This document shows, in pieces, positions 1 to 55,646 of a DNA stretch of 55,646 nucleotides (its first letter is position 1; each line of letters starts with the position of its first letter). Both the position numbers and the translations under genes were made by a program. The stretch is from the NCBI RefSeq assembly GCF_001194135.2, contig NC_068992.1, positions 41,623,554 through 41,679,199 of the forward strand, given 5' to 3'. The DNA is from Octopus bimaculoides (lineage: Eukaryota). The notes under the pieces were generated by a model, which worked only from the letters and a program-made list of their open reading frames with translations, ran no database searches and was not told the DNA's origin.

Positions 1-57
1 TGTGTGTGTGTGTGTGTATATGTATGTATATATATATATATATATATACACATAAGG

Positions 58-627
58 GATCAAAATGTTATGTTGACTCTATGGAAGACATTTGTTCTGA
101 GTTGCCTAGACCATTGTTCTCAGGTGTGGTCACTACACAATGTCAAGCGGACAGCAGAATTCGAGGCAATTCAGCGTCACTATACAACAAAGATCGCTAC
201 AGTCCTACAGATGAACTACAGAGAGCGACTGAAGGCACTAGGTCTCTACTCCCTGGAGCGCAGGCGGGAGAGATATGTAATAATATACATATCGTAAATA
301 CTGGAAGGACTGGTACAAAACCATTGCATCAAGTACTACAAGAAAGCCCGCACTAGTCGCCACTGCATGGCACCAAGGGTACCGTCCACTGCATCTCACA
401 TAAGAACTAGGTACTGCAACAGCTTCGGTTTCAGGGGACCTTAGCTCTTTAATGCCCTGCCAAAACATTTAAGAGACCTGCAAGACATGGATGTGGTGGT
501 CTTCAAGACAAAACTCGACGCCTTCCTCTCCACGATACCAGACGAACCAATGGCTGGAAATGAAACACAGTTTAGGGGAGCGATGTCAAATTCTCTTATA
601 CACCAGATGTGCCATCAAAACTCTTGA
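58..627 (+). mobile_element. CR1/L2-group non-LTR retrotransposon, ORF2 C-terminal remnant (5'-truncated, 2 premature stops)
   Basis: One frame reads LWKTFVLSCLDHCSQVWS...EAIQRHYT...NYRERLKALGLYSLERRRERYVIIYIS*ILEGLV...GFRGP*LFNALPKHLR...VFKTKLDAFLSTIPDEP...SNSLIHQ. This is the typical post-RT C-terminus of CR1/L2-type LINEs. Confidence 0.8.
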
Positions 628-1468
628 TTGGACTATATCAGGTGGAGGAGAAGAGCCATGCAAGGAACGTGAAGGGAGGACAGCATAAAGACGGAAAGTC
701 ACAGTCGTGCTCCAGCATGACCACAGCCACTTGGCTGAAACCCATAAATGAAAAAAATATATATATGCATATATATATATATATANNNNNNNNNNNNNNN
801 NNNNNNNNNNNNNNNNNNNNNNNNNNNNNNNNNNNNNNNNNNNNNNNNNNNNNNNNNNNNNNNNNNNNNNNNNNNNNNNNNNNNNNNNNNNNNNNNNNNN
901 NNNNNNNNNNNNNNNNNNNNNNNNNNNNNNNNNNNNNNNNNNNNNNNNNNNNNNNNNNNNNNNNNNNNNNNNNNNNNNNNNNNNNNNNNNNNNNNNNNNN
1001 NNNNNNNNNNNNNNNNNNNNNNNNNNNNNNNNNNNNNNNNNNNNNNNNNNNNNNNNNNNNNNNNNNNNNNNNNNNNNNNNNNNNNNNNNNNNNNNNNNNN
1101 NNNNNNNNNNNNNNNNNNNNNNNNNNNNNNNNNNNNNNNNNNNNNNNNNNNNNNNNNNNNNNNNNNNNNNNNNNNNNNNNNNNNNNNNNNNNNNNNNNNN
1201 NNNNNNNNNNNNNNNNNNNNNNNNNNNNNNNNNNNNNNNNNNNNNNNNNNNNNNNNNNNNNNNNNNNNNNNNNNNNNNNNNNNNNNNNNNNNNNNNNNNN
1301 NNNNNNNNNNNNNNNNNNNNNNNNNNNNNNNNNNNNNNNNNNNNNNNNNNNNNNNNNNNNNNNNNNNNNNNNNNNNNNNNNNNNNNNNNNNNNNNNNNNN
1401 NNNNNNNNNNNNNNNNNNNNNNNNNNNNNNNNNNNNNNNNNNNNNNNNNNNNNNNNNNNNNNNNNNNN

Positions 1469-1503
<35 letters not shown>

Positions 1504-1558
1504 AATATATATATACATATATATATACACACATATATATATACATATAGTGTGTGTG

Positions 1559-1589
<31 letters not shown>

Positions 1590-1598
1590 ATGTGTGTG

Positions 1599-1910
1599 AA
1601 GGTGCGTGGCTCAGTGGTTAGAGTGTCCAGGCTGGGAATGTGAGTTGTGAGTTCGATTCCCGGACCGGGTTCGTGTTGTGTTCTTGATCAAGTCACTTTA
1701 TTTCACTTCCAGTTCAGTTGCGACGTCACTGGTGCCAAGCTCTATCGTCCTGTTTGCTTTTCTCTTGGATAACATCAGTGGCATGGAGTGGGGAGACTGG
1801 TATGCATGGTCAACTGCTGTTCTTCCATATAACAACCTTGCCTGGGGTTGTGCCTCGGAGGGTAACTTTCTAGGTGCAATCCCATGGCTGTTCATCACTG
1901 AAGGGTGTTA
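1599..1910 (+). mobile_element. tRNA-derived SINE with CORE/V-like central motif
   Basis: Pol III A box TGGCTCAGTGG (1607-1617) and B box GAGTTCGATTCC (1649-1660), followed by TTCTTGATCAAGTCACTTTA; no tRNA 3' acceptor stem. Confidence 0.72.
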
Positions 1911-2395
1911 CCCTCATATTTCAGCCATCTATATGCCATATAGATGATATAATTACATTTTCGAATAATTAAAATACGTGCGCAATCTATAGCTACATGC
2001 ACAGTTGACATACAAAGTGAATACTCATATACGAAAGAAAACATTGCTTTCTGGGTCGATATTTGTTACATTGTGTAATATGTATTAAGTTTTCTAAATG
2101 TACATAGGAATGTTATATCGATTGTGTTTTTTTCTAGCGTATGAAGCAATATCAAATACTATACAATGAAAAACAGCAGGGAACTGAAAGGAATAAATAA
2201 AAAAAAAAAGAATCAAGCCTTATATCATGAAAAAAATCGGAACTTACAAACCAGTAAAATAAGTGTCTTTTGTTCTTATAAATAGAAAAGAAAAATATGT
2301 GTCAAATTATTGTTAAGACATTGTTTTCAGATCGGAAGCTAGTGCAAGTCATGCTATCCTTCAGATTTTACGCACGAAAATAGAAATAGCATTTT

Positions 2396-2850
2396 GAAAA
2401 TGGCGAAGAAAGTTTTGCAGTGTGTGGAAACGCAACTGTGAATTGTTGGTGAGCACAGATATTGTTGGAATGTAAATAAAACTATATTATAAAAATGGAA
2501 ATAGTATCTTGAAAATGGCGGACAAATTTTTGGAGTGCATAAACGCAACTGTGAATTGTTGGTGAGGACAGATATTGTTGAAATGTAAATAAAACAGAAA
2601 TTTGTCAGTGAACAGGTCGCAGTCTCAAAGCAATGAAAATATTTTGACAAATTAAATTTAAATGTTGAAGTGAGTCTAACGGTTTTTGTTTGTTATTAAA
2701 TGGCTTATAAGCACCTTCCACGATGCAATCGGTTTTGTTTCATCACACGATCTCAGATCAGGTCACTTGCTATGCATATACATCTCCGTAAATAAAACTA
2801 TGTTTTCTCACCGTATTCTCAATGTTTTCTCAATGTTTTCCCAGAGTGCA
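2396..2850. repeat. Host repeat with ~115-bp tandem unit; third unit split by the LINE and resuming at 4602-4670
   Basis: GAAAATGGCG at 2396 and 2511. GCAACTGTGAATTGT.GGTGA...ATTGTT..AATGTAAATAAAAC occurs at ~2433, ~2546 and 4602. Confidence 0.65.
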
Positions 2851-2919
2851 ATGTAGAGGCACCTGTGGCTCTACCTGAATGGTGAACGGGTATGGGCTCC
2901 GCTTGCTAGACGGATGTTC

Positions 2920-3595
2920 GGATCTATTTTAAAACGGGGGCGCCAGTATTTTCTTAACGAAACACTAACGAAACACTTTGAAACTTGGGACACTGGTAGA
3001 ATGTGTCATATAAAACATCTTTTACTCTTAGTCTTCTTAACAAAAAAAAAAAGGAATTCGTAAGTTATTCCATGTTAAAGTTGTCGTATTTCTGTAATTT
3101 CAACCAATCACTGACGTCTATTCAGCTCAATAGAGTCACTGCTGGGCGGTCATAAAAATATTATTCCCTGTAACATATTTCATCCGGTTTAATCGTAATT
3201 TATACGCATATATTGTTTATATAATAAATTACGCTGTGCGTATCTATGTGTGTAACAATTTTAGAGTTCGGATTCTAGAGTTAGGGTTAGTTTTAGGGTT
3301 AGGGTTAGGGTTACGGTTACGGTTAACAGTCTAGGTAGGGTTAGGGTTAGGGTTAGGGGATTAATACGATATACACCGTTACAGCGCTAACTGTTTTCAA
3401 CTGAATAGACGTCAGTGATTAGTAGAAATTATCGAAATAAGACAATTTTTTACATGAAATAAATTCGAATACAAAAATATTTTTCTGTTCTATAACACAA
3501 AATAGATAAGTATACGAAGTTTGAAAGTCTTTCCGTACCAAAAACACTACATAAAACATAAATGAAAACTGGCGCCCCCGTTTTAAAATAGATCC
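2920..3595. mobile_element. 676-bp non-autonomous DNA transposon (MITE), GG-ended TIRs, 8-bp TSD (Merlin- or Mutator-like)
   Basis: Perfect 28-bp TIR GGATCTATTTTAAAACGGGGGCGCCAGT (2920-2947) / ACTGGCGCCCCCGTTTTAAAATAGATCC (3568-3595). TSD GGATGTTC at 2912-2919 and 3596-3603. Imperfect inverted similarity extends to ~3128 and ~3397. Confidence 0.92.
3281..3358 (+). repeat. Interstitial telomere-like (TTAGGG)n array inside the MITE
   Basis: 7 perfect TTAGGG units interspersed with TTAGTT, TTACGG x2 and other variants. Confidence 0.9.
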
Positions 3596-4110
3596 GGATG
3601 TTCTCCAGCTTTACTAGTTTTGGTAGTAGAGAAAACTGCTTTCGATGAAGATCGAGGTTGGGTACCTGGTATACGGAGTGCTCGGGCAACGCCAGCGGTT
3701 TCGGTACCACCGCGGCTTACTACAGTAGGTTGGTAGAGGCTGGAAATGACGATGCCTTAGGAAGGACCCTGGGTCTCAATGACAATCAGTTAGACAGCCT
3801 GTTCCGAAGAACATTCAGACCGAAAACACTGGATAACTTCCAAAAGTCTTTGGCCTGGCAATGTTACGGAGGAGCCCTACCCGTTCGGTATAAGCTCACT
3901 TGACACGGCCACTTTGGACCGTCAGCCTGTCCAAGATGCGACGTGGAAACCGTCCTGCACGCTTTTGTTCAGTGTCTGCATGTATCAGAAGTGTGGACTT
4001 ATGCAGAACACCTGTTGTCAGATGGAAGAAAATTACAGCTATCGTCTGAGTCAATTCTAATGATTAACCTACCGGATTTCCTTACGGAAGAAGGTAAGAA
4101 ATGTTTTCTC

Positions 4111-4173
<63 letters not shown>
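4111..4173 (+). repeat. (GTA)21 microsatellite in frame in the Tx1 ORF2 remnant
   Basis: 63 bp of pure GTA, read as 21 Val between KCFL and IAREV. Confidence 0.95.
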
Positions 4174-4749
4174 ATTGCGAGAGAGGTGATGATTTAGAAG
4201 TCAAGAATAACAGGTATTGTGACAGACAGCTTTGTCTCCGGCCTCACTTTGGTGAATATTTTCACTTTTCACCTGAAAAGAAATGTGGGGCTGGAAAGGG
4301 GGTGTCTGTCAGTGTTCAAAAAAAGATGGACGCGTGTAGCAGGTATGTTGAGAGTGAAAGGCCTTGCGTGAGCACGTCATAGGGATCACCAAGGTGTCGG
4401 TAGAGAAGACAAGGCTCGTGGGGTCGGAGTATTCCTGTCTTTTAAACCCAATTTTCTGTTTCATTGTATGTAATTGTCTCTTGTGTCCCACTCGATTTTT
4501 CATTTTATCATTTTAAATTTTTATTACCATTTGATTGTATATGACACCAGATCATATTGTATTGTCCCCTCTATGTGTGCCTGTATTAGGTAATAAAAAA
4601 AGCAACTGTGAATTGTGGGTGACCATATTTATTGTTCAAATGTAAATAAAACTATTTTATCAAAATTGAAAAAATAACGTAGTGTTCCGAGAAAATTTAG
4701 GGTAGATATCAGACATAGTCCTCGAGTTAAAAGTACCTTCGTACAGTTA

Positions 4750-4966
4750 CAAGGGGATGCTGAAAAGTTACTGGCTTTGGGGAAAGGAAAATACAGGAGG
4801 ATTAGTTGATTATAATTTTGTTCAGCATATTCCCTTCTCACCGTCACACACCTATTGCAGTGGTCCTTTAATCTTTCTAAGCTCTGATATAGAATTCGGA
4901 AGGGTGGGCTTCCAGTCAGACCTTTTGCGACTCCCTAAAAGCCAGGAACTTTTCAGCACCCCTACA
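4750..4966. mobile_element. 217-bp Tc1/mariner-type MITE
   Basis: TIRs CAAGGGGATGCTGAAAAGTTACTGGCTTT / AAAGCCAGGAACTTTTCAGCACCCCTACA; TA at 4748-4749 and 4967-4968. Confidence 0.8.
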
Positions 4967-5227
4967 TATACGTACCACTAGTAACCTGCCAATCGAGAGG
5001 TTTTCGGCAAAACATGGGAATACAAGTTCGACCATAGGTCTGCTCGACTATACCAGTAGTGGCGCTAAACAATCAACACGATTAGGTCATATTACTTACC
5101 TCCTTAGTTCTTTAGCCTAGCGTAACAAGCATTGACGCATGTAACAAGGGAGAAAAGAAAAAGTTAGAGGGTGACTGAGATCGAAACCGTATCTAAACTA
5201 CTAAGATTGAAATTAAATACTGATTTC

Positions 5228-5372
5228 AAATTTTGGCAGAAAGTCGGCAATTTAGGAGGAGAGGAAAACTCGATTAAATTGTCCCCAGTGTTCATTTGAT
5301 AGTTAATTTATCGGCACCGAATGGATGAAAGGCAAACGCAACCTCGGTGGATTTTGAACTCAAGAATTCAAA
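5228..5372 (-). mobile_element. Decayed SINE with Nin/Deu-like central domain
   Basis: GGATGAAAGGCAAACGCAACCTCGGTGGATTTTGAACTC is the reverse complement of B box plus GACTTTGCCTTTCATCC; same family as 18728, 21224, 38838, 39627 and 41545. Confidence 0.6.
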
Positions 5373-5943
5373 TTAAATATTAAAAGCACCATATCCGCTT
5401 CTCGTTTTGAGGAATTATCTTTTCTGAAGATTTATTTTGGTTTTGAAAGAATTTAGACTCTTCCACGTGCAAAAGCACTGAAAATCGGCGTAGGTGGAGG
5501 TGGCAGGGAAGCAAGCATCTCTCAGTATATACATATATGAGAGTAGCTCGAGAATTTTAATGTAGGATACTACTCAGCACTATGAAGAAGGCAATGGATG
5601 TAGTGGAGCAGTTAAGATGTAACTGAAAAATAAAAAATCCGTGATCAGGTTTTTTAAAATTTTTTAACGTTAATCATTTAAAATCCAGCAATAATATGTT
5701 CAAATAATTTAGTATTTTTATCTTTTTGTTAAGGTTGCTCCATATAATTTTAAAAAATTTTTAAATGTTCGATTGTTTTGTTTTAAATTTGAAAGTCATT
5801 TTAATATCTCTTTCTATTTTCGATAAGGTTCCTCTGTTTTTAAAATCTTTTCACTTGTTTTAATCTTTTAAATTTTAATCCGCTAATTTAGTCTTAAACT
5901 TCCTTATGTAATTCATCGGCCTGTCAAACGTTTATCTAGCTTT

Positions 5944-5991
<48 letters not shown>

Positions 5992-6344
5992 AGCGCAGCA
6001 GAAGTTCGTTAAATCCGGAATTCTCTCGTATTTAGTTAGTAAGTTTGCATGTGTGTCTCCCTTTTGTGATCCTCCGGATTTTGTCTGTGTTTAATCAACA
6101 ATTTAATCTCTCCAGGATTAGGCGGATTTTTACTTGTGTAGTGTACATTGGGAGTTTATTTTTATTAAAACTTTTTTTTTTTTTTTTTTACTATCAAGTA
6201 TTCAGTTCAGTATGTTTGCGCGACGTTGTGCGTGTGCGTGTGTGTGCGTGTGTGTGTTTTTCTTAGTGCAGTATTCTCTGTAGTGTTAGGCGGGTATTCT
6301 CTATTTAGTGGGGCTTTGTGTCTGTGTAGCTTTCGGGATCTGGT

Positions 6345-7325
6345 GTGTGTTCTGTGTAGTGTTTAGTCGGTGTTGTTTGTTTTAGGCTGGTGTGTGTTCA
6401 CTGTAGTGTTTAGTCGGGATGTTATCCGTTTTAGTCTGGTGTGTGTTCTCTGCAGTGTTTAGTCTGGGTATTGTCCGTTTTATGCTGGTGTGTGTTCTGT
6501 GTAGTGTTTAGTCGGGATATTGTTTGTTTTAGGCTGGTGTGCTCTGTAGTGTTTAGTCGGGGTATTGTCCGTTCTATGCTGGTGTGTGTTCTGTGTTGTA
6601 TTTAGTCGGGATATTTTTTTGTTTTTAGGCTGGTGTGTGTAGTGTTTAGTCGGGATATTGTATGTTTTAGGCTGGTGTGTGTTCTGTGTAGTGTTTAGTC
6701 GGGGTGTTATCCGTTTTAGTCTGGTGTGTGTTCTCTGCAGTGTTTAGTCGGGGTATTGTCCGTTTTATGCTGGTGTGTGTTCTGTGTTGTGTTTAGTCGG
6801 GATATTTTTTGTTTTTAGGCTGGTGTGTGTAGTGTTTAGTCGGGATATTTTTTGTTTTTAGGCTGGTGTGTGTAGTGTTTAGTCGGGATATTGTTTGTTT
6901 TAGGCTGGTGTGTGTGTTCTGTGTAGTGTTTAGTCGGGGTATTGTCTGTTTTAGGCTGGTGTGTGTGTTCTGTGTAGTGTTTAGTCGAGGTATTGTCTGT
7001 TTTAGGCTGGTGTGTGTTCTCTGCAGTGTTTAGTCGGGATATTGTTTGATTTAGGCTGGTGTGTGTTCTGTGTAGTGTTTAGTCGGGGTATTGTCCGTTT
7101 TATGCTGGTGTGTGTTCTGTGTAGTGTTTAGTCGGGGTATTGTCCGTTTTNNNNNNNNNNGAGTGTTTAGTCGGGGTATTGTCCGTTTTATGCTGGTGTG
7201 TGTTCTGTGGAGTGTTTAGTCGGGGTATTGTCCGTTTTATGCTGGTGTGTGTTCTGTGTAGTGTTTAGTCGGGGTATTGTCCGTTTTATGCTGGTATGTG
7301 TTCTGTGTAGTGTTTAGTCGGGGTA
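6345..7325. repeat. 49-bp GT-rich minisatellite, ~20 copies
   Basis: Unit GTAGTGTTTAGTCGGGGTATTGTCCGTTTTATGCTGGTGTGTGTTCTGT; AGTGTTTAGTC recurs at 7211, 7260 and 7309; 10-N gap at 7151-7160. Confidence 0.92.
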
Positions 7326-8399
7326 TTCTGTAGTATTGGGTGGTGTTCTTTGTAGTGTTAGGCGGGTATTCTCTAGTGTTTAGTGGGGTGTTTTTGTAGC
7401 TTTCTAGGGGTAATTGTCTCTGCTGGCAGTGTTAGGCAGGTATTCTCTCTTTGTGTCTCTATCCGTCTCTTTCGTGGGAGTTAATAGTGTTATATATAGG
7501 GTCTTGTCACTTTTGCTAGATGATGGCAAATTTTATTTTAGTTCTCTATATCACAAACATAATAAGAGTGCCACTCACATTCCTCTTGAATTGTATAATC
7601 AACGCAATTTTCCGTTTATTTCCATTGCTGTTTTTTTTCTAGTGTGCTTGTTCTCAATTGAATTCTCAGATTTTAGTCAAGATTTTAATATAGATCCTAA
7701 ATTACTTTGGGGCAACCTTAATACCTCGCAAATAATTTGTACATCTGTCTCCATTTTAGTTGCCTTGTTTCTGTTGTGCTGTTTGGTATTCTACTAGCTG
7801 CACTACGATATGTTGGTGTGGTACACTTAGCCCAACACCCCTATCACGGTGCTATATAAACTCCAATATATTAAATGTTTTCTCAACAACATTTCTTAAT
7901 TATTGGTACATATTTAATACGTCTAATGTTTACACATCTAAATGAATCCAGCAACAAATATTTCCAATAAATGAGCCGTTTTGTTTCTCGAGTAGTTTTT
8001 GGAAAAATGTTTTTTTTTTTTTTTTTTTAAGTATAAACTTTTCAACCAAACAACTTTGGGGTACCGAGAACTTTAGATATTACGTGTTTATCATATAAAA
8101 GTAAATTGGAATAAAATTTCATTTTGGTTATATTTTTAGACTGTTTTACATGGGTTCGAATTTTGCTTTCACTTCTTTTCCCTCCCGTTTAAACACTGCC
8201 TGAGGTAACAGGGAAGAAGAAACCCATTTTAGCCTAAATCTTTTTGTAGTATCCAATTTTTAATCTTAAAATTTGGCTTCTAATTGGACTTGTTGCATTT
8301 TCTAATGCTGGAAGGTCTATATTCTGCATTTGAAATTGATATTTAAAAAGTTTTACTCAAACGAAAACTTATATTGATAACGTTTCGTGGTTTCATTTC

Positions 8400-8700
8400 A
8401 TTTGGTTTTAGTCGTTACAAGTCTAACCTTACTCCTTGGAGGGTAATACCGCGCCATACAATCTATTCTCCATTGTAAACATGTTTGACAATTTTCATCC
8501 CGATTAATTTTTATATCGTACTGCCCTGTATTTGTTTTTCCCTTGATATGCTTGCCTCTAATTTTCTTTGTGTGTATGCTCACGTACTTATACTTGAACG
8601 GATGAAAAAGCATTTAAGCCTTCGTTTTCTGCACATTCATACTCAGATGTAAGGTTCTTCAATCATTCGGCCTTAGTTAAAATCTATGAAACATTAAAAC
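8400..8700 (-). mobile_element. Possible very old Penelope-type GIY-YIG C-terminal remnant
   Basis: Across frames QRKLEASIS and KINRDE...W resemble the R..EA..I...NRD.G..L...W end of Penelope endonucleases; GAAACGTT lies just downstream on this strand. Weak match. Confidence 0.25.
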
Positions 8701-11700
8701 CGTTAATCAGATCTATTATAATTTTAGTTATAGGTTGATCTTAATACATAATTTCGGGTTGAAGACCACTTCTTACAGTTGAAACTAATTGATTTGAATT
8801 TTGATTTAGTCTGCTTTAGTTTGTTTATGACTTTTAAAGTTAATTTTCGTTATCAGGACTGTAACGAATGTGACTAATTTGACTGAGTCCATCCTCTAAA
8901 AGTTAGCTATAGAGAACACATGCTCTTTAGGGTCTTTGACGAGAAAATACATTGGCGGTGTTGTCTGAAATTGAGACTTACCTCATTCTATGCATCTGTC
9001 TATTTTGAGTTTTCCTAGTTTATTTTGAATATAGTGCAAAGACCGATGCTGCCTTCTGATTCGGTTTGGTTCACAATTTTGTTGTTTAAACCCTTAGTGA
9101 TTAAACCGATCAAAATATCTTACTTGTATTGTGCTCAAACTAGTCACAGCATTGATCTTGTATCATAAATATTAGGTTACTTCATCAAAAGCTAGAAGGG
9201 AATACATGATTAATTCAAAACAATGAATAAATAAGCAATACTTTTGATGGAATAGGGTGAATGGCAATGACTACTTTATCCATTTAGCGAACTCGGGTGT
9301 ATCACTTTTCCTCCCGAAAATATCGACTTTCTATCGCCTGCTTCTCCCACTTAAAAAAAAAAAGTAAACAATTTTGCTATCAAGTCTATCCCTTCGCCGC
9401 AGTTAAATGTCTTTATCACTATTTTTTTCTATTGAAATTTCTTTCAATATTTTCAAAGTAACTAAAACAATGCATTATACAAAATTTGGCTCTAGTCCAG
9501 CAGATTTAAGGCAGAGGGACAGACGATTATAGTTATCCAAAAGATAAGCTGTTGCCTCATTTTACCACGCTGAAAGGATGACAATGTAAACGAGAGCGAT
9601 CTTTGAACTCTGATCGTAAAATGCTAGAAATGTTAATTTTTTTCTTTTTTTTTTTTAAACCGCGGCACTTACGATTGTTCCATTTCAGGAAGATGGAATT
9701 GTCATAGAGGTGTTTAGAAAACGAATTAAAAGGACATTGATATCGGAGGGGTAGAAATTCTAATTTTATTAAACGGGGCATTTGCTACATATTCTTTTGT
9801 CAATCGATGTAACCTAAGTCAGGTGGGCATGGCATCTCTATGAAACATTTTAAACCAACACGTAAAAAAAAAATAGCGTGTTTCAAGTAAAATATTCTCT
9901 TCACTAGGATGTTTTTCTGAACGAGTGCAGCATTCTGCTTTCGCAAATTTTATAGTAATGTATACTGTTCTTTGATATTATCTATTTCAAAACTTTGAAA
10001 AGCTATTTCTCATAAATGTAAAACTTTTAGATGTGATAATGTCGATGTATTTAGTTTAAGAAATCGTAGCTAAACCCGGCAATAGGATTTGAAACGGATT
10101 GTAGCTGGGTATAAAGAAATGGTTTGCGAAATTTTCTAGTGTTAAAACTATGGTACTAGCATGTTAAGATTGAATAGTTCTTGTTTCTTAGAGAAACATT
10201 CTTATCATGCACAGCTTATGCATTAGATACTTATCTTAACTCGTACGTGTTTCACTCTTTGATTTAATCAGATTAAAATATTGTTCTACAACTGTTAAGT
10301 AACGTGGATTAGCTGTGGAAGTTACTGCTGTTGGATTAGAAGTGAGCATTAAAGTACCCCGTGAAGAAAATATTGTATTTGAAATAGTTTTAATAACCTT
10401 CTGGCTATATGAAACCATACTGTAGAACATTTGCATTAGTGCTAGAGATAATGGGATAATTAAAATCATTCTTAGCGATACAATGTCTCATTAGATGTAT
10501 GTAAACGAAGAGACTAAGTAAAACTAAAGTTACACAATGAATTCATTATAAATACGCCCTCCCCCCACACATCACTTGCCATATCTTTCCAGCAAGTTCG
10601 TTAGAGAAAAAGCAATCGGAAGCCTTATGATACGAAGTACGGCGGTGAACGTTGTTTATATTTGGCATGAAGTACCATCTGAAAGAGTCTCGTACATCAA
10701 CTACCACACACATTCCACAACTCGGTTCTTTAAATATTTTCTAATTTATTTGAACTCAAAACATTTCATAAAGTTTTCCAGTAGTATATGCGTGAGTTAC
10801 CAGCAATTTCAAAGAACTTCGGGCAAGAATATTCTTTGCGTGATATAAATGCAAGACACAAATCTATTTGTATAGACGCTGCACTTCCTCGTTACTATTC
10901 GTCAATATAATTTGTGTGAACGCAACACCCTTACGCTATATGCCTTATACCCTTTGCATGTATTTTTTTCGACAACTAATCTACATAGAACATTCATTAA
11001 TTGAATTCTAACCAGTAGAAATGAGGATTTTATTTTTTCACACAGAAAATATTTGAACTTCAGCATTAAACGTTAGCACTGAATCACACTTTCATCTTCA
11101 ATAAGCTCACTTGTGATGTTCTGTCAGAACTTCAGTACATATTCTCTTTATAGCTGCTGAACAAAAAATTTGAATATACGTGGTTTGTATAGAGTTCCCC
11201 CGCCTAACGTTTTGCATTATATCAACCATTCATGACAAAGCGTAGTGAGACCGATTATGCAGGCGTAAGCTTTGAACCAAACTTTATTTTTTTAAATTCT
11301 TTTTTTTTTTTTTTTNNNNNNNNNNTTTTTTTTTTTTTTTTTTTGGCGTATTTATCTATTTAAATGTGGAAGTATTGTAAGAGCTCTGCAGTGACAAGGT
11401 AAATAAAGTGATTGTCAAACGTGTTCGATTCCTAGTGAGTTTACTGAAAGTATAGTGTTTGATAAATATCATTTAAAATGCGTCTTGAAAAACCGGGAAA
11501 ACGTTGGCAGATCTTTAAAGTAATTAGAATAATCATTTAGCTACAAATTTAGTCATACAAAGACTACGTTTATTGGTATTGAGAATTAAACTTTAGGTAT
11601 TCCACATCCCTTTTCACAAGACGGAGATTTCCTAAAATATATTTGCATGTAGAACCATGACTTTAACATTTTATGAATATGGAGAAAATATATTTTGTCA

Positions 11701-12003
11701 AATGGTAAACCACTGTGCAATCTTATGAACATTATCTTGAAGATGATAGTTTATACGATCAGCTGTGCAACTGAAGGTCAATATTTATCACTGAACTTTT
11801 ATAAAAGTTGGTTTAACTAAAATGAATTGAATAAACGTTACAAGAAGTCTTATTTCAGGAGCTCAAATTTCAGGAATTGCGTGCATACAATTTGCCTTTA
11901 AACATTGAATAGGTTATTAAGAACACATAGATTAACTGAAATTTTTCAAATTCATTATAGACTGAATGATATACACTTTACTATGTTTAAAATGTATGAA
12001 ACA

Positions 12004-12280
12004 GGATCTAGTTTAAAACGGGGGCACCAGTTTTCATTAATGTTTCATGTTGTGTTTCTGGTACCGAAAGACTTTCAAACTTCGTATACTTATCTATTTT
12101 GTGTTATAGAACAGAAAACATTTTTGTATTCGAATTTATTTCATGTAAAAAATTGTCTTATTTCGATAATTTCTACTAATCACTGACGTCTATAACGGTG
12201 TAACGGTGTATATCGTATTAATGCCCTAACCCTAACTCTAGAATCTGAACTCTAAAATTGTTACACACATAGATACGCAC
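12004..12280 (-). mobile_element. Second, truncated copy of the 2920-3595 MITE
   Basis: Reverse complement of 3236-3595: TIR GGATCTAGTTTAAAACGGGGGCACCAGT at 12004; only two CCCTAA units (12224-12235). Confidence 0.9.
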
Positions 12281-12629
12281 ACTGAATATTTAGATCTTTC
12301 TCGTTTACTTTCTAAATATGATCCTTCCAAAAAATGGAGTTCTAATTAAACTACGTCTTTATTGATGACATCGAAAGAAGCTATGCCCAGCCTCAATCAT
12401 GTTAAGACATTAGATACTTGGAGTTTCGACTGCTTTCCCAGGTCGTCTGTTAGTCCCCAATATTGTGCAATGGATATGGTCCTGGAAATTGGTGCCTGCT
12501 TCGTCATTCATGACATACGTTAGTAATTTTTGTAGAACAAAGGCACGTATAATGGCTAAACCCATCGTAGTTACCACTTACCTTTAGTATAATATTAAGA
12601 CTGAGGTACATAAGGCGGCAAGACAAAAT

Positions 12630-12770
12630 ATTTAGCGTTCTGAGCTCAGCTTCTCTTGAAGTTGACTTTGCCTTCTGTCCTTTCGGAGTGGATGAAATGA
12701 TGCAAGCACAGCTTGGTGTAATCGACTCCACACCCTCAAAAACAATCACTACCTTTGTGCCAGAAGCTGT
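12630..12770 (+). mobile_element. Decayed Nin/Deu-like SINE
   Basis: CGTTCTGAGCTCAG...GTTGACTTTGCCTTCTGTCCTTTCGGAGTGGATGAAATG. Confidence 0.6.
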
Positions 12771-15014
12771 AATCATTATTGCAAAGGTACACGTGAATCA
12801 TCTCTTTGAAGACAAAGGCTCTTTAACTGTCTCTCGGTGTAGACGTTTACGTAAATTAAAAAAAAAAATTATATTAATAATACTTTTATACTTAGCTGAT
12901 TAATTTAGAATTTTTCTTCATACGAAGGATTCCGATATCTTCATTTTCTAATTAAATATGTAATGTATTTCCATTTTATATATTTTTAATCCGTTCTCAT
13001 TCGTTTCGAATGAAAACGGAAGCATTATAGTTTTATAAAACTGACTACTAATTATTAACTGAGTTAATTACAATCTCGATATGTACTTCAAAATAAAATA
13101 AATCTAATAAGGAATGATATAGAGTAAAAATCTAATGTAAGATTTTTCAAAAATATATCCATATCATTCTGTCCAAATGTTTCATATACGGATGTATTGA
13201 TATGTATTTGTGATCGGTCTATTTTTTTTCTCTCTCTACCTTCTCGTGAATATAATGAAGTAAATTTTGTTTAAGCGTCATAGCGTCCCTGAACATTTTA
13301 AGTTTTAGAGACAGGTAGATGATAAATATAGGATTAATATTCTTAGGGCAGAAATCCTATGCTTTAGCTTGAAACAGTGGACTCCACAAAAGTAAAGTTG
13401 CTGTGTGTGTGGACGATGTTCAGCAGTATGTTTTTCAGTACAACAATCAATAGTTGTAACGCTTTTACCAAACGAGAATCTGAGCGAGCTGCTTTTCGAA
13501 AATTCAGCAAGTTTGAATCGATCTCGGTATCTAATCATTATGAAGAAAACTCACTTTGCAACTATTGATGCATTATGAAAATATATCGGCAAGCTGAAAC
13601 AACTACATTAATTGCATATATAACCTCAAAAAGAATGTATTCGCTCTATTCATTTTTTTTCATACAATTTTAGAACGACTAAAATAATACCACAACAAAC
13701 CACATTCTCGAAGTATTAACTCACCAAAAATCGCAAATATTTCAAATCAATACTTTTAAAAACACTGGAAGGAAAATATTGCTGATACCGGATGGTTGAT
13801 CATATTAGAATGATTGAAACAGATAAAGCAGTTGATGATAAACTTTTAAAACCATGTTTATGTATAACCTGTCATTGATAGTCATCCTTATAATATTGCT
13901 TTGAATTTAAAATCTATTTCTTTTAATTGTGCAGCAGCATCTTCTTGGTTGTATTTTTGGATTTGCAGCATCGTTATATCAGGCAACAAATTGCTGTCAG
14001 GAAATTTTTTTTTCTGGATCTTTAAGTTGTGATTTCGTCTCAGCATTTAATCCTTTCACATTTGACAAACTTAAGTACCAGTCAAATATTTGGGTCAATG
14101 GTATCAACCAACAACCAACCAAATATTGTCTGGCCTTGTTCTTTGAGTAGAATTCAATATTAGTATTAGTCTTAGATTAAGTTTTTAATCTAATTATTCG
14201 AGTCTCATACAGTTTTATTTAAAAACTATTTTGTTTAAAAGCAATCTATACTATTCGTATGATTAACAAGACTGTCCAATTGCCTTAGCGCAAAAAGGAT
14301 TTGTACCGAGATATTTTAAAGGTATGTATATATAAATGTATATAATCCCAAACTCGACCTATTTGCTTTGCTTAATTGTTCATTAAAGCCACTCATGGGA
14401 TGTCTCATGTTAGACACAATAAAAGATGTAGTGAATGCTACCCTTCGTCGCGTGTTTGCGTCTGAAAACAAAAATCGAATCGAGTAAAAACGTGATAGAT
14501 CAACAAAAACTGATGGCATAGCAGTTATGATTTGTGAAGCGCGTAGACCGAAAACGCAATTACCATATTAATAAAACCAACATTATCAGCAGCAACAGTT
14601 CATCTTTTGATAGTATTGCAAGCTGAAAATAGACATCGGTTAAATCTGTCAAAGAAATACATCGATGATATATATATATATATATATATCGCAAACGAGA
14701 AGAATGAGAGCATTTTATCGAGATGTTTATTCAGGAGAAAGCTGTAATGTTTTTATCAACAAATTTCGTACTGGGTATCTGTCTACTATAGGAGAATTAG
14801 AGGAAGCTTCAATGTGACAGTATGTTTTTACCAAGGATCGGTTGAGAGTAAATACAAGCGTGGGCCTCATATGGAAAACCTAGTATCGAGCAGAGCTATT
14901 GTATAACACAAATGCTCAAGGTCTCTTCTCGAAAACTCTAGTGATTAAAAAAAAATGATCGGCTGCACTGTCACTACAGCGATTGAGCTGCACTTACAGT
15001 TACATCCAAGGTGG

Positions 15015-15066
<52 letters not shown>

Positions 15067-17278
15067 ATATATATGTTCTATTTATCCATACATGTTACTT
15101 ACCGTGAGACCACCGAAAACAAGGTCTGTAGCTAATTTTGATTAGCATCTGTAACCTGTCGTTGATACTGCTAATGTAGCTGGAAACGATGGTGAATCTA
15201 CATACATCGTATTCCAACAGAAAAATATCCGAAGTCGAACAATTAATGGTCTCGCATTTAAGTATTTATGAAATTCGCTGAACATTGCAGACGAATGTGA
15301 TAAATGTTTAGAAGCGAATGTGATGTAGGTATTGACGAAAAATCAAAACTATTAGAATTTAAATGGTAAAACGATTCAAAGTTGAATGAAAATTTTGTAG
15401 GATACATTGTAGTTTATGATGTTACACTTCACTGAATACAACATTAGCGGCTATTAGAAACACGGTTCTAAATACGTTTTATGGTATATGTTCAAAAGAA
15501 GCATGCACGTAAAAGTTAGTCATGATCAACAATATTCTGAAAGCCGGAGAACACAAATTTCAGCATCGGTTTAACATACTATGAAAATAAACAATTAACA
15601 TATAGGAAAAAACGTTAACACATGAAAAAGAAACTGAAACAGCAAATGAAACGCCCTCACAAATTTAAAGAAACAAAGCAAGGAATGTGGGAAGTTCCTA
15701 AATAATTTATTCGAAGAGAAAATTCCGCTTGCGTGACCGACAAAATTCTTCTATATCTGTATTTGGAAAATTTGTAAGAATAAGTCCCTGCAGGAAGTTG
15801 ATTTCAAATCACGGTTAAGGGAAAGCTTTGTCGAATTGCACAACTGATTCTAATATATGTGAAAAACACCAGATCTCTTTTGTAAAGTGACATACGTAGC
15901 CAATGGATATTATACAATGCATAACGACAAATACAACAGAACCATACTAATTTTGAATCAGTTAACATAGCTACTAAAATTGTAAGCATGCCATTACATA
16001 TAAATGCATGTATATCAATATATAACTATACAAGATTTGAATAGGTAAACAGCTGCGACGTACGATTCAGACACGCTAGCTCGGTTAAATATAAGTGTGT
16101 GTCTGAGTGTGCGCGCGCGCATATATTCGTACCACACTGTGTGTGTATGTATATATATATATATATATATATAGTTGGAATTTATAAAACACGAACACGT
16201 GCGCAAACACATGCATTAGTTTAACGCTGGGAAGGTGAGAAAGTCTTTTACATTTCGAGCCTATACTCTTCAACAGAAAGGAACACGAGAAAAAAATATA
16301 TATTTGTACCCCAGTATCATTTAGATGGCATGAATTGATTTCTCAGTCAATAATAAAAGTACAAACGAAATGATATACAAGACACTCTATATGGCAAATA
16401 TCTAATAATATAAACAGCCAGAAACAAGGTGATATGCACACTCATGCGTGTATGTATTTATATACAGAAACATAGTGAGTTTGGAGGGATATATTTTCCG
16501 AGCAGATACCGTATTGGCTCTCAGTTATGTTCACGGTTATGGCTAACCGCATCAATTAATATCTAACGTCTATGGCTCCTGTTAGTTTTCGGTCACGCTG
16601 TAAATTCTTCCGATAAATAATTATATGTTCTCTTCTCTGGATGGTAATATAATAGCAATAATTATATTGACAGAGAATCGAGGTTCGCTTCGAAACTGGC
16701 GAAAAGGACAAACCTCGAAGATGTTGCACAGAAAATCACGTCCGGTTGCATGTGCAACTACCAATACTATATTTGCATTCACATGCATTTCACCCCTAAA
16801 TATTTATATTTGTATATAAATTCATTAGTTACTATAATTTATTAGTTTCTTTTGCATATTCTTAGTTTATGTACCTGTATGCAAATATAGTATTGGTATA
16901 TCCCATTTATGTTCATTAGAAATTAAATAAATAAAAAATTTTTGACATGTACGAATATTTATTTCCCCCCACTTTATATTCATCGTTCATTCTACTCGTA
17001 CAGTGTTTTTACTACCAAACAACTGACTTCACTCGAATGTTGTTTCAAAAATATTCTGTAGTGCGTGGAATAACAATGACAACACTTATATTGTTCGATG
17101 AGTATTGCATACTGATTTATATAAGGTTAGAAATGATGTAAGAACAAGGGGACTGAATAAGTCTGTGATGGAAGGTAGTCGTTCAGGAAGTACAGTATTG
17201 ATTGTTTCCCTTGTACTCTACGCTACCCATAACTGTGCAGTGGTGGAACACTAATAATTTTTATATAAATGCATAATA

Positions 17279-17816
17279 TGAGGTCTGATCAAAACGTATC
17301 GGGACTGTTTCTATGCTAATGGAGCTGAAGTATGTAAAATGAAGTCGCTTGTCACAAATTGATCTTGAACTATGTTGCGCACGCGCATTTTGCCATATTC
17401 TCGCTCACTTCCCTTGTTCATAGCAGTGCTTGGAAGTAAAGTGTGTTGGGTGTGGTCGTTTCAAAATATGATCAAACTTCCTTTGCGAAGAGTCACCTTA
17501 ATTGAGTCGAGGAAGACACAAACCTTTTGAAAACAGTATTAAGAAATGATGAATCATCTATCTGTAGCCATGAATCCCCCCAAACCAAGTCTTGAATCCT
17601 AGTTCGAAGGAACAAGCTTTAGAGTCGTCGAGGAAATCGAAGAGAATGTGATGAGGTAGCACAGTAAGGGAATCCCAGGAATGCTTCTGCCATTGGAAAC
17701 GACACTGGATAAATCGTGTGGCCGCAGAAGCGATCTACTTCCAAGTAGATTAAATGCCATATCATTCTGTTGTAGTTTGATGTGTACAAGTCCCGATATA
17801 TTTTCATCCCACCACG
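17279..17816 (+). mobile_element. Internally deleted mariner element
   Basis: TIR TGAGGTCTGATCAAAACGTATCGGGACTG after TA, and degenerate CAAGTCCCGATATATTTTCATCCCACCACG. Internal frames give FRVVEEIEENVMR and QECFCHWKRHWINRVAAEAIYFQVD*, matching the mariner transposase C-terminus (W..RW..CV...G.YFE). Confidence 0.8.
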
Positions 17817-18371
17817 AAAATACTTATAGAATTATGCGATTCATTTTTCACATGTGACCTAAGTATTTCTACTTAAAAATATACATACGCATACATATAT
17901 ACATAGATACATACACACATACATATGTGTGTGAGGGCGCATGCTCTCGTATTTTAAGATATTGCACACACAATCGGGAGAGGAGCAGGTAAAGCAAACT
18001 ACACTTCATTTATTAATACAGAGCATGGATTAAAGAAGTAAATTAAACGAAAGAAGTTACATAGCACATTTCGTTCTTTCTTCATTTATCGCATTGCCTG
18101 TAAATCTTCGCTTTTTCACCCTATTCGTGTTTATCTGTTCAATTAGTTTCTTACCAGAGTGAAGTGGGGTCGTTTCGACAGCTAACTGTTCACACCGCAA
18201 GCACGAGCCCAATATGTGTGTGTTTGTTTATCTATGTGTATGTAGAAACATTCAGGGTTATTTTCGCATGATTTGTGCTGTATTCTTACAATTATATATA
18301 CCTGCGTATATCAGGGCTTTGGTTTCTCGGTGTGGATCATACATCTGCACATATCTGTGCGTAGCACTAAT

Positions 18372-18419
<48 letters not shown>

Positions 18420-18727
18420 ACACAGCGTCGCAGAATTTTGTGACATTACGGCAAATTTATCAAATCCTTTATTCTGTTCCTCCTCTGTATAATGATGATA
18501 ATAATAATAATTCTATTTATTCTTCTTCTTATTAACCTTATTACATAAGCTAGTTTGCAGAACCGTTACCACACCAAACAAAATGCTTATCAGTTTTTCA
18601 TTATTATAGGGTCAATGTGATATATTCCATCAACCGTCACCATCTCCCAACATTTCAAGCCTTCTACCTATAATAGAAAGCATTGAGCCTTATGATTATT
18701 ATCATTATTAATATTATCATTATTATT

Positions 18728-18976
18728 GGTTTCAAATTTTGCCACAAGGGCAGCCTTTTGGGGGGAGAGGCATAATCGATTACGTGCCCCCCCTCTCCCG
18801 TGCTTCATTGATATTTTATCGGCCCTGCAGGGATGAAAGGCAAAGTCGACCTCAGTTCAAATTCCGCCGATGTTGCCTCTGCTTTTCATCCTTTCGGGGT
18901 CGATAAATTAAGTAGCAGCTGTAATCGACTTATCCCCTCCCACAAAATGTCCGGCCCTGTGCCCATAGTGCAAAGG
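18728..18976. mobile_element. Two Nin/Deu-like SINE bodies fused head-to-head
   Basis: Minus copy 18728-18853 (GGATGAAAGGCAAAGTCGACCTC) abuts plus copy 18854-18976 (AGTTCAAATTCCGCCG...TTTCATCCTTTCGGGGTCGATAAATTAAGTA); ATT-type tails on both outer ends. Confidence 0.75.
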
Positions 18977-19079
18977 ATTATTATTATTATTATTGATATT
19001 ATTTTATATAGCAGAAATAAGTAAAAACTGAATAAATTTAATATTAAGTGATAGCATTTATGTATAGGTGACAAAAGAT

Positions 19080-19133
<54 letters not shown>

Positions 19134-19647
19134 NNNNNNNNNNNNNNNNNNNNNNNNNNNNNNNNNNNNNNNNNNNNNNNNNNNNNNNNNNNNNNNNNNN
19201 NNNNNNNNNNNNNNNNNNNNNNNNNNNNNNNNNNNNNNNNNNNNNNNNNNNNNNNNNNNNNNNNNNNNNNNNNNNNNNNNNNNNNNNNNNNNNNNNNNNN
19301 NNNNNNNNNNNNNNNNNNNNNNNNNNNNNNNNNNNNNNNNNNNNNNNNNNNNNNNNNNNNNNNNNNNNNNNNNNNNNNNNNNNNNNNNNNNNNNNNNNNN
19401 NNNNNNNNNNNNNNNNNNNNNNNNNNNNNNNNNNNNNNNNNNNNNNNNNNNNNNNNNNNNNNNNNNNNNNNNNNNNNNNNNNNNNNNNNNNNNNNNNNNN
19501 NNNNNNNNNNNNNNNNNNNNNNNNNNNNNNNNNNNNNNNNNNNNNNNNNNNNNNNNNNNNNNNNNNNNNNNNNNNNNNNNNNNNNNNNNNNNNNNNNNNN
19601 NNNNNNNNNNNNNNNNNNNNNNNNNNNNNNNNNNNNNNNNNNNNNNN

Positions 19648-19689
<42 letters not shown>

Positions 19690-20729
19690 CGAACTACAAT
19701 CTTCTGCAAGCTATAACACCAGTAAGCTTCATGCTTTGCTTGGAAGTGTAGTACATGAACAGCTTCAAAGTGGCAACATGGATTTCTTCCATCTGCTTGC
19801 TGTGTTAAAGTATTTGAGTAAAATTATATTAATGTGTCCGACTGATTAAAATTCTATTTATTTATGCAGCTGATGGTAGCCCTGCATTTAAATTGATGTA
19901 ATGAGTGCATTGTTCAATTAAATGGAGCCGCTTGAAACGGTCGCACTGCATCACTTCTTGATATCCTGGTGCTTNNNNNNNNNNNNNNNNNNNNNNNNNN
20001 NNNNNNNNNNNNNNNNNNNNNNNNNNNNNNNNNNNNNNNNNNNNNNNNNNNNNNNNNNNNNNNNNNNNNNNNNNNNNNNNNNNNNNNNNNNNNNNNNNNN
20101 NNNNNNNNNNNNNNNNNNNNNNNNNNNNNNNNNNNNNNNNNNNNNNNNNNNNNNNNNNNNNNNNNNNNNNNNNNNNNNNNNNNNNNNNNNNNNNNNNNNN
20201 NNNNNNNNNNNNNNNNNNNNNNNNNNNNNNNNNNNNNNNNNNNNNNNNNNNNNNNNNNNNNNNNNNNNNNNNNNNNNNNNNNNNNNNNNNNNNNNNNNNN
20301 NNNNNNNNNNNNNNNNNNNNNNNNNNNNNNNNNNNNNNNNNNNNNNNNNNNNNNNNNNNNNNNNNNNNNNNNNNNNNNNNNNNNNNNNNNNNNNNNNNNN
20401 NNNNNNNNNNNNNNNNNNNNNNNNNNNNNNNNNNNNNNNNNNNNNNNNNNNNNNNNNNNNNNNNNNNNNNNNNNNNNNNNNNNNNNNNNNNNNNNNNNNN
20501 NNNNNNNNNNNNNNNNNNNNNNNNNNNNNNNNNNNNNNNNNNNNNNNNNNNNNNNNNNNNNNNNNNNNNNNNNNNNNNNNNNNNNNNNNNNNNNNNNNNN
20601 NNNNNNNNNNNNNNNNNNNNNNNNNNNNNNNNNNNNNNNNNNNNNNNNNNNNNNNNNNNNNNNNNNNNNNNNNNNNNNNNNNNNNNNNNNNNNNNNNNNN
20701 NNNNNNNNNNNNNNNNNNNNNNNNNNNNN

Positions 20730-20796
<67 letters not shown>

Positions 20797-21034
20797 TTTA
20801 TAAAATTGTTATCTAATTTTTACAGAAACGAAATCTATAATCACAGGTATGTTTGACTGGGATTTGACATATTACTGTAGTATTCAAAGACATATGAAAT
20901 TGTAACTGTTTCTGTTTTTCTCATTGTCCTCGTCAAGCATCGTTATGAATGTAATGTATAATAGTGTGGGACCATGCACTCCATTCATTATCGTTTCCTC
21001 TTCATTCAGGCATTACTGATATTAATATCAGTAA

Positions 21035-21440
21035 TGGAAGCTGGTGGGAAGGTGGTAGCATCGTAACCGCGTCTCACAAAACACTTAGTGGCATTGTTTT
21101 TAATTAGCACATTCAGAGTTCAAATTCCGACCAGGTGTCTTCACATTTCTTCTTTTCTCGGTTGATGTTATCGACTGGCACTTTCTTTTAAAAACTGTTT
21201 GAAGCCATTGTTTTAATTATAATAAGGCAACAAGCTGGTAGAAACGTTACCGTAGAGGGCAAAATGCTTAGCGGCATTTCTTTCGTTTAACGTTGCGTTC
21301 AAATTCGGCTGAGATCGACTTTGCCTTTCATCGATTCGGTGTCGATAAATTTAATACTACATGAGGAACTGGGGTCCAGGAAATAGAGTAACCCCTCACA
21401 TGAAATTGCTAGCCTTGTAGCAAAACTTGAAATCAGTATT
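21035..21440 (+). mobile_element. Two tandem Nin/Deu-like SINE copies
   Basis: B boxes GAGTTCAAATTCC (~21116) and CGTTCAAATTCG (~21296); the second is followed by GATCGACTTTGCCTTTCATCG...GTCGATAAA. Confidence 0.65.
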
Positions 21441-21740
21441 ATAATTATAGTTGCTATTGTTATTGTTATTTTTTTCTAATATAGATCAAATGTTGAGGTA
21501 GAATGTATGGAATTTCCTTTAGAGCTTCCACCAAAAGTTTTCCTCTTCAGGACAGGACAAATTATCAGAAGGGTTTTGTGGTCTTGAAATATTAATGAAA
21601 TCTTGAAGATATCTAAGGTTACAAGTAGTACCCGCCAGCCATATAAATTCTGCTAGGAATAAAAAGAAACCCCAGTCACATCGAAAAGTAACAACAACTA
21701 CAACAACCGCAACGATAATAAAAATAATAACAATAGTGAT

Positions 21741-22400
21741 GGACCTTTTGAGCGGGATGGTCTACTCGACCTGAAGAAAATTCTAACTGGGTCCCACCTT
21801 CGAGATAATGCGCAGTTTATCTTGATATGAGATCACCATGTGGCGCACACATGGTTGTGATGCATGTGCCTGGTTTACCCTTATCAGACGGGTAGTCATG
21901 ATGGGTATAATGGGCTTGGTATATTTTACCCCAGTGTCACTTTGATGGCATGCACTGCTCACTCACTCAATAATAATAATAATAATAATAATAATGATAA
22001 AAATAATAATAATATTATCAGACGGGTAGTCATGATGGGTATATTTAAACCCCAGTGTCACTTTGATGGTATGCAAAAAAAATATTATAATAATAATAAT
22101 AACAATAATAATAATGATGATAATAATAATAATGATAAAATGCCCTGTAGCAGTACAGGCCAGCCGCTGTTATGACTTCTTATTCAGAGGCCTTTTAAGT
22201 GGAATGGAGGAAATCCACATGGAGAAAATTCTTACTGGGATCTACCTTGAAGTTTATGGGCAAGATATCTTGATGGGTGATCACTATAACGAGTACATAT
22301 GCTTGTGGTGCATGTGCCTGGTATGCTCTTAGGAAGAATATATTAAGTTTTGTATATTTGTACCCCACCGTCACGCTGATGACACGCTTGCCCTCTCACC
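21741..22400 (+). mobile_element. Three stacked 3'-end fragments of a (TAA)n-tailed retroelement family
   Basis: 21741-21970, 22017-22072 and ~22215-22400 each match the 3' half of 37591-38065 and 39061-39617 (TCAGACGGGTAGTCATGATGGGTAT...CCCCAGTGTCACTTTGATGG), and each ends in a TAA run. Confidence 0.7.
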
Positions 22401-22450
<50 letters not shown>

Positions 22451-22490
22451 TCATTATTATAATATTTATTATTATTATTATTATTATTAT

Positions 22491-23274
22491 TCAGTAGTTT
22501 TATTTTTATAACGTGCTTTCACTTCACTACCGAGCGCAGCTCTGTGCGCCTTGGGTATGTGCTGTGGTTTGCTGTGGTGCTCTTATGTTTACTGTATTGA
22601 AAGTGTTTTACATAGGATGTGTGCAGTGTCCAGTAGTGCAATTTTCTGTATGTTATATATATTTGTAAGTCCTGGTGTTTTTGTTATGTATTTGTCTGAA
22701 TATTTTTTTATTATACCTACGGCACCNNNNNNNNNNNNNNNNNNNNNNNNNNNNNNNNNNNNNNNNNNNNNNNNNNNNNNNNNNNNNNNNNNNNNNNNNN
22801 NNNNNNNNNNNNNNNNNNNNNNNNNNNNNNNNNNNNNNNNNNNNNNNNNNNNNNNNNNNNNNNNNNNNNNNNNNNNNNNNNNNNNNNNNNNNNNNNNNNN
22901 NNNNNNNNNNNNNNNNNNNNNNNNNNNNNNNNNNNNNNNNNNNNNNNNNNNNNNNNNNNNNNNNNNNNNNNNNNNNNNNNNNNNNNNNNNNNNNNNNNNN
23001 NNNNNNNNNNNNNNTTTCTCTATCTGTGTGTATTGGCATATCCCAGAGTATGGTTGCTTTCTCGTTTTCTGTGACCTTTTCTGGCGTGTGTTTATACCAT
23101 CTTTTTGTGTTGTTTTTCCATAGTGTTGGCATAGCTTCCAGTGTATATAGGTCCCAGCTCTGTCGTGTCTGTGAATATATTCCTTCTTAGCCAGGACTGG
23201 GCAACCAGAGATAATATGATTCATTGTTTCTTGTCCATCTCTACATATTCTACAGTTACTTGTTATGTTTCTTT

Positions 23275-23277
<3 letters not shown>
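22491..23277 (-). mobile_element. Dong/R4-clade LINE 3' end (CCHC finger plus restriction-like endonuclease region), partly in an N-gap
   Basis: CRICRDGQETMNHIISGCPVLAKKEYIHRHD...IHWKLC, WYKHTPEKVTENEKATILWDMPIHTDR, [gap], GAVGIIKK...IQKIALLDTAHILCKTL*; (TAA)n on both sides on this strand. Confidence 0.9.
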
Positions 23278-23349
<72 letters not shown>

Positions 23350-23654
23350 GTAATGGTATTTTTTTCAAAATACCCACGAGGACAGCAATATGAGGAGGGT
23401 GGGTATTAGACAAAGAAGTCTACCCTAGTACAAGCCCGGTAATATCTTCTCGATTCAATGAGGATAAAAACCTGAGAGACATGAATGGAAGTTAGGAAGA
23501 GACGAATGCTAAAGAGTGCGCGAAATGAGAACTGTTACTCATTGATGTCAAAGATACTCCTTGTATCAAAGCACAGAATAATATATATTTGAGAACTGGG
23601 ACAATCGTTTTAGTTACCTTTCGATTGATGGACGAACAGAACGTGCTACTGTAG

Positions 23655-23692
<38 letters not shown>

Positions 23693-24079
23693 NNNNNNNN
23701 NNNNNNNNNNNNNNNNNNNNNNNNNNNNNNNNNNNNNNNNNNNNNNNNNNNNNNNNNNNNNNNNNNNNNNNNNNNNNNNNNNNNNNNNNNNNNNNNNNNN
23801 NNNNNNNNNNNNNNNNNNNNNNNNNNNNNNNNNNNNNNNNNNNNNNNNNNNNNNNNNNNNNNNNNNNNNNNNNNNNNNNNNNNNNNNNNNNNNNNNNNNN
23901 NNNNNNNNNNNNNNNNNNNNNNNNNNNNNNNNNNNNNNNNNNNNNNNNGTACGTATGTATATATCTGACGCAAACTAACATAGAAAATTGTAAAGTAAAA
24001 TATGATCAAAGGGAGAATTTGATGCAGTTTCAACGCACTCTCACTTTAATTATCAAGAAATGGTTGTTGGTGTTGTTGC

Positions 24080-24122
<43 letters not shown>

Positions 24123-25599
24123 TGGGTTTTTTTTTTTCAAACTATAACACATCTTCCACATTGCATCCGCAAGGAGCTAAAATAAAGCAGACTTCAAAGA
24201 AATCTTTTTGAAGCAAAACATTATTAGATTGCTTGGTTTTTCAGAGGTGATTTCAATCAGGTTTATGTCTAATGATGCATAGTATAGCTAATGTAAACGC
24301 TGTAGTGGTGATGAATACAAATTTCTTTTTCGCTTTCTTCTATTGGGGGAGTCACATTTATTCTGTGCTCTGCCGTTTTGAATTGAGGTAGTGATGTTGA
24401 TATAGCATAAGGATCTAATTTATATCATGCAAATTCCCTACTTTCGAATTACAAATTAGAGCACACACATGGGCACATATTTTACGAACTCTAACACATT
24501 TAAACAACATATATAGCATGAACCATATTTCACATAAAAACATATTACTAGATATAAGAATGCATATGTCATAAACATTAACATACATAATATGAAACAT
24601 ATCACAATCTATGGCTCCTATATGATAAACTATAGTACAGAACAACACACGTTTCACAAACTTTAACAAATATAAGTACGACATTTAGCATGGGCTATAT
24701 TACACATAAGAGCACACATTATCAGGCCTAACAGTGCAGATATCATAAACATTAGGACGCCTAGTATGACATGTATCTCTATATCACATACGAGTCAAAT
24801 TAGAGCATACATATTTTACAAACACTAATACATTTAAGCAGTAAATATATCACATATTACTAGATATAACATAGAATATAGCATGAAAATTAACACATCT
24901 AATACCGCGTATCTCAAAATTTATTTCAAATTCTAACATATATAAGCCGCACATATCTTATGATTTTTATTATACATAACAGGAGATATTAGCAGACATA
25001 GAACATTTTTAGAAATATAAAATTTAAACCACAGTGCCCTCAGCATGGCCGCAGTCCTCAGACTGAAACTTAACGAAAGAAAAACAAAAAAAAAAAAAGG
25101 AAACCCAAAAAGTAGACTGAATACCAGGTATCGCTCAGTCACATGTAATAAATATAATAGCAGAGAATAACACACGTTTCTCAAGGTCTAAAACGTACAT
25201 CATGAACTATAATACACATAACAGAGGATAGCTGACATAAGAGAGCACATCATAAAGTTTGGAGTCATTGCTAGCACATCAATCGTAAAACTATATCACA
25301 TACATTTCTTACCATAGAGATTATAAACTACCCACATTCAACATTCACAATTGAGTATAATTCAACATTTAGTTGGTTTTCGCTAATTGCTGTAGATGTC
25401 TATGGACTCACAATTAGGCATAGACACACTACTGGCTCTCCCATCCCGACAGAAATTACGATAGTTGGCCTAGCACCCTAACTAAAATACCTATACAACG
25501 ACTGCTAATGCACAATAGCAGGTAATATACATTACAACTTGTGTCCACATATCACAAACTACATTCACATTGTAGAAAGTGAACGACAGAAACTGCCGT

Positions 25600-26100
25600 T
25601 TTCGACAATGCGACAGAGATACTATCACTGGAGTGCTTTTAAATTACAGTCGCTACTTACATCTTCAGCCGAAGTGAGTGGCACTAAAGATATGACCAGT
25701 TTTAGAGGGTCCGATTTAAGCCATCATGGTTGTTCCTCATTTTTGTAAACTCCTCCCAAGCAGATCTCCCTGGATGAGAAGTAAGGCAAGGCCGACATAT
25801 TTAAAAGTGACAACTGCGTTTACTAAGAGTGTCGACAGTTTTGCTACCGGTTTACTCCTTGATATTGCTACCATGGAGCAGGCACAAATGCTTTGCTTTA
25901 TTATATTGGTAATTTCTTGGATCTCGCCTGATATCAGTAGCATACATAATAACAGAAGTACTTAAAATTCTGTGGGGTATTTGTGGATCAATATTCACCG
26001 TATATCTGGACATATATGCACATATATATGCAATAATATTTTCAATAAGTCTAACAGCTGCCCATGCTTGAGCTTTTCTTCTCCCTGTCATCGATGTTTA
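25600..26100 (-). mobile_element. Decayed RTE-group LINE RT C-terminal fragment
   Basis: RRKAQAWAAVRLIENI...ILSTSVIMYATD resembles the RTE motif RKA.AW.A...L.KIW...V.SVLLYG.ETW; multiple stops. Confidence 0.5.
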
Positions 26101-27382
26101 TACAAGTGAAAAACTTCTGGCTTGGGACGATAAAGTTAGGAACCAGTGTCATTAAAAGTGTTGCTGTCAGAACGTAAAGAGCAGAAACAGTTACTACCTT
26201 CCACCTTACCTGACTCTTTAACAGTTTCCCCAGCCGACGTCAATAAATGGATAATTTTATGACCGACCCATAGTTAAAAAATGAAAAAAACAAAGATAAA
26301 GTTTACCATGTGAAGTTTGAACTCAGGCCACATATGTTCGAATTTAAAAACGGCGAGGCAGTCATTCCGACGCTTTATCGCCACCATCAACTCTTCCATT
26401 TAATAATAAACTATATCTCACACTCAGGTGGTTTCCTTTCGGTTCCTACACTACTAACATTCTATGAAGGGAATTATACATTCCACGAATTTCTTCTTTA
26501 AGGAAATGTCTCACTTCGTAAAATAGTATCTAATTCATAACTCACGGATTTATAATACTGACAATATTAAAAAAGAATGAAATAGCGCTATACATAATTA
26601 TTACAAAGTAGAAATTGCAAAGATTTCGTAATAAATAAACAAAACAAAAACTGAACTCATAAATTAGATGCATCATTTTCCTGTGAATACCTTACTTTCA
26701 AATTCAATGTTATTCACCCCATGTTGTGAGGAGGCGGATTTTCTCCCTTGTAATAGGAGACATCATTACAGGAATCCACATATAATAATATAAGTATCAA
26801 AAACTGCTTCATATATTACCGACGTATGTGATCGTATATCAGTATGGAGACGTTATATGCAAACTTATATCATTAGTTCTCCACTTGCAATCTGACCATT
26901 CTTTGCAATAAGTATTTATATCTTAGATAGTAATTTTTAATTCATATAAAACTTTACTCATTATCTTTATCCTCTGCTATCTGTTACATTACAGACATAT
27001 CTGATAACATCACAATGTTCACATATGTGTACAATCTTTAGAACTTTTCAGACAAAACTTTAAACATATTCCAAGAAACGGCATATTCTCTCATTAAACC
27101 ATTTTCCGTTTTTGACATCAGTTTCAATAACCTGCACTAGAGTATTGCTAATTGGTAGCCTGATGAGCCAGTATTTCGTAATTTGTTTTATAAAAAAACA
27201 TTTCCACTCATTTGTTAACGGATCTGTTCGACTCCATGAGACGTCACTATTTCCTACTCTTTTCTTATCTTCCACGTCCTCTCCCTTCTAATTTTTCTAC
27301 CTCCGCTTCTTCTCTCAGATTTTCTTCTCGCTTCGTTATTATTTGTTTTGTTGTTCTTGTTGTTGTTAATGCTTCTGGTCGT

Positions 27383-27605
27383 TATTACGAAGGTGAGCTG
27401 GCAGAATATTTAGAGCGTCAAACAAAGTGCTGAGCGAGATTTCCTCTTGCTCTTTACATTGTGAGTTCTAATTACGCCGAGATCGATGTGTCCTTTATCG
27501 ATCCGATTTCGATATAATGAATTAGTGTCGAGGTAAGCGGGTGTCGAGGTAAGCGGGTGTCAAGGTAATCGGCTTATCCCCTTCCTCCCAAAATTGCTGT
27601 GATTC
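27383..27605 (+). mobile_element. Decayed Nin/Deu-like SINE with an internal triplicated 16-mer
   Basis: GAGCTGGCAGAAT head; GAGTTCTAATT B box; GTGTCGAGGTAAGCGG x2 plus GTGTCAAGGTAATCGG at 27525-27572; tail CTTATCCCCTTCC. Confidence 0.55.
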
Positions 27606-27609
27606 CATG

Positions 27610-28152
27610 CGGAGTAGGGTTTCTTCTCTCTCATTGGCTGTTCCTGATCGGAATTCATGAGCACTGTCAAGTCCATTTTTGGTAACTCTTTCTGCATTAG
27701 CAGCATACTGTACCAGTCCTTGTTTGCTGTATACCAAATATCCTGCCATGTGTCTTCTTTCACTGTTGCTGCACTCACTTACGCTGATCAGCCTACGTTC
27801 ACCTTTACCCTCTTCATGTAGAACCTGTGTACATTCGCCTCAATTTGGAGGGCACCATGGATTGACATTTTATTTCGGGTAGTGTCATCGAGTTGGTCAA
27901 CCTCCGCTTGTGTCCATTCAGGATGGCTGCACTATAGTGAATTAAAGCAGCAGCCCATGTGTTGATGGCAGTCACGGTTCCTTGAGTCGAGTTTTGAATT
28001 CAAGATAACTTTGAGGCGGTTGAAATGTGCTGTGATGACCTTGTGTTTCATTTCTCTGTGCAAGATATAGTTCAGTTCCAGAATCTCAAGGTATCCATCA
28101 TCATCCGTGTTGTCGATTCTGTCTCCGTTTGACAATTCTATGCCCCTACAAT
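27610..28152 (-). mobile_element. Dong/R4-clade LINE, RT C-terminal fragment
   Basis: GIELSNGDRI...YLEILE...EMKHKVITAHFNRLKVILNSKLDSRN, then (frameshifted) TVTAINTWAA, WTQAEVDQLDDTTRNKMSIHGAL...VHRFYMKR. Confidence 0.8.
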
Positions 28153-29330
28153 ATTTAATACAAATATGGTGGAATTCACCTGCCATTTTATTAATTCCTC
28201 CAGGCTGAGATGTCAACAGCTCACACATATATCTTTCCTCATAGGTTTTGAGTACTGAAACTGCAGTGGTGTGAGGGTACTTTCTGAGAAGGTGCACCTT
28301 CAGGTCTTTCTCAAATTTACATCCGTTTGATGTGAAATGTTCCGCAAGCTCCATGGAACCACTGTTATTGTGCCTGACGTCGTACCTATGTCCGGTAAAT
28401 CTTTTTTGCAATCACTCTGCTGTGCAACCAACATAAATCATTTTGTGCTTGGTGCATTCCGCTGCGTACACCAAATGAGAATCCTTACAGGTCCCTACTT
28501 CTGTGTAAATCATCACGTTTCTGTTACAATTCTTGATGGAATTTGTCTGACTGCAGAAGGAACAGGGTTTATCTCTCTTATGGGTGTTTTGGGGGGTCCA
28601 TGCGTTCAGAAACTCCAATGGGGTTTTTATTAGAGATACAGGTCAACATTTCTCTAATATTTCTATTACGCTTAACGGCTACAATAGGCGGAAGTGGAAA
28701 TATTTGTCAGAAATGAGGATATTTTTCTGAAATATGTTGGTAACTGTCATGCAACACTTTTGAAATGCCATCGAAACTTTGGTGCCAGTTAATCACTAAA
28801 AGAATTCGGTCATAAACTCTTTTCAAACTGCTGAAATTAGGCGCGAAAGTTTGATTATCACTACTACTGTCGGCTAGGACATTCGCGATTTCCTTTCATC
28901 TTGATTTACTATAATCGCACTTTACATAATGGCACACAAATTCATTTGCATGTTTCCAATAATCCCCAATGTCTGTTCAAATTTGCACAGACAATTTAAA
29001 TAAGACCTGAAGGTGCACATTCTCAAAAAATACGCTCACTCCACTGCACTTTCAGTCGGCAAAACCCATGAGGATAGATATATACGTGAATACGAACCAG
29101 GATGGTCACTATTTTAAATAATATAAAGGGGGATAAAGGAAAGAAAATTCACTATTATTCTTGAGGATATGCCTCCTAACATTTGTTAAATTGTTTTTGT
29201 TCAAATCTAGTCTGCCGTCTTGATTTCGTGTTCTCCGTATTTGATAAGAGTGTGAGGTGTGTTTCTCTTCAGAATGCGTGCCTAATGCATAGTAATAGGT
29301 ATATATTACTTCTGTATATTCTTCTCGGAT
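28153..29330 (-). mobile_element. Penelope-like element 3' part: RT thumb remnant, linker and GIY-YIG endonuclease (pseudogenised)
   Basis: Linker QIFPLPPIVAVKRNRNIREML; then PCSFC...GTCKDSHLVYAAECTKHKMIYVGCTAE*LQKRFTGH...LAEHF...KTYEERYMCELLTSQPGGIN, with one TGA at 28412-28414 and one frameshift near 28600-28630. Thumb-like IRHAF...AYPQE at 29150-29330 is weaker. Confidence 0.8.
29004..29090 (+). repeat. Inverted duplicate of the GIY-YIG segment 28220-28306
   Basis: 87-bp ungapped alignment, 73/87 identical; DLKVHILKKYAHSTALSVGKTHEDRYIRE vs DLKVHLLRKYPHTTAVSVLKTYEERYMCE. Confidence 0.85.
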
Positions 29331-29379
29331 CCATTTCACCCTCTTACATTTTTCTTTCTGTAGTGGGTGTAGCGGTTGA

Positions 29380-30000
29380 TTTGGAGAGCTCGACTTGGGA
29401 CAGTTCCCGTGACCATCCAGGTTCTCTTTTCAACAAATTTGGTCTGTAGCAGTACTTGTCTCCCCGCCTTCGAATACTGAAAAAGTTGGGAGTTTGGCCA
29501 AGAGTGTAGGTGGCTGCTTTCAACCCTTTCAGGCTCCTTCGTCGTTCCTCTTTTTTACTCAAATTCGTTAAACAGATTCAGACTTCCTGCCGAAGTAGAG
29601 TGGCGCTTCAACCTTCACGAGTGAGTCAGATGATAGCTGGTTCCGTTCCACACCTTAACAATGCTCTATAAGTGAGCAAGCTGCGGCACTGGACGATTCA
29701 TTGTTGCAAAGATTCGTTACTCCACGTGCTCCTCAGGCAGTACTACCTGACCTTGTTCCAAAACAGTAATGCAGTATCTCACTCACTTGGATTTCTGGAA
29801 ATTAATTTCCGACCCCAGATCGAAAGTCTTCATGAACTTACCTATCAGCAGATCGCCGTGGACCTCCCAAACTCTCTCATAGAACGTCGTCGCTCAGGCT
29901 CCCGAGTAGCTCGCTATATAACGCCGACGTGGAGAGCCGGTGGAAACTGTCGAAGGCCTTACTATAATATTCCCATGGAGAAAAGCGTACCTCCCACAAC
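29380..30000 (-). mobile_element. Second, older Tx1/L1-clade ORF2 3' fragment
   Basis: STSALYSELLGSLSDDVL, INFQKS, CLRS...ESLQQ*IVQC, QLSSDSLVKVEAP and KGLKAATYTLGQTPNFF align in order with TTAAYYSRLVEAGNDDAL, DNFQKS, CPRC..ETVLHAFVQC, QLSSESILMINLP and TGIVTDSFVSGLTLVNIF of the 2852-4601 copy. Confidence 0.65.
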
Positions 30001-32569
30001 CTCTGGTCGTGATTGTCTCCACATAAGCTGTTTGGTTATATTTGACCTTAAAACTCCTCTTTCGGAGTGTTTATTATTTGTTGCGTACAGAAATACTATT
30101 ACTTGATGTAATTAATGGGTGTGGTTTGTGTGTAGGATTATGCGTTCCACTAGTTATTTTCATGACTTATTTTTTATAGACCTGTAATTCATGAAGTATT
30201 TTTAGTTCGTGTTGGGGCGTCTGTTATGACCGTCTGTGTGTGTTTGAAGTAGGTTGTACTTGGACTGAGATGATGGTGTCTGTGGCAGCTGCAGCGATTA
30301 TGTTCTTCAGGATGATGGTGTTGATAGCTCTAGTGTAGCTACAGTTTGTTGTATTGGATCTCATGTTTAGTTAGACAAAGAGTTATCGTTCTTCACATAT
30401 TTCGATATACTGTCGAATATTTAATATATAAATATACTTCTTAAAGTGTACTATCGAAAATAGGAAGTCTTATAAAATACCTAAAACATATATAAGTTCT
30501 ACTTGTCAAAATATAGTGAGAGATCAGAAAATATAAATCTATATTGAAAGGAATTTGCTGTAGAAAATAACTTCCTGTTCGTTTAGTCAAATCAGATGTC
30601 GATAAAATTATTGCTATATGCGATTTAGAGAAAAACGAAAGGCATTAACAAAATTATGAATAAAAGTAAGTGAAACTGAGTTTCCGTGCAAGAATGTTAA
30701 ATGTGAAAGCAGATAACAAGAATAATAATAATAAGGATAAAATAGAAACAGAATACGTCCGGAAAATGCGAACATGATAATTGAACAGAACATTTTAAAT
30801 GCATTAAAGAAATTGAAAAATGCCATAGCGTATGAAATTGTCAATCAAAACATACATATATATGAATGGGATGATGATTTTACAGAAGATACGAGAATAA
30901 ACGTTTTGTATTTCACAGCCATTTTTGAATATTATAAGATATTAAAGTGGAAATATATACACCAATATACGATGTACGAGCGGCAGATTTCAGTGTCTTT
31001 AAACACACGCTAACACACGATCGTATTACACACACACACACACACATACACACACANNNNNNNNNNNNNNNNNNNNNNNNNNNNNNNNNNNNNNNNNNNN
31101 NNNNNNNNNNNNNNNNNNNNNNNNNNNNNNNNNNNNNNNNNNNNNNNNNNNNNNNNNNNNNNNNNNNNNNNNNNNNNNNNNNNNNNNNNNNNNNNNNNNN
31201 NNNNNNNNNNNNNNNTATATATATATATATATATACATACACACATATGCATATATATATATATACATATGTATATATATGCATATATATGTAATTATAT
31301 ACATATACATATGCATATACATACATGCATATATATATGTATGTATATTATATACGTATATATATGTATATGGGAGGATGTGCATGTACGCATATACGAA
31401 TGTGTATGTATGTATATAATTCAATATTTCTGCCTCTACCATTGGTACGCTTCAGATATTCAAGGTCAATTATATTCAAATGTTTCAGTAAAACAACACT
31501 AGCTGCCTCAATGCGATATTGCATAATATATGACTGTCTTTAAAAAGTTTATCCCTCCATCCCAAATAGAGCTTATTAAGTTAACCAAGACATTCGCCAA
31601 TAATGCACACCTAATAGAATCAGAAAGAAGCTCATATGTATGCTGTGTTTGTGTATAAATTGTTATATGTCAGTGTGTCTGTTAATATATACCAATACTG
31701 TAGTTATTGAAGGTTCTCATCGTAAATTACTCCTCATTGAGCTGGTCTATGATCAGGAGCATTCCAGTGGTAGCCATACGGTATGTTTGTATATCACATT
31801 ATGCGATGCGGCTTTCTGTTCCTGGAGATTGTATTCTATGATTTGGCGAAGATTTTGACGACTGCAAAGAAAACACTTGTTAGGCTAAGGTGGAACTTCT
31901 AACCAATTATAAACAAGATTACAATTAAGTTTAAATTATGCCCGACCAGAGCTCTAAATATACGTGAAATATGGACATTTCAAGAAACTGCATTTTTTTA
32001 GAATTTAGTGAAACTTGTTTGAAATATTTTACAGACTTTATGTAATGTAATATTCAGAGTAACGCAAAGAATGAAAGAAACAAACAAAAGCAACCGAGGG
32101 AGTTTCAACTAGTTGAGGAGCAGCATATTTTAGTGTCTTTAAAGACACATAAACACACATACTCGTATACACATAATACATACTTATACACACTCATACA
32201 CACACAAGATGGACACATGGAATAATGTACTTCGAGATATACGACTGCAGAGAGAATAGCTAGAAATAATGTCTATTATCTTTAAAAGGTATTATTTTGG
32301 TCTGTTATGGAAGTCAAGGAGGATCAGTATGTTACACGCTTTGCATTCTTTACGCTACTAGAAGTGATGTTATGGTCCTCCATACATATTATAGGTTTTT
32401 ATCCCTTGCATGATTTAGTTTCTGGTTTGCGTCCATGCTTAAGCACTACATTGACACAAATGCTTATTGTTTGTTTTAAGCTTTGTAATTATTCCCTCAA
32501 ACTCTTTAAACAAATCGCTAAATTACGGGCACGTAAATAAGCCAACATCAATTTTCCAGCGTTAGAAAC

Positions 32570-33480
32570 ACTCACACATTTATCCGATAGTCTTCTACAC
32601 AGAATAAAAGGTATATTCCTTGTTCAGTAAATCTCTTCTTCTTTCCTTCTTGGTAGGTAGAGTCTGTCACTATTACTTTTAAGACGGTGGAATATTTGAG
32701 AAACTTCCTGGTTCTTTTAAGTTCTGCAGTTTGACCTTTGTCCATTTCAGAAAGATAGCAAATCAACTTAACAGGAGCATTGCCCATGTTTTATTGCTTT
32801 AATATTATTTCCTCCATTTAGTTTTGTTTCGTGTACCTTCCTAATTCTTCAAGTACTATTTGGAGACTTTCTCTCTCATTCCTCCTATTATCCTGAATAT
32901 ATCTATCCATATTATTCAACATCGATCTAATAAAGGTGTCTTATAACGTAAGCGTTTGTCTTCCAGTTACCCTTCATAATTAGCACAAGAAACATATTAT
33001 CCCAAATAGAATTCCCGTATCCTGGATGAATACCCTCACTGCATGGATCTGAGAATCCAAGTTTCATTTTTTAAATCTAGATTGAGCTTTTCCATATAAA
33101 GCAACTGGTTTATTCTTACTTTGATTTTGGTAAACTCATAGGCAGACCTGGAATTTTTCAGTTCGCATGTTAATACGGTTAACGCTATGACGAAGTAGCC
33201 TCTGCGTATTTTCACGTTTCCTGGCGATTTATTTGCACGTTAGTTCTACTTGCCCCATTCTCATTGCTTTTCCAAAAGTCTGTTTGCTCTCCCATTAACT
33301 CCGAGCATCGTCACGCACTTCAGGATCCAGCAGTATGGAACATTGTACTAAGCCTTCTTGTACTTTATCGAACCAACAGTTAAATTATTTCTTTCTCATA
33401 CCGCATTTAATATCCCACTATCAATTTCTGATAGATGATTTTCAGCAGTTCCCCTTGATTTCTTTTGGCATCCTTTTTTG
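32570..33480 (-). mobile_element. Dong/R4-clade LINE, decayed RT core
   Basis: QKGCQKKSRGT, IKYKKA*YNVPYCWILKC..MLGV, VKIRRG, RINQLLYMEKLNL (degenerate YMDD), LDSQIHAVRVFIQDTGILFG, MREKVSK*YL, IKTWA..KWT; many stops and frameshifts. Confidence 0.85.
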
Positions 33481-33929
33481 GCTTCTGGCAATAACGTTTT
33501 CTTTTTCAAAAGATTATATATTTCTTCTTCTATGAAGTCAGTTAATTACTTTCAGAGTAATGGTAAATATGTGACAGGTCTGTAATTGCTGATTTCCTTT
33601 CTGTTTTGTTCGTTATTTTGTATCAACACTGACGCTTTTATCATCTGTTTTACCTTTCCATTTTCTATGCAGTCAGTAAAAAATGGTCAGATATAACAGT
33701 TGGACGAACTGGCAAAATCATTGCCAAGCCGGATAAAATGATTAACGGCATTTCAACCGGACTTACTTTTTTGAATTCAAATTAAAGCGAGGTGGGCGTT
33801 ACATTGCATCCTTTCGGGGTTGATAAATTAAATACCAGTCCAGCATAGGAATTGATGTACGTATGTATATCTATTTATCCATCAAACTAACTCTTTCCCT
33901 GTCTCTGTCATTCTCTCTCTCTCCCCCTC

Positions 33930-33978
<49 letters not shown>

Positions 33979-35500
33979 ATACACACATACACGCACATAT
34001 ACAGATGCATATATATATACATGTATACACACATACTACACACACTCATATAATGAGAGACGGAGACATATAAAAATATGTGTGTGTGCATGTATATATG
34101 TATGTAAGTATATATGTGTATTAGCGTCTATGTTTATGCTGGTGATTATGAGTCGGGTATCTATTTTCTAGATATCATTTGCAAATATATATTTGCATAT
34201 ATATTCGACCCTCCTTACATTTTATTATAGATGATCTAGACGTGTTGTATTAACATGCTTCTAATGCTTTTGGTGATCTATTAATTGCATTTCGACGCAA
34301 TTCACTCAGGAAATGAGATATGACTAGTTCTTCAATAGCTTTAGAAGCTGGGCCTGAGAATCTGAGCAAATGTAACACAAAATGTCACTCCATTGATCTT
34401 CAACTGATCTCAAACATTTGCCTTTCCTAATAAAATCGACTAAATTATTAATAACATTGTGAAGTACGTTTGCTAGTGGAACGACTGTGGATGAAATGAT
34501 ATTTAAGTAAATTTTCATTTCAATCGTGTAAACGTTTGTTGTTTTTCATTAGATATTTCCAATATATTCAATCTATTATATGCTATCAGGTTTATGCACT
34601 TGAGAAATACAAACGCTTAAACAACTTTGAGACGTCCTGACGTCGTAACGGTTTTTTTTCTCTCACTGAATATAGATGTCTTTAGAATATATTCAGCATT
34701 TCCTTGAGATGTGCACTTCATATTCCTTCGGTTTTCTTCATATTCTTTCAATTTATAGGAACTATATCAGTCTTCAAATTATTTGGCAAATAGCAAAATA
34801 TTTAATAGTAATAATCCGAAGAGTTTTACATAACTACTTTCCATTTATGGAACATAGGCCTAACTTTAGATTATTTTTAACATATTCAAAACTGCTCTGC
34901 ATATTCGTATGATTAACGGGGAAAATAACTCTTATATCACTAAATTACTTGTAGATTCCAAAATAGGCAAATAAAAATACCGAAGAAATGTAAAAGAGTA
35001 ACGAGGTTGTCGTCGAGATATCTAATCAAAACTTCGACATAATTATCACTGTTACCGTGTTGTGCACTTCAAAATTTGCTACGATTACTCTTTACATGAA
35101 AGCATTGCTAGCCTTTTAAACACTCACATAAATAACGTTTATCCATCAATGCTGTGTTGAGCAATCAAACACACACACACAGTTACGCACACACAATATA
35201 TATATATACATATTCTTAAAATTAATATAGAGTAGGAAAAATTCTGGAAATTGTTTTCTACTAGTGGCCCAGTGTGTATACAAAGTCAGCAGACATATTT
35301 TTCATATAAAATTAGTGTACATTTAAATACAAAAAGAGGTGAACCTTAACAGGTCGCCTTTCATGCTAGAAGGAACAGGCAGACTTTTGATTTGCCTTCT
35401 AACCTGTAAGGCGACCTATTTGTGTTTAATGTACACTTATATATATATATATATGTATGGAGTAATTTTTTTGCTGTATTTTCTATCACGGATCTGTACA

Positions 35501-35552
<52 letters not shown>

Positions 35553-35739
35553 AAATAGTAAATGAGTATATGCATATATAGGTACAGGTATGTGCATACC
35601 GACATCCACCTGCATGTATAGGTGCATATCTGGGTACAGGACATTGCAAACAAAACAGAGACGAGAAAACACACAAGCCACATAGAGAACATTCTACTTC
35701 ATCAGCTACCTCCGTTTTAACACCGGCGTTTCGAACTAT

Positions 35740-35822
35740 GTCACCTTGGGTTCAGTCCCACTGTGCGGCACATTAGGCAATTTCCTTTCATTATAGCTCC
35801 GTGCCGACTAAAACCTTGTGCA
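35740..35822 (+). mobile_element. Fragment of the 41935 SINE family
   Basis: GGGTTCAGTCCCACTGTGCGGCACATTAGGCAA...CCGACTAAAACCTTGTG matches 41988-42060. Confidence 0.55.
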
Positions 35823-36048
35823 TCATATCATTGTCATTACTGTATTGATATATAAAATAGCGCCTACAACTCACTTATTATTGTCATATAATAAACAAAG
35901 AGAAGTTCGTGTATGAAATTGATCATTTTTCTACTTCAATTATTACATTTTTTTCTTATGAAATACTCTCATACAGGAGGAATAAATATATATATATATA
36001 TATATAATAACACTTTGAATGTGGTTACCGAGAAAGAGTAGAAGTAAT

Positions 36049-36077
36049 TACCCGATCAACGACGGGTATTACTGCTA

Positions 36078-36078
<1 letters not shown>
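36049..36078 (+). mobile_element. Helitron-like 3' terminus
   Basis: Hairpin TACCCG-atcaacga-CGGGTA followed 6 nt later by CTAG; lies between two (AT)n runs. Confidence 0.35.
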
Positions 36079-36124
<46 letters not shown>

Positions 36125-37145
36125 CGGAAGAACGCAGGTCCGATAAGGGACAGAGTCAGCAACTATTAAAGAGATTGAGAGAAGCCACGAACACTTTTGT
36201 AAAAAAAATTAAATGATTAAATGAGTGGAAATTGAACCGGTGAGTGTGTTAATCAATAAGGCATTAAAACAGAATAACTCTCTCCAGACACAACAAAATA
36301 TGCTTCAACATAGAAATTCACATAAGGAATATTGCAAACCAAATACAAAAATGAAATACATATACGTATGTATGTTTGTATGTATGCATGTATGTATGCG
36401 TGTATGTATGGATATATGTAGGTAGGTATGTCTGTTTGCTTTTTTGTCTGTCTGTATGTTTGTATGTGTGTATGTATGCATGTATTCCTTAGAGATTGTG
36501 TTTAGAATAAATATTTGCAGAAATGTTTTTCAAAAGCACATTATTTATGTAGTTGTTGATCGTATAAAAATTGGTAGTGTTTCTATCTACTAACGATTTT
36601 ATTATCTGTAATCTATGGTAAGTTTTTCCTTAGCTTTGTATTAAACAAATTATCAGCGAACTTACAGTTTGTTTATTATGCAGATAATAACTATGGCTAA
36701 TTCACACATGCCATAAAGAGAGATAGTGATAAACACTAACTGTTTTAGAATCGTTTTAGGAAATCTCTTCTGTTTCAATAAAATAATACAGTGAGACTCA
36801 TCTCTGCCCCTCAGTAGTTTAAATAAATGTGTTCTGCTTTTGAAATATCAAAAGATAATCCTTCTGTGGGTCAAATAACAATTAACTCGTGCAAAGAGAG
36901 AATCTCGTACCTCATATACATACTAGGAGACAACATGATTCACATTAACCTATATATGTTAATGTGTTTGTTCGTGTGTGGGTGGGTGTATTTGTGTAGT
37001 TTTGTATGTGTGTGTGAGTGTGTGGGTTTGCGTGCGCGCGTGTGGGTGCTTGTTTGGTATCTTCCGCTGTATGCATCTCTGTGCATATATACAACAGAAA
37101 CACAGGTGTATATATGTGTGTGTGTATGTTGTTGTGTGTAAATAT

Positions 37146-37211
<66 letters not shown>

Positions 37212-37590
37212 ACGTGTGTGTGCACGCATGTTTAGGTACGTATATATATATATAATATGATATGGAATCGAATTTGGTTGATAGAACAAATCAGTGTTAT
37301 GGATGAACGTATTAGTGGTAGATAGATTATCGTTCTTTATCTCACTCCTCTCTGTCTCTCTTTATGTAATTCTCTCACTCCCTTTCTCTCTCCGCAGGAT
37401 ATAGTTCCTTTCATATAACAAGTTTTGCCACACGAATTTCATTGATCAGCTACAATTGTTATTTACGTCTCCTCAGCCTTTAAACAAGGCTCGATCATTT
37501 TATGTTTCGACCTGCCTTTAGCTATCGAATTATGGATATCTAAAGACATAAAGCTGCTATATTGGATTCAACACTACGCACAATATAATG

Positions 37591-38065
37591 GTATGTACAT
37601 TGTTTTGTCTTGGTACAAAAGATGGGCTGCAGCAAATATCTTGCTCAGTACAACAAGTTTGCTTGTCAGTTATTTGACCTTAAACTGCTGGGCATCTCCC
37701 TTATTAGCTGACAATATGTACATCTCCAATCACGAGCAGAAGTAGTGGGGGAGCATCATAGCCATGTGTTGAGAGGAATTCTTTGGGGTTTGGATAATTC
37801 AACTTTGGAAACATCCTTAAACAACCATTATTCAGGGAACTTTTGAGCGGCATGGGCTACTCGACCTGAAGAAAATTCTAACTGGGCCCCACTTGCAAAG
37901 TCATGTGCTGATAATCTTGATATGAAACCACTATGTTGCATACATGTCGTTGTGATGCATGTGCCTGGTGTACCCTTATCAGACAGGTAGTCATGATGGG
38001 TATATTGGGCTTCGTATACTTTACCCCAGTGTCACTTTGATGGCATGCCCTGCTCTGTTACTCAG
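37591..38065 (+). mobile_element. (TAA)n-tailed non-coding retroelement / LINE 3'-end family copy
   Basis: Colinear with 39128-39617 (ATGTACATTGTTTTGTCTTGGTA...GGAATTCTTTGGGGTTTGGATAAT...CTCGACCTGAAGAAAATT). Confidence 0.75.
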
Positions 38066-38084
38066 TAATAATAATAGTAATACT

Positions 38085-38487
38085 TCTTTTATTCGCCTAA
38101 CAGGCCGAAGCCAAAACAAATAGGGACGATAAAATATAAGGGATAAGTGGGTAGTTGAACACTGCCATGTACACAATATGTAACAAAAACAATTACCAAA
38201 ACAATTAAACAATAAAAACAAATCATCAAAAGAGTGGAGTTTCTCACAGGGACAACAAAGGAACCCCGTACATTCTTGTTATTCCGATGGCTAGACGCAC
38301 TTCAGCAGGCACCTTCCTCCTCAACTCCTCCGCTTCATAAATGGAAGTTCAGAGCAGGCCCATTCACACGGGCCATCCTCGCCACATTCACCCACCTTTC
38401 AACAAATTTACTGAGCGTCAGAACTTCCCTCTCTCACTTTCCCCTTCAAGTGGAATTACAAAAAGTCGATGAGGGTTTGCCTGAAGC

Positions 38488-38488
<1 letters not shown>
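38085..38488 (-). mobile_element. Third Tx1/L1-clade 3' end with UTR
   Basis: SGQTLIDFL*FHLKGKVRE / EVLTLSKFVERWVNVARMARVNGPALNFHL* aligns with SGLTLVNIFTFHLKRNV...FKKRWTRVAGMLRVKG; AATAAA near the end. Confidence 0.75.
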
Positions 38489-38546
<58 letters not shown>

Positions 38547-38837
38547 GCTTCTAAAAACAAACTTTGTTTACTTTCATCGTAAAGTTGAATTTAACGTTAG
38601 CGTCTTATGAAGCTAAATTCATAAGTTCTAAAATTGCAAAAGAATTCGTTGCTGGACAGTTTAGTTTAATGGTAAAACACTTGACGCGTAATCACAGAGA
38701 CGTGAGGTCGAGTTTCATGGCTGGCCAGTAATGTATTTTTCTGCAATATATGGATAATTTATTCTGATCACGCTATTTATAGCATTATCACGCGTTTGAG
38801 AAATAAAATTATTTCTGTATCTTATAATAATTATTAT

Positions 38838-39017
38838 AATCCTTTCTACCAAAGGCCAAAGGCCTGAAATTTTGGGAGAGGGGACCAGTCGATTAATTGT
38901 ACTCAGTGTTTCCCCGAAAGGATGAAATGCAAAGTCGACCTCGGCCGAATTTGAACCCAGAACGCAAAAACACGAAATACCGCGAAGCATTTAGCCCGGC
39001 GTACCAGCCCGCATTGC
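38838..39017 (-). mobile_element. Nin/Deu-like SINE
   Basis: GAAAGGATGAAATGCAAAGTCGACCTCGGCCGAATTTGAACCCAGAACG. Confidence 0.7.
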
Positions 39018-39060
39018 TACTACTACTACTACTAATAATAAACTTTTTTACTGTAAAAAC

Positions 39061-39617
39061 AAGGCCTGATTCAGTGCCAGGCTGTGACTCTCATGGCTTC
39101 AGATCTTAATTGATTGGAAGTGTTATCATGTACATTGTTTTGTCTTGGTATAAAAGATGGCCTACAGCAAATATTCTGCTCAATACCACAGATTTGCTTG
39201 TCAGTTGTTTGACCTTAACCAGTTGAGCATGTCCCTTGCTGGCTGACGATATGTGTATCTCTGATCATGAGCAGCAGTAGTGGGAAAACATCATAGCCGT
39301 GTGTTGGGAGGAATTCTTTGGGGTTTGGATAATCCCTCTTTGGAAACAAGGGTGTTTCGTTCATCATCCTTAAACAACCCTTATTCAGGGACCTTTTTAG
39401 CGGATGGGTTACTCGACCTGAAGAAAATTTTTAAATGGGCCTTCCCTGCAAGGTCATATGCTGTTTATCTTGATATGAGATCACCATGTCACGCACATGT
39501 GCTTGTGATGCCTGTTCTCGTTGCATCCTTATCAGGTGTGTATTCATGATGAGTATACTAGGCTTTGTGTATTTCACACCAGTACGACTGTAACTGCATG
39601 CAATGCTCTCTCACTAA
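39061..39617 (+). mobile_element. (TAA)n-tailed non-coding retroelement / LINE 3'-end family, longest copy
   Basis: Colinear with 37591-38065 and 21741-21970. Confidence 0.75.
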
Positions 39618-39626
39618 ATAATAGTC

Positions 39627-39843
39627 CTTTCTACTATAAGCATAAGGCCTGACATTTTGTGGGAGGGCGCTATTCGATTACATCGATCCCATTGTTTCAC
39701 TGGTATGTAATTCATTGATCTCGAAAAGAATGAAAGCAATGTCGACCTCGGCTGAACTTTAGCTCAGAACGTAGAGACGGCGGAAATGCTACTAAGCATT
39801 TAACCTGGCGTGCAAGAGATAGATACTGGCAGCTCGCCGCCTT
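39627..39843 (-). mobile_element. Nin/Deu-like SINE, near full length
   Basis: GAATGAAAGCAATGTCGACCTCGGCTGAACTTTAGCTCAGAACG...TACTGGCAGCTCGCCGCCTT. Confidence 0.7.
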
Positions 39844-39903
39844 GATAATAATAATGATAATAATAATAATAATAATAATAACAACGACAACAACAATAAT
39901 AAA

Positions 39904-39940
<37 letters not shown>

Positions 39941-40611
39941 TTTATTATTATTATTATTATAACGATGATGATGATGATGATGATGGTAGTGATCATGATA
40001 ATTTTTTTTTTGCCAAAAGGTAGAATAATGTTAGTATTGATAATGACAAAACAACAATTATAAGAACAATAACAACGACCACAAACAATATGATTTAAAT
40101 AAAAATGAAATATATAAAAGATTGAGAGGAATCAATATATAATCAAAATTAGATGTTTCTGATGTACCAATATTCAATCAATAGATGATCTTCTATTTCT
40201 TCCTCGATTGATAGATAGATGTTAGAAAAAACCTAGTCTGTATTCGTTTATGTTTTTAGATATAATTTTGTCGTTTCATGAGGCTATAGAGAAGTGCATT
40301 TCGTTGTAATTTCAAAACCAATTTAGAGGAATCCAAAAACTTTTCCTAAATTTGGGTGAAGACAACTAATAAAGAGCAGAAAATGCTGATAAGTTTAACA
40401 AAATGATATTCTACACGACGACGATCCGTGTCACGAATCATGTATCGCATATCGCGTATAAAATTGTAAAGTATATTTTAAGTTCTGTGAACTTACAATT
40501 GTATGTACTATATGTACACACACGCAAATAGGTATACATACAGGTACATGCATACGTATACATACATACATACAAACATACATATATATATATACAAACA
40601 CACACATAAAC

Positions 40612-40664
<53 letters not shown>

Positions 40665-41544
40665 GCAGATAAATAGATACGAATGAATGTGTGTGCGTAT
40701 GAGTATTCAATACCATAAATATTTCCAATGAAACAGCCGATGATGGGATATAGAATGTTTATTTAGAAAACATTTCTTGTTGTGTTGTGCAGTTGTTTCA
40801 GCGCCCACACATTTTGCTTCTTTATTTTCTGTAGTTTTATAATCTTCAGCAATTCAATATTATCTCCTACTGTAGTTTGAGATGCGTTTGGCTTCTTCTA
40901 TTGCCTCTTTCGTGCCTAAATCTAACATTAATGGTTTTCTGTTATCTGTTTATTTAATTTCTTCAAGTGATTATGAGGGCTATATATCTAATTGGATCTA
41001 AACCACAAGATGTAGTCATTCAAAGTAGAAAAAAATCTTTCTGAACATACAACATGCACACACACAAATGCAGACCCAAAAGCTTTTTCTCCTTCATGCA
41101 TATTAATACACACACATGCACACACAATTATTTGTTTGAGTAAATGTGCCTGTGTCCCGTTCAAGTTGTTTTCTTAGTAGAATATGCGAAAACAAGTGAT
41201 GAATCATACAATATATGTGCAATTCAAATTCATTTGTCTGTAGAAATCGTTGGAAATGTCCGACTGAAATCTTATATTTTCCAACCTTTTCCAGAAAAAA
41301 ACCAATTGCGTGTTACTGTCATTTATACATTTTTGTAGTTTGAAACTATACAGAATAAGTTTAACTGCTGCCAAATGCTATGATAGAATACCTCAACGGT
41401 TTCAATGTGCGGACACCGATTCTTATATAAGGCATGTTAACAGAATCAATACCGTGTTTGGGAGTGAAACATGCAAATACTTGGTAATGAATTATTCTCA
41501 TCAGTCGCTGATATTTTCTAATAATAATAATGATGATACATTCT

Positions 41545-41741
41545 ACTAAAGGCGAAGGGACTGATTTTTTGCTGGTTTTGGAGGGGAGTAGTTGTTTGCA
41601 TCGACAACAGCGTTTTACTGGTACTTGATTTATCGACACCGAAAGGATGAAAGGCAAAGTCGATCTCGACGGAATTTGAACTCAGAACGTAGCTACAGGT
41701 GAAATGCCGCTAAGCTAACGATTCTGCCAGCTCGCTGCCTT
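41545..41741 (-). mobile_element. Nin/Deu-like SINE, near full length
   Basis: TTTATCGACACCGAAAGGATGAAAGGCAAAGTCGATCTCGACGGAATTTGAACTCAGAACG...TTCTGCCAGCTCGCTGCCTT. Confidence 0.75.
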
Positions 41742-41806
41742 AGTAATAATGATAATAAAAAATAAAAAAATAATAGTAATGATACCACCCCTTAAATTAA
41801 CGTAAG

Positions 41807-41865
<59 letters not shown>

Positions 41866-41934
41866 GTTGTTGTTTGTTTTGCTTTTTTCTTCTTTGAATC
41901 CATAATCAAAAACATAATCAAAAATATATATAAT

Positions 41935-42160
41935 AGGCGCAGGAGTGGCTGTGTGGTAAGTAGCTTGCTTACCAACCACATGGTTCCGGGTTCAGGCCCA
42001 CTGCGTGGCACCTTGGACAAATGTCGTCTACTATAGCCGCGGGCCGACCAAAGCCTTGTGAGTGGATTTGGTAGACGGAAACTGAAAGAATCCCGTCGTA
42101 TATATGTATGTATATATATATGTGTGTGTGTGTGTTTGTGTGTCTGAGTTTATCCCCACA
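41935..42160 (+). mobile_element. tRNA-derived SINE with CORE-like motif, runs into a gap
   Basis: A box TGGCTGTGTGG (41946-41956), B box GGGTTCAGGCCC (41988-41999), CACCTTGGACAAATGTC, microsatellite tail. Confidence 0.8.
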
Positions 42161-43873
42161 NNNNNNNNNNNNNNNNNNNNNNNNNNNNNNNNNNNNNNNN
42201 NNNNNNNNNNNNNNNNNNNNNNNNNNNNNNNNNNNNNNNNNNNNNNNNNNNNNNNNNNNNNNNNNNNNNNNNNNNNNNNNNNNNNNNNNNNNNNNNNNNN
42301 NNNNNNNNNNNNNNNNNNNNNNNNNNNNNNNNNNNNNNNNNNNNNNNNNNNNNNNNNNNNNNNNNNNNNNNNNNNNNNNNNNNNNNNNNNNNNNNNNNNN
42401 NNNNNNNNNNNNNNNNNNNNNNNNNNNNNNNNNNNNNNNNNNNNNNNNNNNNNNNNNNNNNNNNNNNNNNNNNNNNNNNNNNNNNNNNNNNNNNNNNNNN
42501 NNNNNNNNNNNNNNNNNNNNNNNNNNNNNNNNNNNNNNNNNNNNNNNNNNNNNNNNNNNNNNNNNNNNNNNNNNNNNNNNNNNNNNNNNNNNNNNNNNNN
42601 NNNNNNNNNNNNNNNNNNNNNNNNNNNNNNNNNNNNNNNNNNNNNNNNNNNNNNNNNNNNNNNNNNNNNNNNNNNNNNNNNNNNNNNNNNNNNNNNNNNN
42701 NNNNNNNNNNNNNNNNNNNNNNNNNNNNNNNNNNNNNNNNNNNNNNNNNNNNNNNNNNNNNNNNNNNNNNNNGGTCAGTCGTGAGCTTTTTCACGAGAAT
42801 GTCTGTGTATACTGTTTTTAATAGTGCTAATCTTTAGTCCCAATTTGTTTCGAGAAATTTCTTTTTTAACATTGTATATGTATTTTGGATTGTGTGTGTT
42901 GGGGGGGGGGCGATAATTTTTGGTGTTGTGTAATTTGTTTCGGACACGCTGGTGTTGTGGTGTATGTAGGGCAGTAGCTATTTGTTATGAATGTTTGATA
43001 TTGTATTGTTGCGGACGAGGAATTGGGTGTGCTGGGGCGTTTTCTCTTGTGTTGTTGATACTAATTGTGTAGGTGAACTTGGTGGTGTTGCTGTTGGTGG
43101 TGGTGGGTGGTGGTGGTGATGATGGTGGATAGGAGAGTTTCTGCGGAAATTGGTGTTTTTTTCTTGAGTTGTCTTATATTTGTAGGCGATTTTTCTAATT
43201 TTTCCTTTTCCATTTTATTCACAATTTGTCACCCTCCCTCACTGCTACACTCTATGTCCGAACGTGCCAGTTTGGGGAGAGGTATGTCTTCTATTTGTGG
43301 TGTTGTTACATGTGTCGGTATTGATTTTGGTGTGGTTGATCTTGGTGGAGATCCTGCTGCTTCTGTTACTATNNNNNNNNNNNNNNNNNNNNNNNNNNNN
43401 NNNNNNNNNNNNNNNNNNNNNNNNNNNNNNNNNNNNNNNNNNNNNNNNNNNNNNNNNNNNNNNNNNNNNNNNNNNNNNNNNNNNNNNNNNNNNNNNNNNN
43501 NNNNNNNNNNNNNNNNNNNNNNNNNNNNNNNNNNNNNNNNNNNNNNNNNNNNNNNNNNNNNNNNNNNNNNNNNNNNNNNNNNNNNNNNNNNNNNNNNNNN
43601 NNNNNNNNNNATAATAATAATAATAATAACAACAATTGTTCTGAATTTTGACACGAGACCAGCGGTTTTGAGGGTAGGTTGTAAGTCTATTACTTCAGCC
43701 GCATTAATTGTGTGGTACTTAGTTTTAGCGACATAAACAATATTGGATAGAAGAAAGACAACGAAGACACCGGAGGAAGTTGAACTAAGAACATATTGTG
43801 TTCGAATTGTTTGTGAAAACATTTTTAAGCTCATACACACACAAACACACACACACACACGCACACACACACA

Positions 43874-43914
<41 letters not shown>

Positions 43915-46047
43915 GCAGTATCGTCGTTAGTACGGTAGAAAAATTGGATAGTATTACCCTTAGAATAGGGAAAAAGTTGTCTACAAATAGCCATATACTA
44001 CATATTCAATGAATAATCCTTCAGGCCAGGCCAGTAGTTGAGACCCACCACCACCACCACACACAAACAAACTACCTGCCTGGCACGAAGCATTATTAGC
44101 TGAATACGTACTATAAATTCTTTCACTTGATGCGTTGTAAGCATCAGTTTTGTTCGGTTTCACTAAATTTATGTTCGCATTTCAGGATATCTCACTGACT
44201 TTCGTTGTATCTCGTTTTCACCAGTGCTACTTCAAGTATCATCACCTTAGAAGGAAATAAATGAATCGGTGGCCAAAGAAGTAGCACAGATTTGAACAGC
44301 TTTACTTTTTCAACTACATCTCTTCGGAATTATACATCTTTCGAAGAACAGACTGTCGGAAAGCAAAACCATCTCTATTTTTAGCTCTGCACGCAACTCT
44401 ATAAACGTAGAGGTCATTAAGTATTTCTGATAAATGAATGAAAGAATACCATTATATCTACTATATATATATATATATATATATGTAGAGACAGTTATAT
44501 TGCGTAAAGGACTGGCAGAAAAGAAGACACTCAATTACCTTATACTCTGCAACAAGACACGCTATATTTATGCATTTTCATTATTTTCTAGTATATAAAA
44601 GTGAAAGGAAATTTTATTAATATAGAAACCGTTTGGCTTCTAGGCAATACTATATTTAGAGTTGTCAAAGAGATTGAGAGATATTTAGCATAGTGCGTAA
44701 AGTATCAATTATGATTTTGTAATACCATAATATTTTTCTTCATAAAGTAAAGTATTACGTAATAGAACAAGGTCTTACGAAGAAAACCAAATTTATAAAT
44801 ATAGTAATATTTTTACTGATTATTCACAGAAAGAGTGCAGGAAATATGACTACTTTTTCATAGGGTTTTCACTCAGAAATTTTAACGGGGTAAACAATCA
44901 CGCCTCATTAACTATCCATAATTCTGATGATCTTGACCAAAAGACTGTATCACAGTGTATTCCATTAATGTTATGTAGAGACAAGTGAATAGTATTGTAT
45001 CCAGTGACGGATTAAGTCTTTCACTCAATTTCTTAAGATGACGGATACATTTGTGTACCGTTTCAAGTGGTGTATTCACATCAGAGCTTGGTCGATTCTG
45101 CGTATTTTTACTTCCTGTCTGCTGACACTTCCATATTGATATTCAAATTCGGTATTATATAAATGTTTATTATCTCGGGAATGTAATTTTAATTATGTGG
45201 TTATATTTTAATTTGTGTGTGTGTTTGTGTATTTACGCGAGTATTTCTGTACGATCGTATTTTGCCACACATTTTCGGTTTTATGTGTAAATTTCATTAA
45301 CGCATTTCGTTTGAAGATATGGCTGCTCTAAAGATTGATTTATCGCGGTGCATGTCTGACATTTTCAACAGAATCGTTAATATAGCCTTAAGTTATATTA
45401 TTGGATTGTGTATGTGCAGGTTTTATTGTTGATTGTGATGTCTTGTTTGCAGGGAAAAATCAATATCTCTTTTCGAAAACAATGTAGGTGACAAAGCGTA
45501 TTCTAAGGAATAAAGTGAAGGTTTATTTTTATGTCTTAATAATTTTGTACGTAGAAAAAATTGGTTTGTTTTTATAATTATGAAATTATGTACACACCTA
45601 TTGGATTATGAATGATTATGGATAATTAGGAAATATTCTACATAACGCTAGGTAAAACGTATAAATCAAATGTGTTCAAGTAGTAGAAAAATATTAATCT
45701 GTGACGTGAATGTAGACGCTCAACAAACTAGAATTAACAGCCAAATCGCCTTTCTAAAAATGGAAGGGCCTTCTAGACAATGTCCTAAATACTGCAAAGT
45801 GTGGGAATAAACATGATTGAAAGTATTTTGAGCGTGGGTTCTCTCGAAAATGGCGGACGTTAGACTAAACAATGACGTTTAAAGAATGAAAACTCATGAT
45901 ATTCTACGAAATTATTACTTTAGTTGTACGAAGGACGAGTTGTTTAAAACGAGATCGCTCCTGTTCCAGGTGCACCTGCATATGGGTGAAGCGGTATTTC
46001 TACGTCTCTATTACGAAGCACACAGGAGTTTATTTATTTTTGCTGAG

Positions 46048-46125
<78 letters not shown>
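46048..46125. repeat. (ATCT)n / GATA tetranucleotide microsatellite
   Basis: Pure run of about 19 units. Confidence 0.95.
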
Positions 46126-46204
46126 ACATACGTACATACCTGTAAGTAAGTGTCCTTTTAGCTGTGCAATACGTTGTGTATTCACTGTACACTCTGCTGC
46201 ACAC

Positions 46205-46261
<57 letters not shown>

Positions 46262-47339
46262 GTATGTATATATATATATGTATATATACAGTATATAATG
46301 ATGCTATTACATTTATTTCTTTAACCATATTAGTAATTCTGCTTCGTTTTACTGTTCAGAAAAATTATCAGTCAAAATTTTATGCTGAATTCTCTGTGTC
46401 TCTTTTCGCTTTGTATTCAATTCCCACCGAGGGGCAGCTTTGTATTTCCTTTTCTAGGTTCATCAATAAATCACAGTAGTTGATTAAAGTACTCTATCAG
46501 TGAAAACTTTCGTCCCTAAACCCAGGACTTCACTCAGTTAGAAACTATTATTACATTTCCCATTTCCCTAAAAATTGTCTTAATCTCCTACAGTTCAAAT
46601 TCTCTAATCCTTTGTGTTTTAAATTTTATCAATTATTAGAAATGTTAATATTTCCTTACATATTTTCCTCATTCTCTATTCACTCCTCCTTTGTGTGATG
46701 ATCTAAAATTTGTCTACAATCGTTCTGTTGTCAATCCCTCAGTTTACCTGTTACTGTCTTCACTATTTCTTAATGATGTCGTTCTCGTTACAAATATTTA
46801 CCTCATACATTCTCACTCATTTTACTTTCTCCAACTTTACTTCACTTCTTCACTAAACACACTGTTGTGTTCCAATGTCTCTCAACATCTGCCGCATTAT
46901 GTTACTTCATCAGCTTCTTCCTCTCCTTTCTCCCACATGGTATCAGCTTCTATTACTCCTGTCTCAAGCGCCCAAAACGTTAGAAATTGCTCACCACATC
47001 AATTGTTTAATTTACTTTTATTTTTAAACATTCATATAATATATTTTGCCAAGGGAGCCTCAGCGGCTTCTTGGAATTTAGGATCTCACACTATATATCA
47101 AACTTATGGCTGACGACTTACCGGTTGAGACAAATAATGTTCTGTCGTATGTCTATTTTCCAAGAGCATGGGACGTAATATGAGTGAGGTTAAACCGCGC
47201 TTTCTAAGTGGCCCGAATGATTATGTAAGACTGCGTCATGGGAAAATGATTAATGGAACTGTTTTGGAGATTTAACTTCTTTAGGGAGAAAGAATACTGA
47301 GGCTGCACAAATTTAGCAAAGAAAGCAAAAAACACGTTA

Positions 47340-47671
47340 GTTGAAATGGCGAAGAAATGATTTTATTACTCTAGTACGTGTTCGGAAAATTCGCCGTAAG
47401 AGATTTCGCCGTAAAAAAAAAAAGGAAGAAAAACATTCGCCGTCGCACAATTCAACGTATGGACAATGTAAAGCGTATTTTTTTAAAATAAAAAAGGAAT
47501 GACAAAAGCTTTCATAAAAGCAATAAACAGTCAAGTCTTTTATTCAACGTCAAACATTAAACAAAAAAAAGAAAAAAAAAACACCATGAAGTGATCTTAA
47601 ACGAAATTTCTTGCGGCAAATATTCCAACAGTTAAAATGTTTACGACGAAATTTACTATAACCATTTCAAC
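47340..47671. mobile_element. Possible MITE with TTCGCCGT subrepeats
   Basis: GTTGAAATGG (47340) / CCATTTCAAC (47662); TTCGCCGT x3 at 47390-47445, and degenerate inverted forms (TTGCGGCAAA, TTACGACGAAATTT) at 47610-47655. Confidence 0.35.
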
Positions 47672-48349
47672 AGTCAGTGTCTAAATCACTAATAAAGAAC
47701 AGAAAACTTATTAAAAACCTACAATACAGCGATAAATACATAACACTATCTCTCTCTGAGTTGTAAATGCTAATCTCCCTCCACAAAGTCACTAAATAAG
47801 AGCGCTCTAAAGCCATTTGATCGACTAGAAATGGAGGTAAATTAATCTGAGGGAAATCGTACCCTGTTGTCTTGGAGAAGATGAAAAATATTTTAGTCAC
47901 TACAGTCCTAGCCACACTCTATAAAAGTAAGTTTGGATTGTCGTGGTTGGAATGTATGCGAATGTAGGTCCACTCAAGCAAAGCAGATTTTTGGATAACT
48001 AACAGCTGCAACAACAGGTATTGATTATATTATCAAATATCAGAAGTTATTGACAAAGATTCTTAAAATAAAACCATTTTTTTCTTTACGTTTCTACATA
48101 AGAAGCGGAAATGTGCAAAACGTGACCGAAACTGAAGATTTTCGAAGACATTATATTAACAATTAAAATCTAATTTCTGGAATGATTAACCAGAATCCCT
48201 ACGAGACACATACATCGTATATATTTGTTAGGCATCTACATAAAACTGATTTTCAATTTCTGTTCAGAAAATACGACACGTTTGTTTGAAAGAATGCAAA
48301 TACAGGACGGATGTTTGAATGTCACACGGAACATAACAACGAACTGTGG

Positions 48350-48467
48350 CTGGCATTGCTGCTGTTGTTGCTGCTGCCACTAGTGTCGGTGCTGCTGCCG
48401 CTTCTACTCCTACAGCTGCTGCTACTAGTGTCCACTGGCGCTGCTACCGCTAAAACAACCTGTTCTA

Positions 48468-48501
<34 letters not shown>

Positions 48502-48534
48502 AGCTAGTACTACTCCTACTACAGCTGCTGTTAA

Positions 48535-48568
<34 letters not shown>

Positions 48569-48570
48569 GC
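48350..48570. repeat. Mosaic GCT/ACT trinucleotide low-complexity tract
   Basis: Alternating (GCT)n and (ACT)n blocks in one phase. Confidence 0.85.
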
Positions 48571-49127
48571 ACTTGCTCCATTCCACCCTCTGTTTGTATT
48601 TCTACTCCTAGGTGGGCTCTGACTAAGCAGATGTGGATGGAAAACTTACCAGTCGTGAACATTTCGCCAACTGAATGAAATGTGTCTTTTCTATTCTATT
48701 TCAATGGTTTAATTTGTTACAGATTCTGTTTCTTCTTCTGGCAAATCGTGTAGAAGTACCGTCATTGATTGGAATATCTGTTGTAAGAAGTGATATTTCG
48801 GGTTCAGAGTCGTTTATCAACTTTCATATGCTCTCTTCATTTTACATGGAATCAAAGAAAATACTTTAGTCTTAGAACTTAGACTAAAGTCTATCATGAG
48901 CTCGGGAATTCCTAAATCCGGATCATAATGCTGTTTCCATGACATATAATCAACTGAGATTACGACGAACCACTTCTGCCGTCCCCGGGTTAATATCCCA
49001 GTTGAGAGGACAGAATCAATGTGAAAGGAAAAGTTTTTACAATTGTATATTTAAGAGATGAGAAATTATGTACATTATTTACATTATTTACATTTGTCGG
49101 ATATTTGTCCTCATCTTGTTTGTTGTT

Positions 49128-49173
49128 AACACAACGTTTCGGCTGATATACCCTCTAGCCTTCATCAGGTGTC
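49128..49173 (-). ncRNA. Minimal type I hammerhead ribozyme motif (minus copy)
   Basis: GACAC-CUGAUGA-A-GGCUA[gagggtatat]CAGCC-GAAAC-GUU-GUGUU; one mismatch in stem II. Confidence 0.6.
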
Positions 49174-49220
49174 TTGGGGAAATTTCGAACCTGGGTTCTC
49201 ATTCCTAAGATATTTTTCGA

Positions 49221-49286
<66 letters not shown>

Positions 49287-49480
49287 CATTACTCAGGTCC
49301 CTGCCTAGAATCAAACTCGGAATCTTGGAGTTAGTAGCCCACAGGCATATGGCGTAGGGGTTAAGAGCGCGGGCTACTAATCCGAAGATGCAGAGTTCGA
49401 TTCCAGGCAGTGACCTGGATAATAATAATAACATCGAAAAATACCTTAGGAATGAGAATCCTGGTTCGAAATTTCCCCAA

Positions 49481-49526
49481 GACACCTGATGAAGGCTGGA
49501 GGGTATATCAGCCGAAACGTTGTGTT
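49481..49526 (+). ncRNA. Minimal type I hammerhead ribozyme motif (plus copy)
   Basis: Stem I GACAC (49481-85) / GUGUU (49522-26); core CUGAUGA (49486-92); stem II GGCUG/CAGCC; GAAA (49514-17); stem III is only the palindrome ACGU; predicted cleavage after 49521 (GUU). Confidence 0.7.
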
Positions 49527-49784
49527 AACAACAAACAAAATGAGGACAAATATCCGTCAAACGTAAATAATGTAAATTATGTCGGAAAAGTTTTGTTGAA
49601 GAACATCACACGCTGTACGGTTTCGGGAATCGAAGTCACAATAGTAATTATGGCAGACACATACTGACTGTTATTGGTTTTCTTGGTGCTTACACAAAAT
49701 GTCCCAATGATTGCGAATTTTCAAACGGGAAAAATGTTACCCTTAAATGAAAGTAAATAGAAAATTCCCATTTTCATAACTGCG

Positions 49785-50390
49785 CTCTTCTCTTTCCCTT
49801 CTCACCACTATTTCTCTTCACCCTTTTCCTCACTCCTTCTCCTCACCGTCGTTTCTCCTCTCTCTTATCCCCTTCTGTCCTCCCTGTTCTCCCCTCCTTT
49901 TTCTCCCCTTCTCTCCTCCTTTTCTCTTCACTTCTCTCCTCCCTTTTCCCTCCCCTTCTCTTCTCCCGCTTCTCTCCCCTTCTCTCCTCCTCTTCTCTTC
50001 CTTCTTTCCTCCCTCTTCTTTCCTCTTTCTCTCTTCCCTCTTCGCTCCCTGTCTCCCCTCCCTCTTTTAGCCCTACTCTTCTCCCTCTTCTCCCCTTCTC
50101 TCCTCCCTCTCCTCCCCTTCTCTCCTCCCATTCCTCCCCTCCTTTTTCTCCCCTTCTCTCCTCCCCTTCTCTCCTCCCCTTCTCTCCTCCATCTTCTCTC
50201 CCCTTCTCTCCTCCTTCTATTCTCCTCTATTCTCTCTTCGCTCCTTTTCTCTCGTCCCTCTTCTAATACTTCTCTCCTTCCCCCTTCACCTTCTCCCCAT
50301 GCCCTTTCCTTTCTCCCCTTCTTCCCTGCTCCCACTCCTTCTCCTCTTTTTCTCTTCTCCCCCTTCTTCCCCTACTCCTTGCTTCTCATT
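49785..50390. repeat. ~600-bp polypyrimidine/polypurine tract with a CCCCTTCTCTCCT-type 13-bp unit
   Basis: Plus strand is almost purine-free; 13-bp periodicity is clear at 50145-50200. Confidence 0.9.
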
Positions 50391-50803
50391 ACTTGTCACC
50401 AAGACTAGTATCTCCACTTATCCTTCACAATTTATATTAATTTTCTCTGTATCTCTCTTATATGCTCTCTTTATCTCTACACATATATCGTGAAAATTGC
50501 GAGTCCAGCGATAACAAACCAACCAATAAACAAGCAAACCAACCAACGAAATTACCAAACAACCAAGTAATATCCAAATAGCTTTTTATATCAGTTTTTA
50601 TTCAAAAGAGTCACATTTCGTCATTTTAATATTTTCCTAACACAGACTTCTAGGCAAAGCTTGTAGAAAAAAAGGCTTAAGCTATTAAGCGATCCCAGCA
50701 TTTGCCTATTATGTTATTGACTCGCAAAAGGAAATCTGGCCACAGTTGAATTTGAACTGAGGTTGTAAAGTGCTATGACATACGCCTCGTTCTTAATGAT
50801 TTG

Positions 50804-55646: not shown

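What the first reader, a model, noticed from the sequence alone, without database searches (positions are those of the whole stretch)
49072..49582. Pol III SINE with a hammerhead ribozyme tail, arranged as a ~510-bp palindrome with one ribozyme on each strand
Seen: a tRNA-like head (GGCGTAGGGGTTAAGAGCGCGGGCTACTAATCCGAAGATGCAGAGTTCGATTCCAGG, resembling tRNA-Arg(ACG) from memory), an (ATA)n spacer, then a complete minimal hammerhead core (CUGAUGA / stem II / GAAAC / GUU / stem I). A second copy, truncated inside the tRNA head, is joined head-to-head across a 30-nt loop. Known: minimal hammerheads with a palindromic stem III (here ACGU) are typical of Penelope-like element termini and retrozymes and cleave as dimers; Penelope insertions often carry inverted partial repeats; ordinary SINEs instead take LINE 3' tails. 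Inference: this may be a tRNA-promoter SINE mobilised by a Penelope RT. It may also act as a switch: a Pol III transcript from the A box contains only the free ribozyme, while a read-through transcript folds into ~200 bp of dsRNA that masks the ribozyme and is a strong ADAR substrate.
Basis: partly seen in the sequence, partly recalled or inferred. Interest (0 to 1): 0.85.

Follow-up and report, generated by a model that had tools for sequence, protein, structure and literature searches.

The report
Octopus-type SINE carrying a hammerhead ribozyme
This is a decaying insertion of a small, tRNA-promoter-driven jumping element whose back half carries a Penelope-type minimal hammerhead ribozyme, and its mirror-image shape looks like the scar of how it integrated rather than a device.

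Summary
Window 49072-49582 is a 511-bp palindrome made of two copies of one repeat. Each arm carries a complete minimal type-I hammerhead. These are the only two descriptor hits in the window, with none in 300 shuffles. The full copy starts with a tRNA-like head that has Pol III A and B boxes but no tRNA fold.

The repeat is a real dispersed family. One copy is annotated in Octopus bimaculoides and five further DNA loci were recovered. Three of those five loci show the same head-to-head layout. The layout is a full-length copy, an inverted 5'-truncated copy carrying a 34-nt tail, and 10-11-nt flanking repeats. Published work describes this as typical of Penelope-like element integration.

Two other families share only the 68-nt hammerhead module with this one. 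One has a tRNA-like head, and both occur as tandem arrays. Compensatory changes between families support helices I and II.

Within the octopus-type family the catalytic core decays as fast as its flanks. So this locus is not under selection for ribozyme function. No Penelope reverse transcriptase was found.

The proposed Pol III / read-through "switch" and ADAR role have no support beyond thermodynamics.

Verdict: new member of a known kind, and moderately interesting.

The parts
49027..49037 (.). Left copy of the candidate target-site duplication GGAAAAGTTTT
   Evidence: 11-nt exact direct repeat flanking the whole unit. A shared word of at least 11 nt occurs in 2.2% of random flank pairs in this window and in 0.17% of shuffles. 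Analogous 10-nt flanking repeat in L004/L005.
49038..49071 (-). 34-nt 3' 'tail' extension of the L copy, absent from the R copy
   Evidence: It continues family sequence. Independent copies P0001, P0020, P0031 and P0045 read through it (HN[F/S]SSLKY...), and it is seen at DNA level in L001, L004 and L006. One-sided 30-40-bp tails are described for PLE insertions (PMC8557442).
49072..49340 (-). L copy: inverted, 5'-truncated SINE, cut inside the tRNA-like head at the equivalent of R position 49371
   Evidence: Alignment A1; inverted repeats I1 and I2.
49128..49173 (-). Minimal hammerhead of the L copy; helix II weakened by a G-to-A change at 49156; predicted cleavage 49133/49132
   Evidence: Descriptor hit with 4-bp helix II; differences listed.
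49222..49284 (-). (ATT)21 internal microsatellite of the L copy, i.e. (AAT)n in the sense of the element
   Evidence: An A/T-rich microsatellite occupies the same position in L003, L004, L006 and L007.
49341..49343 (.). 3-nt junction filler (ACA) between the two copies
   Evidence: Read from the sequence. L004 has an 18-nt filler at the same junction.
49344..49582 (+). R copy: full-length SINE without the tail
   Evidence: 5' end GGCATATGGCG is shared with the full-length copy in L004 at position 864. 3' end defined by the end of arm similarity.
49344..49418 (+). tRNA-like head with Pol III boxes (A box 49350-49360, B box 49394-49404)
   Evidence: Not a foldable tRNA by ARAGORN or Rfam.
49419..49430 (+). 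(ATA)4 spacer of the R copy
49481..49526 (+). Minimal type-I hammerhead of the R copy, intact; predicted cleavage 49521/49522
   Evidence: Identical to the consensus of the family alignment. Helices supported across families.
49482..49549 (+). 68-nt module (hammerhead plus about 23 nt 3' of it) conserved between three otherwise unrelated repeat families
   Evidence: blastn of L008-L011 against the window gives 73-84% identity confined to this stretch, sometimes extended to 49580.
49584..49594 (.). Right copy of the candidate target-site duplication; its TTTT (49591-49594) is the first Pol III terminator downstream of the A box

Best explanation
The locus is one old insertion of a non-autonomous retroposon from an octopod-type genome, roughly 8 My old by inference.

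The element is about 240-275 bp and has four parts: a tRNA-derived Pol III promoter head, an internal (AAT)n microsatellite, a body of about 50 nt, and a 3' module. The 3' module contains a Penelope-type minimal type-I hammerhead. This hammerhead has no helix III hairpin, and its ACGU site can pair only with a second copy in trans.

Shown:
- the anatomy of the element;
- that the family is dispersed;
- that head-to-head pairs recur;
- that the tail is one-sided;
- that the whole unit is flanked by short repeats;
- that the hammerhead module is conserved and covaries between families;
- that copies within the family decay neutrally.

Inferred:
- The element is transcribed by Pol III from the A/B boxes to a flanking T-run.
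- A Penelope-like RT/GIY-YIG enzyme recognises the hammerhead-containing 3' module because that module copies the enzyme's own 3' end or pseudo-LTR.
- That enzyme's unusual target-primed integration lays down, in one event, a full copy plus an inverted 5'-truncated copy, a 34-nt tail at one end, and a 10-11-bp target duplication.
- The palindrome is therefore an integration scar.
- The ribozyme mattered in the source element, for RNA processing as a dimer or as the RT's recognition fold, and not at this locus.
For: - Palindrome and arms.
- Hammerhead found only here, with none in 300 shuffles.
- All four published non-descriptor hallmarks of PLE min-HHRs (PMC4209133) are present: a base between A9 and 10.1, a G10.1-C11.1 pair, a palindromic 15.2/16.2, and covariation between families.
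- A/B boxes at the correct spacing, with no T4 run until the flank.
- Family membership: one O. bimaculoides protein, 50 cluster representatives, and DNA copies L001-L007.
- Head-to-head inverted 5'-truncated partner in the window, L001, L004 and L007, and also in the sister-family loci L008 and L011.
- Flanking repeats around the whole unit: 11 nt in the window and 10 nt in L004/L005.
- The tail is family sequence but present at one end only.
- The arms are 94.5% alike, against 74-84% to any other copy, as expected if both arose in one event.
- The PLE literature describes exactly this layout (PMC8557442; PMC8969392).
- Octopus genomes carry active Penelope elements and hundreds of unclassified SINE families (PMC13282606).
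Against: - No Penelope RT or GIY-YIG ORF in the window. The RT near L008 reads as LINE-type.
- No autonomous element sharing the 3' module could be retrieved, so the partner is inferred only from the integration signature and the ribozyme type.
- The 11-nt flanking repeat is only moderately unlikely in this repeat-rich window (2.2%).
- The head portions of the two arms differ by 17%, against 5.5% for the rest. A single-template, single-event origin does not predict this.
- Within the family the catalytic core is no better conserved than its flanks.
- The host organism is inferred from a single named UniRef protein.
- Pol III transcription and cleavage are untested.
Confidence: 0.68

Rival explanations
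1. It is an ordinary LINE-mobilised tRNA-SINE. The inverted pair arose from two independent insertions (a SINE landing next to a SINE) or from L1-style twin priming, and the hammerhead is an inherited passenger.
For: LINE fragments lie in the window: a weak zf-RVT hint at 3904-4194 and LINE-like C-terminal ORFs at 1-700. An RT that reads as LINE-type lies near L008. SINEs normally use LINE partners. No PLE ORF was found.
Against: - The SINE shares no sequence with any LINE fragment in the window.
- Both arms contain the same 3' terminus. Twin priming instead yields different, contiguous parts of one RNA.
- The flanking repeat brackets the whole unit, not either arm.
- Head-to-head pairs recur in 6 of 8 assessable loci, far too often for chance nesting.
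- The arms are much closer to each other than to other copies.
Confidence: 0.15
2. It is a foldback or MITE-type DNA transposon whose terminal inverted repeats happen to include a hammerhead-like sequence.
For: The overall palindromic shape. A genuine MITE-like palindrome with 107-nt TIRs lies 1.2 kb away at 50813-51316.
Against: - The outer ends are unequal, with the tail on one side only.
- The inner junction falls at different positions in different loci: about q37/q105 in L007, q192 in L004 and q146 in L001. This is typical of 5' truncation by reverse transcription and not of fixed TIRs.
- A Pol III promoter head sits at the centre.
- Tandem direct arrays occur in the sister families.
Confidence: 0.04
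3. The palindrome is a selected RNA switch. Pol III transcripts expose an active ribozyme, while read-through Pol II transcripts mask it in about 200 bp of dsRNA that ADAR edits.
For: Thermodynamics allow it: the ribozyme fold is -13.0 kcal/mol and the antisense-arm duplex is -111.7 kcal/mol. The whole hairpin folds at -315.7 kcal/mol. From general knowledge, cephalopods edit RNA extensively and long inverted repeats are ADAR substrates when transcribed.
Against: - Any inverted repeat has this property.
- The layout is explained by integration and recurs at unrelated loci.
- The copies decay neutrally, catalytic core included.
- The L-arm helix II is already damaged.
- Monomeric min-HHRs are reported as inactive in vitro (PMC4209133).
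- There is no expression or editing data.
Confidence: 0.05
4. It is a metazoan non-LTR retrozyme: a tandem hammerhead repeat that propagates through self-cleaved, ligated circular RNAs.
For: It carries a type-I hammerhead and is non-autonomous. The sister families in L008-L011 form 113-129-bp tandem arrays with one intact hammerhead per unit. Retrozymes are argued to be PLE-dependent (PMC7229834).
Against: - The window family is not tandem. Copies are solitary or inverted.
- The hammerhead is the minimal PLE type, not the canonical type with loop-loop contacts that defines animal retrozymes (PMC7229834).
- A tRNA-like Pol III head is not a described retrozyme feature.
Confidence: 0.06

Closest known systems
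Sm-alpha / Sj-alpha SINE-like retroposons of Schistosoma (Ferbeyre et al. 1998; Laha et al. 2000; summarised in PMC6765202)
   Same: Short non-autonomous repeat with a tRNA-type Pol III promoter followed by a type-I hammerhead. High copy number. The ribozyme works best with two copies present.
   Different: Sm-alpha carries a canonical, highly active hammerhead with loop-loop contacts and occurs largely in tandem. The element here has the minimal, helix-III-less PLE-type hammerhead, an internal (AAT)n, and head-to-head inverted insertion units.
Minimal hammerheads in the pseudo-LTRs of Penelope-like elements (Cervera & de la Pena 2014, PMC4209133)
   Same: Short helix I (3-5 bp), longer helix II (6 bp), an unpaired base between A9 and 10.1, G10.1-C11.1, and a palindromic 15.2/16.2 with no loop 3. 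That paper reports pairs of motifs 100-700 bp apart on opposite strands.
   Different: There is no RT/GIY-YIG ORF and no pseudo-LTR. Here the motif sits behind a tRNA-like Pol III head in a 240-275-bp element.
PLE insertion architecture (Craig et al. 2021, PMC8557442; Goubert et al. 2022, PMC8969392)
   Same: An inverted 5'-truncated copy abutting the 5' end, a 30-40-bp tail at one end only, partial tandems, and an association with microsatellites.
   Different: That architecture is described for autonomous elements of 3-4 kb. Here it is seen on a SINE-sized element, which implies trans-mobilisation.
Metazoan non-LTR retrozymes (Cervera & de la Pena 2020, PMC7229834; Li, Clavereau & Pollet 2026 preprint 10.64898/2026.07.22.740005)
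   Same: Non-autonomous repeats carrying a type-I hammerhead and proposed to depend on PLEs. The sister families in L008-L010 are tandem.
   Different: Retrozymes are tandem, use canonical hammerheads, and have no described Pol III head. The window family is dispersed or inverted and uses a minimal hammerhead.
Octopus CORE-SINEs OR1/OR2 (Ohshima & Okada 1994, as cited in PMC4758252 and PMC4824008)
   Same: tRNA-derived SINEs of octopus. A probable member lies in the same window at 1607-1920.
   Different: They are defined by the CORE domain, and no ribozyme is reported for them. The hammerhead SINE shares no body sequence with the 1607 element.

Membership tests
PLE-type minimal hammerhead (min-HHR) | Catalytic core CUGANGA ... 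GAAA ... UH in type-I order | tested here: met
   Both arms; the only hits in the window; 0 hits in 300 shuffles.
PLE-type minimal hammerhead (min-HHR) | Unpaired nucleotide between A9 and 10.1, and a G10.1-C11.1 pair | tested here: met
   A49493, then G49494-C49513. The bulged A is invariant in 12 instances, and G-C is present in 8 of 12.
PLE-type minimal hammerhead (min-HHR) | No helix III hairpin; palindromic 15.2/16.2 allowing a trans-dimer helix III | tested here: met
   ACGU at 49517-20. AACGUU forms a self-duplex at -5.7 kcal/mol. C15.2 and G16.2 are invariant in 12 instances even though the selection pattern left them free.
PLE-type minimal hammerhead (min-HHR) | Helices supported by covariation between families | tested here: met
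   78% of cells paired, against 11-49% for slid controls. Two pairs show compensatory double changes. The sample is small, with three lineages.
PLE-type minimal hammerhead (min-HHR) | Self-cleavage, as a dimer | not testable with these tools
   Needs in vitro transcription of dimeric constructs.
Rfam hammerhead families | Match to a curated covariance model | tested here: not met
   No hit even at E <= 10. Intact tandem min-HHRs in L008/L009 are missed too, so the models do not cover this class.
SINE (tRNA-derived, SINE2) | Internal Pol III promoter: A and B boxes at tRNA-like spacing at the 5' end | tested here: met
   49350-60 and 49394-404, 33 nt apart. Expected 0.001 times per shuffled window.
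SINE (tRNA-derived, SINE2) | Short, dispersed, multi-copy, with 5' truncations and target-site duplications | tested here: met
   About 240-275 bp. Copies found. Variable 5' truncation points. Flanking repeats.
SINE (tRNA-derived, SINE2) | 3' end shared with the autonomous partner that mobilises it | not testable with these tools
   No octopus PLE or LINE 3' ends were accessible. No similarity to LINE fragments inside the window.
SINE (tRNA-derived, SINE2) | Transcription by RNA polymerase III | not testable with these tools
   Only consistent features: the boxes, no T4 run on the sense strand, and TTTT in the flank.
tRNA gene | Cloverleaf recognised by ARAGORN or Rfam RF00005 | tested here: not met
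   No call at default settings. ARAGORN calls something only at 70% of its threshold or below, and then on the L arm plus the junction.
Penelope-like element (autonomous) | ORF with a PLE-type RT and (in EN+ clades) a GIY-YIG endonuclease | tested here: not met
   No RVT or GIY-YIG among the 150 longest ORFs of the window. The candidate ORF 28411-27935 has no family and no homologues.
Penelope-like element (integration signature only) | Inverted 5'-truncated copy at the 5' end, one-sided 30-40-bp tail, partial tandems | tested here: met
   Window, L001/L004/L007, and L008/L011.
Metazoan non-LTR retrozyme | Head-to-tail tandem repeats, each unit with a hammerhead | tested here: not met
   Window copies are inverted, and the other copies of this family are solitary or inverted. 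The feature is met only by the sister families.
Metazoan non-LTR retrozyme | Unit-length circular RNA | not testable with these tools
   No RNA data available.

The most novel reading that the evidence does not exclude
The 68-nt hammerhead module may be the conserved 'central domain' of an unrecognised, phylogenetically wide superfamily of tRNA-headed SINEs that are mobilised in trans by Penelope-like elements. In that case the ribozyme fold itself would be what the Penelope RT/EN recognises or processes. This would link three things that are so far described separately: SINE superfamily domains, dispersed animal min-hammerheads, and the odd inverted/tandem PLE integration products. The evidence so far is three families that share only this module (two with tRNA-like heads), thousands of copies of one family in one unidentified animal, and the same integration scars in all of them.
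Probability: 0.3. Interest if true: 0.7.

Novelty: new member of a known kind. Interest (0 to 1): 0.45.

Why it matters
What mobilises the tens of thousands of dispersed minimal hammerheads in animal genomes, and what the ribozyme does for Penelope-like elements, are still open questions. The 2014 paper proposes RNA processing, the 2021 paper suggests the hammerheads may merely parasitise PLEs, and a 2026 preprint argues that retrozymes are PLE passengers.

A SINE-sized element with its own Pol III promoter gives a compact natural substrate for these questions. It carries only the hammerhead module from the PLE world, yet it shows the full PLE integration scar: inverted partner, one-sided tail and short target duplication. 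With such an element one could test whether the hammerhead module is sufficient for recognition by a PLE reverse transcriptase, and how the inverted copies arise.

For genome annotation, it means that part of the 'unclassified SINE' load of octopus genomes may be PLE-dependent. It also shows that Rfam-based scans do not see this ribozyme class.

For this particular locus the practical message is modest. It is a decaying repeat, not a regulatory device.

Tried and rejected
1. Rfam at gathering threshold and at E <= 10 gave no hammerhead or tRNA hit. This later proved uninformative for this class.
2. ARAGORN found no tRNA at default settings. The low-threshold calls are artefacts that span the junction.
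3. Exact-pattern scans of metagenome, prokaryote-genome and viral contig collections with the hammerhead pattern gave 0 hits. These collections hold essentially no cephalopod DNA.
4. I read ORF 28411-27935 as a GIY-YIG endonuclease. That reading is rejected: no Pfam family and no homologue among 5.8 billion proteins.
5. A Pfam scan of the 150 longest non-trivial ORFs of the window found no RT or GIY-YIG.
6. Looking up the window's own spurious ORF, and P0001, in the contig index found neither on record.
7. The RT beside L008 reads as LINE-type by its motifs, not Penelope-type. The Pfam call on it failed on a stop codon and I did not repeat it.
8. I tried to identify the source organisms from run and assembly accessions in the literature and in cluster names. 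Nothing was found.
9. A full-text search for the module's signature strings returned only primer noise.
10. I considered identity with the octopus SINEs OR1/OR2. Those are CORE-SINEs, and the CORE-like element in this window (1607-1920) is unrelated to the hammerhead SINE.
11. Lunse et al. 2017 (PMC5785218) is not held in the library.
Full report
**1. What is at the coordinates**

The region 49072-49582 is a near-perfect palindrome. The outer arms are 49072-49235 and 49419-49582 (164 nt, 95% complementary). The inner arms are 49280-49340 and 49371-49431 (61 nt, 82%). The centre is 30 nt. An (ATT)21 run in the left arm faces an (ATA)4 run in the right arm.

Aligning the right arm (R, plus strand) with the reverse complement of the left arm (L) shows two copies of one repeat. 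R is complete at its 5' end. L is cut inside the tRNA-like head. Nothing else in the 55.6-kb window resembles the repeat apart from (ATT)n microsatellites.

The window itself looks like a eukaryotic draft assembly, with twelve N gaps, about 33% G+C and many simple repeats.

**2. The hammerhead**

Read directly from the sequence, the R copy has the following parts:
- stem I, GACAC (49481-85) pairing with GUGUU (49522-26);
- CUGAUGA (49486-92);
- one unpaired A (49493);
- a 6-bp helix II, GGCUGG/UCAGCC, closing an 8-nt loop;
- GAAA (49514-17);
- the palindrome ACGU with no loop, then U17 (49521).

This is type-I order, open at stem I. The predicted cleavage site is 49521/49522. On the minus strand the mirror site is 49133/49132.

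A descriptor encoding these features hits only these two places in the whole window on both strands, and none in 300 Markov-shuffled windows. The stems I+II structure lies within 0.6 kcal/mol of the monomer's minimum free energy. AACGUU is self-complementary, which gives the trans-dimer helix III.

Rfam reports no hammerhead even at E <= 10. It also misses intact tandem copies of the same ribozyme type in other loci. So Rfam's models do not cover hammerheads that lack a helix III hairpin, and the negative carries no weight.

The motif has every non-descriptor hallmark that Cervera and de la Pena listed for the minimal hammerheads of Penelope-like elements: short helix I, long helix II, a base between A9 and 10.1, G10.1-C11.1, and a palindromic 15.2/16.2 (PMC4209133).

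**3. The head**

TGGCGTAGGGG (49350-60) fits the relaxed A-box pattern I scanned (TRGCNNANNGG) exactly. AGTTCGATTCC (49394-404) fits the B box at 10 of 11 positions, 33 nt downstream. An A+B pair at that spacing is expected 0.001 times per shuffled window.

The sense strand has no T4 run until TTTT at 49591-94 in the flank. A Pol III unit that terminates in flanking DNA would look like this.

The head is not a foldable tRNA. ARAGORN and Rfam find none. ARAGORN calls something only at 70% of its threshold or below, and that call spans the junction. The anticodon-loop position reads ACU.

**4. It is a real, dispersed family, probably from an octopod**

The R copy is open in one reading frame, so I used its conceptual translation as a probe for spurious ORFs called on other copies.
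- The word-indexed search found one protein, UniRef A0A0L8FV75 of Octopus bimaculoides (79% identity).
- The exhaustive HMMER search found 50 cluster representatives.
- About 22 of these are clearly the same family. Their consensus reads MRTQVRNFPKTPDEGWRVYQPKRCVNNKQDEDKYPSNVNNVNN.

DNA for five independent loci was retrieved from Logan assemblies of runs SRR11869384/85/91/94 (L001-L007). They match the window copy at 74-84% from the microsatellite to the 3' end. They also share other window repeats, so they come from a related host. The species of the window is not established.

**5. The palindrome is a recurrent integration product**

Three of the five external loci carry a second, 5'-truncated copy in inverted orientation directly upstream of the first. 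In the other two, the copy begins within 20 nt of the contig end, so they cannot be assessed.

L004 is the clearest case, and it was seen again in a second run as L005. Its layout, from left to right, is:
- ATAAATAGTA;
- the tail and an inverted copy truncated just 3' of the hammerhead;
- 18 nt of filler;
- a full-length copy starting at the same GGCATATGGCG as window position 49344, and lacking the tail;
- ATAAATAGTA again. This 10-nt repeat is reached by 1% of shuffles.

The window has the same design. GGAAAAGTTTT occurs at 49027-37 and again at 49584-94, two bases after the palindrome ends. Between the left repeat and the L arm lie 34 nt.

Those 34 nt are family sequence, not flank. The O. 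bimaculoides copy and three others read through them (HN[F/S]SSLKY...), while similarity to the R flank stops at the end of the arm. L001, L004 and L006 show the tail at DNA level.

The junction position differs from locus to locus, as 5' truncation by a reverse transcriptase predicts. In L001 both arms share the same private mutation of the core. The window's arms are 94.5% alike, against at most 84% to any other copy. Both observations are expected if the two arms of a unit arise together.

Craig et al. describe this layout for Penelope-like elements: an inverted 5'-truncated copy adjacent to the 5' end and a 30-40-bp tail at one end only (PMC8557442; also PMC8969392). Cervera and de la Pena noted pairs of min-hammerheads 100-700 bp apart on opposite strands.

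**6. Sister families and the conserved module**

The other hits belong to different repeats found in long ENA contigs (ERZ21867824) and in NCBI assembly GCA_052426985.1. One of these families yields 2,812 spurious ORFs.

In L008, a 129-bp unit with an intact min-hammerhead (CAC CUGAAGA A GGCCGG...UCGGCC GAAAC GUU GUG) is repeated 2.7 times in tandem. This array is joined head-to-head to a full copy on the other strand. That copy begins with a tRNA-like head (A box TGGCGTAACGG, B-like GGTTCAATTC). The unit is flanked by CTTAAAAA[C/T]TG. A third variant forms a 3x tandem array in L010.

These loci share only 49482-49549 with the window, occasionally extended to 49580. That is the hammerhead plus about 23 nt, at 73-84% identity.

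On an alignment of twelve hammerhead instances, the named structure pairs 78% of cells, against 11-49% when the 3' partners are slid. One pair in helix I (C-G to U-A) and one in helix II (C-G to U-A through U-G) change on both sides. The D/E difference between the translated families is GAU/GAA, which falls on N7, the one free core position.

One caveat applies. The instances were selected by their core motif, so core invariance is partly by construction. Only C15.2, G16.2 and U17 were free in the pattern, and they are invariant.

**7. No selection at the level of copies**

In the five external copies of the window's own family, every hammerhead has core mutations. The alignment consensus reproduces the intact ribozyme. 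Identity to the window copy is 78.5% at the 13 invariant core positions and 75.0% in the non-ribozyme body (Fisher p = 0.65).

So the ribozyme mattered for the source elements. Between families the module is the only conserved part. Inserted copies decay neutrally, and the L arm has already lost one helix II pair.

The arms differ by a Jukes-Cantor distance of 0.057. The calibration in PMC13282606 equates 0.065 to consensus with 18 My. On that scale the insertion would be about 8 My old, if the arms were identical at insertion. This age is an inference.

**8. What could not be shown**

No RT or GIY-YIG domain occurs among the 150 longest ORFs of the window. My reading of ORF 28411-27935 as GIY-YIG was wrong. 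The RT beside L008 reads as LINE-type.

No octopus Penelope sequence was reachable, so the key test remains open: does an autonomous element end in this module? Assigning the RT to a Penelope-like element rests on two things, the ribozyme type and the integration scar.

One observation does not fit neatly. The head portions of the arms differ by 17% (8 of 47), against 5.5% (9 of 164) for the rest, and only three of the eight head differences are in CpG context. Possible causes are faster decay of the GC-richer head, two template RNAs in one event, or error-prone synthesis at the junction.

**9. Mechanism and rivals**

The most likely account has these steps:
- Pol III transcribes the element from its tRNA-like head into a flanking T-run.
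- A Penelope-like RT/EN recognises the hammerhead-containing 3' module, which copies the enzyme's own 3' end.
- Its integration produces a full copy, an inverted truncated copy with a tail, and a 10-11-bp target duplication.

As a monomer the min-hammerhead is expected to be nearly inactive (PMC4209133). A Pol III monomer transcript would therefore stay intact, which a template needs. Cleavage would require two copies in trans or in tandem.

I weighed four rivals:
- Two independent LINE-driven insertions, or twin priming. These fit poorly. Both arms contain the 3' terminus, the repeats flank the whole unit, and the layout recurs.
- A TIR or foldback DNA element. This fits poorly. The ends are unequal and the junctions vary.
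- A retrozyme. The window family is not tandem and its hammerhead is not canonical. The sister families come closer to this description.
It follows from thermodynamics that any inverted repeat would show (-111.7 against -13 kcal/mol; -315.7 kcal/mol for the whole hairpin). Nothing in the sequence evidence points to selection for it.

**10. Comparison with what is known, and verdict**

Three things are already published:
- tRNA-promoter SINE-like elements with hammerheads, known since Sm-alpha (1998; PMC6765202);
- min-hammerheads in Penelope pseudo-LTRs (2014);
- animal retrozymes as PLE passengers (2020-2026).

In the literature I could search, nothing links an octopus SINE, or any tRNA-headed SINE outside schistosomes, to a PLE-type min-hammerhead. 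The known octopus SINEs OR1/OR2 are CORE-SINEs.

I therefore file it as a new member of a known kind. Its main inference is partly supported. Its functional speculation is not supported. The locus itself is an ordinary decaying repeat. The family, and the module shared across families, deserve a proper genome-wide study.

Noticed in passing
window 1607-1920 (+): A second, unrelated tRNA-headed SINE. It has an exact A+B box pair (TGGCTCAGTGG ... GAGTTCGATTCC) followed by a body with a stretch that I read as CORE-like (AAGTCACTT...AGTTCAGTT). It may be of the octopus OR1/OR2 CORE-SINE type. It has no hammerhead and lies directly after a (GT)n run and an N gap.
   Followed up: partly
window 50813-51316: A second palindrome 1.2 kb from the finding, with 107-nt terminal inverted repeats (90%) around an AT-rich interior and no hammerhead. 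It looks like a MITE-type DNA element.
   Followed up: partly
L008 9700-10379; L009 10069-10310; L010 3170-3500; L011 (ENA ERZ21867824 and NCBI GCA_052426985.1): Two further repeat families with intact minimal hammerheads in tandem units of about 113-129 bp. One has more than 2,800 spurious ORFs in the protein collection, plus a tRNA-like head and a head-to-head inverted partner. The host animal is unidentified.
   Followed up: partly
L008 10123-10303, L009 10084-10260 (method note): Rfam 15 hammerhead models give no hit at E <= 0.1 on intact tandem minimal hammerheads. Rfam-based scans therefore systematically miss this Penelope-type class.
   Followed up: yes
window 49294-49340 versus 49371-49417: The tRNA-head portions of the two arms differ by 17%, while the rest of the arms differ by 5.5%. 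Only 3 of the 8 head differences are in CpG context. A single-template, single-event origin does not explain this.
   Followed up: partly
window 6271-7397: A large degenerate tandem (minisatellite-like) array. Self-matches are 77-84% identical at many offsets, and strand composition is strongly skewed (GC skew +0.36, AT skew -0.49 in 6001-8000).
   Followed up: no
window 1-700 (+) and 3794-4194 (+): Decayed ORF fragments that look LINE-derived: a C-terminal RT-like reading (...YSLERRRERY...) and a weak zf-RVT hint (E 0.022, below the curated cutoff). They share no sequence with the hammerhead SINE.
   Followed up: partly
window 49780-50400: About 600 bp of CT-rich low-complexity sequence (degenerate CTCC/TTCTC units) starts about 200 bp downstream of the element. 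It produces long spurious ORFs on both strands.
   Followed up: no
window 37593-38070 / 39128-39623; 3342-3595 / 12004-12240; 21741-21987 / 37836-38082: Other interspersed repeat pairs within the window (78-89% identity, some inverted). They were not classified.
   Followed up: no
L001 738-1006: Both arms of this inverted pair carry the same private mutation of the hammerhead core (CTGATGA changed to a TTCGAA-containing sequence). This implies the two arms were copied from one already-mutated source, or were homogenised afterwards.
   Followed up: partly
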